IMG/VR virus record: IMGVR_UViG_3300010885_021377
Location: 1 to 64,000 of that record
From: a virus
Taxonomy: Duplodnaviria > Caudoviricetes
DNA: 64,000 nt
Reading direction: 5' to 3' (one strand)
Part shown: positions 1-64,000 of the stretch, one piece after another
Layout of the letters: each line of letters opens with the position of its first letter
How positions within the stretch are numbered: the stretch's first letter is position 1
Translations under genes and position numbers: made by a program
Notes under the pieces: model-generated
What the model was told of the DNA's origin: nothing
The model's input: the letters and a program-made list of their open reading frames with translations, nothing else
Databases searched by the model: none

Positions 1-735
1 ATATGGTAATCTATATTTTCTGTTTGTGGATTCTCTTATATACAAATATGCATATTTTTGTTTTAAATCGTCAGAACCTGTAATACTTTTCCATGCTTCT
101 GCGGTAGTATCTATATTTTTAATTTGATCCGTAATCCTAGATGCAAATTCTCCTACTCCCTTTTGTAATTTCTGCGTAACTTTATTAGCATTTTCTCCTA
201 TAGCTCCCATAAATTTTCCGAAACTGTTATCTTTGAATTCTGTTTCTAATTTTTTATAAAATTTGCTCGCTAATGTACCTTCACCGTATCCGGATTCTAA
301 TACATCTGGAAATAACAATGCAGAAGTCATCAAAGAGGATAGATACGAATTACCTGCTAATTTAAATTCTTTTATTTCTATATATGGTATTTCGTCCCAT
401 TTTTTAATTTTATTTTTAGAATAGGTCCAATCATAATCTTTTACTACATTGATTATATCATCTAATGCTGGAGTTGGAATGTTCTTTATATTTTCTAATG
501 GAATATTATTTGGTATATCCACCACTTGAGTAGTTGGTATTGATTCTTGATATGGCGATGCTTGCTTTAATTTCTCGTTATCAGGCTTAGATTTTAAAAA
601 TTCCTCTGCTTCCGCTTGAGATGAAAATCCACTTCCATATTCAAATTTCCCATTGTTGTATCTTTTGGCATATTTCGTAGGATCTGTGGCCGAAGATCTA
701 TTGCTTACAACTCTAATAGTATTGCCAGTGGACAT
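1..735 (-). CDS. Partial late gene (not in ORF track), probable baseplate protein downstream of the tape measure
   Basis: ATG at 735, open for 245 codons to the window edge (MSTGNTIRVVSNRSSATDPTKYAKRY...); TAAATA box 5 nt upstream; follows the tape-measure gene. Function inferred from position only. Confidence 0.6.
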   Translation of the reverse strand, partial: MSTGNTIRVVSNRSSATDPTKYAKRYNNGKFEYGSGFSSQAEAEEFLKSKPDNEKLKQASPYQESIPTTQVVDIPNNIPLENIKNIPTPALDDIINVVKDYDWTYSKNKIKKWDEIPYIEIKEFKLAGNSYLSSLMTSALLFPDVLESGYGEGTLASKFYKKLETEFKDNSFGKFMGAIGENANKVTQKLQKGVGEFASRITDQIKNIDTTAEAWKSITGSDDLKQKYAYLYIRESTNRKYRLPY

Positions 736-769
736 AAAATTATTTAATCAGATGAAATTAAATAGAACT

Positions 770-3700
770 TTAAGATTGCATAGACATAGATGTCAATTTT
801 AAATTATTTCGATAATTGTCTTTAGTTTCAAACGATGGAGAGGATACAGTATTCCGTTTATTAGACTGTCCTAGTATTATATTAGATGGATTTTCTTGAT
901 TATTGTTATTTCCTCCTCCATTATTGATTAATACCTCCAATAATTGATTATTTCGTCTTAATTCTATTAATTGATCTGTTAAGATATCCAATTGTAATTG
1001 GTTAGATTCTTTTATTGCATCTTTTATGCCATTATCATTATCTACATTTATATTTTTGATGATACTAAGATCAGATTCTGTTCTTATTGCATCAAATTTA
1101 GAATAAGCATCCGAAAAATATGATATTCCATATGCCAGATCTATGATTGGCTTAGTTAACAGAGTAATATCTTTAATTAAATTTGATAAGTCCATATCAG
1201 TAGTTAAACTCCTAAGACCTTCTCCCATAAATTTTAGTCCTAATCCTAATTTATATATTTTTTCAGAATTTATACTTTCGAATTTTTTTATTGAACTGAC
1301 AGGATCTGCATTAAAAAATCCCGTAATACTATCGATCATTGACGAACCCAGATTAGATAAAGATCCGAAAAACATCGATCTAAGTCCTTCTCCCAAAAAA
1401 ATTAACCCACTTCCGATTTTTTCAAAATTTATTTGATCCACATCTTCATATTTCATTAAATTATCCGCTATATTCCCGATTAAATCCGATATATCATATA
1501 CTACCCCAATTCCTTTATCTATTATCTTAGAAAACAACCCAACCCCACCCACAAATAAAGAAAATTTAGACATTGCTATAGTAGCTTGTGTTAAACCTTT
1601 GGTTATACTATTCCAAGGTCGATATGCAAATTTCATTAAATGATCCGCTAGATACCCAGCAATAATAGATAGGTATTCTACGGTTCTTGCCCCTGTTGTA
1701 ATGACATCTGCCCCAAATGTTGTTACTATGGCTCCCATTGCCGCTACAACTCCACCAAACATACCCATACCAATTGTTGCGCCCATTAAACCTAATATAA
1801 TATTATCCCACGGCTTATCAGCAAACAATTCCAGATTAACTGCTACCAAACCCGCAGCATTAGCAAGATATACAATATATCCTGCTCCGATTTTTAATAA
1901 TGGTGCCGAAATCAATGCTAAAGCACCCATCTTTGCTACCGTTTTTCCGAATTCCCACATTGCTATCGTAGATCCTCGAAGCCCTTTAATGATCTCATCC
2001 CAATCTTTATCAGAGAATTTACTCAGAGAATCTGCTAAATAACCAGCAACAAAAGATAATCCTATTATTGCTATGCTACCAGCACCTAATAAAATCACTG
2101 ATAATGGGTTTGCTACCAATAATCCAATCCCCGCTACTACCAAACCAAATAAAGTTATAGCTAATGTAGCTAGTCCAAGACCTTTATATATGTCTTCCCA
2201 ATCTTTACCCGCTATTTTAGATAAAGAATCTCCTAAATAACCAACGGTAAACGATAATGCTAATATTGTTGCTGCTCCTATAAGCATATTGACTCCGCCC
2301 TTTTCTGCCAATTTACCTATGGCATATGCAATAGTTCCCATGCCAATTATTGCTATTGCAACATTTGCAAGACCTGATAATAATATGGTCCAGTCCAAGT
2401 TAGCCATATCCAGTAACATCGGAATGACCAAAAATTTAAGCATAAGCGAAAGTGCTAAAACCCCTGCCATAGATTTGATAACATCACTACCTTTTATCCG
2501 TTCTGCCCCTTTCATTGCTAATAAACATGCACCAAATACTAATGACAATTTCATCAATCCTTCTATAAGTTGAACTATGTTTATAGATGTTATATGAGTA
2601 ATTAGCGGTATAATCAGAAAACCGACGGTTAATGCAAATAAAGCAAAACCTTTAACATTTTCGATCACATCACTCGATTTGATCATGCTCATTAGTTTTA
2701 ATACTCCCAAACAACCTGCCATGATTGCACCCAGTTTAAATAAACCCAATGTAATTTTTACTATACCCAAACTAGCCAATCCTACTATCATTGGTATCAC
2801 CAAGAACATTATAGTTGCCGATAATATACCAAATCCTATCGCAGCATCTTTCATTTTACTAGCAAATAACCCAACGGTTACAAACATTGCTACAATTACT
2901 CCGATTACTCCTAGTACTTTTACTAAATTTTCAGTATTAATTAAATTTGAGTTAACTAATGCATTTACTATTAATATCAATCCAGTCCCTAATGCCATTA
3001 GACCTGCTATACTACCCAATTTAGATAATGTTCCACCGGTAGATCCACCAGACATAGCAGGTTTTTTATTTAAAATATCTGTGTTTACTTGAATTAAATC
3101 TGTTAATTGTTGATTTAAGTTCGTTGCGTGAATTTCGGCTCTAGTTATATAATCTATTATAGATGTCCGAAAATCTTCCCATTTCATCTTTCTTAAAAAG
3201 ATGTCCCATGTCCGTAATGTATCTGTAATCTTAGGAACACTACGTTCCACTGCATTTTTTATAGAATCTAATGTTACATTTAGTAATGATAGTATAGGAC
3301 TATAGTCTGGTTTGGGGGCACCGATCTTAGCGTCTATACTGCTTAATATAGGGCCGTAATCAGTTTGTGGAACTGGAGTGCCTAATCTAGTTTCTATTCT
3401 ATTTAAATATGGTTCGTAATCTTTCTGTTTTCCTATTAAAACATATAAAGCGTTTTTAATACTGTCAAAATAAGCAGAATATGAACTAGTATTCGATACT
3501 CTCACCAAATTATCTATACTATCTTTAATTTTATCTAAAGATATTTTAGATTTATTAAAATAATCTGTAAATTTTAATACAGAATCAAATTCTTGTGCAG
3601 TTGCTTTAGCATCTTGCTTTTTAAATCCAAGACCCAATACTTTTTTGTATTCTTCGGCGGTTTCTTTTGCTATTGCTTTAGTTCTAGCTTTTTCTGAGGT

Positions 3701-3832
3701 ATCTAGTGTAGATTTTACTTTAGGTTTACCACCTTTATCTGTAATACCTACAGATATACCAATAGTTGCAGAAATTTTCTGTAACTGTTTTAATATACCA
3801 TCTAAACCAGATATTAATTTAGTATCATCCAC
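770..3832 (-). CDS. Tape measure protein-like tail protein (1020 aa)
   Basis: Long helical, Ala/Gly/Leu/Ile-rich protein with many hydrophobic segments; lies after gp26-like hub genes, tube and sheath; GTG start with TAAATA 6 nt upstream. Confidence 0.7.
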   Translation of the reverse strand: MDDTKLISGLDGILKQLQKISATIGISVGITDKGGKPKVKSTLDTSEKARTKAIAKETAEEYKKVLGLGFKKQDAKATAQEFDSVLKFTDYFNKSKISLDKIKDSIDNLVRVSNTSSYSAYFDSIKNALYVLIGKQKDYEPYLNRIETRLGTPVPQTDYGPILSSIDAKIGAPKPDYSPILSLLNVTLDSIKNAVERSVPKITDTLRTWDIFLRKMKWEDFRTSIIDYITRAEIHATNLNQQLTDLIQVNTDILNKKPAMSGGSTGGTLSKLGSIAGLMALGTGLILIVNALVNSNLINTENLVKVLGVIGVIVAMFVTVGLFASKMKDAAIGFGILSATIMFLVIPMIVGLASLGIVKITLGLFKLGAIMAGCLGVLKLMSMIKSSDVIENVKGFALFALTVGFLIIPLITHITSINIVQLIEGLMKLSLVFGACLLAMKGAERIKGSDVIKSMAGVLALSLMLKFLVIPMLLDMANLDWTILLSGLANVAIAIIGMGTIAYAIGKLAEKGGVNMLIGAATILALSFTVGYLGDSLSKIAGKDWEDIYKGLGLATLAITLFGLVVAGIGLLVANPLSVILLGAGSIAIIGLSFVAGYLADSLSKFSDKDWDEIIKGLRGSTIAMWEFGKTVAKMGALALISAPLLKIGAGYIVYLANAAGLVAVNLELFADKPWDNIILGLMGATIGMGMFGGVVAAMGAIVTTFGADVITTGARTVEYLSIIAGYLADHLMKFAYRPWNSITKGLTQATIAMSKFSLFVGGVGLFSKIIDKGIGVVYDISDLIGNIADNLMKYEDVDQINFEKIGSGLIFLGEGLRSMFFGSLSNLGSSMIDSITGFFNADPVSSIKKFESINSEKIYKLGLGLKFMGEGLRSLTTDMDLSNLIKDITLLTKPIIDLAYGISYFSDAYSKFDAIRTESDLSIIKNINVDNDNGIKDAIKESNQLQLDILTDQLIELRRNNQLLEVLINNGGGNNNNQENPSNIILGQSNKRNTVSSPSFETKDNYRNNLKLTSMSMQS

Positions 3833-3852
3833 TTATAGTATTTATACTTCGA

Positions 3853-4602
3853 TTATTCTTTAGAGAATAACCTAGCATCAATAGATAATACTTCACCATT
3901 TATTGTAATATATTCAGATTCATGTTTTCTGAACTTTTGAATATAATTTAAAATTTCATTATTCAGTGTAGCAGGTAGATTTTCTATTATAGTAAGTCGA
4001 TCTTTAATAGGAATATTTGACATATCTACTATATTATCTTCTTCTATTTCGATTTTCGATACAAATTTGACAATTTCATATACAAATAGTGATCCTACCG
4101 TATCACTAATTTCTTCGTTTTTATTTTTTCTGGTCTTTTCTAGCTGTATATTATTAATTTTTATGTCATTTGCTAAAGAAACTATCTTCAGATAAGCCTT
4201 AAGTGAAGTCCCTCCTAATGGGATCTGCACTTCTGTTGGATAATCATAGATTAGTTTATCCGACAATATCACATCTAAATCAAAAATTTGTTCTTTATCC
4301 TCTTGTTTAAGATTCACTACAGAACCAAAGGATTGCCTCCGTAATGCCAAAATTATTGGATATTTATCCGTAACTAAAAACTCTAAATCCTCCACCGAAT
4401 TGTCTAAAATGATCTGATTTATTATATTACTGATAGTAATTCCTGATAATGTTCCGTCTAACCCGCTCTTTATCAAATCGCGTTGCTGTTTAACTGAAAT
4501 TGGTTTAAATGATACTTCTTTTGCGGCTGATGGTACATACACTGAAACTAAATTTGCATTATTAATTTCATTTAATTTAGACAGGATATTTCCAACATTC
4601 AT
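3853..4602 (-). CDS. gp26: Baseplate hub assembly protein, T4 gp26-like
   Basis: N-terminal VSVYVPSAAKEVSFKPISVKQQRDLI matches the gp26 pattern (lPS.gk.i.frPflVKe.k.Ll); tail-module context. Confidence 0.65.
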   Translation of the reverse strand: MNVGNILSKLNEINNANLVSVYVPSAAKEVSFKPISVKQQRDLIKSGLDGTLSGITISNIINQIILDNSVEDLEFLVTDKYPIILALRRQSFGSVVNLKQEDKEQIFDLDVILSDKLIYDYPTEVQIPLGGTSLKAYLKIVSLANDIKINNIQLEKTRKNKNEEISDTVGSLFVYEIVKFVSKIEIEEDNIVDMSNIPIKDRLTIIENLPATLNNEILNYIQKFRKHESEYITINGEVLSIDARLFSKE

Positions 4603-4636
4603 ATATTAATTTATACTGACTTAACCATTTTGCAAC

Positions 4637-5524
4637 TTATTTAAATTTAGGCATAGTTGGCATGGATGGCATACTAGGAGAATTGGATTTTTGGTCTTCC
4701 TGTTGTCTTTTGATATCTTCGTTATATAAATTTATAAAAACCTTGCAATCATTTGGAGTTATAGATAAAAAATGATCATATGCCATATTAATTTTATTAA
4801 TTAATATAAATTGTAATTCATAAAAATTTCTTAAATTATCATTGAATAAAGATTTTATAAAATAAAATAATGTATTATCAAATGCATTCAAATTTAAATC
4901 ATCTAGACCCAATTTTTCATTTTTATTAATAAGATTAATATTAATAAATTTCTTTTGTGTGGAATTTATATAATTTAATATATCTCCCGTCATTGAAACT
5001 GGAAGTTGAGTTAGTATACTGTCCTTTTCTAATTCTGTCAACTCAAAAAAATTTAAAATATCATCTCCAATTTTAATAGAAAATATAATTTCTTTATAAA
5101 TTTGATCAATATTATCTATATAAAGATTAGTAGGAATTGATAATGTTATTTCCATCTGATCATATAATATAATTTTGGTTAAATCTATATCTTTTAATTT
5201 TATTGAAATTGTATTAGTTATATCTGATACTTTAATTTCTGTTTTAATTTCATTTTTTCCTATTAATTGAAGCTTATTACCTGATGACAAGGCTTTTGCA
5301 TTTAATAAAATATAAAATTTATCAATATTTGATAAATTTTTTATTATAGAATTATCTATAATAATTTCATTTAATATAAAATCAAAATAGGTAGAAATAC
5401 CCTCCTCGTCATTATTAGTAATATATTTGATTAAATCAAAATAATAACGATTAGTTATAGGTTTTATTCTAATATTTTTTTTAAGAATTGGTAAAAATAT
5501 TTTACTAGTAAATCCAGTATCCAT
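4637..5524 (-). CDS. Second gp26-like hub protein with a C-terminal gp51-like segment
   Basis: N-terminal IFLPILKKNIRIKPIT resembles gp26; C-terminal LRNFYELQFILINKINMAYDHFLSITPNDCKVFINLYNEDIKRQQE resembles the gp51 pattern. Confidence 0.5.
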   Translation of the reverse strand: MDTGFTSKIFLPILKKNIRIKPITNRYYFDLIKYITNNDEEGISTYFDFILNEIIIDNSIIKNLSNIDKFYILLNAKALSSGNKLQLIGKNEIKTEIKVSDITNTISIKLKDIDLTKIILYDQMEITLSIPTNLYIDNIDQIYKEIIFSIKIGDDILNFFELTELEKDSILTQLPVSMTGDILNYINSTQKKFININLINKNEKLGLDDLNLNAFDNTLFYFIKSLFNDNLRNFYELQFILINKINMAYDHFLSITPNDCKVFINLYNEDIKRQQEDQKSNSPSMPSMPTMPKFK

Positions 5525-5533
5525 ATTTTGTAA

Positions 5534-6217
5534 TTAATTAGAATATACTTTATATGTATATTGATTATATGTCCATCCCACACTGCTTGAACTTACTTCT
5601 TCTGTATCATATTTTAATACTTTTTCTGATATATCTATTGGTACACACCCAGTAAATATGTGACTTATTCTCATCGGTTTATCAGAGTTTGAACTTTGTC
5701 TTGTATATTCGTTGACCGTAATAGTAGCTTTTATAGACTCTGATCTAGTATTAATTAAACCTTTATATGATGCTGTTATTATCCACGGTCTAATTAAAGT
5801 TTGTACAAAATCTAAATTAGTATCCAGAAAATCGATACTGAGATGTCTCCCTATCATATCTAATCGATCTCCTGCTATGGTTCCTTTCAAATAACCTCCC
5901 ATACCATCAGATCCTGCACTACTTATTGTTAATGACTCTTTTGGCATTTTTACTGATTGTGCAAAATAAAGAGCCAACCCGTCTATGTTGGGTTGACTCT
6001 TTTCGCTTAAAAGCATAGCCTGTATTGTTGGATCTATATAAAACCCATGTACATCTATATCAGTATAATCTTTAATTGTAGAATATAAATTAGAACCATC
6101 TTCTGGTTCAATAGATACAATCCACTGAGTTTTTAAAGGAAAATTATAATTCCAATCTGTTCCTAGTAAATCCAAAAAATGGTTTACTAAACTCGGCGTT
6201 CTTGTAACTTCTGGCAT
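5534..6217 (-). CDS. Tail-tube-fold baseplate protein (gp54/gp19-like)
   Basis: YFAQSVKMPKES...LSIDFLDTN...IRPWI...FTGCVPIDISE...WTYNQY pattern of tube-fold proteins; adjacent to the tube gene. Confidence 0.55.
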   Translation of the reverse strand: MPEVTRTPSLVNHFLDLLGTDWNYNFPLKTQWIVSIEPEDGSNLYSTIKDYTDIDVHGFYIDPTIQAMLLSEKSQPNIDGLALYFAQSVKMPKESLTISSAGSDGMGGYLKGTIAGDRLDMIGRHLSIDFLDTNLDFVQTLIRPWIITASYKGLINTRSESIKATITVNEYTRQSSNSDKPMRISHIFTGCVPIDISEKVLKYDTEEVSSSSVGWTYNQYTYKVYSN

Positions 6218-6224
6218 CTAGTGT

Positions 6225-6818
6225 TTAACTATTATTAGCTGCAATTCCATTAAAATTAGTACGAGAGAAGAAATGATATGCAATACCAACACTAAACGAC
6301 ATCACTGCTCCAGTACCTTCTGCTATACTATAAGAGATTTCTCCTACATTTCTAATAGAACATCCAACCAATTCATATTTAGTGACAACATCCAGACGTT
6401 TATCAAGTTGTAATAGAGTTATGGTAGAAAATCTATTAGTAATAGATCCACCACCTCTACCACTACCAGCAGTACCAGTAACATTTCCGAAAGTTCTGTG
6501 AGATTCATTCATCAATCTTTCTCTAATATCAGAAGTTTCTGGACAATAAAATTCCATTTCGTAATTGTCGCTTCCGGGATATTCTACGGATCCCGGTATA
6601 TTAAAAGTCTGACCTGCGTATTTTACTGGATGATTTACTATAGTACGTCCCGGCAATTTAGCAGTCTTTGCATATAACATATCTCTTGGATCTAATATCA
6701 TAGCTGCTCCCCGAAGTCCATCAAGTGTCACAGATTCGACACGAAATAAATAATCACGAGCAAAATCACTTACTACTGCATCATCATAAAAAGTATTAAT
6801 TATTTGATTAGTTTGCAT
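6225..6818 (-). CDS. gp19: Tail tube protein, gp19-like
   Basis: FARDYLFRV, AKTAKLPGRTI...KYAGQTFNIPG, QLDKR...KYELVGC, FSVGIAYHFF; immediately downstream of the sheath. Confidence 0.75.
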   Translation of the reverse strand: MQTNQIINTFYDDAVVSDFARDYLFRVESVTLDGLRGAAMILDPRDMLYAKTAKLPGRTIVNHPVKYAGQTFNIPGSVEYPGSDNYEMEFYCPETSDIRERLMNESHRTFGNVTGTAGSGRGGGSITNRFSTITLLQLDKRLDVVTKYELVGCSIRNVGEISYSIAEGTGAVMSFSVGIAYHFFSRTNFNGIAANNS

Positions 6819-6836
6819 ATATATTATTATTTAGTT

Positions 6837-9818
6837 TTAAGCTCCAATTATCTCGCTAAAGTTAGCACCCGTTGATGTTGCATAGAAATTTACTAATATA
6901 AATTCGGCAGCACGAACAGGTTTAATATAAATATCAACTACTAGCTCATTTTGATCTATAATTTCTGGAGTATTATTCCTTTGATCGCAAACAATTTGAT
7001 AATCGTATAATCCTTGTGTGTTTTTAGCTCTATTAAAAATTGGAGATAATGTGGCAATTACACGATTTCTTGTAAATGAGGTATTAGGTTCAAATACAAA
7101 GTATTTTGTAGTCTTTTTAGTTGCTTTTTGTAGATATATAAACAATCTTCTAACATTGATACGATCAAACGCACTTGGTTGACGCAATAATGTCTTTTGA
7201 CCAAAAATATTTATTCCATCATTTGGGAAGAATGCAACGGGATTTATAGATATCTTGTAAAGCATGTCTCTTTCTTTTTGTTTTGGAACTATAGCAACTT
7301 CCAATACATTTGTTACACGACCTCTAGTGAACCCAGCGGGGGCATACCAAGGCTCGAAATCCCTATCTACTGCTGCCATATCTGCCGCAGCAAATCCGGA
7401 AAATGGTAGCCATATTTTCATTCCTGTAAATAAATCTAAGGTCTTGACCCAGTTACCGTATGTAGTACAATAGCTACTATTAGCGGTTTCGTACAAATGC
7501 TTCAGAGGATTATAAATATACTGAGAAAATGATTTGTTAGTATCCGATAATACTTTAGTATTGTTACCTGTCACAAATATTTGACGTAACGGATCTGCAA
7601 TAAACATACAATCTTTTCTAATTTTAGAGCAAAAATTATCGAATATATTATATATAGCTATATAATTTCCTCTAACATCATTTCTTTCATCAGATACGGA
7701 AGTAGCGTCATTTAAACTTATGGATTGCATACCTTCTACTAATCCATCAGAACTTTGAGCATCATCAAAGTATGAAACGTGGTTAGCACATGCTGTTGCA
7801 TATATTGTACCCAACCCTGCTTCACATACTAAATCTATATCAAATAATTCGTCGTTTTCTATCTTTCTTAAAGTTCTATCTATTTTGAATCCTAGCAATC
7901 CAATAGATTTACCAGTTGTAGTAAACGAGGAATAACATCCAATAGGGAACAATGCATCAGCATAAGATAAATATTTATTAAGTGTTTTAGTATCACTTAA
8001 GTGATATCCAAATCTAGAAGCGGTATTTTCTTTATTACTGATCATCGTATTTACAGCATTCTTACTGTAAATTCTAACCTTTTTCATTGGAATATTCTCA
8101 GAATTTAACCAAGGTCCACTGTTTTTAGAACTTATATATGTATTAACAAATACATTAATATTATTAGAATTGTTTACCGTATTTTCCAAGAAGAAACTCG
8201 AAGGAGTACCAGCATTTTGGTTGTTTATTTGTCTATAATAATCTAGTGATCCTGTACGAGCTTCTTCGAATCCAAACGACAATTTAACCGCATCTGGATT
8301 ATAAGGACTAGTACGAAGTTTGAACAAGCCAAATGATATAGTATCATCAAAACTATTTCCGTTAATATCCGGGAATGCCGCAGCAGTTTTTTCCAAAGCT
8401 TCCGAAATACTATCAGAATTTCGGTTTGATCCACTATCAGTAGTAGCAGATAAAGGAAATGCTAATTTTGCAATTGGTATTTCTATATATCTAGTATTGG
8501 CAGTAGTACCATCGGTTTTCAATCCAGTATTACCAGCAGTTTGTCCATTTGTATAAATGGATCTTATAGCTGTATGATCACTATTGGGTTGTATACCAGT
8601 ATTATCAGCCATACCTATGTAATGTCCTTCATATCTGTTATTAATAGTAGATTGAATCTTGTTTAAAATTATCATTCCAGCTTTCCCGAAATCTTGAGGA
8701 CCGTTTATAGCACTCAAGGCCGCTGAATTTCGGGAGAACGAATATCCAGTATTAGAAAATGCCGAACCATCTAATACACTCTGATATTGGTCGTAATTAA
8801 GTTCGAAAAATTTGGGTGCTCCGTATACATAGGTACAAGTGTTTTTTAAATCACTATCTAAATCCGTAGTTACTATAGTATCGGCACTTTTTGTGAATAA
8901 GTCTGCACATATTCTAGCACTCAATGCCAAACGAAGTGTAACAGGATTTGTACTATTTTTGTTCGTGGTGTAATTTAAATTTAATGCATCTACTATTGCT
9001 TGTCCTTCTGATGCCGTGAAAGTTTCGTAATAATCCAAACCTTTAAGTTGTAAATTGGTTTTAATTACTGCTAATGATGGTGTCGAATCGATAATTGTTA
9101 CAACTTGCGTTAATTGGAACATTTCTTTTGGTATAAATGCAACATTTCTAAATACTTCCGATTTAGTTTCTGTAGAATTTTTTGTAAATAATGCGGCGGT
9201 ATCTCTAGCACTTAATGCTAATGCACTTACATCAAATCCCAATGTAGCATCAAATCCTATTTTGTTATTATTATTAGAATAATATTCGGTTAACCCCTCG
9301 ATCAAATTTAATCCAGCAGCTAAACTAAATACATCAAAAGTATCTAAACCACTAGTGATAAGATGTGTTTTTTGAGCTAGCAATTCTCGGTTTATAGTAA
9401 TTCTAGAATCTACAGAAGACAATTTGAACATTGTTGCATCTATTCCTGTTACTGTATTAGTGTAAGTTTCTATATAATGCTCTTTCACTGCCATTACAGG
9501 ATACACTAATGCTCCATATGCACTTCCGTAACCTGCTCCTGCTCCATCACCATAGGGCATTCTGTTTACATATAAATTACCAGAAGAGCTGTTTAATATC
9601 TGTCTAGCACTATAATAAAAGTATCTTTCCGCCGAATTAGTTGGAGTTCCATATACTTGTTCTAATTCTTCTATAGAAGTTATTTGTATAATTTCATCGG
9701 TTGGGCCTTTACCTGCGAATCCAGTTATAAATATATTAGTACCTGCTGGTAATACTGGGGATAATGAAAGATCCTTTTCGATGATTTCTACACCGGGAGA
9801 TTGTATGCTTCTTGCCAT
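6837..9818 (-). CDS. gp18: Tail sheath protein, gp18-like, enlarged (993 aa)
   Basis: N-terminal SPGVEIIEKDLS and C-terminal PWYAPAGFTRG, INPVAFFPNDG, GQKTL, AFDRINVRRLF, FVFEPN are hallmark sheath motifs. Confidence 0.95.
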   Translation of the reverse strand: MARSIQSPGVEIIEKDLSLSPVLPAGTNIFITGFAGKGPTDEIIQITSIEELEQVYGTPTNSAERYFYYSARQILNSSSGNLYVNRMPYGDGAGAGYGSAYGALVYPVMAVKEHYIETYTNTVTGIDATMFKLSSVDSRITINRELLAQKTHLITSGLDTFDVFSLAAGLNLIEGLTEYYSNNNNKIGFDATLGFDVSALALSARDTAALFTKNSTETKSEVFRNVAFIPKEMFQLTQVVTIIDSTPSLAVIKTNLQLKGLDYYETFTASEGQAIVDALNLNYTTNKNSTNPVTLRLALSARICADLFTKSADTIVTTDLDSDLKNTCTYVYGAPKFFELNYDQYQSVLDGSAFSNTGYSFSRNSAALSAINGPQDFGKAGMIILNKIQSTINNRYEGHYIGMADNTGIQPNSDHTAIRSIYTNGQTAGNTGLKTDGTTANTRYIEIPIAKLAFPLSATTDSGSNRNSDSISEALEKTAAAFPDINGNSFDDTISFGLFKLRTSPYNPDAVKLSFGFEEARTGSLDYYRQINNQNAGTPSSFFLENTVNNSNNINVFVNTYISSKNSGPWLNSENIPMKKVRIYSKNAVNTMISNKENTASRFGYHLSDTKTLNKYLSYADALFPIGCYSSFTTTGKSIGLLGFKIDRTLRKIENDELFDIDLVCEAGLGTIYATACANHVSYFDDAQSSDGLVEGMQSISLNDATSVSDERNDVRGNYIAIYNIFDNFCSKIRKDCMFIADPLRQIFVTGNNTKVLSDTNKSFSQYIYNPLKHLYETANSSYCTTYGNWVKTLDLFTGMKIWLPFSGFAAADMAAVDRDFEPWYAPAGFTRGRVTNVLEVAIVPKQKERDMLYKISINPVAFFPNDGINIFGQKTLLRQPSAFDRINVRRLFIYLQKATKKTTKYFVFEPNTSFTRNRVIATLSPIFNRAKNTQGLYDYQIVCDQRNNTPEIIDQNELVVDIYIKPVRAAEFILVNFYATSTGANFSEIIGA

Positions 9819-9850
9819 AAAGATATTTAGTATTTTTTACTTGATTTTTT

Positions 9851-10426
9851 TTATACTTTTAATAAATTTGTTTCGATCCTCCGAAAAACAAATTCAAAAT
9901 TTGTTTCAACTTCCGATCCATCTCTATAATTGTATGTTATTTCTCCCAAGGTTATTGGAAATGCCGATTTATAAGTCCATTGTATAATATCATTGTGAAA
10001 TTCGTCTTTTGCTGTTAAAATTATATCAGAAGAATAACGACCCAATCCCATATCTTTGTTATAAATTTCGGTTCCATCGTAAATACCAGTTTTCTCATTT
10101 CTGAGTAAATCTAACCATTTATGTATAACCCAATAATTATTAAATTCATTATCAATAGTGAAATTTACTGAAACTGGATCATATGAAGGTTTGTTATGAG
10201 ATGAAACGAATACTGTACTCCCAGTATATCTTACTTCTTCTGCTGGTATATTATTTTTAGGTACTACCACTCCATAAATAGAGAATTGTAAAGTGTCTAA
10301 ATTTAAATTTGTATTATTTCTATCTAATCTTTTATTATATGGTATTAATTCTTTCGGTAATACTAAAGTTAATACAAATTTGTCTTTCCTGCTTTTATTC
10401 AGTATAGATTGGTCATAATGATTCAT
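9851..10426 (-). CDS. gp3: Tail completion/terminator protein, gp3-like
   Basis: LQFSIYGVVVP...SYDPVSVNFTIDNEFNNYWVIHKWL...WTYKSAFPITLGEITY pattern; start reassigned to ATG 10426 (MNHYDQ), which has TAAATA 5 nt upstream. Confidence 0.6.
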   Translation of the reverse strand: MNHYDQSILNKSRKDKFVLTLVLPKELIPYNKRLDRNNTNLNLDTLQFSIYGVVVPKNNIPAEEVRYTGSTVFVSSHNKPSYDPVSVNFTIDNEFNNYWVIHKWLDLLRNEKTGIYDGTEIYNKDMGLGRYSSDIILTAKDEFHNDIIQWTYKSAFPITLGEITYNYRDGSEVETNFEFVFRRIETNLLKV

Positions 10427-10434
10427 GTTATTAT

Positions 10435-12537
10435 TTAAGTGAAAAACGGTTTCCATCCTTGCGAAAACAAATCATCATATTCCGGATTCAATGATTCATT
10501 AGAACCTCCTATTATAATAGGTAATGCATCACCACCTATTCCATTTTTTTCGTTATTATATATAGAAGAAGGATTGTTAAAATATTTTATACCATAATCC
10601 ATAGATTTTATTAATACTGGTTTACTACTTTCGTTTTTTTCTATAATATCAAAATATACTGGGGCTATATCTTCGTGTAATATCATTAATGCCCATGCTA
10701 AAGACATAACCCGATCATCATGTGCCCCGTGTTTAGCCCCCCATGTTTTATTTGGATGCCTAACAAAATCTTTTAATTCTAATATTGTATTAATATCGTT
10801 GATCTGTATAGATTTCATAGTATTAATCCAATATCTTTGATTCATTACCGCATCGTATTTAGTATTAGTATGAGCTACTATTCCATATTGCAAAGATTTT
10901 CTGTTTGCAACTTTATTAATACCCCAATTTACAATATTATCATAATTAAAATCCTTTTTTAAATTATCTACAACTTGTCCTCCGCAATTATTTCGTTCTA
11001 TCATTGCTAATGGATCTCCCCAATGTTGTAGAATTTCTCTTAATTTTGGAGTAAATTCTGATGGTGTAATTTTATTATTATGATAAACTGCTACTTGTTT
11101 TATTGTTTTGGGTTCTGTGATGTCTAAAATCTGTATAACCGAGGCATCTTTTCCTACTCCTTCTGCTATATCAACTCCTGCCACATAAATTTTTTGATCG
11201 TTTGGTCTTTCCCATAATAAATATTTCCCATCATCATATACAAACATGGGTTCCATTGTATATCTTTTCATATTATCAAAAAGATCACCATCTATTGCAG
11301 ATTCTCCCACTTCATCAAATTCGCAATTATGAGATACGATATCATTTGTGTAATATTGATTAGATTCTACATTTAATAAATCATAAACTTGTAAAGATCC
11401 AATACATTTAATTTCGATAATATTATCAAATCCATTTTTTATTTGTATTTCATCATTTATTTTTAATTCTTCGGCAATTTTAAATTCACCAGATTTAGTT
11501 AAAACTCTATGATTTTTACTACATTTTAGTGATGTAGTAGTTAATATTAATTCTAAACAATCTTTTGTTAATTTTTGAATACCAGAAAATGGCTCAAATC
11601 CATTAGGAGTTAATATTTTTATATTGTTTTTATTTAATTCGAATGATTTGTACAATTCTTCAATTGTGATTTGCTGCTCTTCATTATTACTATTTAGTAT
11701 GGTAATGAGGGTTTTCCCATCGACACATTCAAATTCCCTCTTCCACATTCCTATATCTGATAAAGAACCTACAGTTTGTTTTTTCCATTTTTCGTCTCGT
11801 CCGGGAACTTCATTCCAAAGCACCTTCATATGAACCCATTCGTTTGTACCTTTTACCGATCCATCATATAATTTATAAAATAATCCAGAAGTATCTCTTG
11901 GAGTAGATGCCATAATAATTTTAGATTTAGTCGATGATGAAATAATTGGATATACCGATGCCCAAAATTCATCGAGCATATTAGGTTCTATCCAGTCGGC
12001 TTCATCGACAAATAATATATTAGCCATAGATCCTCTACCAGCAGTTCCTGTTGTAGTAGTTATAGATATACGAGATCCATTTGCTAATTCCATAGCTTCT
12101 AGCCCATAATATTGAATTGGTGCTTTTAACCAATTCGGAAGATTTTCATATGCAAATCTAACTCGCCTAAAAATTTCTTTTGCGGTATTTTCTTTATTTG
12201 CTACAAGCAATATTCTTTGATCATCTTGAAACATTGCTACCCATAATAAAAATATAGTAGCAATTGTACTTTTACCTACCTGTCTACTAAACAAAAATAA
12301 ACTAAATCTATTATCTCTAATCATTCTAAGTGCTTTTTTTTGAAAAGAATGTAATCGTATTTTAATTCTTCCGTCATCTGCATTGACAATATAAAAATGA
12401 TTTTCGGCAAAATGTAAAATATTTTCTTTACATTTTTTCAAATCTGCAACCATTTCTGGTGTCCATTCGAACTGAGCCTCTACTGTTGGTAGGGCTGGAT
12501 TATTCATGTAAATTTCTTTTTTTGGTATTCTAGGCAT
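10435..12537 (-). CDS. gp17: Large terminase subunit, gp17-like, intein-containing
   Basis: Walker A SRQVGKST, Walker B LFVDEAD, IIMASTP, nuclease GVDIAEG and HDDRVMSL; start reassigned to ATG 12537 (TAAGTA 5 nt upstream). Confidence 0.95.
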   Translation of the reverse strand: MPRIPKKEIYMNNPALPTVEAQFEWTPEMVADLKKCKENILHFAENHFYIVNADDGRIKIRLHSFQKKALRMIRDNRFSLFLFSRQVGKSTIATIFLLWVAMFQDDQRILLVANKENTAKEIFRRVRFAYENLPNWLKAPIQYYGLEAMELANGSRISITTTTGTAGRGSMANILFVDEADWIEPNMLDEFWASVYPIISSSTKSKIIMASTPRDTSGLFYKLYDGSVKGTNEWVHMKVLWNEVPGRDEKWKKQTVGSLSDIGMWKREFECVDGKTLITILNSNNEEQQITIEELYKSFELNKNNIKILTPNGFEPFSGIQKLTKDCLELILTTTSLKCSKNHRVLTKSGEFKIAEELKINDEIQIKNGFDNIIEIKCIGSLQVYDLLNVESNQYYTNDIVSHNCEFDEVGESAIDGDLFDNMKRYTMEPMFVYDDGKYLLWERPNDQKIYVAGVDIAEGVGKDASVIQILDITEPKTIKQVAVYHNNKITPSEFTPKLREILQHWGDPLAMIERNNCGGQVVDNLKKDFNYDNIVNWGINKVANRKSLQYGIVAHTNTKYDAVMNQRYWINTMKSIQINDINTILELKDFVRHPNKTWGAKHGAHDDRVMSLAWALMILHEDIAPVYFDIIEKNESSKPVLIKSMDYGIKYFNNPSSIYNNEKNGIGGDALPIIIGGSNESLNPEYDDLFSQGWKPFFT
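11326..11727 (-). mobile_element. Mini-intein (134 aa, no homing endonuclease) in the terminase
   Basis: Begins CVDGKT after REFE; block B CSKNHRV; block F VYDLLNVE; ends SHN followed by +1 Cys. Removing it restores REFE-CEFD. Confidence 0.93.
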
Positions 12538-12610
12538 GTATATACTTAACAAAAATGAAAAAAAATTAAAAAAACTTCAAAAAATAATACATTCGAGAGT
12601 AAATAAAAAT

Positions 12611-13240
12611 ATGAGCAAATCTCTATTTGAAAAACTATTCGAAGAAGTAATGGAAAGTGACGAACAAGCATTAGGTATAGATCCTACTGGTGATGCTGGT
12701 GCCGATTCAGGCTCTGGCGAATTCGGAAACGAAGAAGGTCAAGAAGATCAAGTAACACTAACATTAGACAAAGCTACTGCACAGGCATTATATGATATGC
12801 TTGGTGGTGTACTAGGTAATTCCGAAGAAGGTCAAGAAGGAAATGGAGAAAAAGGTCTAGAAGGTGGAACAGAAGAAGGCCAAGAAGGTGGTGGAGAATC
12901 TTTCGGTGACGAATCTTCCGAAAGCTGGGATGCCGAAGAAGACGCACAAGAAAAGGAAGAAACTGATGAAGAAAAAGAAGGAGAACTAAAAGAATCTCCC
13001 CAATCAGGTTATGTTCCCTTCGCAAATAAAGGAGAATCTTTAAGAAACAAGAACCAAACTGTAACTGGAGCTATGGCTGCAAAAACTTCAGCTCACGGTA
13101 AAGCTGAGAAAACCTCTCAGACTCCCGGTACTGAAAAGTACATGCCTGCCAGTACTAAGTATGATGATGGAAAGTCCATGAAAGCTAATGGACGGGCTGC
13201 TAATGTTAGCGGATCTGGAAAATCAGTTTTCCATCCTTAA
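12611..13240 (+). CDS. Acidic late protein, possible prohead core/internal head protein
   Basis: Very E/G/D-rich central part; start reassigned to ATG 12611 (TAAATA-N5); N-terminus MSKSLFEKLFEEVME. Confidence 0.45.
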   Translation: MSKSLFEKLFEEVMESDEQALGIDPTGDAGADSGSGEFGNEEGQEDQVTLTLDKATAQALYDMLGGVLGNSEEGQEGNGEKGLEGGTEEGQEGGGESFGDESSESWDAEEDAQEKEETDEEKEGELKESPQSGYVPFANKGESLRNKNQTVTGAMAAKTSAHGKAEKTSQTPGTEKYMPASTKYDDGKSMKANGRAANVSGSGKSVFHP

Positions 13241-13265
13241 TATATAAATAAAATTTAAAACTTTT

Positions 13266-13298
13266 AAAGGGGACTCTTCGGAGTCCCCTTTATTTTTT
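13266..13298 (+). terminator. Intrinsic terminator with a C(UUCG)G tetraloop
   Basis: aaaggggactc-TTCG-gagtccccttt followed by a T-run, just after the stop at 13240. Confidence 0.9.
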
Positions 13299-13312
13299 GA
13301 CTAAATAGTAAT

Positions 13313-13624
13313 ATGATGACCTTTAAAGATTTTTATTTAATGATGGAACTCGCCAATCCATATCATAGAAGAGATTCCGTTTTAATAAATCCTAATAAAA
13401 CTGGTCTGATTGCCAGAAGACATAAAGATCGTAGTGATATTAACTATGTTAATAAAGACAAAGAACATAAATTAGGAGTTATGAATCCTAAAGATAATGT
13501 AGATATATCTAACAAATATAATATAAATATAGACAACATTCCAATGGGTAAAGCCAGAAGATTAGGTAAAAGTAAATTTGTAATAGTAAAAACTCCATTA
13601 GGAATTCGAAAGGAAAAACGATAA
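13313..13624 (+). CDS. Small basic late protein, capsid-targeting-like N-terminus
   Basis: MMTFKDFYLMME; TAAATA-N5-ATG. Confidence 0.5.
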   Translation: MMTFKDFYLMMELANPYHRRDSVLINPNKTGLIARRHKDRSDINYVNKDKEHKLGVMNPKDNVDISNKYNINIDNIPMGKARRLGKSKFVIVKTPLGIRKEKR

Positions 13625-13625
13625 T

Positions 13626-14387
13626 ATGTCAAATTGTTATTATTCCGGTGCTGGTAATGGTAGCTTATGCTATGAGCTATATGACAAAACTAGATTACAA
13701 CCAGATCGTCAAGTGCTTTCCAATGTAGCAGAAGAGATGGTACAAAGCATGGGACAAAAAATAGATTATTGGATTAATACTACGACGACCTCCGGTGCAG
13801 ATACTATATATGGGGAAGAACCTACTAGCATATATCAAGGTCCGATACCAATGAAAATGATAATAAACTTAAATGAAAGTAGCCTATCTTTAAGCAAGTT
13901 CGGGTTTCAATCTGATGACGAAGTTGTCGGATATTTAGCATTTAATAATTTTTATAATTCGATGTCTGGGCAAACTATATATAATATTATACAACAAATT
14001 ATAGAACCCAAATCTGGAGATGTATTTCGTATGACTGAATATGGAAATGATCGAGTAGGAGGAAGGAGTGGAAATTTTTTCCAAATAACAGAACGTCGAG
14101 ATCAAGATATAGGAGATAGTATCAATCCTTTAGGTGGTCATTATGGTTGGAAAATTACTGCTAAAAGATTAGAATATAGCTGGGAACCCGGTTTACCACA
14201 AGAAACTGCTAACGATCAAATCACAGATGATAGTTTTTATGGGAAAGTTTCCAGTACCATTACCGATGAAGTATCTTCTGCACCGAAATCCTATTCGGAA
14301 TGTGCCGATAATGATAGTAAACGATTTATCATTGATATGGGTGTCAATGATACGTCAGTTTATGGGACATACGATTTAAATAATTAA
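13626..14387 (+). CDS. gp14: Neck/head-closure protein, gp14-like
   Basis: EEMVQSMGQKIDYW, IYGEEPTS, LSKFGFQSDDEV, EPKSGDVF match gp14 motifs. Confidence 0.75.
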   Translation: MSNCYYSGAGNGSLCYELYDKTRLQPDRQVLSNVAEEMVQSMGQKIDYWINTTTTSGADTIYGEEPTSIYQGPIPMKMIINLNESSLSLSKFGFQSDDEVVGYLAFNNFYNSMSGQTIYNIIQQIIEPKSGDVFRMTEYGNDRVGGRSGNFFQITERRDQDIGDSINPLGGHYGWKITAKRLEYSWEPGLPQETANDQITDDSFYGKVSSTITDEVSSAPKSYSECADNDSKRFIIDMGVNDTSVYGTYDLNN

Positions 14388-14391
14388 TATA

Positions 14392-17300
14392 TTATATCAT
14401 TTTTGTCGCAGATTTAATATCAAATCCAGTAGAAGGTGTTAATATATAATTATTATTTGTTCCAATACCATATAATGTACCATTAGTTTTATGAAATATT
14501 GTATAATAGTGCTGTGGTCCAGTTGTTATATCTGTAGTATTACAGCCTAATATAATATTTTTAATATGTTTTAATGGCATCTTTCTAAAATATGGTAAAT
14601 TCAATGTATCATCTGGTGAATTATTATCTGTATTATACCCACCAATATGTGCATATTCATCAGAATCTATATAAGAAACTGCATGAAAGTTATCAACATT
14701 AGAACTCCAAGAATCTGAAGTATATATAGAACATACACTGCTTACAAATGTTTTGGTATCATAGTCCCAACATCTAGTAGGAGTATATACATAAACAGAA
14801 CTTGTAATGTTAGTTAGAGTCAATCCTTTCGTCGTTCCGTTCATTCCCCATGAATATAATTTTCCGCTATCAGTTGATGCAAATACGGTATTTCCATCAT
14901 ATCCAGTGATTAATACTTTATTAAAAACTTCCGATCCTATATTTCCTCCCGTAATCAATCTATATGTAGTATTTTTACCAACTAAGTTATAATCCATATT
15001 TCCTAATACTCCATATGTAGCAAATCCCATCGAATATAATTTACCAGAAGTATTAATATATATATTATTATGGAATCCTCCCCACGGTGTTTTTGCTAAT
15101 TTATATGCATCATCAACATCTTGTGATACTGTATAACTAGATGTTGTCCATTTTTTACATGGTCTAAAAATAGTTGTATCATTCTGAGTACCAACACCGG
15201 TATATCCTCTTCCTAATTGACCTATAGTATTATCTCCCGCTGAATACAATCTATTATCTTTTGTTATTATAGATAATATAGTACTTGATGTATCTCCACT
15301 GCAAAATTCATATTCTTTTACATTATTTTTAAATTGATGCACTTTTACTGGTGGAGATGATGAACAACTAGCCACTACTGTTCCTATTCCTAAACATCCA
15401 TCTGGACTCGACCCCCATACCCACAACGAATCCGTGCTATCTAATGCAGCAAACATATTTCCGGTAATATTGTCGTTATCCGACATCATTTTTATAGATT
15501 TAAATTTAACTTCATTAGTATTACCTAATATATCTTTATCATATATATTACATTTAATAAAACCAGCAGTAGATTTATCTGTAGCACATCCAAGACCTAA
15601 AGTACTAGTTGGTAATTTATTATAAGTTGTACCTACACCAGCTTTTGTGATTTTTCTAAGTTTATCACCACCTCTTTCACAAATATACATATCGTCGTTA
15701 TATTTATTAATAACTATTCCATATGGACCATTCGTAGAACCCAATATTCCTGTACCATCCTTAGATATAGCAGTTCCATTCCCGAAAAATGTAGTAACTG
15801 CAAATGTAGTTCTATCGATTTTACGAATTCGATGATTGAGATAATCTGCTACAAATATATCTCCATTAGAATCTAATGCTAATCCTTCTGGATTTTTAAA
15901 TCTAGCATTAGTACCAACACTAGAATCTGCATATCCTGCACTAAAAGTTCCCGCAATAGTAGTAACATCCCATAAAGAGGTGGCATTATTAAATACTAAT
16001 TTTCTTATTCTATGCGCACACTGAGCAGTAGTTCCGGTAACCGCAGTACTAGCTTCTGATACATATAATATATTACGTACAGAATCATATACCATACCAA
16101 CTGGACTAAGAAATCTACTATTAGTTCCGGAACCATCTTTACTTCCAACTGGACTAGTTGTTATTGTTGCTGATGCTCCCGCAATAGTAGTAATGGATCT
16201 GTTATTTGCTTCGGTATCTATTTTACGAATTCGATGATTGAGATAATCTGCCACATATATAACATCAGCATGATATGCGATTCCATACGGCTGATTAAAT
16301 CTGCCGACACTGGATAATCCATCTACTATACCCGCCGCATTTGAACTATTTAATGGAGACCCTTGTCCGTACTCATTATACTTCCATATTTGATTAGTTA
16401 CGGTTGCAAAATATGTATTATCAGGTCCGTTTCCAACTAACGGAATTGCGAAAGGATTTGATGGTGGTAATACTTGTAGACTACTATTAATAATAAATTT
16501 GGGAAGAACTATATTAGTTTGATTAAATCTTCTATTCTCAATTTCTGGAATTATTTTTAATATTTGATTATTAGTTGTATCACAAATTAAAAGATCGCCT
16601 TCGTTAGTTAATGCTACTCCCGAAGGATCGGCGTATACTGCACTTGCAATTCCGGTATTAGTTCCTATAGTCCATACTGAACCATAATCTTCTTTCCCTG
16701 TTGGACCCACTAATGCCATTCCTGCAAATCTAGACCAATATAATTCTTTAATTTCTTCTGTTGGATTTTCATCTAAATAATCACCTCCATATGGGATATA
16801 TAATGCAGGATTTTTATACCCATCATATTTTACCCAAAATGGAACTCTCATATAATTAGTTATTGGTGTGGAATATAAAGCATTTACGGTTCCAAATTTT
16901 TCAATTCCTAATAAACCCCATGCAATAACTTTATTATCTGTAGTTATTGCTGCTGCATTATTTTGAGTAGACACACATTTTGCTAATTGTTTAATATATC
17001 CTTGTTCAGTTACCGTTTCTATCTGAGGATCTGATGCTCTCCATGTAGATAAAGTTTTACTATAACTAATACTAGCTCCTTCGTTATAATTTACATTATC
17101 CAATGAACTCAATTTCATCTTTCCGGATACCCATTTGCTATTTAAAAAATTTAATGTGTCACCAGCAGATACATTAGTAGATTTGATTTGCAGTCCAGTA
17201 GTTGTTATTTCGAGTCCTCCTTCGGGTTTAACAAATTCTGAATGAACTTTTCCTATTTTTATAGTAGCATCTTCAATTTTTGAATTTGTTACTGCTCCTA

Positions 17301-18288
17301 TGTCAAGATTTCCGCTTTTGACTGAATTTTCTGCTAATTTAAGATTGGTGACAGCACTATCATTTAATTTTTCAGTAGTAACTGCACTATTATTTAATTT
17401 ATCAGTAGTAACTGCACTACTAGCTAATAGTGCAGTAGTAACACTAGACAACGCAATTTTTGCGGTAGTAACTGCACTATTAGCTAATAGTGCAGTAGTA
17501 ACACTAGACAACGCAATTTTTGCGGTAGTAACCGCAGTAGCAGCTATTAATTCCGTAGTGATACTAGTTAATGCTATTTTGTCTGTAGTAACCGCAGTAG
17601 CAGCTATTAATTCCGTAGTGATACTAGTTAATGCTATTTTGTCTGTAGTAATAGAACGATTTCCAATATCAATAGTATTAATTGTATTATTAGTTGTATT
17701 ATTTGTTATTCCTGCTGCTAATTTTTCTAAAGTTATAGAACCATCTTGTATATTATTAGTAGCTATACTACTCAAACCTAATTTTGTGTTAGTAATACAG
17801 GCATCTGCTAATTTTTCTGTTGTTACATTATTATTTATAATTTTGGAAGTTGATACACTACTATCAGCTAATTTACTACCTATTACACTGTTTTCTCCTA
17901 ATTTGGAAGAATTAATTGCTCCGTCATTAATTTTATTAACAGTGACACTATTATTTGCTAATTTATCAGAAGTTACACTAGCACTAGACAATTTTGAAGT
18001 TGATATACTAGAATCTGCTATTTTAACTTCAGTAATTGCGTTATCTCGAATATTACCAGTTGATACACTAGTTAATGCTAATTTTTCATTTGTTATTGAT
18101 CCGTCACTTATTACGGTAGCTGTACTAAACTTAATAACAGTCGGATCGATATTGATCTCTCTAATGATATAGTCTTTAACAGAACTTAATTCAGTTTTAA
18201 ACGTAGCATGCTCGTGATCTAATAATAGATTATCATATCCTGATAAATCATTATAATTTGTAAAATCTGTTATTCTTTTGTATATCAT
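14392..18288 (-). CDS. Tail fibre/adhesin with 10-aa fibre repeats, RCC1-like repeats and an internal NHL propeller
   Basis: Repeats of the type xxTxxKLAxx in the N-terminal third; RCC1-like motifs (DSLWVWGSSPDGCLG, LYSAGDNTIGQLG); NHL motifs (FNQPYGI...ADYLNHRIRKI). Confidence 0.7.
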   Translation of the reverse strand: MIYKRITDFTNYNDLSGYDNLLLDHEHATFKTELSSVKDYIIREINIDPTVIKFSTATVISDGSITNEKLALTSVSTGNIRDNAITEVKIADSSISTSKLSSASVTSDKLANNSVTVNKINDGAINSSKLGENSVIGSKLADSSVSTSKIINNNVTTEKLADACITNTKLGLSSIATNNIQDGSITLEKLAAGITNNTTNNTINTIDIGNRSITTDKIALTSITTELIAATAVTTDKIALTSITTELIAATAVTTAKIALSSVTTALLANSAVTTAKIALSSVTTALLASSAVTTDKLNNSAVTTEKLNDSAVTNLKLAENSVKSGNLDIGAVTNSKIEDATIKIGKVHSEFVKPEGGLEITTTGLQIKSTNVSAGDTLNFLNSKWVSGKMKLSSLDNVNYNEGASISYSKTLSTWRASDPQIETVTEQGYIKQLAKCVSTQNNAAAITTDNKVIAWGLLGIEKFGTVNALYSTPITNYMRVPFWVKYDGYKNPALYIPYGGDYLDENPTEEIKELYWSRFAGMALVGPTGKEDYGSVWTIGTNTGIASAVYADPSGVALTNEGDLLICDTTNNQILKIIPEIENRRFNQTNIVLPKFIINSSLQVLPPSNPFAIPLVGNGPDNTYFATVTNQIWKYNEYGQGSPLNSSNAAGIVDGLSSVGRFNQPYGIAYHADVIYVADYLNHRIRKIDTEANNRSITTIAGASATITTSPVGSKDGSGTNSRFLSPVGMVYDSVRNILYVSEASTAVTGTTAQCAHRIRKLVFNNATSLWDVTTIAGTFSAGYADSSVGTNARFKNPEGLALDSNGDIFVADYLNHRIRKIDRTTFAVTTFFGNGTAISKDGTGILGSTNGPYGIVINKYNDDMYICERGGDKLRKITKAGVGTTYNKLPTSTLGLGCATDKSTAGFIKCNIYDKDILGNTNEVKFKSIKMMSDNDNITGNMFAALDSTDSLWVWGSSPDGCLGIGTVVASCSSSPPVKVHQFKNNVKEYEFCSGDTSSTILSIITKDNRLYSAGDNTIGQLGRGYTGVGTQNDTTIFRPCKKWTTSSYTVSQDVDDAYKLAKTPWGGFHNNIYINTSGKLYSMGFATYGVLGNMDYNLVGKNTTYRLITGGNIGSEVFNKVLITGYDGNTVFASTDSGKLYSWGMNGTTKGLTLTNITSSVYVYTPTRCWDYDTKTFVSSVCSIYTSDSWSSNVDNFHAVSYIDSDEYAHIGGYNTDNNSPDDTLNLPYFRKMPLKHIKNIILGCNTTDITTGPQHYYTIFHKTNGTLYGIGTNNNYILTPSTGFDIKSATKMI
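17405..17650. repeat. Two different 60-bp units, each tandemly duplicated, within a 30-bp-period coding repeat
   Basis: 17405-17464 and 17465-17524 differ by one base; the unit gtagtaaccgcagtagcagctattaattccgtagtgatactagttaatgctattttgtct is repeated exactly at 17525 and 17585. Confidence 0.9.
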
Positions 18289-18303
18289 AATTATATTTAT
18301 TAG

Positions 18304-19470
18304 TTAACTCTTCCAATATGTGTCAGTATCCAATAGTATATATTCGTAATCTGGTATATCTGTAGATATTATGGTTTCCTGACCTACTACAGATAAATAA
18401 GCTTGTAAACTGGTAGTACTTCCCGCAACATTAGTTGCTATACATGCGTAATATTGTTGGTCAGAAAGTGCTACAGGATCAATGGATAATGTTCTACTAG
18501 TCTTATTTAAAATATTTCCTGTTCCTATTTTAGTCCATTGATATGTTATAGGCTTTGTTCCTGAAGTATTTGCAACAAAAGTAACTCCTTGTCCAATACT
18601 TCTTATAGCTGATACTGGTTGTAATGTAAATACCGGTTTTTCGTTTACATATAAATATGCTTTATTAGAAGTAACTGATAGAAATATATTGGATAATATA
18701 CAATCGTAATAACCTATATCTGATAAGCTAACATTTAATACACTTAATTCCACAAACCCCGTATCCTCAATTATTAGTGTAGTATAATTAATTTTATTTT
18801 TTCTCCATTCGGCAGTAATAGGAAATACTCCGGTACATGATAAATTTATAAATACATTATCACCTATAGCAGATATTACATTTATAGGTTGTGTATTTAT
18901 TTTAATGGTATTTAATATTTTTAATTCGGCTTCATTACTAGTTACAGAACCAAATGTATTGGTCACTGTAGCATAATATTTTCCTTCGTTATTGTAATAA
19001 ATGTTATTAATATACAAAGTATTACTAGATCCTGAAATAAGTATATTATTTTTAAACCATTTATATATTAATGGTTCAGTGCCTATAGATGATATATTAA
19101 AGGTAATATTGCTTCCCGCTTCCGACAATACTGATAATGGTTGTGTTACTAAATAAGGAGATTCTATTACATCCAATTTTACAACATTACTTTTTATTTT
19201 AGTTTTATTATTTCCTACTATACAAAAATATGTAGCATCATCTGTATCCCTGATGCTAGATAATAGTAAAGTATCCGTAATTTCTCCTAATAATGGAAAA
19301 CTATTTTTATACCATTGATATACTAATGGTGCAGACCCTTTAATTTTTATATAAAAATTAAAACTATCTCCCGGCTTTTTTTTCCCGCCGACAGGTTGTA
19401 TAACAATAACTGGAGACACATAAGCTATTATGTGGGTAAATTTTCTAAAACTCCCATTTTTTATATACAT
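18304..19470 (-). CDS. Protein of four tandem Ig I-set-like domains (virion display protein)
   Basis: Four repeats of the type xxQPxS...GxxxxF...GxxPxxYQWxK...L....D...YxCxxxN..G...S..A.L.V. Confidence 0.8.
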   Translation of the reverse strand: MYIKNGSFRKFTHIIAYVSPVIVIQPVGGKKKPGDSFNFYIKIKGSAPLVYQWYKNSFPLLGEITDTLLLSSIRDTDDATYFCIVGNNKTKIKSNVVKLDVIESPYLVTQPLSVLSEAGSNITFNISSIGTEPLIYKWFKNNILISGSSNTLYINNIYYNNEGKYYATVTNTFGSVTSNEAELKILNTIKINTQPINVISAIGDNVFINLSCTGVFPITAEWRKNKINYTTLIIEDTGFVELSVLNVSLSDIGYYDCILSNIFLSVTSNKAYLYVNEKPVFTLQPVSAIRSIGQGVTFVANTSGTKPITYQWTKIGTGNILNKTSRTLSIDPVALSDQQYYACIATNVAGSTTSLQAYLSVVGQETIISTDIPDYEYILLDTDTYWKS

Positions 19471-19473
19471 ACC

Positions 19474-22398
19474 TTAAGGTTTATTGCCTAAATATTGCCA
19501 ATTTGTACCATCGTATATAACTTGTGCGTATGTAATTTTGGGTATATTACAGATTTGCACTGAGGAACTATTATTGATGTTAATATCTGAATTTCCTGCT
19601 CCATTATAAATATTTTTAACAATGAATGTTAAACCTTTATTTATACTCGTTACCACTGGTAATGTTACCGTGCAAGTAGATCCTCCCCCATTAAAAAATA
19701 AATAAGTAGGAGATGCTATTATCAATGTTACTGCGGTAGTTACTGATGCTGTCGATACCGGAACATACATAGTTTTCGTACATTTTAAAACTTCACTAGT
19801 TATTGTAGTATTCGAAACAGTTGGTATAGTTACGGTTCCGTCATTTGATATACTTAATGCATTATTTGTTGCTGATACTCCAAATGAAATTGTTCCCGTC
19901 CCGTTGGTAGATAATTTTATACTAGAATTAGATCCTCTTCCTTGTAGCCATAAAGAATCTGTAAACGAATCTCTATATATAACACTATGTCCACCAACAC
20001 CGTCACGAAGTTCTATTAATCCTCCGTTATTAGAATCTCCTATTGCTAATGTGGTCCTTTGATAGGTTTCGGATGCTGCTGATAATCCCCCAATTGTAAA
20101 TATTGGTTGAGAATTTACAAAGGTTCTTGCGGTTTCTGTATTATTACAATACCAACCAATTCTTCCTATTGTAGCATTTCCAGATTCTCCATTATTTAAA
20201 GGAGAAAACATACCAGTATCACCATCATCACCGAATGAATAACCATTTGAAGATGTATCGGACGATGGAGATCCGTCTGGCTTTCCTTGTTTTACTCTAT
20301 ATCCATACGAACCAACATTTCCCGCAACTTCCAGTTTGTCTTTAGGATAGTGTAAACCATCCCCCGTTCCTATGCATAAACTACCTCCTTCTGTCAAGGT
20401 CATAGCTGTTATACCAGATACAACCCAATTTTGTGATGTAGTCCAAGTTCCGTTAGTAGTAAATCCATATGCCAATCCATTATTTGATTGTACTGTTCCT
20501 GAATTCGTCCCTTCGTTTACATTTAAAGATGTTGCTAACCAAAAACTACCAGAACCGTCCTTTCCGACTCTTATACGACTACCATCTGTTGTTATATTGC
20601 CATTAACATGTAATTTTTCAGTTGGATTTGCAATACCAATACCAATTTTTCCATCATAAGTAATCCTCATTCCGGTATTACTTGCTGAAGAATATGGAGC
20701 TATTACAAGATTCGCTGATATTGACTCCGATTTAGTGCTTTGACCAGAAAAAATTATTGCTTGGTCTCCCATTTGTGTAATAGGATTATAATCACCAGTA
20801 TACAGACTTACACCAAATCGCACCCAAGGATAATCTGCTGCACTATTACTAAGCATTAATGGTGATATTCCTAATCCGCTACCAATTGGATTAGAATACT
20901 CGGATTTAACATGCAATTTAGTCAAAGGGGAAGAAGTCCCTATTCCAGTATAACCTACATTAGTTATAACAAAAGGACTAGAATCTACGTTTACTTCATC
21001 TTCTACTAATAATACATTACCAGATCCTCGTTGTGTTATTCTTAATGCATCAACAACTCCAGAAGTGTCAATAACCATCGCACTTGTGGTTGTTATCGTA
21101 GTATCTATTTGTGTAGTATCTCCTAATACTGTTACATTACCCGTTACTAATAAATTTCCTTCCACATGTAATTTTTCGGTTGGATTCTGAGTACCTATAC
21201 CAAAATTACCACTGCTTAACAAGGTTACAAGTTCAGCATTTCCTAGTAAATTAATAAATCTTACACGACTACTAAGTGATCCAATATTATCAGTATATGT
21301 ATCAATAGCCCATGATGGGGCATTATCGTAGGGTCTTGCAAAATTAATTTGTCCACCTTCTCGATCCGTATTACCTCGATTAATATAGATATCTCCAGAG
21401 TATAGATTATTATCTCCACTTATTATTCCAGAAACTGTAAGTGGTTGAGATGGAGAAGTAGTTCCAATTCCAACTTTTCCAGAATTAGTAATTGTCATTC
21501 TGGGTAAAGTATTAGTTATTATGCTAAAATCTTTCTGGTTAGATTCTATAAATGTGTTAGAAAGTAATCCTCCGTTAACATTATTTGTACCAAGTCTTAA
21601 CACATAATCAGATAATCCACCGGGTCCAGTATTATTAAAAGATGATGCTAAATCTATATATGCTCCACACAGTCCAGACATTTGCATAGACGGACCCTTT
21701 ACATTGTCGTCGTAATATACATACATATACGAGCTAGGATTATTTGTAACAGTCATTCCTCCTGATACATGTAATGTATTAGATGGTGTTGATGTTCCTA
21801 TACCCAATCTACCATTCTCATCGAATCTAGCCCATTCCGTACCAGCAAACATACTAGTAAACACTAATGGTGCTGCGGAATCCGTTAAAACGGCTTTTCC
21901 GGATTCTATATAATTTTTAGCATGTGCAGAAACAAATCTTAATGATGCATTGGGATCATTACTAATCGAATCTGTGGAATTTCCAACTATGATAGAAGAT
22001 AAAAAAGTAACACCAGTACTACTAATACTACCCAAAATGTTAAACATTGGGGATTTAGCATAAATTCCAGTTCTAAAATCTAAAGTTAAAGTTTTATCCC
22101 CATTTCCAACCAAACCTCCATCGCTTATTATAGTTTCAGTTCCTTGTCCTGATATAAAATTAGTATAAGTAGTATCTCTTACATAAGAATTTTCACAATG
22201 TACATCATATCTTACATTTGCGGAGAGAATATCTATACCGGAACTAGCACTCAGTACTCCATTAATAATAAAATCCCCCTGAAATGGTTCGCTGGGCGAA
22301 GCAATAGGATCTATACCGCTATCAGGATATCCAATAGTGGGTGTAGTATGATGATTCTTTCTATGAAGTTTGTCATGAAATCGTGCATTACCTGCCAT
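19474..22398 (-). CDS. Tail fibre protein with GIGTxxP shaft repeats
   Basis: Repeated LGIGTSTPS, VGIGTTSPS, FGIGTQNPTEKLHV, IGIGIANPTEKLHV motifs; TAAATA-N5-ATG. Confidence 0.75.
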   Translation of the reverse strand: MAGNARFHDKLHRKNHHTTPTIGYPDSGIDPIASPSEPFQGDFIINGVLSASSGIDILSANVRYDVHCENSYVRDTTYTNFISGQGTETIISDGGLVGNGDKTLTLDFRTGIYAKSPMFNILGSISSTGVTFLSSIIVGNSTDSISNDPNASLRFVSAHAKNYIESGKAVLTDSAAPLVFTSMFAGTEWARFDENGRLGIGTSTPSNTLHVSGGMTVTNNPSSYMYVYYDDNVKGPSMQMSGLCGAYIDLASSFNNTGPGGLSDYVLRLGTNNVNGGLLSNTFIESNQKDFSIITNTLPRMTITNSGKVGIGTTSPSQPLTVSGIISGDNNLYSGDIYINRGNTDREGGQINFARPYDNAPSWAIDTYTDNIGSLSSRVRFINLLGNAELVTLLSSGNFGIGTQNPTEKLHVEGNLLVTGNVTVLGDTTQIDTTITTTSAMVIDTSGVVDALRITQRGSGNVLLVEDEVNVDSSPFVITNVGYTGIGTSSPLTKLHVKSEYSNPIGSGLGISPLMLSNSAADYPWVRFGVSLYTGDYNPITQMGDQAIIFSGQSTKSESISANLVIAPYSSASNTGMRITYDGKIGIGIANPTEKLHVNGNITTDGSRIRVGKDGSGSFWLATSLNVNEGTNSGTVQSNNGLAYGFTTNGTWTTSQNWVVSGITAMTLTEGGSLCIGTGDGLHYPKDKLEVAGNVGSYGYRVKQGKPDGSPSSDTSSNGYSFGDDGDTGMFSPLNNGESGNATIGRIGWYCNNTETARTFVNSQPIFTIGGLSAASETYQRTTLAIGDSNNGGLIELRDGVGGHSVIYRDSFTDSLWLQGRGSNSSIKLSTNGTGTISFGVSATNNALSISNDGTVTIPTVSNTTITSEVLKCTKTMYVPVSTASVTTAVTLIIASPTYLFFNGGGSTCTVTLPVVTSINKGLTFIVKNIYNGAGNSDININNSSSVQICNIPKITYAQVIYDGTNWQYLGNKP

Positions 22399-22429
22399 TA
22401 AAGTATTTAGTGTATCCTAAATAATTAGA
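22399..22429. promoter_or_regulatory. Back-to-back late promoter boxes (TAAATA at 22404-22409 minus, 22418-22423 plus)
   Basis: Only 31 bp separate two divergent ATGs, each 5-6 nt from its own TAAATA. Confidence 0.75.
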
Positions 22430-24214
22430 ATGGGAGATTCAACTTTTAATTTTTGTGTAGACGAATTATTCAATCCTAATTCTGATATAACTTGGTCTTT
22501 TCAATATAGTGTATCAGGAGGTACTGATTCTTCTGGATTGGATAGTAATGTATTATTTTCTCCAATCACCGTCCCGATTGTTCAGAATTTCAATACTCAA
22601 GTAGTAAGTGTTACTACGATTGCTGGATCTACCGTAGGAGATGTTAATGGAGATAAATTAACAGCAAAATTTAATAGTCCTGCCGGTATTATTTTAAATT
22701 CCGGTGTATTATATATAGCCGATTATTTAAATAATAAAATTAGATCTATAACTCCTTCTCCTACTACTGGTTTTGATGACCCTATTATTGCTACTTTCGC
22801 AGGATCTGTAAATGGATGGAATGATGCTATAGGTACTGCTGCTCAATTTTCTCAACCACAAGGAATGGATGTTGATAGTTCTGGAAAAATATTTGTTTGC
22901 GATTCCATGAATTCTACCCTGCGAATGATTGAACTTAATGGTTTGGTTTCGTCTATACCTATAGGGAGTGTATCATCTTCGATGCCTTATGATATAGTTA
23001 TTAATGGAAATATATTTTATATTACTGATAATCTACATCATTGTATTATAAAATACAATATAACAACTGGTGCGGAATCGGTATTTGCGGGTGTGCAAGG
23101 TTCTCGTGGTACTGCTGATGGGATTGGTGCAAATGCCAGATTTGATTCTCCAGCAGGTATTGATATAGATTCCTTGGGAAATTTATATGTTGCGGATGCC
23201 AATAATCACAGAATACGTAAAATAGAACCTAATGGTAATGTTAGTACATTTGCCGGTTCTACCAAAGGTTTTAATAATGCTACAGGCACTGCTGCTAAAT
23301 TTTCTGGCCCTTTGGGTTTGGTAGTTGCTAATAATGATGATATTTATGTGGTAGATGATTTAAACCAGTTAATTCGTAAAATTACTTCGACGGGAATTGT
23401 TACTACCGTTGCAGGTATTACGGGAGTGAAATCCAATATTGATGGAGATTTAACTGTTGCTACTTTTAATAGTCCCATAGGATTATGTTATGATGATACT
23501 AATGATACGTTATATGTTACTGATGGAGGTTCTTCCAGAATACGAAAAATATCAATACCAAAACTAATTACCACACCCATTCCAAATGTACCAGCACCAC
23601 CACCTCCTCCAAATATTAAAGGATCTACTGGAGGATTTTCTACATTTCTTTTTAAAAATACAACATTAACTGGTGGAGGTCGATATAGTGGATTGGGATA
23701 TGCGCCCTATCAAGCTGATTTTGGAGTAACAGATGCTATAATTGGTATTATGTTTGCCAGTAATAATACTATAACTATAAAAAATCAAGATTTCGAAACC
23801 ATTTACACTTCTAAAATTATTGATTCGTTATATCCATTCGTTAAAACTCATGATCAATTTAATACTATACGAATACATTTTACTAATTCTGGGAAAAATT
23901 TAATCATAGCTTTAAAAGATAATAATGATATTTATAATGATATTATTAATATAGAAACTGATTTAAATCTTCCCAAAATTACAGATTTATATAAAATAGG
24001 ATTTTCATATTCGACTCCATTAGAATCCGATGATGATAAAGTAATAATAAAATTAAAAGATATACATTTCCACGGTAATTCGAAAATTTCTAAAACTACT
24101 TTTGTTCAAAAACCTCCAAGTAATATTAAATCAAGTTTTATATTACAATCACCATTAAGCGGATCGCTTATCATATCCTATAATAACAAAAGTATAGGTT
24201 CGTTAGTTTGTTAA
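22430..24214 (+). CDS. NHL-repeat beta-propeller protein with flanking lectin-like segments
   Basis: Six NHL repeats (FDSPAGIDIDSLGNLYVADANNHRIRKI); flanking WSFQYSVSGG and GSTGGFSTFL...GLGY resemble an L-type lectin core. Confidence 0.7.
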   Translation: MGDSTFNFCVDELFNPNSDITWSFQYSVSGGTDSSGLDSNVLFSPITVPIVQNFNTQVVSVTTIAGSTVGDVNGDKLTAKFNSPAGIILNSGVLYIADYLNNKIRSITPSPTTGFDDPIIATFAGSVNGWNDAIGTAAQFSQPQGMDVDSSGKIFVCDSMNSTLRMIELNGLVSSIPIGSVSSSMPYDIVINGNIFYITDNLHHCIIKYNITTGAESVFAGVQGSRGTADGIGANARFDSPAGIDIDSLGNLYVADANNHRIRKIEPNGNVSTFAGSTKGFNNATGTAAKFSGPLGLVVANNDDIYVVDDLNQLIRKITSTGIVTTVAGITGVKSNIDGDLTVATFNSPIGLCYDDTNDTLYVTDGGSSRIRKISIPKLITTPIPNVPAPPPPPNIKGSTGGFSTFLFKNTTLTGGGRYSGLGYAPYQADFGVTDAIIGIMFASNNTITIKNQDFETIYTSKIIDSLYPFVKTHDQFNTIRIHFTNSGKNLIIALKDNNDIYNDIINIETDLNLPKITDLYKIGFSYSTPLESDDDKVIIKLKDIHFHGNSKISKTTFVQKPPSNIKSSFILQSPLSGSLIISYNNKSIGSLVC

Positions 24215-24233
24215 ATTTTACCTAAATACTCAT

Positions 24234-25832
24234 ATGTCCGATACTTTTATAAATAAGTTACCAGAAGCTACGTTAACCGAAATTAAAAACGAAGATTATA
24301 CTTTATTTGATATACATGATCCTAATAAAGGTAGTTTTACTACCAAAAAAGTGACTCTAGATACGATTTCTGGTAAAGTAAGTTCTAATATATCAGGAGA
24401 TTTTAATAGCCAACTTAATATTCTACAAACTAGTATTAATAATGCTAATCAAAATATATTAAAGAAATTAGATAAACAAGGTTCTGATTTTGGTGCTTTA
24501 GAAAAAATGTCCGGTCCTTTATTAGTGGATTCAACATTAACGGTGACAGGTTCGTCATCTTTTAATGATATATTAAATTTAAATACTCAAAGAATAATAA
24601 ATCTAGCTACTCCATTATCTACATCAGATGCAGTAACTAAAAATTATGTAGATAATTTATCGAATATATATGTTCCTTTAACTGGAGGTTCTTCTAGCCA
24701 AATGACGGGTCCATTATTTCTATTTAATAATCCAACAAATCCGTCTCATGCTTCCAATAAACAATATGTTGATAATTTAAGTACTATTTATATTCCTAAG
24801 TCTGGAGGTATTTCCAATACAATGACCGGATTTTTATTTTTAAATGCAGATCCTGTTGATCTCAATCATGCCAGCAATAAAAAATATGTAGACGAAGCAA
24901 TATTAACAGAAACTGGTAATATTAAATCTATAACGGATAGTACATATTTAAAAAAAGTTACTGACAGTATGGATCCGAGTAGTTTCTTAACTCTAGGAGG
25001 AAATCCTATTTCGCCTAATCATGCTACAACTAAAAATTATGTTGATACTATTGTAAGTAGTGCTTCTTCTGTTTTAGTTACTAAAATCTATTCGGATGCC
25101 CATTATTTAAATCTTTCTGGTGGAAGCATGACTGGCCCAAATCCTTTAATTTTAAATTCTGATCCTACTTTAATTTCTAATGTACGTCAAGCTGCTACGA
25201 AGAATTATGTAGATTCTAATATTAATAGATTATCAGGATATATATCTCTATCTGGAGGAATTATGACCGAAGGGTATATTACCGCACCCTCAGATAATCC
25301 AGCATTACCTAGAAGTTTAGTTACAAAAATTTATGTAGATAATACTATTCAAGCTACGTCTAGTGTATTAGCTAAACAAGCTTATGTTGATACTACATTT
25401 TTACCTCTTACGGGAGGTACTATGCAAGGTGGTATAGTATTTAAAAATTATTCAGAAAAAATTACTGCGGTAGCTGGTTCTGGAAATGTGACATTATCCA
25501 TGAGTAATTCTAATACCTTTACAATTAATTTGATGGGAAATATTACTGGTTTTACATTAACTGACATTCCTTTAGAATCTTTTACTATAACTTTAGTAAT
25601 AACTCAAAAAGGTGCTACTCCTCCCACTCCAGTTCCGGGACTTATGATAGATCCTCCTCCGGGAGGTTGGGGTCCATTTAATATAACAAATTGGACTATA
25701 AATGGAGTATCTGTTCGGTGGGCATTTGGATTTTCTCCTACCATTACTAATACTATAAACAAAGTAGATATTATTACTTTAACTAAAGTCGGAGACATTT
25801 GGTTTGGTTTTATAGGTGGACAAAATTTTTAA
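24234..25832 (+). CDS. Tail fibre protein with KxYVD/GGxMTG repeats
   Basis: About six repeats of Y.pLsGG.MTG.L.L...P....hAatKnYVD; TAAATA-N5-ATG. Confidence 0.75.
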   Translation: MSDTFINKLPEATLTEIKNEDYTLFDIHDPNKGSFTTKKVTLDTISGKVSSNISGDFNSQLNILQTSINNANQNILKKLDKQGSDFGALEKMSGPLLVDSTLTVTGSSSFNDILNLNTQRIINLATPLSTSDAVTKNYVDNLSNIYVPLTGGSSSQMTGPLFLFNNPTNPSHASNKQYVDNLSTIYIPKSGGISNTMTGFLFLNADPVDLNHASNKKYVDEAILTETGNIKSITDSTYLKKVTDSMDPSSFLTLGGNPISPNHATTKNYVDTIVSSASSVLVTKIYSDAHYLNLSGGSMTGPNPLILNSDPTLISNVRQAATKNYVDSNINRLSGYISLSGGIMTEGYITAPSDNPALPRSLVTKIYVDNTIQATSSVLAKQAYVDTTFLPLTGGTMQGGIVFKNYSEKITAVAGSGNVTLSMSNSNTFTINLMGNITGFTLTDIPLESFTITLVITQKGATPPTPVPGLMIDPPPGGWGPFNITNWTINGVSVRWAFGFSPTITNTINKVDIITLTKVGDIWFGFIGGQNF

Positions 25833-25835
25833 TTT

Positions 25836-28325
25836 ATGCCAATAGGTAATGCTTCAGCTATGATGAGATGTAGATATGATTATGCTCCAATATCTGTTGG
25901 TGAATTATCTTCTACATTTATGGGAATACCAGTAGATATAAATATATCTTTAAATGATTTAGATCCCGATTATTTTCCGCATTCTTCTGGAAAAATTGAA
26001 GTATATACTTATGATAATCGATCTATAAAAAATTGTATAGTTAATTTAAGTTCTAATAAAATAAATTTTCAATATATTCCAAAATCTAATTATTTTGGAC
26101 CAGATGAATTTACATATGTTGTAACGGATGGAATCAAATCTTCTAATACTTCATCGGTTAAATTGAGCGTATTATGTTTACCCCCGGTAATATCTGATAA
26201 ATTATTTAATTTACGAGAAAGTGTTACCTACAATTTAGATATTACCGATCCCGCTTCTGATCCTGATATAATATTTTTAGGAGGATATCCGGATAGAGAT
26301 ATAAATAATCCCCCTCAACCTATATCTATAATATCTAGTAGTGTCAAAGCATCCTCCAACATAACTATAGATAATATTTCCAATACAGTTATTACTTTTA
26401 CTACCCTTCCATTAGATCCTGATATCGCATTTAGTACAGTATTTCTTTCCTATCAAATTCGAAATACGACTTGTGGTATTTCGAATGATGGGGATGCTGG
26501 AACTGGTACTACTTTTGGATCTGGTCCTCTTCCGGACTCTGGTACTGGTACTAGTACCGGAACTTTTGTTGGTACTACTGTCGGATCTATTGATGGTGAT
26601 AAATTAACTGCAAAATTTAATTCTCCTCGTGGAGTAACCATGACTAGTTCTAATATTTTATATGTTGCTGATTATGGAAATTCTAGAATAAGACAGGTAA
26701 CTTCTACTGGAGATGTTACCACTTATGCTGGATCTACTAGAGGTACTACAGATGCATTCAGAACCTCTGCTAAGTTTTTCCAGCCAGCCGGTATTGATAT
26801 TGATTCTTCTGGAAATATTTATATAGCAGATACTCTTAATCATCTTATCAGAAAAATATCAATTGCCGGTAATGTTTCAACTCTTGCTGGTGCAGCAAAT
26901 TCTCCCGGAATTGTTGATGGTACTGGTACAACTGCTAAATTTAACTTTCCTCATGATCTAGCAGTAGATTCTTTAAGCAATGTTTATGTTGCCGATACAG
27001 CTAATCATTTAATCCGTAAAATAACTCCATTGGGTGTTGTTACAACTCTAGCAGGATCTGCTAGAGGTTATACTGATGGAACCGGAATCTCCGCATCTTT
27101 CTATAATCCATATAATATAGATGTAGATTCCTTTGATAATTTATATATTACAGATAGTTCGAATCATACTATACGCTACATTAATACTACTTCTAAAAGT
27201 GTTAGTACTATAGCTGGATTTGCCGAAAAGAGTGGAAATGATGATGGTATAGGAACTATGTCAAGATTTAATCTTCCTATGGGAATTAATGTAGGACCTT
27301 ATAATATAGTTTATGTATCAGATTCTTTGAATCATAGAATTAGGCGTATTCTTCCTACTGGAAAGGTAGATACTATAGCAGGTTCTAGTAGGGGAACTGA
27401 TGATGGTTCCAGTCTTTCTGCTAAATTTAATACTCCTATGGGATTATGTTCGGATTTGTTGGGTAATTTATTTATTGCAGATTATGGAAATAATCGAATA
27501 AGAAAAATACTATTACCAGCTATTCTTACTATAGATCCTAAAACAGGAATTATAACAGATCCTAGTGGAAAGGTTACCATTCCGGGTCCAACTGATGTCA
27601 TAGTTGATAAATCTGGAGTTGTAATAGATTATAAACCCAAAGTTCCTGTGCTTCCTCCTGTGGGTCCCGGTACGGGCACTGGACCCGGAACTGGCAGCTC
27701 TGGAGGTACTGGAGGTACTATTGGTTCTACTGGTACTAGAACGGTAACGGGCTTTATGGCTAAATCCATTTTGGAAGTCAATGTACCAAAAACTTTTACT
27801 AAATATCCTATGCTAGACAAGAATGGTAATTTTCCTTGGGATGCATACGGTTGGTATGTTTTAGCTTTTGATACTCAAAATATTCCAGATCAATTTTATA
27901 TTAGTTCTATTAGTAAATCTTCTACTATTGATGCATTTGGAAATTCGGTATCTATTAGTAGGTTTTATGGTTTAATAGGACCAATAGGGGATAGTTTAGA
28001 CGGTTATCATGGTGGTCCAAATGATGGAAACGGTAAATTTTTATTTTATAAATTGTCTGGATGTGATATAAATATATGGGGAAAAACAGATTTAGATGGT
28101 AGTGTATTTGAATTTGGAGTTGCTCAAGTATATAATCCATCAATAACTGCTGTGACTGATATTAGTAGATACTATATAGATTCTTTAGTGCGTCCTACAA
28201 GTTCACAAGTTCTATCATGTCTAAATGATATTGGTATTTCCCCTTATAATGTTACGGTTAATGATTATACCGATGTATACACTGGCACTAACATCCCGCC
28301 ATTTTTACAATTCAAAAAAATTTAA
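25836..28325 (+). CDS. Virion adhesin: Big_9/cadherin-like domain, NHL propeller and G/T/P-rich linkers
   Basis: TFMGIPVDINISLNDLDPD...YIPKSNYFGPDEFTYVVTDG (Big_9-like); six NHL repeats; linkers such as GPGTGTGPGTGSSGGTGG. Confidence 0.7.
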   Translation: MPIGNASAMMRCRYDYAPISVGELSSTFMGIPVDINISLNDLDPDYFPHSSGKIEVYTYDNRSIKNCIVNLSSNKINFQYIPKSNYFGPDEFTYVVTDGIKSSNTSSVKLSVLCLPPVISDKLFNLRESVTYNLDITDPASDPDIIFLGGYPDRDINNPPQPISIISSSVKASSNITIDNISNTVITFTTLPLDPDIAFSTVFLSYQIRNTTCGISNDGDAGTGTTFGSGPLPDSGTGTSTGTFVGTTVGSIDGDKLTAKFNSPRGVTMTSSNILYVADYGNSRIRQVTSTGDVTTYAGSTRGTTDAFRTSAKFFQPAGIDIDSSGNIYIADTLNHLIRKISIAGNVSTLAGAANSPGIVDGTGTTAKFNFPHDLAVDSLSNVYVADTANHLIRKITPLGVVTTLAGSARGYTDGTGISASFYNPYNIDVDSFDNLYITDSSNHTIRYINTTSKSVSTIAGFAEKSGNDDGIGTMSRFNLPMGINVGPYNIVYVSDSLNHRIRRILPTGKVDTIAGSSRGTDDGSSLSAKFNTPMGLCSDLLGNLFIADYGNNRIRKILLPAILTIDPKTGIITDPSGKVTIPGPTDVIVDKSGVVIDYKPKVPVLPPVGPGTGTGPGTGSSGGTGGTIGSTGTRTVTGFMAKSILEVNVPKTFTKYPMLDKNGNFPWDAYGWYVLAFDTQNIPDQFYISSISKSSTIDAFGNSVSISRFYGLIGPIGDSLDGYHGGPNDGNGKFLFYKLSGCDINIWGKTDLDGSVFEFGVAQVYNPSITAVTDISRYYIDSLVRPTSSQVLSCLNDIGISPYNVTVNDYTDVYTGTNIPPFLQFKKI

Positions 28326-28333
28326 TACAGAAA

Positions 28334-28636
28334 TTATTTATTAGCCTGATTTAATTTATAATTAGATCTTTCTGCCATAAAATTGTCTACATCAAAGTCA
28401 AAATGTTCTTCAATTTTAAAATCGTGATATAAACTTGGATATCTTTGTTTTATATATTTTTGTATAGCTAATGGCTTAATCCAAGAATCTGTTTTGTCTA
28501 AATCTAATTTTGAATCATTAGCTTTTTGATTTATAAATTCTATAGCTTCTACTAGACACAACCATCTAGTATAGTTTTCAAGAGACATTATAAATTTTTT
28601 ATTTGATTTTGTTGTCACCGAAATCTTATTTATCAT
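28334..28636 (-). CDS. Hypothetical protein
   Basis: 100-aa ORF in a tightly packed minus-strand run. Confidence 0.55.
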   Translation of the reverse strand: MINKISVTTKSNKKFIMSLENYTRWLCLVEAIEFINQKANDSKLDLDKTDSWIKPLAIQKYIKQRYPSLYHDFKIEEHFDFDVDNFMAERSNYKLNQANK

Positions 28637-29031
28637 ATGAAATTTTTACCAAGAAATCCTAATAACAATGCACTGATTTCGGGAGAAGTGCAATCTATGT
28701 CATTAATGGATAAACTTTCTAATACCAGAATTATAATATCTAAATTCTTTCTAAGAGTCAAATTTTTAGTATTATCTTCTTTATATTTTTGCGACATGTA
28801 ATCTCTAATTACATTGATAATCGATTTTAATGAATCATTTCCAGAATTATTTCTAATATTGGACATCGAACCATAATCATATGCTCTAATTAAGCTTTTA
28901 TCTTTTGATAAGATCAAATTTCTGATATCGTCCTTTAGAGATTCTAAATTTATAGAAATTGGTTTATTATAAGTGATGGAAGAATTAACTTCCGATGCAT
29001 TATTCAGTTCTCTAGATTCAAAATTTAGCAT
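28633..29031 (-). CDS. Hypothetical protein
   Basis: 132-aa ORF overlapping the next gene by 4 nt. Confidence 0.55.
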   Translation of the reverse strand: MLNFESRELNNASEVNSSITYNKPISINLESLKDDIRNLILSKDKSLIRAYDYGSMSNIRNNSGNDSLKSIINVIRDYMSQKYKEDNTKNLTLRKNLDIIILVLESLSINDIDCTSPEISALLLGFLGKNFI

Positions 29032-29032
29032 A

Positions 29033-29455
29033 TTACGGAGTATTTTGTATCTGCTTATATACTTCAGTCAAAGCAGCATCAGCTTCTTCTAGATCTATTA
29101 CTTCCGTTTTATTATATGTTTTAGCAATTAATTGTACTGTGCAATCTTTCTTACATTCTATACAATTAAATGAATTTATACCATTCAATTCGATAGGTAT
29201 AAACATCTTTTTCTCTAGATAGCATGGGCAGGTTATGTCCATGCCTTGTTTCGAGAATTCCTTTATTCTTTCGTTTTTAATTTTTTCTGCATATAAAATT
29301 AAAAATTGTTTATATGCATTATAAACAATAAATTGTACAACCGATGCTAATACAAATAATTTAATTATATTAAAGGTGCTATCACCAAAAGTGATAGCCG
29401 TCAATATACTTGTCGTTATTAGTATTACTAATGGCTTTAGAAGTTCGAACCACAT
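29033..29455 (-). CDS. Membrane protein with two N-terminal hydrophobic helices and a C-x-C...CxxC motif
   Basis: Hydrophobic residues ~3-50; CPC...CIEC; sigma70-type promoter upstream. Confidence 0.55.
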   Translation of the reverse strand: MWFELLKPLVILITTSILTAITFGDSTFNIIKLFVLASVVQFIVYNAYKQFLILYAEKIKNERIKEFSKQGMDITCPCYLEKKMFIPIELNGINSFNCIECKKDCTVQLIAKTYNKTEVIDLEEADAALTEVYKQIQNTP

Positions 29456-29478
29456 ATCAATATTATATCACATAATTA

Positions 29479-29841
29479 TTATATATCAACACTAAAAATA
29501 ATTAAAAAATCGGGTATTTGTATTAATTTTCGATTTAATATATCTAACCGTTTAATTGATTTATTTAATCCTAATTTTTGAGATTCTGTCACCGAAGGAT
29601 TATTAAGTGAATGTTCGAATTGCTGTCTTAATAAGACCAACTTCTCGAATATATCAAATATCTGATCTTTGAATCGATTAATCTCAAATGGATAATTTAT
29701 ACTTCCATCTTTTATATGAGCATCATCGGGTTTAGGTATTGCCATTTGATAAAATGGTTGATCAGTTGCACCCGGTCCAATACCAGCTACCTGACGTTCC
29801 GAATTTGCCATCACATCTTCTCTTAAATTTTTTGGTTTCAC
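29479..29841 (-). CDS. Hypothetical late protein
   Basis: GTG start with TAAATA 6 nt upstream; N-terminus MKPKNLRE. Confidence 0.5.
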   Translation of the reverse strand: MKPKNLREDVMANSERQVAGIGPGATDQPFYQMAIPKPDDAHIKDGSINYPFEINRFKDQIFDIFEKLVLLRQQFEHSLNNPSVTESQKLGLNKSIKRLDILNRKLIQIPDFLIIFSVDI

Positions 29842-29875
29842 TATAATTATTTACTATTCTCGACTAAATAATCAC
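29842..29875. promoter_or_regulatory. Back-to-back late promoter boxes (29848-29853 minus, 29865-29870 plus)
   Basis: Same geometry as 22399-22429. Confidence 0.7.
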
Positions 29876-30304
29876 ATGAGCAATATTTTCGAAAAAGCAT
29901 TTGTGCATGTTCTTCGCGAACAACCTGAATTACCAGCAGAACTTACAGATTCTGAAGCTATGGAGCAAAGTTTGGATAAAGGCACTAATCCACAAGATTT
30001 TGATGTGGATGGGGGTGCTGCCGCCGATCATATGGCAGCAACGTCTAAGATGCAACAACAGATGGTATCTTCTCTACAAAACTGGATTCACCGCCTAGAA
30101 CAATTTTCAGATTCTTTGAATGGAACTGGTCCCGAATCTATGCAATCCAAGTTAAAAAATTGCGTTCCTGATTCTTTGTTCGACAAAATAAGAGTTGCCG
30201 AAACTAAGAAAATCGCTCGTGTATCTATGGAAGTAACCTCGTTAAACGAGATGTTGAAAGGATATTTAGCTAGTGCTTCGGACGCTAAATACAAAGGAGT
30301 ATAG
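29876..30304 (+). CDS. Hypothetical late protein, capsid-targeting-like N-terminus
   Basis: MSNIFEKAFVHVLREQ; TAAATA-N5-ATG. Confidence 0.55.
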   Translation: MSNIFEKAFVHVLREQPELPAELTDSEAMEQSLDKGTNPQDFDVDGGAAADHMAATSKMQQQMVSSLQNWIHRLEQFSDSLNGTGPESMQSKLKNCVPDSLFDKIRVAETKKIARVSMEVTSLNEMLKGYLASASDAKYKGV

Positions 30305-30311
30305 TATATCA

Positions 30312-31304
30312 CTAACCTTTACTGGCATACTTTAGTATAAACTCTGGAGTAATTTGATTAATTTTTAATGACATTGCAATGTCATTAAAATCTTTATATT
30401 TCTTGCCTAATTCTTTCGGCCAAAGAAATATATTTTCTTTTAATTCCATTAATTTTTTAGTTTTATTGAACGCAGCTTTATCTTTCCATTGAGAATCTAA
30501 TACCCAGATTCTCCGATGAAATGGATATTTATTTATTTGTTCCTTTTGTTTTGGAGTAAATAATTGATAGGAATTTTCTTGAATCCCTCCTATTGCTACT
30601 CCATTTTCTACGAATGTAGAATTTAATGGACCCTCAAATATAAAGATTACATCATTATTAGTATTAATTCTGTCAATATTAAAAATTGTTTTTTCGCTTC
30701 CTAGTTTGGATAAATATCTAGGTCTGTATATTTCATCTGTTTCTAATATTGTTCTAGATTGATAATATACTATCTTATTATTAAGATCATAAAAAGGAAT
30801 TACTAATCGATTTTTATGAACTTTATCTGTCAAAGATATGTAATATGACGGTGGTCTATTTATGGATATTTTTAATAATCTTTTATCTATAAATGTTAAT
30901 GCCTTCTGTACTACCTTGTGATTTTTGTAGAAATTTACTTGAGTATCATCCATCAGATTTATACAATCTTTCGGTAAAGTCTCCGATTGTATATTCACTC
31001 GACTTTCCTCTTCAAATTTTAATTCAATCGAAGAGTCGTCTAATTCGTGTATAATCTCCGCTATGGAAAATCCAGTTATTTCCATGATCCATGACATAGC
31101 AGATTTACTATATCCACAATTATGGCAAAATGTTCTACTTATCTTGGGGATATAGTAGAACCTTCGTTTTTTAAGCCAGCTAGATCCTTCCCTACACATC
31201 GGGCATGAACCTTGATATGTGTTGTTATATTTATTTTTTTCCGGTGCTCCTACATATTGGAAAAATTTCAATACTACATAATCTTCGGGTATAACTTTCA
31301 CCAA
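30312..31304 (-). CDS. gp61: DNA primase, gp61-like
   Basis: Zinc finger CPMC...CHNC, RLVIPFYD...YQSR, TOPRIM IFEGP and KDFND. True start may be GTG 31301. Confidence 0.9.
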   Translation of the reverse strand: MVKVIPEDYVVLKFFQYVGAPEKNKYNNTYQGSCPMCREGSSWLKKRRFYYIPKISRTFCHNCGYSKSAMSWIMEITGFSIAEIIHELDDSSIELKFEEESRVNIQSETLPKDCINLMDDTQVNFYKNHKVVQKALTFIDKRLLKISINRPPSYYISLTDKVHKNRLVIPFYDLNNKIVYYQSRTILETDEIYRPRYLSKLGSEKTIFNIDRINTNNDVIFIFEGPLNSTFVENGVAIGGIQENSYQLFTPKQKEQINKYPFHRRIWVLDSQWKDKAAFNKTKKLMELKENIFLWPKELGKKYKDFNDIAMSLKINQITPEFILKYASKG

Positions 31305-31339
31305 TCCAGTATACCAATATAACTTCCAAAATACAACAC

Positions 31340-31543
31340 TTATCTACACTGATTTGTGATATCTTCTTTAGTTACTGCATCTAAAACTTTGACCATACCT
31401 TTTCTTATGAATGCTCCTGACTTAGAATCTATCCAGTGCGCTTCTACATATATCTTATCTCCATATAGACGTTCTACAATCTTAGGTTGAATTGGTTCTC
31501 CGCTTATTGGTGAAGTAATCTGTATCGGTCTTACGATTTCCAT
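31340..31543 (-). CDS. Small hypothetical late protein
   Basis: 67 aa; TAAATA-N5-ATG. Confidence 0.5.
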   Translation of the reverse strand: MEIVRPIQITSPISGEPIQPKIVERLYGDKIYVEAHWIDSKSGAFIRKGMVKVLDAVTKEDITNQCR

Positions 31544-31547
31544 ATTA

Positions 31548-31811
31548 TTATTTAGTATTTTCTATGTTAAATGTATACTGTTTCTTTAATAGATTGAATA
31601 CTTTAGATGTTATTTTACTAGCATGTTCTACAATTTTATTATCCATACCGTAATAAAATTTATCTTTTGGTACTTTCCGGTTTATATTTTTAGGTATTGA
31701 TATGAAACAGAATTCTTCGGTTTCTTCTATAAATACAAACATCTCTCCTACATACATCCCCGTATTAATTGCATACGAATGACCTACTATTGGATGAGTA
31801 TCATCTTTCAT
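31548..31811 (-). CDS. Hypothetical protein
   Basis: 87-aa ORF translationally coupled to the upstream gene. Confidence 0.5.
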   Translation of the reverse strand: MKDDTHPIVGHSYAINTGMYVGEMFVFIEETEEFCFISIPKNINRKVPKDKFYYGMDNKIVEHASKITSKVFNLLKKQYTFNIENTK

Positions 31812-32173
31812 AAGGACGATCCTCCCCCATTCATAGAAAAAAATAATCTAGATAATGATGTATATAGTGCATCAGCATCTAGTTGGGTTTTGGCATTTGT
31901 TATTACTAATGGTTCGTTGTTCATATTATATCCTATGACTATAAAAGATCGGAGAAATTCTTCCATAGTAGCTATCAATGCATCCATTTCTAATTCGCTC
32001 CTAGAATATTTATCTTCTATATTCTTTTGTAATGCTTCTCTCAACAATTTTCGAATTTGTTCTGTGGATATAGAAGATACTTTAGGTTTTACATCTTTCT
32101 TTGAAATAATTTTTTTAGAAATTGCTTTTTTCTTTTTTGGAATTAATGGGGATTCTTCGTTATCTTGCGTCAT
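31808..32173 (-). CDS. Hypothetical protein
   Basis: 121-aa ORF with a basic N-terminus, within the minus-strand operon. Confidence 0.55.
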   Translation of the reverse strand: MTQDNEESPLIPKKKKAISKKIISKKDVKPKVSSISTEQIRKLLREALQKNIEDKYSRSELEMDALIATMEEFLRSFIVIGYNMNNEPLVITNAKTQLDADALYTSLSRLFFSMNGGGSSL

Positions 32174-32522
32174 TTGGTTTATTTTTATAAAAATTATTAT
32201 TATTTTCTAATGTAGGTATTCCTTTATCTATTAATAATTGAACGATTACCTCTATCGATTCTGTACTTATAGAAAAGTTTTTAGGAAAATAATTACCCCC
32301 ATCATTAAATTCAAACATTATCTCTCCATTAAAACTTCTATTATTATAACATGTTACAAATATAGAACTACCACCCGGATCTATTAATATAGTCCATCGT
32401 CTATGATCATGAATTCCATATTGTTGGAAAACTCTCAAGACACCAAATTTACAATCCCGAAGTCTTTTAATAAAGTATCCGGGGGTTCTAATTTTATTCT
32501 GCTGTCTTTTGTTTAAGATCAT
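32160..32522 (-). CDS. Hypothetical protein
   Basis: 120-aa ORF directly downstream of the clamp gene. Confidence 0.55.
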   Translation of the reverse strand: MILNKRQQNKIRTPGYFIKRLRDCKFGVLRVFQQYGIHDHRRWTILIDPGGSSIFVTCYNNRSFNGEIMFEFNDGGNYFPKNFSISTESIEVIVQLLIDKGIPTLENNNNFYKNKPNDAR

Positions 32523-32523
32523 A

Positions 32524-33264
32524 TTATGATACCATAGCTGTTGCTATATATTTTATTTTATATTTATCTTCAGATAAGTCAAAAGCAACAAACCCTCTTT
32601 GAGTATTCAATCTTATGTTAATCTCCTGCATCTTTAATGCTGAAATAATTCTAAAAATATCAAAATTTAATACTACCGGAGTTTCTATGTTAGGACCAAC
32701 ATATATATCCGATAATTTAGTTGTAAAACTATCTATATTATCTTTAGTTTTATCAGATAATTCTCCTACTAATGAGGTTCCATTAGATTTAATATATATT
32801 TTATTACTATCTGTAATAAATGTGCTACTTTTAATTAAAGACAATATTACACTAATTGGTATCGTAGATTCTACATCATAAACTAATGCTTCGATTTTAT
32901 CTAAATTAAAATTTGGTGTCTTAATAATATTATCATTAATAAGGTGAAATTTAAATTTAATATTGGACGATTTATATTCTATATTATTCTCGTTTAATAT
33001 CAGTTCCACCACATCACCTTCCGTACATTCAAAAGCTTTAATAAATTTTTTAATATCTGCAAAGCTAATACTTCTTTCTGCTGTATAATCGATAATTTCT
33101 ACATCTTTATATAAAGAATATAATACAAAATTACTATCTGGTGTTCTGCTTAAAGTTGAAATAGAATTGCTATCAATTTTAAGTGTACATAAATCATTAA
33201 TCCTCGATATGGGAATTAAGAACTTTTGAATAAATTCTGATTTATTGTTTATTTTTAATTTCAT
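32524..33264 (-). CDS. gp45: DNA sliding clamp, gp45-like
   Basis: 246 aa; ISFADIKKFIKAF...VELILNENNIEYKSSNIKFKFHLINDNIIKTP follows the gp45 pattern; replication context. Confidence 0.7.
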   Translation of the reverse strand: MKLKINNKSEFIQKFLIPISRINDLCTLKIDSNSISTLSRTPDSNFVLYSLYKDVEIIDYTAERSISFADIKKFIKAFECTEGDVVELILNENNIEYKSSNIKFKFHLINDNIIKTPNFNLDKIEALVYDVESTIPISVILSLIKSSTFITDSNKIYIKSNGTSLVGELSDKTKDNIDSFTTKLSDIYVGPNIETPVVLNFDIFRIISALKMQEINIRLNTQRGFVAFDLSEDKYKIKYIATAMVS

Positions 33265-33694
33265 AATTTTCTAACAAAGATACCATATTTTGCATGATTG
33301 TGTCCATCCTTTTTAGTCTTTTTTCTAGGTCATCTAATTTATTATTTATTGTAATAGCTGTTATACTATTATCAAAGTTAAATTCCATTTGGTCGGAATC
33401 TACCCTCGGTGGAAATTGTGTTTGTACACTATTATTTGGTATCGCAAGACTATTTTGTCTTGTGTTTGTCGCTGCTGACTTTATGAAAGATTGTGGATTG
33501 GCTTCTTGCAAAACCTTTTCTGCTAATCTATGAAACTCTTGTTTTTTAGGAGCAAGATATTGATTAGACGCAACTAGATTATTATCATATTTTGCAACTT
33601 CTCCGTATGTTTGCCCTAAAAAACCTACTAAAATATTTTGCAGTTCATTGGGATCTATCTGACTATTTTCTAAGATAAAGTTTTCTTCTGACAT
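33242..33694 (-). CDS. Hypothetical protein with a C-terminal coiled coil
   Basis: 150 aa; TAAGTA-N5-ATG. Confidence 0.5.
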   Translation of the reverse strand: MSEENFILENSQIDPNELQNILVGFLGQTYGEVAKYDNNLVASNQYLAPKKQEFHRLAEKVLQEANPQSFIKSAATNTRQNSLAIPNNSVQTQFPPRVDSDQMEFNFDNSITAITINNKLDDLEKRLKRMDTIMQNMVSLLENYEIKNKQ

Positions 33695-33709
33695 ATATTT
33701 ACTTATAAA

Positions 33710-33740
33710 AAAACCCTGAGTTTACTAGACTCAGGGTTTT
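33710..33740 (-). terminator. Intrinsic terminator after gp32
   Basis: aaaaccctgagt-7nt-actcagggtttt inverted repeat, T-run on the minus strand. Confidence 0.85.
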
Positions 33741-33762
33741 ATATATTACTTATTTAATTAAT

Positions 33763-34608
33763 TTATTCTAGCCCTTTCAACAATTCTGCTACCATCTCAT
33801 CTGAGATTTCGTTTTCATCAACCGAACTGGATTTCTCTGTTACTGCCGCCGGTTTAGCTTCTGCTGATGGTGCTGTATGTTGGGTTTGACTGGTAGGTTC
33901 TGCCGTACATAGAAAATGCACATTCCACATTTTCATCAATTCCTCTCCATTTTTGATCTGATTCACCGCAGTCAAATCGTGTACAGATTCATAAATTTCT
34001 TTTTGTTTTTCTGTAGATAAATTCAGATCGATTGGTGACGTAAACCTACTACTATCATAGGCAATGAACCCTCCCTGATTCTTTTCTACTTTAAGTTTGA
34101 AGTTCACTCCTGATGAAGACAAATCAAAAACCTTCGCTCCAAATTCATCCGAATCATCTCCACTGATTGCAGATGTAATCTTTTGGTCTAGTTTTTTCCC
34201 ATATCGGAAAATTTTAACTGTCCCATTGTTCTGGGGATTGACTGGATCCTCCACAACATATACATTTACATACCATTGCTCCTGCCATTTCACAGTTTCG
34301 ACTTTCTTCTTCTCTTCTTCCGAACCAGTCTTAGCAAGACGATACCGTTCCCTACCAATTGGATCTGGCTGGCCGATGGTCTGTAGACTCAGTGTGGATA
34401 CATACTGTCCAGTAGAAAAACTGTTCCAGCCATGAGTATAAAAGTGATAAAAGGTTTTACTAGGCTCTTTGATATTTGGTAGAAGCCTCAATACATATGT
34501 ATTGCCTTCTTTGAATTTTAGGATTTCTTTATACAGAGGACTTCCAGCGGAAGTCTCACTTTTTGCTAGCGCATCTTTAATAGATTGGAACATTGATGTA
34601 GTGATCAT
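33763..34608 (-). CDS. gp32: Single-stranded DNA-binding protein, gp32-like
   Basis: YVLRLLP, YVNVYVVEDPVNPQNNGTVKIFRYGKK, VFDL...GVNFKLKV, YDSSRF; acidic C-terminal tail. Confidence 0.9.
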   Translation of the reverse strand: MITTSMFQSIKDALAKSETSAGSPLYKEILKFKEGNTYVLRLLPNIKEPSKTFYHFYTHGWNSFSTGQYVSTLSLQTIGQPDPIGRERYRLAKTGSEEEKKKVETVKWQEQWYVNVYVVEDPVNPQNNGTVKIFRYGKKLDQKITSAISGDDSDEFGAKVFDLSSSGVNFKLKVEKNQGGFIAYDSSRFTSPIDLNLSTEKQKEIYESVHDLTAVNQIKNGEELMKMWNVHFLCTAEPTSQTQHTAPSAEAKPAAVTEKSSSVDENEISDEMVAELLKGLE

Positions 34609-34650
34609 ATTTTAGTTTTTGGTTTGTTGGTTTTTGGTTTGTGAGTTAAC

Positions 34651-34679
34651 ATATTATCATACAAGAAAAGATAAGTCAA
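34651..34679 (-). promoter_or_regulatory. Sigma70-type promoter of gp32 (TTGACT-17-TAATAT, extended TG)
   Basis: Motif and spacing read directly from the minus strand. Confidence 0.75.
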
Positions 34680-34680
34680 G

Positions 34681-34971
34681 CTACTTTTTGGCTTCCATAT
34701 AAATCTTGTATACCGTAATTGCTTTTTGTGTAGTGTAAAATTTCAAATAAAAAGTTTCGGATTCCGAATATATAGCATACGGAGCTTTAAAGAAATCTGA
34801 AATTGCAATTTCTTTATGCTTTTCGAATAATACCGCCAATCTTTTTAGAGCTATTCCAACAGTTTCGTCTAATTTTGAAAAATCTTTTCGTAATTTAAAC
34901 GGTTGGTTTTTTGATTTTCTTGACTCTTTTAGGTACTCGTTGTAGATGGTCTTTTCTAAATCCGTATACAT
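34681..34971 (-). CDS. Possible gp59-like helicase loader (N-terminal-like domain)
   Basis: Position immediately upstream of gp32, as for gene 59 in T4; loose resemblance only (IYNEYLK...PFKLRKDFSK...LKRLAVLF). Confidence 0.35.
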   Translation of the reverse strand: MYTDLEKTIYNEYLKESRKSKNQPFKLRKDFSKLDETVGIALKRLAVLFEKHKEIAISDFFKAPYAIYSESETFYLKFYTTQKAITVYKIYMEAKK

Positions 34972-35245
34972 GCTTCTTTACTTTTATTCCTTGTGATGAA
35001 TTTAAATATTTGGATATATATTTACTTTTTGATATAGTAGGATCGTATTCTATAAAAAATTTAAACAAATCGTAATCGTTGTCTATAGACAATAAACATT
35101 TTAACAAATTTTTATAGGTCTCGTTTTTCAAAACTAATAAAAATATATTAGGTAAATTTAATTTTTTACCATTTATTATACATACTAAACTACAGAAACA
35201 TAAAAAATTATGAGTATTTTCGTCTTTATCTATATCAGATTCCAT
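34895..35245 (-). CDS. Hypothetical protein
   Basis: 116-aa ORF overlapping the next gene. Confidence 0.45.
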   Translation of the reverse strand: MESDIDKDENTHNFLCFCSLVCIINGKKLNLPNIFLLVLKNETYKNLLKCLLSIDNDYDLFKFFIEYDPTISKSKYISKYLNSSQGIKVKKHVYGFRKDHLQRVPKRVKKIKKPTV

Positions 35246-35277
35246 CTTTATACATTTATCGTAAATGAATAAAAAAT

Positions 35278-35964
35278 CTACTGTTGATATTCGTTTAAGA
35301 ATTTTTCATTACTATCACTCCACATTTTATCATGTATGGACAACAATCCCGGAGAACTGTGTATAACATGTATAGGATAAACTCCAATTTTCAGCTTTTC
35401 TCTATTAGCATCTATACAACTAGCTATATCATAATGATGGAATGTATAATTTTCATTAAACTTCCAATTAGTTTTTGTTACCGTTGGGATATGTATTGAT
35501 ATAAACAATCCATCAGCTATTGCAACTCTTGATGGTGTTGGACCAAATGGAGTTACCATATTTTGATTTACGTTTCCTGCTGGATGCGCTACCTGTCCCC
35601 TTTGCTGGTTTCTTTCTGTCATTATATGCCACAAGGCTGGATTTGTCAATCTGGGATTCAGACCTCCTGCCAATCCTATAATATTATACCCTAATTTATA
35701 GCCTTGATTTAACTTTTCATAAAGTTTTAAATCATCTATATATACATCATCATGTACAAACACTATAAATTCTGCACCAGAGTTTTTATATTCCTCAATT
35801 TTTCTATTATATGCAACTGGTAAACCTTCTGTATTTTCCCATATAATATCTAATTTATATGCCGGGGTATTCAATCCATCTTTCCAAGATCGATATAACG
35901 GCAATAGATTCGCTTCTATTTCTAATTTTCTGGTGCAAGATATAATTATTACTTTCGGTATCAT
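35278..35964 (-). CDS. GT-A fold glycosyltransferase (GT2-like)
   Basis: LPVAYN...FIVFVHDDVYIDD metal-binding motif; DGLFISI, FHHYDIASC. Confidence 0.75.
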   Translation of the reverse strand: MIPKVIIISCTRKLEIEANLLPLYRSWKDGLNTPAYKLDIIWENTEGLPVAYNRKIEEYKNSGAEFIVFVHDDVYIDDLKLYEKLNQGYKLGYNIIGLAGGLNPRLTNPALWHIMTERNQQRGQVAHPAGNVNQNMVTPFGPTPSRVAIADGLFISIHIPTVTKTNWKFNENYTFHHYDIASCIDANREKLKIGVYPIHVIHSSPGLLSIHDKMWSDSNEKFLNEYQQ

Positions 35965-36012
35965 TTAATTAAAATTTATATCAAATTCTCAAAAAATCAA
36001 TAAATAATAATT

Positions 36013-36720
36013 ATGAGCATCTTAAACCGTCCGGGTTGGGCAAATCGCACCATTGTGAATGAAGGTAGATTACATTCTGATGAATTGAAACATAGAATTA
36101 CCAATTTATTCCGTAGAACTTCTCTGGGGAATTCTCCTACTTATGCTGTTGGCAAAATTGCTGATATTCTAAGAAGAGAAAAGGGCGATGATATAGACAT
36201 TAATGATATTGCCGATGAAGATATTATCCGTATCGCAAACGACGAAGAAGTAACTAATGGAAAATTTCAACCAGAACTAAAAGGCGGAATTGCCGATGCT
36301 CGCCAAGAATCCGAAGATCAGATGTCAGGATTAGACTCTGGACTGCCATCAGATCAAGATGTAGATGATCAGAATGAGGTAGATGATACTAACCCGAATA
36401 ATGATGATGATCAATTATCATCTGATGATATGGGTGATATCGGCATTAATATTAAAGACGAAGAAGCGGAAGAACCTAATAACCACCAAGAAGAACAAGA
36501 GGAAGAACAAGACGAAGAACAAGAGGAACATGAATACCATTCACATAATTGTAGTAGATGTGAATCTCAGAGACCTCGAAATGAAATTCCAGTTAATAAA
36601 GTAATCAGAAAAGAAAATACAAAACTTTCCTCCAAAGCTGTAAATGAATTGTTGAAGGAAAATTATATTAAATCTCGACAACATCGATTTATAGTAGAAG
36701 AACGATACGGAAAGTTCTAA
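36013..36720 (+). CDS. Acidic late protein
   Basis: D/E/Q-rich centre; TAAATA-N6-ATG; V-N-E and L-K-E motifs. Confidence 0.55.
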   Translation: MSILNRPGWANRTIVNEGRLHSDELKHRITNLFRRTSLGNSPTYAVGKIADILRREKGDDIDINDIADEDIIRIANDEEVTNGKFQPELKGGIADARQESEDQMSGLDSGLPSDQDVDDQNEVDDTNPNNDDDQLSSDDMGDIGINIKDEEAEEPNNHQEEQEEEQDEEQEEHEYHSHNCSRCESQRPRNEIPVNKVIRKENTKLSSKAVNELLKENYIKSRQHRFIVEERYGKF

Positions 36721-36749
36721 TAAAAAAGCCCCCGGGGGCTTTTTTATTA
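36718..36749. terminator. Perfect 32-bp palindrome, probable bidirectional terminator
   Basis: TAATAAAAAAGCCCCCGGGGGCTTTTTTATTA is its own reverse complement; its ends are the TAA stops of two convergent genes. Confidence 0.8.
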
Positions 36750-36971
36750 ACCATGAAGTACAATACTTCGTTTATAATTTTCTTTCAATACTAATCCTTT
36801 TGCGATACTTAAAATTTCAGAAGGATTCATTGTTTCCCAATTCATTATTCGAGTATCAGCATCTCCGACTTTTACTAAAAGTACATTACCATCAGCATGA
36901 ACTGCAACATACTTTCCTTGCATTGCAAATTCAGTAAATAATAATTTAGTTACACTGTTTATATCATTCAT
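36747..36971 (-). CDS. Small hypothetical late protein
   Basis: 74 aa; TAAATA-N6-ATG. Confidence 0.5.
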   Translation of the reverse strand: MNDINSVTKLLFTEFAMQGKYVAVHADGNVLLVKVGDADTRIMNWETMNPSEILSIAKGLVLKENYKRSIVLHG

Positions 36972-36983
36972 ATCTTTTATTTA

Positions 36984-38093
36984 CTATTCTATATCTTCTT
37001 TTTCTATTTCCTTTTCTAAATTAGCGATTTCTTTAGCTTGTTCATTAGAATATGCCCATTCAATTTTGATTTTATCTTCTAATAAAGGAATTATACCTTC
37101 CCATAATTTGGTATTACTTATAAATGACTTAGCATATCCTAGTTTTTCTCCATTAAATGAATACGTAGATCCAGTCTGTTCTATAATACCCAGTCCAACC
37201 GACAATTCTAGTAATCCGTGATATTTATCAGCTCCGCCTGCAAACGAAACGTATATCTCCCCTTCTAGATATTGTTTAATAAACCTATTTTTTGCTGTCA
37301 ATGCACGAATTATAATCCCCACATAATTTCTCTGGGAGACCGCAAGACCCCCCGTTTCGGATTTTACGACATCTTCCTTTACTGGCTTACGCATCAACTG
37401 TACTGAAACTGATGGCAAATATACGCAAGCTTTACCACCGGGCATATTCTTAACCAAGGTAGGATGAAGATCTCCCGGATTATCATATAAATGATTTGTT
37501 ATAATAATTGCAGTTTTAGTTTGTGCTGATAATTGAGTGCAAGTTCTCAGTAATGATTTAATTGCTCTAGCTCTAGTGCCCATATCTATACTAGATGAAT
37601 CTTTTTCTATTCTAGCAGTTTCCAATGCGCTCTCCAAATTTCCTATGGAATCAATAGCTATAATAAATCTCCCTTCTAATCCCTTCTCTTTTACATTTGT
37701 AAGAAACTTATGAAGACTGTTTCTGCATTGTTCTATACTAAATATAGGAACATGCATAATTTTGGCAGTATCTAATCCTAGACGTTCTGCTCCTTCCGGA
37801 TCTATAGCATTTTCAGAATCGAATATTACTGGTATTACTCCATTATTTTGAGCATTCGCCAGAATCTTTTGTACTATAGACGATTTATATGTCATACTCT
37901 CTCCGTAAAACATCGTAAGGCGACCACTCGGTACTCCGCCATTTCTCATCTTTCCACTGATTATAGCATCCAATACATAACTACCAGTACTAAACCATTT
38001 ATCCACTCTACTCAATGTTGAATTTTTAAGAAATGCTGCGTATGGGTTACCTTCTTCTAAAATCTCTAGTGCTTTGACAATATCTTTATCCAT
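36984..38093 (-). CDS. uvsX: RecA-like recombinase UvsX
   Basis: STGSYVLDAIISG, GVPSGRLTMFYGESMTYKS, FDSENA, IAIDSIGNL, DMGTRAR, IITNHLY, PGGKA. Confidence 0.93.
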   Translation of the reverse strand: MDKDIVKALEILEEGNPYAAFLKNSTLSRVDKWFSTGSYVLDAIISGKMRNGGVPSGRLTMFYGESMTYKSSIVQKILANAQNNGVIPVIFDSENAIDPEGAERLGLDTAKIMHVPIFSIEQCRNSLHKFLTNVKEKGLEGRFIIAIDSIGNLESALETARIEKDSSSIDMGTRARAIKSLLRTCTQLSAQTKTAIIITNHLYDNPGDLHPTLVKNMPGGKACVYLPSVSVQLMRKPVKEDVVKSETGGLAVSQRNYVGIIIRALTAKNRFIKQYLEGEIYVSFAGGADKYHGLLELSVGLGIIEQTGSTYSFNGEKLGYAKSFISNTKLWEGIIPLLEDKIKIEWAYSNEQAKEIANLEKEIEKEDIE

Positions 38094-38098
38094 AATTA

Positions 38099-38126
38099 AT
38101 TATATCACATTCTTTATAAGAATCAA
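38099..38126 (-). promoter_or_regulatory. Sigma70-type promoter of uvsX (TTGATT-16-TATAAT, extended TG); ATG 5 nt downstream
   Basis: Motif read directly from the sequence. Confidence 0.75.
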
Positions 38127-38127
38127 C

Positions 38128-38158
38128 AAAAAAACCCCTGCATAACAGGGGTTTTTTT
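38128..38158 (-). terminator. Intrinsic terminator after the gp43 operon
   Basis: aaaaaaacccctg-cataa-caggggttttttt. Confidence 0.85.
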
Positions 38159-38178
38159 ACTTCTAATTATACCAAAAT

Positions 38179-38529
38179 CTATTCATCAAATAGTTTTACC
38201 ACATTTTCACTATCTGGCTGTGTAGTTTCCGTAACAGGTTGATTAGAAGCTACTCTAACATACTGTTCCAGTAATCGACCATCAATATTCACAGTACCAA
38301 TGGTGATTTGATTTAAATTAAAATTCCAAGTACTTCCTTCGGTTCGAGTGGATGAATCTATAAATTCTGCAAAGAATAAAGGAATCAACTGTACTTGAAG
38401 TTGACCGTTTTGTGCCTGTGCGACATTAATCATTGCAGGATTTTTAACAGAAATTGTGGAATCTGTTCTTGCCAGTTCTTCTCCCATAATATTCCGTCCG
38501 ATAGAATCAATAAATGTGATAGTATTCAT
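38179..38529 (-). CDS. Hypothetical small beta-rich protein (possibly Sm-like)
   Basis: MNTITFIDSIGRNIMGE...VKNPAMI; start reassigned to ATG 38529. Confidence 0.45.
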   Translation of the reverse strand: MNTITFIDSIGRNIMGEELARTDSTISVKNPAMINVAQAQNGQLQVQLIPLFFAEFIDSSTRTEGSTWNFNLNQITIGTVNIDGRLLEQYVRVASNQPVTETTQPDSENVVKLFDE

Positions 38530-38564
38530 ATTGAGATAATATTTTAACACATATTTATAAAATA

Positions 38565-41126
38565 TCAACTAAAAAGATCCTCTAAAGTACATCTTAATTG
38601 TTCGGTTGGCTTTCTGGGCACCCATTTCATTATATTATAGAATCGTTCTACACACAAATACATATCCTTCTCAAACATTTTATACATATCAGGTTTTAAT
38701 ATAGAATTAAATTCACTAGGATATCTATTTTTAAATCCTATAGCTTCTATTCCGTATTTATTTGGAGTCTCTACGTAGAAATATTTTAATTTATCCCCAC
38801 TGACAATCTTTTCGTATTTTTTATTTAATTGTAATTTATCTAATAACAAATTATAATAGTATGCACATTTTACATGTCCGGGCATTCCTTTGCATGTATG
38901 AAATTCGTCTGATAGTGCTTCATATTTTTCTAAATTTCTAATACCTTTTACTACCGATATTTCGGTTACATCCATATTTAAAAACTTATTATAAGATTCT
39001 TTAAATATCTGATTAGTACTTTCTTCTGATTTTGTTAATATAATGTTTTGAATTATTTTTTTTACATAAGGTTTAACCGCTTTTGGCATTGTAGTGCTTA
39101 CTACTTCGACCCCAGTATATTTCCAAGTATCACATTGCTTTCCTTCTTTGTCTAATACATGCAAGACATATCTTTTCTTTTCGAGGAAGATTCCCGCATC
39201 ACAAATGTTTTCTCTTTTGAATTCAAATCTACAATCATTAGTATTTAAAGTTCTAGCAGCCCATTTTTGGATATGTTCGTTTATATATTTTTGTAGTTTT
39301 TCTACAACTATATAAACTTCATTAGATAGTTTGCCATTTTCGTAAAAATTACTAATCAATTGATCTATTGATACATACATACTATCTGTATCTCCTGCGA
39401 TCAAACCCTTTTCTAGCTGTATAGGATCAGTTATTCCAGTTTCTTGTTTAACAAATCTTTTAAATATTTCTCTAGATTCTTTAATTACTGCCTGTCCGGT
39501 TAAAGTTATAGACTCTGCAATATCCGTATCTGCAATCGAACAATATTCATTCGCACATGCTCCATATACACTATTAATAAAAATTTTTATGGATTGTTGT
39601 TTAGTATCTAGCTGTGTTATTTTTATTTCAGCTTGTTCTTTTTCCTTTTCATTTAATTTTGATATATTAGATTCTATCTTTTTAATTTCTGATCTAATAT
39701 TAACTCTCTTTTTATAATATTGATCTACCAAATCTGCTAGAATTCCTCTCTTCTTCTGGGAAAATAATACTTTAGATCTTGATATTGCTATCTTTTCTTT
39801 TTTAATGTACTTATTAAAGTCCGAAATATTAAAATCGACTATTACTCCATCTACATTTCTAATTGAAACCTTACCATTATTAATTTCTATAATTTTTCCT
39901 ACTTTAGTTTCAGGAGATGCATTTAACGTAATCATCGTATTAGGATACAACGAATTCGCATCAAAACTAACTATTGATGTATGATGCCCCGGAACTGGAT
40001 GGAATACAAACCCACCTTCAAATTCTCTTTGTTCTCCATCTTCTACTACAAATGTACAAAGTCTTTGATTACGTTTCCTAGCTTCTATTCCTGCTGCCCC
40101 TGTTACAACGCCCACAGTGCCCAATGCTGACTCAAATGTAGTACAACCGGTATATGACAGCATTCTTAATAACTGAATGTACTGTAGACGTTTTTCTAGA
40201 TTTACTAACAGTCTAACATCTTGTATGTTATAATCTACAAATGTCTTCCAATCGCTAGACATTAATTCAAACAAGCTTTGGTCTCCGAAATCTACTTTAG
40301 TCTCATCTAATTCTACCTGTCCTATATAATCAAGTTTATAACTTTCTCTGTTTACTGGACAAAATTTCTTGTAAATGTCCATATAATCTACACATGATAT
40401 ACCATCTATTCTATGTACGATCTCCTTTTTCCCAAATTTTCCATTAAATAATTTGGTATATCTTCTTCCGTGTGGTGATATTGTATCAGTTTCGTCTTTG
40501 CCTAAAATTCTTTCTAGTCTATTTATGATATATGGTACATCGTATCTATCACTAGCCCATCCAGATAGAATATCAGGAGGATCAATCTTCATAAAATCTA
40601 AAAATTTCTGTAATAAAATATATTCGGATTTACAATAATAATATATTACATCATCACTATCAGGATTATATGGATGAGTTCCCCATACATGATAAATTTT
40701 TGTGAGAGAATCGAATACTGTAATTACATTAATTTCGTCTGCTGGGTCATGCGGTGAAGAAAATCCATTTTCTCCAACAGCTTCGATATCCACGAAATAT
40801 ATTTTTAACGGAAATTGCGTAAATTCTTCGCTATCATTATAATTCCAGTACATATCAATTAATGATTGCTGTATTGGATTATAATTATCAAATACTCTTT
40901 TGAGTCCTCGTTCTTTTAAGAATTTAGTTCTATCAAAAACATTCCCAAAATGCTTTTTTCTTAAATTTGTATTGAATATACTAACATCTAGACCACCATT
41001 ATCTTCATAATAAAAATATGGAAGACATTCAACGGAAGTTACCATCCGTTTTCCGTCATTATCCCAAGTGTATATATCTACAACTCGTTCTTTATAATTG
41101 TAAATTGCATTACGATATCCTACCAT
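38565..41126 (-). CDS. gp43: Family B DNA polymerase, gp43-like
   Basis: Exonuclease motifs VDIE, YDVPY, YNIQD; polymerase motifs SFDANSLYP, KIFINSVYG, AGDTDS; no intein or split. Confidence 0.97.
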   Translation of the reverse strand: MVGYRNAIYNYKERVVDIYTWDNDGKRMVTSVECLPYFYYEDNGGLDVSIFNTNLRKKHFGNVFDRTKFLKERGLKRVFDNYNPIQQSLIDMYWNYNDSEEFTQFPLKIYFVDIEAVGENGFSSPHDPADEINVITVFDSLTKIYHVWGTHPYNPDSDDVIYYYCKSEYILLQKFLDFMKIDPPDILSGWASDRYDVPYIINRLERILGKDETDTISPHGRRYTKLFNGKFGKKEIVHRIDGISCVDYMDIYKKFCPVNRESYKLDYIGQVELDETKVDFGDQSLFELMSSDWKTFVDYNIQDVRLLVNLEKRLQYIQLLRMLSYTGCTTFESALGTVGVVTGAAGIEARKRNQRLCTFVVEDGEQREFEGGFVFHPVPGHHTSIVSFDANSLYPNTMITLNASPETKVGKIIEINNGKVSIRNVDGVIVDFNISDFNKYIKKEKIAISRSKVLFSQKKRGILADLVDQYYKKRVNIRSEIKKIESNISKLNEKEKEQAEIKITQLDTKQQSIKIFINSVYGACANEYCSIADTDIAESITLTGQAVIKESREIFKRFVKQETGITDPIQLEKGLIAGDTDSMYVSIDQLISNFYENGKLSNEVYIVVEKLQKYINEHIQKWAARTLNTNDCRFEFKRENICDAGIFLEKKRYVLHVLDKEGKQCDTWKYTGVEVVSTTMPKAVKPYVKKIIQNIILTKSEESTNQIFKESYNKFLNMDVTEISVVKGIRNLEKYEALSDEFHTCKGMPGHVKCAYYYNLLLDKLQLNKKYEKIVSGDKLKYFYVETPNKYGIEAIGFKNRYPSEFNSILKPDMYKMFEKDMYLCVERFYNIMKWVPRKPTEQLRCTLEDLFS

Positions 41127-41132
41127 AAGGAT

Positions 41133-41161
41133 ATCATAACACAGATTTATCTACAAATCAA
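41133..41161 (-). promoter_or_regulatory. Sigma70-type promoter of gp43 (TTGATT-17-TATGAT, extended TG); ATG 6 nt downstream
   Basis: Motif read directly from the sequence. Confidence 0.7.
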
Positions 41162-42369
41162 GGATTGTATCGTTTCAGATTGACTCTTTCCTTGGCTCCA
41201 TAAGGAGTTAAAAATAATTCTTGATAACAACCCAAGTTTCTATCCAATTCTAAAAATCTATCTTCTGCAACTCTTCTACGTTTATATGAACTATTCTTAT
41301 AGTGTCCTGCTCTACTAAGTTCATATTCCATCTTATAAAGCATTTCTTCGCCAGATTTGAATTTAATGTCAGCATCTTTATATGTACACATATCCTGACA
41401 TGCTACTGGTAATCCATAGGAACATGCTTCGATATATTTCAAATCACTCTTTGCTCTATTGAAAGAATTATCTTGCAATGGTGCCACCATCATCTGTACC
41501 CCCAAATCATATATTTTTTGTGGATAGTCATACAATCTTTGCCATTGATGAAATTCTATCTCTCCTCTTTCAATATATGGTCTAATAGGCGGTGGGAATG
41601 CACCCAAAAATACCCATTGATATTTATGTCTACTATCAATTATCGCTTTGATGACATGTTCAAAATCATCCTTCTGACCCACTCGATTTTCGACATCAAA
41701 ATGAGCACCACTACCAGCATAAAGGACACGAGGCTTCTTTTTATTCTTATCATATAGATCATTTATTCTATTTGGATTAAAATGGTTTCCTATCCAAAAT
41801 TTAGCAGGAAAATTTGGGATTACCGTGATTTCTTGTTTTCCTGTGCGTAATCTATATAAATCCTTCATATAATCACATGTTACACTAACTTCGTCACATA
41901 GATTTATAATATCTGTTACATTATTTCGGATTTCATCTGACGTAAATGCAGTTTTAAATTTGTTATAATCTGGGATATCTTCTCTGAAGACCACATCATC
42001 CACTTCATAAATAATTTTAAAACCAATTTGCTTTTGAACGTCTTTCAAAAATTTTACAAATTCTAATTGAGCAGAAGTTGCTTGACGTTGCAGACGGATA
42101 GCCTTTACATTTACATACCAACGAGGATCTAATACCATTACCGTGGTATCAGTTACCATCATATGTCCTTGATAATTCAATAAATGACTTGCCCATCCTA
42201 GACGGTATAGCCCACATCCACTAAGATCTGCCCCGAATTGTATAACCCTTGGGAGGTGTGTTTCTGATGGTGATTCTATCTTTGGTGCTTCTTCTTGCTT
42301 TTTTGCCGTAGGCGGTAACAGCGGAGAAAATTGCTGAAATGGTCTAGTTGGAGTAAATGGTGTTATCAT
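41158..42369 (-). CDS. GT-B fold glycosyltransferase (GT4-like)
   Basis: GCGLYRL, IIYEVDD, ITVIPN, APLQDNSFNRAKSDLKYIEACSYGLPV (ExxxxG-P-V nucleotide-sugar motif). Confidence 0.8.
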   Translation of the reverse strand: MITPFTPTRPFQQFSPLLPPTAKKQEEAPKIESPSETHLPRVIQFGADLSGCGLYRLGWASHLLNYQGHMMVTDTTVMVLDPRWYVNVKAIRLQRQATSAQLEFVKFLKDVQKQIGFKIIYEVDDVVFREDIPDYNKFKTAFTSDEIRNNVTDIINLCDEVSVTCDYMKDLYRLRTGKQEITVIPNFPAKFWIGNHFNPNRINDLYDKNKKKPRVLYAGSGAHFDVENRVGQKDDFEHVIKAIIDSRHKYQWVFLGAFPPPIRPYIERGEIEFHQWQRLYDYPQKIYDLGVQMMVAPLQDNSFNRAKSDLKYIEACSYGLPVACQDMCTYKDADIKFKSGEEMLYKMEYELSRAGHYKNSSYKRRRVAEDRFLELDRNLGCYQELFLTPYGAKERVNLKRYNP

Positions 42370-42400
42370 TTACTATCATTTATTTTATTTCTATAAAATG

Positions 42401-44209
42401 TCAAGCAAATGGATTGTAGTCTATTTTAGTAGTAATTCCATCCTTTTTTTCTAGAAAAATCACATCTCCAGATGCTGCATTTATACTATCTTTTCTGTGT
42501 GAAATTACTAATACACATTCATCGTATTTATCGACTCTTTCTTTTATAACTTTCGTAACCAATTCCACACCCTTTTGATCCAAACAACTATCAAATAGTT
42601 CATCGTAAATACTAATATTGTATGTTACATTCCCTTGTATTCTCCTCATATCCATGAATGTGAATAAACAGGAAAAATCAATACTTTTTCGTTCTGCTCC
42701 GGAAAAGTTGAAATATGAACATAACTTATTCTTTTCGTTGATAATTTCTTCTTCAAAATATTCATTGAAATTACACACGCAATTAGCATCTAACAAAGAA
42801 AGATAATAACGAATCCTTTCGTTAAACATTAATAATATCTTTTTTACAATATATGATTTAACCCCTTCTTCGGATACTATGAATTTAATAGTATCCATTA
42901 AATTAAGATTAAATCTACATTTATTAACATTCGTCCTCAATTCTTCTAAAATAATAATCTGTTTTTCTATATAAGGATCAGATTCTGTAGTGTTAGAACG
43001 CAATTCTTGTATATCCTCCTCCAATTGTTTAAGCCAACTCTCTAGTTGAGTTATTCTATCCTTAATATTTTTTCGATTCTGCTCGTCCAAAGCCAAATCA
43101 TTAACTTTTTTAGAAAATTTTTCTATAGCCAAATCTAAATTTTTTTTATTTTTTCTTCCATCCTCTATTTTAGTTACAATTTCTTTTAGGTTAATTTTTT
43201 CGTTATTAATATTAGTTTTTAATGTATCTATTTCATTTTTAATCGTAGTTTTATCATGCTCTAAAATAGAACGCAAACATACTGGACATGTATCTTCTGG
43301 GGTTCCAATTTTACTTAACCTATTCTCTTGGTGAGTTATTTCAGATGCTAATTTGAACTTGTCTTCGTTTAATTTGAGTATATATTTTTCTTTATTGTCT
43401 CGTTCTCTTTTTAAACTTTTAATATTATTTTTTAATTCTTCGATATTCAGGATAATAACATCACCCAGTTCTTTCAGAAGAATATTCTTCTCTTTTATAT
43501 TATTGTCTTTTCTCTGTTCGTATGTCGAAATTTTGTTCTTTTTATTGGATATAATAGTTTCTCTTTGTAGATTTAAATTTCTTAGAGTTTTATCTCCATC
43601 TTCCATCTTAGTAAGTTCGATTTCGTATTCTCTCTTATATTCTGTAGTATCTTCTTTTAGTTTATAAACCATCTTACTGAATACATCTAAATCGAAAATG
43701 TTTTCTATAAATTTTTTCTTATCAGCATTAGATTTAGCCATAAACGGAATTGTGTTATTAAGAGTCATAATAACACAATTCTCAAATATACTTGGAGTGG
43801 CATGCAGAATCTCATGTATCTGAGATTCAGTATTTTTGATGGAATCTCTGGTTATGTCATTCCCATTCTGATAAAAATGTAATTTAGAAGGATTTAATGT
43901 TCTATGAATTTTATATGTATCCGTAATATTATTAGAAGATACTTCGAAGTCCAGTATTACTTCACATACTCCATTTGTAAATGTATTTGGTATCAAATCC
44001 TTTTTAAGATCTCTAATCGTTGTTCCAAATATTGAAAAATACAAAGATTCCATCATTGCCGATTTTCCTAACCCATTTTGTCTATCTGACTTATCTCTAT
44101 TGATCCCTGTTATAATATGTAATCCCGGTTTGAATTCTAAAACAACTGGAATTTCCCCAAATGATAGGAAATTTTTTATGCTTATTTTTTTAAAATTTAT
44201 TTTTTTCAT
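42401..44209 (-). CDS. gp46: SbcC/Rad50-like recombination ATPase, gp46
   Basis: IKNFLSFG, NGLGKS, coiled coil with CPVC hook, FSGAERK signature, IYDELFDS, VISH. Confidence 0.95.
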   Translation of the reverse strand: MKKINFKKISIKNFLSFGEIPVVLEFKPGLHIITGINRDKSDRQNGLGKSAMMESLYFSIFGTTIRDLKKDLIPNTFTNGVCEVILDFEVSSNNITDTYKIHRTLNPSKLHFYQNGNDITRDSIKNTESQIHEILHATPSIFENCVIMTLNNTIPFMAKSNADKKKFIENIFDLDVFSKMVYKLKEDTTEYKREYEIELTKMEDGDKTLRNLNLQRETIISNKKNKISTYEQRKDNNIKEKNILLKELGDVIILNIEELKNNIKSLKRERDNKEKYILKLNEDKFKLASEITHQENRLSKIGTPEDTCPVCLRSILEHDKTTIKNEIDTLKTNINNEKINLKEIVTKIEDGRKNKKNLDLAIEKFSKKVNDLALDEQNRKNIKDRITQLESWLKQLEEDIQELRSNTTESDPYIEKQIIILEELRTNVNKCRFNLNLMDTIKFIVSEEGVKSYIVKKILLMFNERIRYYLSLLDANCVCNFNEYFEEEIINEKNKLCSYFNFSGAERKSIDFSCLFTFMDMRRIQGNVTYNISIYDELFDSCLDQKGVELVTKVIKERVDKYDECVLVISHRKDSINAASGDVIFLEKKDGITTKIDYNPFA

Positions 44210-45258
44210 TTTGAACTCCTTTGATATAATTCTATTGTATAATCGATCAAATCCTTTTTATTATTCGCATCCATCAACTCTATAAACTCTATGATTGCTT
44301 GTTGAATATTGATACCCGAAAAATCCTTACGTTGTTCCTCTAAATCATACTCCGAAAAATTAGATTGGTATTCAATATTGAATACCGAAGGATTCAAACT
44401 TTTATATATATCCAATATGAATTCTATATCTTCGTGTGTAGTTCTTCGATCTACTTTAAGTTTTATCAAATTATTTAAAAATATATCTTTGATATTTTTT
44501 GTTATCGTTTTTTCCGCCATTAAATCTGATAACAATAAATTGTAATGCTTTGGTGACGTTACGTTTTCCGTAAAAACCATTTCCCCGGTTATTACATTTA
44601 ATATATAATAGCCTTTAGAGGTTCCTGCATCATTAAAATCCATCTGGAATGGATTCCCTACATAAATGATTTTGCCACCATTGGTATAATTTCTCTCATC
44701 TCTTAAATGAAAATGTCCTGAAATAATAAGAGGTGATTTTTCTACAAAGCATTCATCTTCTATGCCATCATGGCATATGGCAAAAGTATTCATTTTGTAA
44801 TAATTAATTTCAAAATGACCAAAAGTTATATCTGATTTTGGAATTTCTTGGTATTTTATTCCCCACGGAACAAAATTAATTTTTTTGTCAAAAGATTCTG
44901 TCGTTAGTAGCTTGTCTACTATCTTAATATTGGGCCAATTTGTATACGGAGATATAGAATTGACTTCTGAACTATCCTTCAGGAAACAATCATGGTTTCC
45001 TACTAACATAGTAACATTAAATTCCTTGAATAGTTCTAATACTTTAGTTCCAAAATGTAGTGTATCTACGGACACTTCATCTCTAGTATGAAAGTAATCA
45101 CCACAAAACACTACATCTTTAATACCTTTAGATTTTATATCTTTTACGAACCATTTTGCCCATTCCCATGTAACATCATGCCAAAACTTAGAGTTTTTCT
45201 GTAGACCTATATGTATATCCGAAAATATAGCTACTTTGGGATTTTTAAAATACGACAT
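44206..45258 (-). CDS. gp47: SbcD/Mre11-like nuclease, gp47
   Basis: SDIHIG, CGDYF, VGNHD, GHFE, ISGHFH, YVGNP; start reassigned to ATG 45258, 6 nt after a TATGAT -10 box. Confidence 0.95.
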   Translation of the reverse strand: MSYFKNPKVAIFSDIHIGLQKNSKFWHDVTWEWAKWFVKDIKSKGIKDVVFCGDYFHTRDEVSVDTLHFGTKVLELFKEFNVTMLVGNHDCFLKDSSEVNSISPYTNWPNIKIVDKLLTTESFDKKINFVPWGIKYQEIPKSDITFGHFEINYYKMNTFAICHDGIEDECFVEKSPLIISGHFHLRDERNYTNGGKIIYVGNPFQMDFNDAGTSKGYYILNVITGEMVFTENVTSPKHYNLLLSDLMAEKTITKNIKDIFLNNLIKLKVDRRTTHEDIEFILDIYKSLNPSVFNIEYQSNFSEYDLEEQRKDFSGINIQQAIIEFIELMDANNKKDLIDYTIELYQRSSK

Positions 45259-45288
45259 CTCTGTATCATACACTAATTTTCAAAAAGA

Positions 45289-45747
45289 TCAATCACTAAA
45301 TGAGTCATCTTCAGTAGAATCTAAAATAGGTTTCACATAAATATGTCCTTCCGATTGTGACATTTCTTCTTCATATTTTCTCTGGCGATATTCAGTAAGA
45401 GTATCGTGATGCTTTTTTTCTTTCTTTATTCTATTAATAAATGCATGAAATGCTATAGTAGTAAAATAACCGAAAGGTGATGTATTATTAGAAACATCAA
45501 ACTTTTTTCTTTTTAATGCGCTGAACATTTTTATTAACGCATCTCCTATCATATCTTCTTTGTATGAATAGTTTATAAATTTTCCATTATAGCCTAATCC
45601 TTCTGCTATTTTATTTAAACAATCCCCTAAAAAATCCGTACAAAAACCGGTTTGGTAATATGTCGTTATTTCTTCTTTGAATAATATAGGATCTACATAA
45701 TATGCATCTTTTTTCTTTTTGGGCTTCTCTGTTATTTCATTTATCAT
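45289..45747 (-). CDS. gp55: Late-transcription sigma factor, gp55
   Basis: YYVD..LFKEEI, KIAEGLG...KFINYSYKEDMIGDA, SPFGYFTTIAFHAFINRIKKEKK. Confidence 0.9.
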   Translation of the reverse strand: MINEITEKPKKKKDAYYVDPILFKEEITTYYQTGFCTDFLGDCLNKIAEGLGYNGKFINYSYKEDMIGDALIKMFSALKRKKFDVSNNTSPFGYFTTIAFHAFINRIKKEKKHHDTLTEYRQRKYEEEMSQSEGHIYVKPILDSTEDDSFSD

Positions 45748-45782
45748 TTCATGTATTATACATTAATAATAATGATAATCAA

Positions 45783-47219
45783 CTACTTTTCCTCTATTAA
45801 ATGCTGACTATATGCAATATGTTCTTTATTGTATATTTCTTTACGTTTTTGCGCATGTTCTTTACCATAATTTAACATATCACAAATATCAATAATGGTA
45901 AGAGTTTCTTTATTATCGTTTAATCTTAGACCTCTTCCGATACTCTGTACAGTTCTTATAAAGCTTTTCCCTCCAGCGGCAAATATTATCATATGAATAT
46001 TTTTAATATTAACTCCTGTAGAAAATATAGCACTGACTGCTATACAGATTACATTATTAAAACTTTCCATTATACCTTTTACTCGATCTCGTTCTTCTAC
46101 CTCTACCTCTCCTCTAATGAAAAAAATTTGTTTCCCTGTCAAATTATTAACAAGTAGATCATATAAATGCTGTCCATGATTAATATTATTGATCAATATT
46201 AATATATTATTTTTAAAATTGTTACATGTTGTCTGTATGATCTTGTTTCGAAATATATTGTTTGATATAAATACCAATTCGTTGTGGTAATCATCCGTAG
46301 TGTTCCCGGTATTTATTATAGGTTTAGGAACATCTTTATATAATAAATTAAACATTCTGACATGAACCGTAGATAAAAACTTCTCTTCTCTTAATTCATA
46401 CGAGCTTTTTATTATTAATACTTCCCCTAGTTTTCCTATAACATTCCATTTGTCTATATTATCTTCTGGAAGAGTACCAGTAAACCCGAATTTATTTGGG
46501 GTTTTAATTTTATCTAATAGTTTTGAGGATTTATTACTCTTACCCATTTTATGGGCTTCATCTACTATTAATATATCTATATCTTGGATCCATTTATTTT
46601 GGTCTAATTTACTTCTTAATATATCTATATTTGCTATAATAACATTACATGCTAAATTCGGTTTTATACTACCTGTCCATCTAGTATGTGTAAAACTTAC
46701 ATTATACGACTCGAAATCCGTATTAGTTTGATTTACCAAGCTTAAATCTGGTACTATAATAAGACATTTGAAATTTTTAATATCTTTAGCATGCAAATAA
46801 AAATTCTCTATTAAAGTTGCTATGATCAAAGTTTTTCCCGCTCCAGTACCCAATAATGCAACACCCCTTCCTTGTATCATGCATTTTTTAACTGTTTCTT
46901 CTTGATAATCTCTTAAATCTAATGATAGTCTTTTTATTAAAGGTTTATCTAAAGATGGATTACTTACTTTTACAAAAGTTTCAGAATATTCAAAATTTAT
47001 ATTATATTTTTTAGTTTCTATGAAATTTTTAATTTCTCCAAATAGACCTATATCAAATATTCCGTTCGGTGCTATAGCATAAAGTCTTTTTGGAATATAA
47101 AATGAACGATTAAATTTAGCTGCTGGATTTTCGATAGAAAAATGTTCTCGAATTTCTGAAAATCTATCTCCAGAAATTATAGCCTTACCTCGTTTTTCAT
47201 CATAATCCAAATTTATCAT
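45783..47219 (-). CDS. uvsW: SF2 helicase UvsW
   Basis: LRDYQ, GTGAGKT, IVDEAH, GFTGT, FSTGVNI, QSIGRGLR. Confidence 0.93.
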   Translation of the reverse strand: MINLDYDEKRGKAIISGDRFSEIREHFSIENPAAKFNRSFYIPKRLYAIAPNGIFDIGLFGEIKNFIETKKYNINFEYSETFVKVSNPSLDKPLIKRLSLDLRDYQEETVKKCMIQGRGVALLGTGAGKTLIIATLIENFYLHAKDIKNFKCLIIVPDLSLVNQTNTDFESYNVSFTHTRWTGSIKPNLACNVIIANIDILRSKLDQNKWIQDIDILIVDEAHKMGKSNKSSKLLDKIKTPNKFGFTGTLPEDNIDKWNVIGKLGEVLIIKSSYELREEKFLSTVHVRMFNLLYKDVPKPIINTGNTTDDYHNELVFISNNIFRNKIIQTTCNNFKNNILILINNINHGQHLYDLLVNNLTGKQIFFIRGEVEVEERDRVKGIMESFNNVICIAVSAIFSTGVNIKNIHMIIFAAGGKSFIRTVQSIGRGLRLNDNKETLTIIDICDMLNYGKEHAQKRKEIYNKEHIAYSQHLIEEK

Positions 47220-47614
47220 TATAATTGCTCTAACTTAGTGGTTTCTATCGCATTCTTTACATCTTCTGTAAAGGAAGCAAAAACCCACTTAGAATCTTCT
47301 AAATATTTAACTAAATGTTCGTGTTCTGTTATTTTTTTATCCAAATCTACCATTTCTGGCATTTCCTCTAACATTTTTTCCAAATTAACTTTTGATAACT
47401 TTACCGGAGAAGCTGCCTCGGCCTTTTCTAATAAAGCTTTTATTATTTTGACTTTTTTATTCTTTAATTCTGATATTTCTATGCGATGATCGTTTAATCT
47501 TGCTATCCAGAAATGTTTTTTGGATGGCACTAACATAGCAGTTTCTTTTAAATTAAAAGAATCAAATTTTAAATCATCTGAAATTTCCTTTTTATATCTA
47601 TTATAAAGATCCAT
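47219..47614 (-). CDS. uvsY: Recombination mediator UvsY-like
   Basis: Follows the UvsY size and pattern (DLKFDSFNLKETAMLVPSKKHFW...SFTEDVKNAIETTKLE); adjacent to uvsW; start reassigned to ATG 47614 behind TTGAAT-17-TATAAT. Confidence 0.7.
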   Translation of the reverse strand: MDLYNRYKKEISDDLKFDSFNLKETAMLVPSKKHFWIARLNDHRIEISELKNKKVKIIKALLEKAEAASPVKLSKVNLEKMLEEMPEMVDLDKKITEHEHLVKYLEDSKWVFASFTEDVKNAIETTKLEQL

Positions 47615-47652
47615 AATACTGTATATTATATCACATTTAATTAAATAATTCA

Positions 47653-47886
47653 ATGAGCAAATTTGATATTTTATATACCCAAATAATGGAACAAATGGTT
47701 GCTGGAGGTTCCGGTAGTGCATTAGGAAACCCAGCTTCCGGTCAAATTGGTAGTCATGGTAACCAAATAGGAAATACGGATTTTTGGAACCCCGGTTCTA
47801 ACGTAATTGCTCATCCGGTTTTTGGTAAAATTCAAAAAAGAAATTTAAATAGTAATAAATCTTCTGGTAAAAACAAAAAGAAGTAA
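47653..47886 (+). CDS. Small late protein, capsid-targeting-like N-terminus
   Basis: MSKFDILYTQIMEQ; TAAATA-N5-ATG. Confidence 0.55.
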   Translation: MSKFDILYTQIMEQMVAGGSGSALGNPASGQIGSHGNQIGNTDFWNPGSNVIAHPVFGKIQKRNLNSNKSSGKNKKK

Positions 47887-47897
47887 TAATTAGTATA

Positions 47898-48296
47898 ATG
47901 GATTTAGGACATTGGGTTACTTCGTTATCAACAATACCAGAAAATCCTTATGGATTTATATATATTATAACTAATACTATTACAGATAGAAAATATATAG
48001 GCAAAAAACAAATGATATCTAATATCAGACGGAAACCCTTAAAGGGGAAAACAAGAGTTAGACGTTGCACCAAAGAATCCAAGTGGAAGACTTACACAAG
48101 TAGTTCTAAAGAATTAAATGAAGATATTATAAAATATGGAATAAATCAATTTAATTTTGAAATATTAAGATTTTGTCATAATAAAAGTCAAATGGCTTAT
48201 TTTGAAGCAAAAGAACAATTTGACAGAGAAGTTCTTCTGAAAAACGATTTTTATAATGGAATAATTAATCTTCGTCTAGGAAAAGTTAAATTTTAG
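47898..48296 (+). CDS. GIY-YIG family endonuclease (catalytic domain only)
   Basis: GFIYIITN...KYIGKK, FEILRFC, YFEAKEQ, FYNG. Confidence 0.85.
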   Translation: MDLGHWVTSLSTIPENPYGFIYIITNTITDRKYIGKKQMISNIRRKPLKGKTRVRRCTKESKWKTYTSSSKELNEDIIKYGINQFNFEILRFCHNKSQMAYFEAKEQFDREVLLKNDFYNGIINLRLGKVKF

Positions 48297-48329
48297 TTGA
48301 CTTTAAAATAACTCATGGTATAATAAACC

Positions 48330-48842
48330 ATGATCCTAAACAAGGAATTCAAAGAATATAATATAAATCTTATATTTTTAAATTCTGTATTATCTGAAAA
48401 TATAGAATTAGATATTTCAAATTTTCTATATGAAAATAATTTAAATCTAACACTAAAATCCAGAGATTTGAATAATTTATTCAAGCATTTTATTATTGAT
48501 AATATAATAAAACAAATAAAACCCGAATTAGACAATATATTTATTATAAACTTTAATTATAATTTAAAATATTTGCAACTTTCCTTCGACGAAGAAGATT
48601 GTAAAACAATTATAAACAAAATTTTAAAAAAGTCAATAAAAATATTTAGTTTTAATATTTTCGAGTCTGAAAATACAGAAACTTCTGACTTACATTTTAT
48701 TTTAAAACTTAAAAAATGTATACAAAACAAGAGTATAACCAATTTTAAAAAGATTAGACAGTATACGGAGGATAATAAATTAACGCAATTATCTTCAAAA
48801 CTTAAATTTAATATAAAAACTAAATTATTATTAAATAAATAA
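48330..48842 (+). CDS. Hypothetical protein
   Basis: 170 aa, own sigma70-type promoter TTGACT-16-TATAAT (48297-48324), ATG 5 nt downstream. Confidence 0.55.
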   Translation: MILNKEFKEYNINLIFLNSVLSENIELDISNFLYENNLNLTLKSRDLNNLFKHFIIDNIIKQIKPELDNIFIINFNYNLKYLQLSFDEEDCKTIINKILKKSIKIFSFNIFESENTETSDLHFILKLKKCIQNKSITNFKKIRQYTEDNKLTQLSSKLKFNIKTKLLLNK

Positions 48843-48846
48843 ATAT

Positions 48847-49299
48847 ATGAAATTTTCTAATTTAGTTAAAAACTCTTATAAATTATTAGAACAAAGTCCT
48901 CAGGAAATGGGAGCAGACGCCGCAATGCCACCTCAAGCACCGGGAGGAGGTATACCCGGTCCAACTCCTCAACAACAACAAGCAGGAGAAGATATAGATA
49001 AAGCTGGTAAAAAAATGTCTGATCAAGTAGAAACTGCAATGGATGAGATGGTATCCCTAATTGGTAAGATTGTAGACTTTTTAAGAAATGAACAACGGAT
49101 AGGACATACTAAGTATACTCCAAAGATACAAACACTTTTAAATAAGATAAAAATTGCCACTACCTCACCCACATCAGTCCAAGGATTGGGGGATATTGAG
49201 GATGCAGTATCCGAAGTTGATGAATATTATAATAAAAAATCGGAAGAACCTGTAATCGAAGGTTTTTTCTATAAAAAATATATAAAGAAAGGTAAATAG
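48847..49299 (+). CDS. Late protein, capsid-targeting-like N-terminus
   Basis: MKFSNLVKNSYKLLEQ; TAAATA-N5-ATG. Confidence 0.55.
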   Translation: MKFSNLVKNSYKLLEQSPQEMGADAAMPPQAPGGGIPGPTPQQQQAGEDIDKAGKKMSDQVETAMDEMVSLIGKIVDFLRNEQRIGHTKYTPKIQTLLNKIKIATTSPTSVQGLGDIEDAVSEVDEYYNKKSEEPVIEGFFYKKYIKKGK

Positions 49300-49303
49300 T
49301 TTC

Positions 49304-49699
49304 ATGCCTTTAAAATCTGGATCTTCTCAAGAAACTATTAGTAAAAATATTTCAGAATTAGAACATTCAGGACGAAAGCATAAACAAGCGGTCGCAATAT
49401 CATTAGATAATGCAAAAAAAAGTAAAAATCAATCATCAGAAGATATGAAAAAAGAATCATACGACGATAAAATTAATAAGTATCTTTCAAAATATATATT
49501 TGAAGGTAAAATTAAAGACGAAGATTCTGAGGGTATTTCTCCCGAAGAAGAGAGTTTAGCAATTAAACAAAAACAGGAAGAAATTAATTCCTTAAAGAAA
49601 GCTGCCAATCCAAATTCACCGGAAGCTAAAGCTATAGCGGCAGTTGGTGGTCTTAAAAATGATAAGACCAAAAAACCAGCACTTACTTCTACTCTATAA
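49304..49699 (+). CDS. Hypothetical phage protein (MPLK.G.S..TIS.NISEL family)
   Basis: N-terminal 40 aa resemble a widespread small phage protein motif. Confidence 0.5.
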   Translation: MPLKSGSSQETISKNISELEHSGRKHKQAVAISLDNAKKSKNQSSEDMKKESYDDKINKYLSKYIFEGKIKDEDSEGISPEEESLAIKQKQEEINSLKKAANPNSPEAKAIAAVGGLKNDKTKKPALTSTL

Positions 49700-49714
49700 T
49701 GACTAAATAATTGA

Positions 49715-50122
49715 ATGATCCTATTCAAGGAATTTTATTCAAATTTAGAACCCAAAGTTACGTTTTTACCTAAAGAAAACATAACTATACGAGATGTTGG
49801 TACTTATACTGCAAAAGTAGATACAGGAAATGATGCATATAATGCTTTACATGGAGAAGATATAAAGATTGATGGTAATGTCGTAACCTTCAAAACCGAT
49901 AACGGAAAAGAAATACAAAAACCTTTAATAGATACTATCAAGATTAATGTAGGAGCTTCTACTGTAGAAAATCGACCTATTGTAAAGTTCGATTTTAAAC
50001 TTAAAGGAAAAATATATAAGGATATAAAATTTAGTATCTGTGATCGAAAAGATAATGACGAAAAAGTTTTATTAGGATTAGATTTTCTAAAACCTATAAA
50101 TGCTGTAATAGAAGTTAAATAA
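49715..50122 (+). CDS. Retropepsin-like aspartyl protease (RimK-associated family)
   Basis: AKVDTGN catalytic DTG motif; ENRPIVK, FSICDR, VLLGLDFL; TAAATA-N5-ATG. Confidence 0.8.
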   Translation: MILFKEFYSNLEPKVTFLPKENITIRDVGTYTAKVDTGNDAYNALHGEDIKIDGNVVTFKTDNGKEIQKPLIDTIKINVGASTVENRPIVKFDFKLKGKIYKDIKFSICDRKDNDEKVLLGLDFLKPINAVIEVK

Positions 50123-50127
50123 TCGTT

Positions 50128-50553
50128 ATGAATAGTAGATTTGCAGAATTTTTAGGAAATGCGTTTAGAACCGCAAATCTTCGAAAAGTTAGATTAAAAG
50201 TTGATCCAGCCTTTTGTGAAAAGGGTGAAATATCTAAGTATCAAGGATACGAAGGTTATATTTTAGCAGAAGATGGTATTACTGCTAAGATGTATTTTGA
50301 AGAAATTGACGGTGGTGTGATTGCATCAATACCCTGTGACATGATTGATGTGGAAAGTGGATTATCAAAATTTGAAAAGTTTAAATTAAATGTTTTAGTA
50401 TTTTTAAAAGAGGAAAAGGGTATGTGTTTTAACAGCCCTTTGGTTCAAATGGTAATGAATTCTTCTGATATACGGATGTTGGAAACTTTTTTGAAAGATA
50501 ATGGATGTAATGACGAAGATCTTTTAAACATATATAGAACGGAATATTTATAA
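50128..50553 (+). CDS. Hypothetical protein
   Basis: 141-aa ORF in the late operon. Confidence 0.55.
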   Translation: MNSRFAEFLGNAFRTANLRKVRLKVDPAFCEKGEISKYQGYEGYILAEDGITAKMYFEEIDGGVIASIPCDMIDVESGLSKFEKFKLNVLVFLKEEKGMCFNSPLVQMVMNSSDIRMLETFLKDNGCNDEDLLNIYRTEYL

Positions 50554-51227
50554 TGAAATTTAATAAGCTTTATAAGCAATATATGGAATCGTTTGTATCA
50601 GAAGGATTGTTGGGTTCTATAGCATCTGCAATTCCACGAACTATAGCATCTACAGTAGGAAATGTAGTCAAACAAGCTTATGCTGATAATCCATATGTTC
50701 AAGCATATGGTCAAGTACGACAAGCACAAAAAGGAGAAAGGGAGGCTCAAAGAACTAAAGAAGATGCCGTACTTGAAAAAGTTAAAAAAGAATTAATGGA
50801 TGATCCTTCGTTTATTAATAAAAAAATTTCATTTCAAGATCCATCTAAAAGTTTAAATGTAACAGCTTCTTACAACGAATTAACTAATTATAGGTTAACT
50901 GTAATAAACAGAGCAAGTCAAGAGGAAATTAAAGAACTTATCCAAGAAAAAGATTTAAATAATCCAAATATCTACGATGATACTGCTAAAAAACTTATAA
51001 TTGACAAAATACAAAAAGTAGTTGATCAAATGAACAAGGAAAGCAAACAAGATAAAGGAGAAGATTATAACAAAGTCAAGACCGATGTTAAACAAGTTTT
51101 ACTTAAATTGGATAGAATGCTCAAAGATTTATTTAAACCAATATCAAATGAAAATATCGGAAAAAAGATTATATGGATGTATATCATAACGGCAATTACC
51201 GGAGAAAATCTTACTATTAATCGATAA
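50553..51227 (+). CDS. Late protein, capsid-targeting-like N-terminus
   Basis: MKFNKLYKQYMESFVSE; TAATG-coupled to the upstream gene. Confidence 0.55.
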   Translation: MKFNKLYKQYMESFVSEGLLGSIASAIPRTIASTVGNVVKQAYADNPYVQAYGQVRQAQKGEREAQRTKEDAVLEKVKKELMDDPSFINKKISFQDPSKSLNVTASYNELTNYRLTVINRASQEEIKELIQEKDLNNPNIYDDTAKKLIIDKIQKVVDQMNKESKQDKGEDYNKVKTDVKQVLLKLDRMLKDLFKPISNENIGKKIIWMYIITAITGENLTINR

Positions 51228-51514
51228 TGGATGCCGATCTTTCTGCGCTATATACTAATAGAGTTCAGCCCAGAGGAAAAATAACTATGTCTAGTGGAGC
51301 ATCGTTCGGAGGAACTTCTTTTGAAAGAGACCCACATTTTATAAATTTAGAACAATCCGTATTTTCTAAAATATCGGAACTTACCAAAGAAAAAGAAACA
51401 ACCCATAGACCAGAAAATAAATCCAATAGTCTAAGGGTTGTTTCTGTAGAAGATGCAATTAAAGAATTACAAATACTTAATGTTAATGTATCTGAACCGT
51501 TTCTAGCTTCTTAA
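51227..51514 (+). CDS. Hypothetical protein
   Basis: 95-aa ORF, TAATG-coupled. Confidence 0.5.
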   Translation: MDADLSALYTNRVQPRGKITMSSGASFGGTSFERDPHFINLEQSVFSKISELTKEKETTHRPENKSNSLRVVSVEDAIKELQILNVNVSEPFLAS

Positions 51515-52250
51515 CAATAAATTTTAATATTTGAGACCTAACAACTTCGTTTTCAGTAAAAATAAAGTTGTGTATTCCCTTTTCTTCGCTTTCTTCGTTG
51601 TCGAAAACGTGACGTATTTTAGAAAATCCATTTTTCGATGCTCCAATATCAGATTGGAAACTATCTCCAATTACTATATATTTGGTATTTTCTCCAAATC
51701 GCGTTAATATAGTTGTTAATTCTGCTGTAGTCATATTTTGGGATTCATCTACGATGACTACACTATCTCTGAAAGTAAGACCTCTTACGAAATTTACGGG
51801 CATACATTTGATGTAATTATTTCTTATAAGTTCTCCTCCAATTTTAGGCCCAACCAATTCGTCCAATTTTTCAATTAAAGGCAACGACCAAGGTTGGAAT
51901 TTATCCTGCAATTCTCCGGGAAGACTCCCCATACTTTTAGATGCACTTTCTACTATAGATCTTATATAGACTATTTGACTGATTTGTTTCTTTAGCAACA
52001 TTTGTAATGCTCCATAAACTGCAAGATAAGACTTCCCTGAGCCTGCTGGGCCGTCTACAAAGACCATTTTAGTATCTTTGTATAGCATCATTTCCATGAA
52101 GGAATTATGAATATCATTTAATTTAAACTGGTTGTGTATTTTATAATTTAAAAACCATTCCTTTTTTGTGCTAGTTTCAATGTTATTGAGTAGTATATAT
52201 TCCTCGACATTGTTGTCAAGGACTTCCTTTTTCCTAGTTTTTTTAGCCAT
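51483..52250 (-). CDS. phoH: PhoH-like ATPase
   Basis: GPAGSGKSYLA, GSLPGELQDKFQP, FVRGLTF, VIVDESQNMT, TRFGEN, GDSFQSD, VVRS. Confidence 0.93.
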   Translation of the reverse strand: MAKKTRKKEVLDNNVEEYILLNNIETSTKKEWFLNYKIHNQFKLNDIHNSFMEMMLYKDTKMVFVDGPAGSGKSYLAVYGALQMLLKKQISQIVYIRSIVESASKSMGSLPGELQDKFQPWSLPLIEKLDELVGPKIGGELIRNNYIKCMPVNFVRGLTFRDSVVIVDESQNMTTAELTTILTRFGENTKYIVIGDSFQSDIGASKNGFSKIRHVFDNEESEEKGIHNFIFTENEVVRSQILKFIVKKLETVQIH

Positions 52251-52322
52251 CCCTGTTATTTATACTATAAAAATTGAAAGTCATTGTGTTTTATTATTTC
52301 TTCTGATATACTAACTAGTATC

Positions 52323-52742
52323 ATGGACGAAAAAGATACTAACAAAGTTTCTAAAATAATGATACTTCGAGCTGGAAGAGTTTTACTATTAAGATCAAAA
52401 CATCTGAATAAATTTCATTTTCCGGGGGGTCATATTAAAACTAATGAAACTTTCACTACCGGATTAATGAGAGAAGTTAAAGAAGAAACCGATTTAAATA
52501 TTTCTTCTTGTAAAATTATTTATAAAAAACATAATTTTTGTCTATTTAAAGGATGGGTATATGCTGGGAATGTTAAATTAAGTGACGAACATAACGGTTT
52601 CGTATGGGTAAAAATCGAAGATGCACATATTAAATATCCGGTTTGTAAGTTTACTATGGATGGATTAAGAATTCTTCAATACGAATGGGATAAAATAAAA
52701 AAACAGAAGAAAAGACTTGAAAACCCAGAAAACGTAGACTAA
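52323..52742 (+). CDS. Nudix hydrolase
   Basis: Nudix box PGGHIKTNETFTTGLMREVKEET; start reassigned to ATG 52323 behind TTGTGT-17-TATACT. Confidence 0.9.
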   Translation: MDEKDTNKVSKIMILRAGRVLLLRSKHLNKFHFPGGHIKTNETFTTGLMREVKEETDLNISSCKIIYKKHNFCLFKGWVYAGNVKLSDEHNGFVWVKIEDAHIKYPVCKFTMDGLRILQYEWDKIKKQKKRLENPENVD

Positions 52743-52751
52743 TATATAAAT

Positions 52752-53516
52752 ATGAGAATTTGTATTTCTGGCACAGCCAATATAGGAAAATCTACTTTAA
52801 TAAAAGACTTTATTAATAAATGGGAGATCTATAAAACACCGAAGACCTCCTATAGAGATGTAATAAAAGATAAAAATTATCCACATAATAAAAATTGTAA
52901 TAAAGAGGGGCAATGGGCAATAATGAATCATATGATCGATGATTTACAAAAATATAATAAAACTGATAATATATTGTTCGATAGAGGCCCGCTAGATTGT
53001 TTAGTATATTCTATATGGGCTTATGAAAAGGGATCATCAGATATTGATAAGATTTTTATAGATAAACTTATTCCTTTGGTAAAGGAATCTATGAAACATA
53101 TAGATTTGATATTTTTTCTTCCTGTTACTAAATTATCTCCCGTACAGATAGTGGATAATGGATCTAGAGATACGGATCCGGTCTTCATAGAAGAGATTGA
53201 TAATATTTTCAAAGCTTTGTTTTTTCAATATCAGCATAATCTGGGAAAAACCCCATTCTTCGATTCCGAAGATTGTCCAGCAATGGTAGAAATATTCGGG
53301 AATCCCGAAGAACGCATAGCATTAATCCAACAATATTTAAAAGATGATGGAGAAGTATATGGGGAAGAAGAAGATACAATTCTAAATCCTAAATCGTTGA
53401 TAGAAATCGAAAAGTTATTGAAAGAACAGGAAGATACACATTCCAAAGAACAATCCTACAAAGAACAAGAAAAATTAATAAAAGAATATATTAAAAAATC
53501 TAAGATAAAAATTTAA
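52752..53516 (+). CDS. P-loop deoxynucleoside monophosphate kinase-like protein
   Basis: ISGTANIGKST, FDRGPLDCLVY. Confidence 0.7.
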   Translation: MRICISGTANIGKSTLIKDFINKWEIYKTPKTSYRDVIKDKNYPHNKNCNKEGQWAIMNHMIDDLQKYNKTDNILFDRGPLDCLVYSIWAYEKGSSDIDKIFIDKLIPLVKESMKHIDLIFFLPVTKLSPVQIVDNGSRDTDPVFIEEIDNIFKALFFQYQHNLGKTPFFDSEDCPAMVEIFGNPEERIALIQQYLKDDGEVYGEEEDTILNPKSLIEIEKLLKEQEDTHSKEQSYKEQEKLIKEYIKKSKIKI

Positions 53517-54189
53517 TTGCGTATATATTATATATAGCATCTTCTGCTGCTGCAATATCTTCTTCAATTACTCCAAGATTATTAATCAAAGAAAGCACAT
53601 CAGAAGCACTTACCAATAATGAAGTAGTATTAATTCTTAATGGAGTTTCAGATCCCGCTAAAACTATCTTTGGACGAGTGAACTTACCCCTAATATTAAT
53701 TACTGGTATGGTGCTATCTTCCATAGTGTCTATGCTTGTAGCATATGCAGGAAATTTCGCCGCATATGCATTTGCTGGAGATATGAAAATATCTGAAGTT
53801 GTCCATAAAATTCCCGAAGGGAGTAATCCGGTGGCTTCTCTATTACCAGTTGTAATTGTGATTTGAGTTTTGGCAGCGGTTTGCTTATATGGAGATCCTG
53901 CCACGATATTAGAGACTGTAGTAGATAAATTCGTGAAGCTAGTGTCCAAGATGGATATTGCAGCCGACAATTTATTGTCCGAAATGGAAACATATGAAGA
54001 TAGATTTATCAACGAATCTGTATTTTGAGTTACAGTATTGGTAATAATAGAATTAGCGGATGGTATTATAAAATTTTTAAAATCTATAATACTAGTACCA
54101 CCGGTAGATTCTACTACAATATAATCTCCGTTTTTAGCTTCGGTTAATTCTGGTAAATCTTTAATATTGACGAATATGTCGGTTGCCAT
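53500..54189 (-). CDS. Probable virion fibre/structural protein
   Basis: N-terminus MATDIFVNIKDLPEL...DYIVV resembles the N-terminus of the 24234 fibre (MSDTFINKLPE...DY); TAAATA-N5-ATG. Confidence 0.5.
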   Translation of the reverse strand: MATDIFVNIKDLPELTEAKNGDYIVVESTGGTSIIDFKNFIIPSANSIITNTVTQNTDSLINLSSYVSISDNKLSAAISILDTSFTNLSTTVSNIVAGSPYKQTAAKTQITITTGNREATGLLPSGILWTTSDIFISPANAYAAKFPAYATSIDTMEDSTIPVINIRGKFTRPKIVLAGSETPLRINTTSLLVSASDVLSLINNLGVIEEDIAAAEDAIYNIYAIKFLS

Positions 54190-54243
54190 TTAATTATTTA
54201 ACTACTTGTATTTCATTTAGTATATGATATAATTATTTAAAAT

Positions 54244-55002
54244 ATGATTGATATTCATACTTATATATTTGTTCACGACCAAAATATAATTTTAGATTAT
54301 TTAAATATCGGAAAATTTAAAGATTTCTTAAATTTAACCTATGTATTTCTGGGTAATAGACATTCAGATAAAATAGATAAATTAGATAATGTTATTATAG
54401 TTAATAAGCTTCCTATTAATATAGAACATATACCGAAATTAACCTCATATACTGGTTGGTATGCTCTATGTGAAAATAATTTAATTAAATCTGATTATGT
54501 TAATTTATTTGAATATGATATCAACTATTCAAATAGCTTTATAGAAAAAAATAAAGCATTGATTAATTCCAAACCCGATGCTGTAGGGTATTTCAATTTA
54601 CCTGCAAAGCATCCATTATTTATAGAAGATAAAACCTATAGTGACGTTCTAATTAAAGATATTAAAGAAAAAACTGGTATCGATATGTTTCAATTAGTTG
54701 CAACTTACAGTAAGAAGAATCCAAATCTATTATGGCAGAATACCAGTAATTCGTCTTGGAAAGTTTCGATTCTTAAAGAATATGTTTTATGGGCTAAACA
54801 ATTCCAAGAGGTTTTATCTAAATTTGAATATGCTGGACATGCAATCGAACGATCTATTAGTTTTTTCTATTATATTAAAAAACTAAATGTAAGTTTAACT
54901 AGTGGATTATTGGAACATTTACAATTAAATTCACATAAATCTGATCCACTTCTACCAAAGAATGATAATAGATTTAATGAAGGTTATAAAAAATTAATAT
55001 GA
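54244..55002 (+). CDS. Putative glycosyltransferase-like protein
   Basis: YTGWY...VNLFEYDI (DxD-like) and HAIER motifs; first gene of the glycan island; promoter TTGTAT-16-TATAAT. Confidence 0.45.
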   Translation: MIDIHTYIFVHDQNIILDYLNIGKFKDFLNLTYVFLGNRHSDKIDKLDNVIIVNKLPINIEHIPKLTSYTGWYALCENNLIKSDYVNLFEYDINYSNSFIEKNKALINSKPDAVGYFNLPAKHPLFIEDKTYSDVLIKDIKEKTGIDMFQLVATYSKKNPNLLWQNTSNSSWKVSILKEYVLWAKQFQEVLSKFEYAGHAIERSISFFYYIKKLNVSLTSGLLEHLQLNSHKSDPLLPKNDNRFNEGYKKLI

Positions 55003-55667
55003 AACTTTATACGGTTTTTACAGAATCCCATATGGAGTTGTTTCAGAACTACTTCATTAAATCACTTCCATTTGATCCTAGATTAGAATTAAGAGTTTTA
55101 TTCAAAGAGCAACTTTGTAATGCAGAGTTTAGAACGAAAGGCTGGAGAGAAACGATGTATTACAAAGTCAGATGCTTCATCCAAGCTGCTAAAGAAACTA
55201 CGGACGGAGAATATTTCATTTTTTCAGATCCGGACATTCAATTTTTTAGACCGTTTTATGATGATATTATGAAACAGGTTGAAGGATATGATGCAGCATT
55301 TCAAAATGATTACGGTGGCGGAGTTAATACGGGTTTTTTTATAATGAAATCTACATCAAAAACTAGAGCTTTTTTAAATACGGTAGAAGGTAATTTAGAA
55401 AACTTCCCAGAAGAGCAAGTATGCTTTAATCATTTAATATCAAATTTTAGTAATCCAGATTATAATAAAATTACATTCAAAACCAAAATGCTTTCAGAAA
55501 ATTATTGGACTTATGGTGCTAATTATGCAGCATGGGACGGAAACTCTAAATTTACTTTGCCGAAAGATATTGTAATGCATCATGGTAATTGGACTAAATC
55601 ATTTGCAGAGAAAAAACAACTATTAAATATTGTAAGAGAAAAGTTTAATGAATTTGGAAAATTTTAA
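54999..55667 (+). CDS. Nucleotide-diphospho-sugar transferase (GT77-like)
   Basis: FIFSDPDIQF...VNTGFFIMKS...EEQVCFN...VMHHGNW. Confidence 0.75.
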   Translation: MKLYTVFTESHMELFQNYFIKSLPFDPRLELRVLFKEQLCNAEFRTKGWRETMYYKVRCFIQAAKETTDGEYFIFSDPDIQFFRPFYDDIMKQVEGYDAAFQNDYGGGVNTGFFIMKSTSKTRAFLNTVEGNLENFPEEQVCFNHLISNFSNPDYNKITFKTKMLSENYWTYGANYAAWDGNSKFTLPKDIVMHHGNWTKSFAEKKQLLNIVREKFNEFGKF

Positions 55668-56514
55668 AAAATATATATTAGATATTCCTCAAGTACCATA
55701 TCCACCATATCATGTTGGAAAGTATTTAGAAGAATATTTTATTGATTTTTATTTTAAAAATAAAAACGATTTTGATTTAACTGGATATAACCTTTTACCA
55801 GTTTCGTGGACGAATATATATAATAATCATAATCATTTAGTTCGTGATTTACAAAAAGATTTAAATGAGTTGGATTATTCTGTAAAATATTTTACTGTAT
55901 CACAACATGACGATGCTCCAAAAGAAAAACTTCCCCCAAATACTATAAAATTTTCTGCTGGAGGAAATCAACCGAATTGTGTACCTATACCATTAATTTG
56001 TAGTCCGATACCAAATATCAAAAACCCGATAAGGGATATTTTTTGTAGTTTTATAGGAAGTGCAACCCATCCAGTTAGACTAGATATGCTGCATATTTTA
56101 GTTAATAAATCAGAATATGTATTAAAACCTAAACATTGGTCACCGTCAATAGAAGATACAAGACAAGATTTATTTTTAGATCTAACTTCTAGGAGTACTT
56201 TTTCATTATGTCCAAGAGGTTACGGAACAACTAGCTTTAGATTATATGAGGCTATGCAATTAGGGGCAATACCAGTTTACATATATACAGACGAACCATA
56301 TATACCATTTTCTTTTGATTTAAATTGGAACGATTTTTGTGTATTAATCGATTCTAAATCAATATATAATATAGATAATATATTAAAATCTATTTCAAAT
56401 GAAAAAATAAATGAAATGAGAAGTCGGATAAATGATGTGTATTATAATAACTTTACTTTAGAAAGTACGTGCAAAAGGATTTTAAAATATTTAAATTATG
56501 ATAAAAATAAATAA
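55648..56514 (+). CDS. Exostosin-family glycosyltransferase (GT47-like)
   Basis: FCSFIGS...STFSLCPRGYGTTSFRLYEAMQLGAIPVYI...LNWNDFCVLI. Confidence 0.85.
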   Translation: MNLENFKKYILDIPQVPYPPYHVGKYLEEYFIDFYFKNKNDFDLTGYNLLPVSWTNIYNNHNHLVRDLQKDLNELDYSVKYFTVSQHDDAPKEKLPPNTIKFSAGGNQPNCVPIPLICSPIPNIKNPIRDIFCSFIGSATHPVRLDMLHILVNKSEYVLKPKHWSPSIEDTRQDLFLDLTSRSTFSLCPRGYGTTSFRLYEAMQLGAIPVYIYTDEPYIPFSFDLNWNDFCVLIDSKSIYNIDNILKSISNEKINEMRSRINDVYYNNFTLESTCKRILKYLNYDKNK

Positions 56515-57256
56515 TATATTCAAAGATGTATCTAAACAAGGTCTAGGTAATAGACTATTTCAGTATTGTTGGGCTAGAGATTTAGCTGTACAAAAAGGAT
56601 ATAAATTAGTATCTGATCCAATTTTAGGATTTCCTATAACATATGAACCATTAAATGGGCATTCTACCACAGATAATATTTTAATAACACCAGAAGCTAC
56701 ACAAATATTTGATATTCCTAGAATATTAAACCATAATGGTGCTATTATTGTTGCAGGATATCCACAGAGATATCAGCATTATATACAAAATAAAGATAAT
56801 ATTAAAAGCTGGCTATATGTAGAAAATGAACAGAATTATGATACTGTTGATCCTGATGATATTGTAGTTAATGTTAGATTGGGTGATTATGTAAATCTTG
56901 GTTGGGATTTAGATATGATTTATTATAAGAAATTATTGGAAAGAGAAACTTATAAAAATGCTTATATAGTTTGTGACGAACCACATAATCCAAAATTAAA
57001 AATTTTAACTGATATGGGATGTAAAATCAAAGATAATTCCTCTCATGGTAAATTAAAATTTTTAGCAGATTTTGTTTTTGTCAAATCTGCAAAAAAAACT
57101 ATTATCGCAAATAGTACTTTTAGTTGGTGGTCTTCATTTTTAGGTGATGGTATTGTTTATTATCCTTGTCTAAAATTTCCTTGGTCTAAAAATCCAAGTT
57201 CTAATGATGTGGATCTACGGCCATATGATGAAAAAAGATATAAATTTGTGATATAA
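56498..57256 (+). CDS. GT11 (alpha-1,2-fucosyltransferase-like)
   Basis: GLGNRLFQY, VNVRLGDY, IIANSTFSWW. Confidence 0.85.
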   Translation: MIKINNIFKDVSKQGLGNRLFQYCWARDLAVQKGYKLVSDPILGFPITYEPLNGHSTTDNILITPEATQIFDIPRILNHNGAIIVAGYPQRYQHYIQNKDNIKSWLYVENEQNYDTVDPDDIVVNVRLGDYVNLGWDLDMIYYKKLLERETYKNAYIVCDEPHNPKLKILTDMGCKIKDNSSHGKLKFLADFVFVKSAKKTIIANSTFSWWSSFLGDGIVYYPCLKFPWSKNPSSNDVDLRPYDEKRYKFVI

Positions 57257-58167
57257 TGAACGAATTAAAGATACACTTTGTAGATTTTTGGCCTAATTTT
57301 AAAAATGATGATAATTATTTTTATCATTTGTTGTCCACAGAATATAAAGTAATACTAGATGAACATGATCCTGATATATTATTTTATTCTTTTGATTATA
57401 CAGGAAATCCACAGCATTACAAATATAATAATAAAAGATGTATAAAAATATATTATACTGGAGAATGTAGTTTGCCTGATTATAATCAATGTCATTTTTC
57501 TTTTACATTTGAACACGAATATGACGATAGAAATTATAGACTTCCTCTTTGGGGGTTGCATATAAATTGGTTTAATATTCCGGATGATTTAAATAGAGAT
57601 CAATCATACTTACATCCATTAAATATGCTTTTAGAAAAAGAAAAGATTTTTAATAAGATTAAAAAAGAAAAATTCTGTAGTTTTATTTCTTCTAATCCAA
57701 AAGGAAATAGAATGAGCTTTGTTCCCAAATTAAATGCTGTCAAAAAAGTTGATTGTATTGGTAGATTATTTAATAATGTAACCCAAAATATTAAAGGAAG
57801 AGGAGATCAAATATGGAAAATAATAGAATTAAAACCATATAAATTTAATATTAGTTTTGAGAATACATCTCATGATGGTTATGTTACAGAAAAAATAATT
57901 CACCCGATGTTTGTAAATACAATACCAATTTATTGGGGAAGTAAAAAAGTTGGAGAAGATTTCAATTCAAAATCTTTTATATCTCAACATGACTTTTCTA
58001 GTGAAGAAGAAATGATCGATCATATAATGGAAATAGATAATAATAAAAATAAATATAAAGAAATTTTAGATCAACCTTGGTTTATTAATAATAAATATCC
58101 AGATTTTATTCTTCCTATAAATGTTATGAAATTTTTTAAAACAAAAATTTTACCAAAAATAACATAG
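57256..58167 (+). CDS. GT10 (alpha-1,3-fucosyltransferase-like)
   Basis: KFCSFISSNP; YKFNISFENTSHDGYVTEKI...IPIYWG. Confidence 0.9.
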   Translation: MNELKIHFVDFWPNFKNDDNYFYHLLSTEYKVILDEHDPDILFYSFDYTGNPQHYKYNNKRCIKIYYTGECSLPDYNQCHFSFTFEHEYDDRNYRLPLWGLHINWFNIPDDLNRDQSYLHPLNMLLEKEKIFNKIKKEKFCSFISSNPKGNRMSFVPKLNAVKKVDCIGRLFNNVTQNIKGRGDQIWKIIELKPYKFNISFENTSHDGYVTEKIIHPMFVNTIPIYWGSKKVGEDFNSKSFISQHDFSSEEEMIDHIMEIDNNKNKYKEILDQPWFINNKYPDFILPINVMKFFKTKILPKIT

Positions 58168-58201
58168 TTGATATTAATATTAATTCAAATAAATATTTAA
58201 A

Positions 58202-58846
58202 ATGAATATAAAGGAATGGATAATTTCTAATTTAGATATTTCTTCTATTGTTTTGGAGGCAGGAACTTGCGAAGGATTAGATACTGAATTCTTTTCAAAT
58301 TATTTTATAAAAGGATTCGTATATGGATTTGAACCTATACCAGATTTATATAATAAAGCATATATAAGAAATTCTCATAAACCAAATGTGAAATTATTTA
58401 ATTGTGCATTAGGAGACAAGACACAAAAGGTTAAAATTCATGTTAGTGATAGATTTAATGAATCTTGGGGATCATCATCAATTTTACCCCCCAAAAAACA
58501 CTTATCAGATCATCCACAAATAACCTTTAAAAAAACTATAGAAATTGATTGTATAAATTTAGATGATTGGATGTCAGATAAAAATATACCAAAAATAGAT
58601 TTAATGTGGTTAGATATGCAAGGATATGAACCAGTTATGTTAAAATTTTCTATTAATAGTCTTCTTAAAGTTAGATATTTATATACAGAAGTTTCTTTAA
58701 CTGAATTATATGATGGTATTATATTGTATCCAGAATATAAAAAGTTTTTATTATCCAATGGATTCGAAGTAATATTCGAAGATTTACCTTGGGAAAATGG
58801 GGGAAATGTTCTTTTTAAAAATATAAAATTAAATGAAACCCGATAA
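58202..58846 (+). CDS. FkbM-family SAM methyltransferase
   Basis: VLEAGTCEG, YGFEPIP, LFNCALG, IDLMWLDMQGYE, YTEV. Confidence 0.88.
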   Translation: MNIKEWIISNLDISSIVLEAGTCEGLDTEFFSNYFIKGFVYGFEPIPDLYNKAYIRNSHKPNVKLFNCALGDKTQKVKIHVSDRFNESWGSSSILPPKKHLSDHPQITFKKTIEIDCINLDDWMSDKNIPKIDLMWLDMQGYEPVMLKFSINSLLKVRYLYTEVSLTELYDGIILYPEYKKFLLSNGFEVIFEDLPWENGGNVLFKNIKLNETR

Positions 58847-59540
58847 AATATATATAATTCACTATACTAAATTAAAAGACCGATATAATCATATCTCCAG
58901 CTTTTTTGATAGTTGTAAGATTCCTTATGAATTTATACTGGATAATGATCAAGAAGATCTCACACCAAAAATTTTAGATCAATATTACAAGCCAAATAAA
59001 GAAGAGTACGAAAACCGAATTTCCAAATTATGGGATGTAAATATACATAAATTTAGGTATCTTAATAAAGCTGAAATATCTTGTACTATTAAACATATAA
59101 CAGCTATAAAAAAAATATCTTCAGAATGTCCAAATTATGGATTAATATTAGAAGATGATGCAATATTTTATGATAATTTTAATAAACAATTTGATAAATG
59201 CTTGAATCAAACCCCAGATGATTGGGATTCTATTTTTCTAGGAGATGGATGTGGAGTTAATTTTAAAAGTTCAAAACTTTTAAATAGTAAAAAAGTAAAT
59301 GATAATGTATATTTAATGGCACATCCAGCAACAAATTGTGCGGAAGCATATTTATTAAAACCTTCTATTGCAGAAAAAATATCAAACAGTATAATACCAT
59401 TCCAAAATGTTTCAGATTGGGAAATTGCTTACCAATTATATTTACACGATGCTAAAACTTATTGGTGGAATCCGTCGTTAGTTACACAAGGTTCTAGAAA
59501 TGGGAAATTTGAATCTACTTTAGATCAAGGACAAAGATAA
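58833..59540 (+). CDS. GT25-like glycosyltransferase
   Basis: AEISCTIKH, LILEDDA, WDSIFLG, AEAYLL. Confidence 0.8.
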   Translation: MKPDKIYIIHYTKLKDRYNHISSFFDSCKIPYEFILDNDQEDLTPKILDQYYKPNKEEYENRISKLWDVNIHKFRYLNKAEISCTIKHITAIKKISSECPNYGLILEDDAIFYDNFNKQFDKCLNQTPDDWDSIFLGDGCGVNFKSSKLLNSKKVNDNVYLMAHPATNCAEAYLLKPSIAEKISNSIIPFQNVSDWEIAYQLYLHDAKTYWWNPSLVTQGSRNGKFESTLDQGQR

Positions 59541-59575
59541 CTTGAAAATAACTATAATTAATATAAATAACTGAT

Positions 59576-60082
59576 ATGGCTGCTGGAATAGGATTAATAG
59601 ATTTGATACAAAACAATAAATTTAATGTTGGATTAGAAATTGGAGTTTCTTTGGGTTCTACTACAGAAATATTATTAAGATCTATACCTAATTTAAAATT
59701 GTTTGGAGTTGATCCATATATGTATTATATAGACTGGAATGGGAATGAAATAATAGATAACGATGAATATATGAATACCATGTTAAATGCTATCAAACCA
59801 TATAACGAAAGATTTGTTCATATTAGGAAAACATCAGATGATGCTGTTTTAGATTTTGAAAATGAATCTTTGGATTTTATATTTATCGATGGAGTACACA
59901 CGTATGATCAGGTTAAAAAAGATTGCGAAAATTTTTATCCGAAATTAAAGAAAAATGGTTTATTTTCTGGTCATGATTATAACGCTATTTCAGTAGTGAG
60001 AAATGCTGTGGACGATTTTAAAAAAACTGTAAATAAAGATTTAAGTTTTACTAATAATGATGTTTGGTACTTTTTTAAATGA
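59576..60082 (+). CDS. Class I SAM methyltransferase (Methyltransf_24-like)
   Basis: GLEIGVSLG, LFGVDPY, DFIFIDGVHTY, LFSGHDY. Confidence 0.88.
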   Translation: MAAGIGLIDLIQNNKFNVGLEIGVSLGSTTEILLRSIPNLKLFGVDPYMYYIDWNGNEIIDNDEYMNTMLNAIKPYNERFVHIRKTSDDAVLDFENESLDFIFIDGVHTYDQVKKDCENFYPKLKKNGLFSGHDYNAISVVRNAVDDFKKTVNKDLSFTNNDVWYFFK

Positions 60083-61170
60083 TAAAAGTTGCTTTTATTA
60101 AATTTGCTGGATTAGCGTCAGGAGGAACCGAAAAATATCTTCAATCTTTAGCATGTTTATTACCCAAAGACAGATATAAAGTAGATTATTATTACACTAA
60201 TAATGCCCCAAGATCTAGAGAAACTGGATTTGTGCATCCAGATAATGATCCATCTCGTAAGCTTTTGTTGGAAAATAATGGTATAAAAACTATTCCTATT
60301 CATATTGATATGATGGATATAGAGAGTCCATCAACATGGAACGGTACTGATTTTTGGGAAATCTTTAAAGAATCTGATTATGATTTAATACAAACAGCTA
60401 GAGGTGGATATACTGAATATCCATTTAATTTAATACATAATTGCCCCATAATTGACAGCATTCATAGCTTTCAAGGTGAAGACAAGCCAAACATTAAAAG
60501 AGCTATCCTATTGTGTAAATGGCAGGCTGAAAAATGGGCCGCTAATGGTGGAAATATAAATAAAGCCGTAATTATTCCATCAATAGTAAAAGTTCCAGAA
60601 AAGAAATCTTCTACAATTAGAAAAAAATTAAATATTCCCGAAGATGCATTTGTGTATGGATTTCACCAAGCATCTAGATCTGATATATTTTCTCCAACCT
60701 CAATACAAGCATATTCTATGATCAAAGATAGTAATACACATTTTGTATTATTAGGAGGATGTCAACAACACATAGAAATTGCAAGAAATTTGGGGATTAA
60801 AAATATACATTTTATAAAATTTACAAGTTCAGTAGAAGGCATACATGATTTTTTGGCAGGAATAGATGTGTATGCCCATGCCAGATCAGACGGTGAAGTA
60901 TGTTCTGCTTCGATTATAGAAGCTATGTATCATGGAAAGCCTGTAATATCACATCCAGCCCAAAATATGGGACATCTAGAGCAAATAGATGGTTGTGGAA
61001 AAATGACATATTCGGTAAATGAATACGCAGAAGAAATGAGATTATTAAAAGATAACAAAAATTATTACACAGAAAAATCAGAAAAAACTTTTATAAAATA
61101 CGAAAATTGTTATAATCACCAAAAAATAGAAAATAATATTATAAAAATTTACGATGATTTGTTGTCCTAA
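60079..61170 (+). CDS. GT-B glycosyltransferase (GT4-like)
   Basis: SGGTEKY; DVYAHARSDGEVCSASIIEAMYHGKPVIS. Confidence 0.85.
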   Translation: MIKVAFIKFAGLASGGTEKYLQSLACLLPKDRYKVDYYYTNNAPRSRETGFVHPDNDPSRKLLLENNGIKTIPIHIDMMDIESPSTWNGTDFWEIFKESDYDLIQTARGGYTEYPFNLIHNCPIIDSIHSFQGEDKPNIKRAILLCKWQAEKWAANGGNINKAVIIPSIVKVPEKKSSTIRKKLNIPEDAFVYGFHQASRSDIFSPTSIQAYSMIKDSNTHFVLLGGCQQHIEIARNLGIKNIHFIKFTSSVEGIHDFLAGIDVYAHARSDGEVCSASIIEAMYHGKPVISHPAQNMGHLEQIDGCGKMTYSVNEYAEEMRLLKDNKNYYTEKSEKTFIKYENCYNHQKIENNIIKIYDDLLS

Positions 61171-61209
61171 CGGTAGTTGTTTTTCTTTATAACCTTTGTA
61201 TATAATAAT

Positions 61210-61878
61210 ATGACTTTAGAAGAAAAGATTGATGAAATAGATTTCAGATTAAAAAATGAAGCTAGAATTATTGCTAATTGGGATTATCACGAAGCTTTTC
61301 ATTTGGCTTGTGGTGATGAAGTTAAATTAGACGGTTTATGGATGGAATTTGGTGTTTTTACTGGAAGAAGTTTAGAGCAATTTTCTCGAAAATGTCCTTC
61401 TGTATTATATGGATTTGATTCATTTGAAGGTCTACATGAAAAATGGGATGATAACAACCCAAAAGGAGTTTTTAACTTAAATGGTAAAATCCCACCCGGA
61501 TACATTGTTGGTGATAATCACTCTATGCATGATAGTTCTTTACCATTAAATTGGAAACCTTGGCCTAACAATGTAAAATTAGTAAAAGGATTTTTCGATA
61601 AAACTCTGCCAGTTTTCCTTGAAAAATTCGAAGGAGACGCAGCATTAATTCACATTGATTGTGATTTATATTCATCAACAAAAGACATTTTTAAATATTT
61701 GAAAAATAGGATAAAATCTGGGACTATTATAGTATTTGATGAAATTACAGATTATCCAGATTTCAGATTACATGAAATTAAAGCATTTGCCGAATTTTTA
61801 TTAGAAAGTGGATTTAATTATAACCCATTAATATATCAAAATTTAGGTTGCAGTCAAGGATGTTTTGAAATATTATAA
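61210..61878 (+). CDS. TylF/MycF-like sugar O-methyltransferase
   Basis: MEFGVFTGRS, YGFDSFEGL, LVKGFFDKTLP, IHIDCDLYSST, VFDE; start reassigned to ATG 61210. Confidence 0.8.
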   Translation: MTLEEKIDEIDFRLKNEARIIANWDYHEAFHLACGDEVKLDGLWMEFGVFTGRSLEQFSRKCPSVLYGFDSFEGLHEKWDDNNPKGVFNLNGKIPPGYIVGDNHSMHDSSLPLNWKPWPNNVKLVKGFFDKTLPVFLEKFEGDAALIHIDCDLYSSTKDIFKYLKNRIKSGTIIVFDEITDYPDFRLHEIKAFAEFLLESGFNYNPLIYQNLGCSQGCFEIL

Positions 61879-61896
61879 TTATTATCAATAATTATT

Positions 61897-62457
61897 ATGA
61901 ATAATTATATAAAAACTTATTTCGAAGAAATACAAAAAATAATAAATTTAATAGATAAATCTATTATTGAAATTTTTATAAATAAAATATCTAATATAAA
62001 AAAAAATAATGGTAGATTGTTTATATTGGGTGTTGGTGGTAGTGCTGCTAATGCTAGTCATGCTGTAAATGATTTCAGAAAAATTCTTAATATAGAAACA
62101 TATGCAGTTACCGATAATGTTTCTGAATTAACAGCTAGAATTAATGACGAAAGTTGGGAAGATTCTTATAAGAATAGTTTAAAAGTTAGTAGATTAACAT
62201 TTAATGATGCTGTCCTTATATTCTCTGTAGGTGGAGGATCAGATACAACTTCCAAAAATTTAGTTAATGCAATGAAATATGCAAAAGAATGTGGATCACA
62301 AATTTTAGCAGTAGTAAGTAGAGATGGTGGAATAGCTAAAATATTAGCTGATGCTTGTATTTTAATACCCGTTATTAATGAACAAAGAATTACTGCCCAT
62401 GCGGAAGAATGGCAAGGAATTATTTTACATTTAGTAGTTAATTATTTTAAAAAATAA
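61897..62457 (+). CDS. gmhA: Phosphoheptose isomerase (SIS domain)
   Basis: GVGGSAANASHAVNDF, TARIND, FSVGGGS, EEWQ...HL; context beside transaldolase and HddA. Confidence 0.8.
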   Translation: MNNYIKTYFEEIQKIINLIDKSIIEIFINKISNIKKNNGRLFILGVGGSAANASHAVNDFRKILNIETYAVTDNVSELTARINDESWEDSYKNSLKVSRLTFNDAVLIFSVGGGSDTTSKNLVNAMKYAKECGSQILAVVSRDGGIAKILADACILIPVINEQRITAHAEEWQGIILHLVVNYFKK

Positions 62458-62458
62458 T

Positions 62459-63184
62459 ATGAATATAGATATACAAAAAGAAGCATCACAAAATTATCCA
62501 ACTTGTTTAAATGACGTTTCATTCAATGATGGTCATTTGGGTGGATGTAATGTTAAGGGAGATCCCGGCACAGAATGTCCTAAAATGTGGAAATATATAT
62601 GTGAAAAATATAATATTAAATCTGTTTTAGATGTTGGTTGTGGATTTGGGTTTCATTTAAAATATTTTAAAGATTTTTTAAATTTAAATATTTTTGGAAT
62701 TGAAGGATCTGAAAAGGTACAACAAATTTCATTTTACCCAGACAAAATAGCAGCCCACGATTATACTAAAGGTCCATATTTTTTAGAAGAAAAATTCGAT
62801 TTGTGTTGGTCTGTAGAATTTGTAGAACATGTAAATCATGAATATATACAAAATTTTTTAATTAATTTTTCTAAATGTAAATACTTAATAATGACACATG
62901 GATTACCGGGGCAATCAGGACATAATCACGTAAATTGTCAAGATTCAGATTATTGGATAAATCAATTGGTGAATTATGGATTTCACTTGAATTTAGAAGA
63001 AACTGATAATATTAGAAAATTAGCTATGGAAGATTATAATGATTTTAGGGCATGGCAAAAATTAGATTTTAATAATAGACCAATTAGGGGTGTAGCATGT
63101 CAATATAATTATGATGTAACTTATTTAGAACCTCATGTAGCATTGCATGGATTATTTTTTGAAAATAAAAATTTAATCAAATAA
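62459..63184 (+). CDS. Class I SAM methyltransferase
   Basis: VLDVGCGFG, FDLCWSVEFVEH, GHNHVNCQ. Confidence 0.8.
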   Translation: MNIDIQKEASQNYPTCLNDVSFNDGHLGGCNVKGDPGTECPKMWKYICEKYNIKSVLDVGCGFGFHLKYFKDFLNLNIFGIEGSEKVQQISFYPDKIAAHDYTKGPYFLEEKFDLCWSVEFVEHVNHEYIQNFLINFSKCKYLIMTHGLPGQSGHNHVNCQDSDYWINQLVNYGFHLNLEETDNIRKLAMEDYNDFRAWQKLDFNNRPIRGVACQYNYDVTYLEPHVALHGLFFENKNLIK

Positions 63185-63185
63185 T

Positions 63186-63896
63186 ATGAACATACAAATT
63201 TATGCTGATACTTCTGTTTTAACAGAAATTTTTGATATATACGAAAACAATAAATTAATTAGCGGATTTACCACTAATCCAAGTTTAATGCGTAAAGCAG
63301 GTATAACTAATTATTCTAATTTTATAAAAGAAGTTACGTCAAAGATAACAGATCTTCCGTTTTCTTTCGAAATTTTTGCTGATGAGTTATCTGAAATGGA
63401 ATATCAAATACAGAAAATTTCTGAATATTCAAACAATATATATGTAAAAGTTCCAATAACAAATACAAAAGGGGAATCTACCGTTAATTTAATTAAAAAG
63501 ATGTCAGATAAAGGAATTAAAGTAAATATTACTGCTATATTTACTTTTGAACAAATTTCAGAAATTTTTAATAAATTGAAAAATATTAATTCTTCATTGA
63601 TAATTTCTTTATTTGCTGGTAGAATATCTGATACAGGGATTGATCCATGTGAATTAATATCAGAAACGTCATATAAAATAAAAACGAGCGAAAATAAAAA
63701 TTTAAAATCTTTATGGGCTAGTACCAGATCGGTTTATAATATATACGAAGCTGCTAATAATGGATGTGATATAATAACTGTAACTCCAGATATTTTACCT
63801 AAATTAAAATTAAAAAATAAAGATTTAAATCAATTTTCCTTAGAAACTGTTAAAATGTTTTACGATGATGCTAAAGCATCGAATTTAACTATATGA
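63186..63896 (+). CDS. talC: Transaldolase (short TalC type)
   Basis: IYADT, GFTTNPSL, SFEIF, YVKVP (Schiff-base Lys), NITAIF, SLFAGRI, LWAS. Confidence 0.9.
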   Translation: MNIQIYADTSVLTEIFDIYENNKLISGFTTNPSLMRKAGITNYSNFIKEVTSKITDLPFSFEIFADELSEMEYQIQKISEYSNNIYVKVPITNTKGESTVNLIKKMSDKGIKVNITAIFTFEQISEIFNKLKNINSSLIISLFAGRISDTGIDPCELISETSYKIKTSENKNLKSLWASTRSVYNIYEAANNGCDIITVTPDILPKLKLKNKDLNQFSLETVKMFYDDAKASNLTI

Positions 63897-64000
63897 TATT
63901 AACTAGAACTCCATTAAGAATAACATTGGGTGGTGGTGGTACTGATTTGCCTAGTTTTTACGAAAAACATGGTGGGTTAGTCATTTCAATGGCAATTAAT
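63893..64000 (+). CDS. hddA: 5' end of a GHMP kinase, D-glycero-alpha-D-manno-heptose-7-phosphate kinase-like (not in ORF track)
   Basis: ATG overlaps the tal TGA; translates to MILTRTPLRITLGGGGTDLPSFYEKHGGLVISMAIN and runs off the window. Confidence 0.8.
   Translation, partial: MILTRTPLRITLGGGGTDLPSFYEKHGGLVISMAIN

What the first reader, a model, noticed from the sequence alone, without database searches (positions are those of the whole stretch)
61897..64000. Phage-encoded nucleotide-heptose pathway: transaldolase, GmhA and HddA in one operon
Seen: gmhA, a methyltransferase, talC and a previously uncalled hddA 5' end are tightly coupled at the end of the glycan island. Established: transaldolase makes sedoheptulose-7-P, GmhA isomerises it to D-glycero-D-manno-heptose-7-P, and HddA starts the GDP-D-glycero-alpha-D-manno-heptose route. 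The Tal keeps the Glu (SFEIF) and Phe (SLFAGR) that distinguish transaldolases from fructose-6-P aldolases. Inference: this talC is not the NADPH-boosting auxiliary gene described in cyanophages but the entry step of a phage heptose-donor pathway.
Basis: partly seen in the sequence, partly recalled or inferred. Interest (0 to 1): 0.85.

Follow-up and report, generated by a model that had tools for sequence, protein, structure and literature searches.

The report
Phage heptose-sugar operon with own transaldolase
A distant T4-like phage carries, at the end of a 9-kb sugar-chain gene island, a tightly coupled set of genes that most likely turns central sugar phosphates into an activated seven-carbon sugar; the kind of pathway is already known in phages, but the built-in transaldolase and the odd mix of enzyme types are new details.

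Summary
Four coupled + strand genes lie at 61897-64000: a GmhA-like SIS isomerase, a SAM methyltransferase, a transaldolase with the full transaldolase catalytic set, and the first 36 residues of an HddA-like GHMP kinase. The window is a phage: tail sheath, terminase, gp43 and gp46 homologues.

The main inference is supported by gene neighbourhood. Of 56 viral loci with this kinase, 53 also hold the transaldolase and the isomerase. Of the 80 best bacterial homologues of the transaldolase, 64 lie beside heptose genes. The enzyme is only 31-33% identical to cyanophage TalC.

The "GDP / HddC" part is not supported. In the three closest phages (kinase start 81-89% identical) the kinase is followed by a fusion and then an SDR epimerase. 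The fusion joins a small HAD phosphatase (closest solved relative: phage HY126 AfhF) to a cytidylyltransferase-fold enzyme with HxGY instead of HxGH. So the nucleotide is probably not GDP.

Heptose genes are already annotated in cultured phages (SynMITS9220M01, Cr30, P-TIM68), and viral NDP-heptose enzymes have been assayed. I class this as a new variant of a known kind.

The scan noted the same stretch from an overlapping window. The window's own downstream DNA could not be read.

The parts
61897..62457 (+). GmhA-like SIS-domain sugar-phosphate isomerase (186 aa); proposed reaction: sedoheptulose-7-P to D-glycero-D-manno-heptose-7-P
   Evidence: SIS_2 E 4.6e-8. TIGR00441 gmhA is the best NCBIfam model, but at 52 bits against a cut-off of 209. 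In a profile search the top 12 PDB hits are all phosphoheptose isomerases. At the four GmhA catalytic/metal positions (His/Glu/Gln/His) it has His, Asp, Glu, His. It is 41-73% identical to homologues in viral and bacterial Tal-linked clusters.
62459..63184 (+). Class I SAM-dependent methyltransferase (241 aa); substrate unknown, possibly the heptose or its glycan
   Evidence: Methyltransf_11 E 6.3e-7 and Methyltransf_25; only weak NCBIfam hits. Homologues sit in the same position in L002 and L010, and elsewhere in the island in about 12 viral loci.
63186..63896 (+). Short transaldolase of the Staphylococcus/Coxiella type (236 aa); proposed to make sedoheptulose-7-P from fructose-6-P and erythrose-4-P
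   Evidence: PF00923 E 2.7e-34; TIGR02134 279.9 bits against a cut-off of 281.95. Asp8, Glu62, Lys88, Asn114, Thr116, Ser141, Phe143 and Arg146 align with the catalytic residues of 3r8r/3s0c and are invariant in A2. It falls in an all-viral clade inside a mostly heptose-linked family.
63893..64000 (+). First 36 codons of an HddA-like GHMP sugar kinase, cut by the window end
   Evidence: ATG at 63893 overlaps the Tal stop codon. HddA model E 3.8e-5. 81-89% identical to the N-termini of the 327-aa kinases of L001-L003, whose best PDB relatives are heptose kinases 3k85, 4usk (WcbL) and 4n3o.
54999..61878 (+). Upstream part of the same same-strand island, the likely users of the activated sugar: GT77-like, GT47-like, GT11-like, GT10, FkbM methyltransferase, GT25, Methyltransf_24, GT4, TylF-like methyltransferase
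   Evidence: Pfam hits; the ORFs are contiguous or overlapping.

Best explanation
The stretch is the front half of a phage-encoded pathway for a nucleotide-activated heptose, embedded in a glycan-building island.

Proposed steps:
1. The transaldolase makes sedoheptulose-7-P from fructose-6-P and erythrose-4-P.
2. The GmhA-like isomerase converts it to D-glycero-D-manno-heptose-7-P.
3. The GHMP kinase phosphorylates C1.
4. Just beyond the window, a small HAD phosphatase domain removes the 7-phosphate. This step is seen in the three closest phages, and earlier notes of this scan report the matching genes in this genome.
5. The cytidylyltransferase-fold domain fused to that phosphatase makes NDP-heptose.
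6. An SDR epimerase modifies it, and the island's glycosyltransferases and methyltransferases use it.

Shown here: gene content, coupling, family assignments, catalytic residues, and conserved synteny in viruses and bacteria. Inferred: every reaction, the anomer, the nucleotide (probably ADP or CDP rather than GDP), and the acceptor (a virion or host-envelope glycan fits better than DNA).
For: Phage identity: tail sheath, TerL, gp43, gp46, UvsX, gp32 and primase homologues.

Coupled genes.

Tal, isomerase and kinase assignments.

Synteny in viruses: of 56 IMG/VR loci found through the kinase, 53 have Tal, 53 have the GmhA-like gene and 51 have all three. In the 18 loci with the fusion, Tal lies 60 nt or less from the kinase, and 27 nt or less in 17 of them.

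Synteny in bacteria: of the 80 best Tal homologues, 59 have the GmhA-like gene, 54 a GmhB-like HAD, 42 the kinase and 42 an HddC-like transferase within 8 kb. One cluster uses an HldE-like enzyme instead.

Downstream genes in L001-L003: the fusion carries the HAD motifs DxDxT, TAR, GKP and DD, plus a CTP_transf_like domain. Its closest solved relatives are AfhF (a sugar-1,5-bisphosphate phosphatase), TagD and HldC (PMC13326640).

Domain-fusion evidence that the phosphatase belongs to the pathway: in L028 the same small HAD domain is fused to the GmhA-like gene.

The same cassette minus Tal is in Synechococcus phage SynMITS9220M01, genes 204-207.
Against: - No enzyme here has been assayed.
- The isomerase and kinase score far below the NCBIfam equivalog cut-offs (52 against 209; 130 against 600). 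They are distinct subfamilies whose substrates could differ.
- The window ends after 36 codons of the kinase, so the phosphatase, transferase and epimerase are known only from relatives with 70-89% identical neighbouring genes and from unchecked notes of this scan.
- A GHMP (alpha-anomer) kinase paired with an HldC-like (beta-anomer) transferase is biochemically awkward.
- The transferase has Tyr in place of the second catalytic His.
- The viral loci were collected through the kinase, and only the top 80 of at least 588 bacterial Tal hits were examined, so the co-occurrence figures carry selection bias.
Confidence: 0.72

Rival explanations
1. It is the canonical GDP-D-glycero-alpha-D-manno-heptose pathway (GmhA, HddA, GmhB, HddC), with HddC and GmhB lying beyond the window.
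For: The kinase is HddA-like. Most bacterial Tal-linked clusters, and about 21 of the viral loci, pair this kinase with an HddC-like NTP_transferase.
Against: In the window's own clade (Tal clade of 15, SH-aLRT 96) the gene after the kinase is the HAD/cytidylyltransferase-fold fusion, and no HddC-like gene lies within 8 kb. Notes from an overlapping window of the same genome also describe an HxGH-fold enzyme after the kinase (unchecked).
Confidence: 0.1
2. The transaldolase is a general pentose-phosphate auxiliary gene, as proposed for cyanophage talC, and lies beside the sugar genes only by accident of phage genome packing.
For: Transaldolase is a common auxiliary gene of T4-like cyanophages. 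Firmicute members of the same Tal family stand alone and presumably serve the pentose-phosphate pathway.
Against: Tal is adjacent to the isomerase and kinase in 51 of 56 viral loci and overlaps or abuts the kinase start in the fusion-type loci. The same linkage is seen in 64 of 80 bacterial loci across many phyla. Identity to cyanophage TalC is only 31-33% and the NCBIfam subfamily differs. A second, different Tal lineage is also found beside heptose genes in other viral loci.
Confidence: 0.08
3. The cassette supplies a sugar for hypermodification of the phage DNA (heptosyl or arabinosyl pyrimidines) rather than for a protein or envelope glycan.
For: Phage gene sets with a HAD/kinase enzyme, a cytidylyltransferase and a GT-B enzyme put heptose on 5hmC (bioRxiv 10.1101/2023.12.21.572611). 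The closest solved relative of the HAD domain is AfhF of the DNA-arabinosylation pathway. A GT-like ORF sits between gp46 and the DNA polymerase (41158-42369).
Against: Five related viral records, one estimated complete, have no thymidylate-synthase homologue, no TET/JBP and no C5-methyltransferase, so no known route to 5hmC, 5hoC or 5hmU; the TET search had no positive control. The isomerase matches GmhA, and no solved arabinose-5-P isomerase appeared among the hits at E 0.01 or better. The island holds six families of LPS/glycan-type transferases and four methyltransferases, more than DNA decoration needs.
Confidence: 0.1

Closest known systems
Heptose cassette of Synechococcus phage SynMITS9220M01 (MT408532, genes 204-207), listed in its genome announcement as heptose-related LPS genes (PMC7378029)
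   Same: T4-like phage. GHMP-type 'D,D-heptose 7-phosphate kinase', a phosphoheptose isomerase, the same HAD/nucleotidyltransferase fusion (44% identical, HPGY motif; annotated 'hypothetical') and a closely related SDR annotated as heptose 6-epimerase (314 bits).
   Different: No transaldolase in the cassette; that phage lists talC as a separate gene. Its isomerase and kinase are only distantly related to those here (28 and 58 bits). The gene order differs.
Bacterial GDP-D-glycero-alpha-D-manno-heptose pathway (GmhA, HddA, GmhB, HddC; Kneidinger et al. 2001, cited in PMC7378029)
   Same: Isomerase, GHMP C1-kinase, 7-phosphatase and nucleotidyltransferase logic. The kinase's best relatives are HddA/WcbL-type enzymes. 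Many bacterial clusters of this type also contain the same Tal and GmhA-like subfamily.
   Different: In the window's clade, GmhB and HddC are replaced by one fusion protein of other families: a small AfhF-like HAD plus a cytidylyltransferase fold.
ADP-heptose pathway and the NDP-heptose biosynthetic enzymes reported from viruses (HldE / HldA-HldC; Tang et al., summarised in PMC11573728)
   Same: Cytidylyltransferase-fold heptose nucleotidyltransferase; rfaE domain II is the second-best NCBIfam model, and HldC 5xf2 is among the structural hits. Viral enzymes of this kind have been shown to make ADP-, CDP- or UDP-heptose.
   Different: The kinase is GHMP, not PfkB. The signature is HxGY, not HxGH, in 114 of 115 homologues, and the C-terminal motif reads GWSTT rather than the GRSTT of the promiscuous enzymes. 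The anomer is therefore uncertain.
UDP-arabinose pathway of phages HY126, RB69 and DLP3 (arabinose-5-P isomerase, AfhE kinase/pyrophosphorylase, AfhF phosphatase; PMC13326640)
   Same: T4-like phages. The same four-step logic: SIS isomerase, C1 kinase, terminal-phosphate HAD phosphatase, nucleotidyltransferase. AfhF (9iqw) is the closest solved relative of the HAD domain (E 3.8e-16).
   Different: Different isomerase, kinase and transferase families. The sugar there is a pentose and goes onto DNA; the required thymidylate-synthase homologue is absent from relatives of this phage.
Cyanophage TalC
   Same: A short transaldolase-family gene carried by a T4-like phage.
   Different: 31-33% identity; different NCBIfam subfamily; it lies among unrelated small genes rather than in a sugar operon. 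It fell outside the 121-row family when used as the outgroup.

Membership tests
Transaldolase (PF00923; TIGR02134 Staphylococcus/Coxiella-type) | Full-length match to the family profile | tested here: met
   PF00923 119.3 bits against a cut-off of 27.
Transaldolase (PF00923; TIGR02134 Staphylococcus/Coxiella-type) | Score above the NCBIfam equivalog cut-off | tested here: not met
   279.9 bits against a cut-off of 281.95, i.e. 2 bits short.
Transaldolase (PF00923; TIGR02134 Staphylococcus/Coxiella-type) | Schiff-base Lys, catalytic Asp and Glu, and the Asn and Phe that separate transaldolases from fructose-6-P aldolases (which have Leu, Gln, Tyr) | tested here: met
   Asp8, Glu62, Lys88, Asn114, Thr116, Ser141, Phe143 and Arg146 align with 3r8r and 3s0c and are invariant in A2. 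Residue roles are taken from established knowledge of TalB, TacTAL and FSA.
Cyanophage TalC / FSA subfamily (TIGR00875) | Score above the family cut-off and grouping with cyanophage TalC | tested here: not met
   77.5 bits against a cut-off of 245.95; 31-33% identity; P-SSM4 and syn9 TalC lie outside the 121-row family, which has 100% SH-aLRT support.
GmhA, sedoheptulose-7-P isomerase (TIGR00441) | Score above the equivalog cut-off | tested here: not met
   52.2 bits against a cut-off of 209.45.
GmhA, sedoheptulose-7-P isomerase (TIGR00441) | Closest characterised relatives are GmhA rather than other SIS enzymes | tested here: met
   The top 12 PDB hits of the family profile are all phosphoheptose isomerases (E 4e-15 to 1e-8), followed by DiaA; no arabinose-5-P or hexulose-6-P isomerase was listed.
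GmhA, sedoheptulose-7-P isomerase (TIGR00441) | Catalytic/metal residues (E. coli His61, Glu65, Gln172, His180) | tested here: inconclusive
   The aligned positions are His, Asp, Glu, His. These are chemically compatible but two are substituted. Numbering is from my knowledge of the E. coli and B. pseudomallei structures.
HddA, heptose-7-P C1-kinase (GHMP; NF049969) | Score above the equivalog cut-off | tested here: not met
   The window fragment scores 23.3 bits and the full-length orthologue in L001 scores 129.7, against a cut-off of 600.
HddA, heptose-7-P C1-kinase (GHMP; NF049969) | Closer to heptose kinases than to fucokinase or galactokinase | tested here: met
   The orthologue scores HddA 129.7, fucokinase 94.9 and galactokinase 45.8. 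PDB heptose kinases 3k85, 4usk and 4n3o score 101-119 bits against 58-62 for fucokinase. The 36-aa fragment alone cannot decide.
GDP-heptose pathway (HddA-GmhB-HddC) | An HddC-type NTP_transferase and a GmhB phosphatase accompany the kinase | tested here: not met
   Not readable in the window. In L001-L003 and 15 further fusion-type loci the partner is the HAD/CTP_transf fusion and no HddC-like gene is present.
ADP-heptose pathway (HldE or HldA/HldC) | PfkB-family kinase | tested here: not met
   The kinase is GHMP.
ADP-heptose pathway (HldE or HldA/HldC) | Cytidylyltransferase-fold transferase with the HxGH signature | tested here: inconclusive
   The fold is met in relatives: PF01467; TagD, HldC and 3glv are among the structural hits. 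The signature is HxGY in 114 of 115 homologues.
AfhF / EcbF-BcbF small HAD sugar-bisphosphate phosphatases (TIGR01689) | HAD motifs I-IV and similarity to AfhF | tested here: met
   Tested in relatives only. DxDxT, TAR, GKP and DD motifs; 9iqw E 3.8e-16; Foldseek E 5e-7. TIGR01689 scores 43 bits against a cut-off of 162, so it is a relative, not a member by cut-off.

The most novel reading that the evidence does not exclude
This phage clade makes a nucleotide-heptose that has not been described, for example a CDP- or ADP-linked D-glycero-alpha-D-manno-heptose. It would do so by a hybrid route: its own transaldolase plus a Tal-associated GmhA subfamily, an alpha-type GHMP kinase, and an AfhF-like phosphatase fused to an HxGY nucleotidyltransferase. 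The product would go into a methylated, heptose-containing glycan on the virion.
Probability: 0.25. Interest if true: 0.75.

Novelty: new variant of a known kind. Interest (0 to 1): 0.55.

Why it matters
If the biochemistry holds, four things follow:
- A transaldolase would serve as a dedicated precursor-supply enzyme inside sugar-nucleotide gene clusters, in phages and across many bacterial phyla. That gives "talC-like" viral auxiliary genes a second meaning besides redirecting the pentose-phosphate pathway.
- The abundant metagenomic proteins annotated "glycerol-3-phosphate cytidylyltransferase" or "capsule biosynthesis phosphatase" (more than 1000 hits) would be bifunctional heptose-bisphosphate phosphatase / heptose-1-P nucleotidyltransferases. 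That fills the "missing GmhB" in phage cassettes, including one in a cultured cyanophage.
- The GHMP kinase paired with an HldC-like transferase poses a clear, testable question about anomer and nucleotide specificity. NDP-heptoses are also innate-immune agonists.
- It adds to the evidence that large phages build complex glycans themselves.

Tried and rejected
Attempts to read the window's own downstream DNA failed:
- No whole genome is held for this window.
- Exact-match scans of viral and metagenome contigs with the last 48 bases of the window found nothing.

Other dead ends:
- DNA-level search of GenBank phages found only a 300-bp, 67% match in two Staphylococcus records that probably carry host DNA.
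- The AlphaFold model of the 402-aa GT-like protein (41158-42369) was unusable (pLDDT 36), so its likeness to DNA glucosyltransferases could not be tested.
- T4 late-promoter counting: TATAAATA occurs 30 times against 29 expected, so expression timing cannot be argued from the motif.
- A Gp23 Pfam search in relatives missed divergent capsids. I used the window's TerL instead, which is 40-44% identical in the contigs of L001 and L003.
- Cluster look-ups gave no accessions or organisms for the fusion family.

Readings rejected:
- An arabinose-5-P or hexulose-6-P isomerase reading of the SIS gene.
- A fucokinase reading of the kinase.
- A plain glycerol-3-P cytidylyltransferase reading of the fusion. 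This rests on context only; TagD is in fact its best single PDB hit, so it is not excluded biochemically.
Full report
**What is in the window**

Four + strand frames fill 61897-64000:
- 61897-62457 (186 aa)
- 62459-63184 (241 aa)
- 63186-63896 (236 aa)
- an open frame starting at the ATG at 63893, which overlaps the preceding TGA and runs off the window after 36 codons

The gaps are 1 nt, 1 nt and a 4-nt overlap. Only 18 nt separate the first gene from the TylF-like methyltransferase upstream. So the four genes continue a same-strand island that begins near 54999. That island encodes GT77-like, GT47-like, GT11-like, GT10, GT25 and GT4 enzymes plus FkbM, Methyltransf_24 and TylF-like methyltransferases.

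The window is a phage. It has a tail sheath, large terminase, tail fibres, a T4-type DNA polymerase, gp46/gp47-like nuclease subunits, UvsX, UvsW, gp32, a primase and PhoH. The polymerase is only about 29-31% identical to any GenBank phage, so this is a distant T4-like lineage. G+C is about 30%.

**The four genes**

*Transaldolase.* It matches PF00923 (E 2.7e-34). It scores 279.9 bits on TIGR02134, the short Staphylococcus/Coxiella-type transaldolase, two bits under the cut-off. On the TalC/FSA model TIGR00875 it scores only 77.5 bits. Alignment with solved transaldolases places Asp8, Glu62 (SFEIF), Lys88, Asn114/Thr116 and Ser141-x-Phe143-x-x-Arg146 (SLFAGR) on the catalytic positions. All are invariant in ten viral homologues.

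*Isomerase.* It is a single SIS domain. Every significant NCBIfam and PDB relative is a phosphoheptose isomerase, but the scores are low (52 bits against a cut-off of 209). A profile of 15 viral and bacterial homologues gives GmhA structures as the top 12 hits. The four GmhA catalytic/metal positions read His, Asp, Glu, His. It is a distinct, well-conserved subfamily, 41-73% identical among members.

*Methyltransferase.* A generic class I enzyme.

*Kinase fragment.* On its own it cannot separate HddA from fucokinase. It is 81-89% identical to the start of 327-aa kinases in three related phage contigs. Those full-length kinases score highest on the HddA model and on solved heptose kinases.

**What follows the window**

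I could not read the window's own continuation. Three IMG/VR contigs (L001-L003) have Tal 69-72% identical. They share the polymerase and gp46 neighbourhood, and two of them, L001 and L003, have a terminase 40-44% identical. All three show the same order: isomerase, (methyltransferase), Tal, kinase, a 243-aa protein, a 303-aa SDR epimerase/dehydratase, then gp46.

The 243-aa protein is a fusion:
- Residues 1-108 carry all four HAD motifs (DxDxT, TAR, GKP, DD). The closest solved relative is 9iqw, the phage HY126 D-arabinose-1,5-diphosphate phosphatase AfhF (PMC13326640).
- Residues 111-243 are a cytidylyltransferase fold. The nearest relatives are TagD, the rfaE domain II model and HldC.

One viral locus (L028) fuses the same small HAD domain to the GmhA-like gene instead. 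That domain-fusion pattern ties the phosphatase to this pathway.

The transferase signature is HxGY, not HxGH, in 114 of 115 full-length homologues. It is a conserved peculiarity rather than decay.

**Is the transaldolase part of the pathway?**

Scanning IMG/VR for the kinase gave 55 loci. Adding L006 and L007 from the Tal scan and removing repeat contigs left 56 loci. Of these, 53 hold Tal, 53 hold the GmhA-like gene and 51 hold all three. In the 18 fusion-type loci Tal ends 60 nt or less from the kinase start, and 27 nt or less in 17 of them.

Scanning one genome per prokaryotic species for Tal gave at least 588 hits. Among the best 80, within 8 kb:
- 59 have the GmhA-like gene
- 54 have a GmhB-like HAD
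- 42 have the kinase
- 42 have an HddC-like transferase

One cluster carries a reversed HldE-like enzyme instead. Firmicute members stand alone.

In a quick maximum-likelihood tree the window's Tal lies in an all-viral clade of 15 (SH-aLRT 96). That clade sits inside a 121-row family with 100% support. P-SSM4 and syn9 TalC, used as the outgroup, lie outside it. A few viral loci have a different Tal lineage beside the same genes.

The co-occurrence figures carry selection bias, from kinase-based and top-hit sampling. Even so, the linkage across phyla and across both transferase types is strong evidence that Tal plus this isomerase subfamily form a sedoheptulose-7-P to heptose-7-P supply module. 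I found no paper in the held library that describes this linkage.

**What is already known**

- gmhA is treated as a standard marine viral auxiliary gene (PMC9238414).
- The SynMITS9220M01 announcement lists a heptose kinase, a phosphoheptose isomerase and a heptose epimerase as host-acquired genes (PMC7378029). Its gene 206, annotated "hypothetical", is the same fusion.
- Caulobacter phage Cr30 has GmhA, a GHMP heptose kinase and a cytidylyltransferase-fold gene.
- P-TIM68, S-SM2 and S-CAM3 carry related genes.
- Viral NDP-heptose enzymes have been shown to make ADP-, CDP- or UDP-heptose (PMC11573728).
- A phage HAD/kinase plus cytidylyltransferase plus GT set puts heptose on 5hmC DNA.

None of the GenBank phage loci examined has Tal next to the heptose genes.

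**Where does the sugar go?**

Not settled. DNA modification is made less likely by the absence of thymidylate-synthase homologues, TET/JBP and C5-methyltransferases from five related viral records, one of them estimated complete. The TET search had no positive control. The many LPS-type transferases and O-methyltransferases fit a protein or envelope glycan. Expression timing could not be inferred.

**Verdict**

The "Tal feeds a phage heptose pathway" inference is supported by comparative genomics. The GDP/HddC route is probably wrong for this clade.

The pathway class is known in phages. Three features are new:
- the embedded transaldolase / GmhA-subfamily module
- the HAD / HxGY-transferase fusion
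- the pairing of a GHMP kinase with an HldC-like transferase

All reactions remain inferred.

Noticed in passing
window 41158-42369 (-): A 402-aa ORF between the gp46-like gene and the DNA polymerase matches phrog_7162 'glycosyltransferase' and is conserved (44-46% identity) at the same place in L001-L003. No Pfam hit. The AlphaFold model was unusable (pLDDT 36), so whether it is a DNA glycosyltransferase is open.
   Followed up: partly
L001:11688-12419 and homologues (A3; P0001-P0120): The HAD/nucleotidyltransferase fusion family has HxGY in place of the HxGH signature in 114 of 115 full-length homologues, and a C-terminal GWSTT motif. There are more than 1000 metagenomic homologues, mostly unnamed or called glycerol-3-phosphate cytidylyltransferase.
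   Followed up: partly
L028:10353-11294 (-): A 314-aa protein fuses the small HAD phosphatase domain to the GmhA-like isomerase, in a locus that also has an HddC-like transferase.
   Followed up: partly
L073:7378-12372: A bacterial (Pseudomonadota MAG) cluster with the GmhA-like gene, Tal, two SDRs and an HldE-like protein whose domains are in reversed order (transferase first, PfkB kinase second).
   Followed up: partly
L041, L044-L046, L048, L053, L056, L057: These viral loci carry a different, more distant transaldolase lineage beside the kinase and a divergent isomerase. This suggests the transaldolase was recruited to heptose clusters more than once. Long branches make their placement unsure.
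   Followed up: no
window 47898-48296 (+); L001:16482-17342 (-): A SegE-like GIY-YIG endonuclease in the window, and an HNH/NUMOD3 endonuclease next to the polymerase in L001: mobile nuclease genes typical of T4-like genomes.
   Followed up: no
window 52284-53516 (+): A NUDIX hydrolase and an AAA_28/thymidylate-kinase-like gene lie just upstream of the glycan island, next to PhoH (51483-52250, -).
   Followed up: no
GenBank OR844993.1 and MG543995.1 (L145): Two 'Staphylococcus phage' records hold a Staphylococcus-type transaldolase (42-43% identical). One record is marked UNVERIFIED_ORG and is unannotated. They probably contain host DNA.
   Followed up: no
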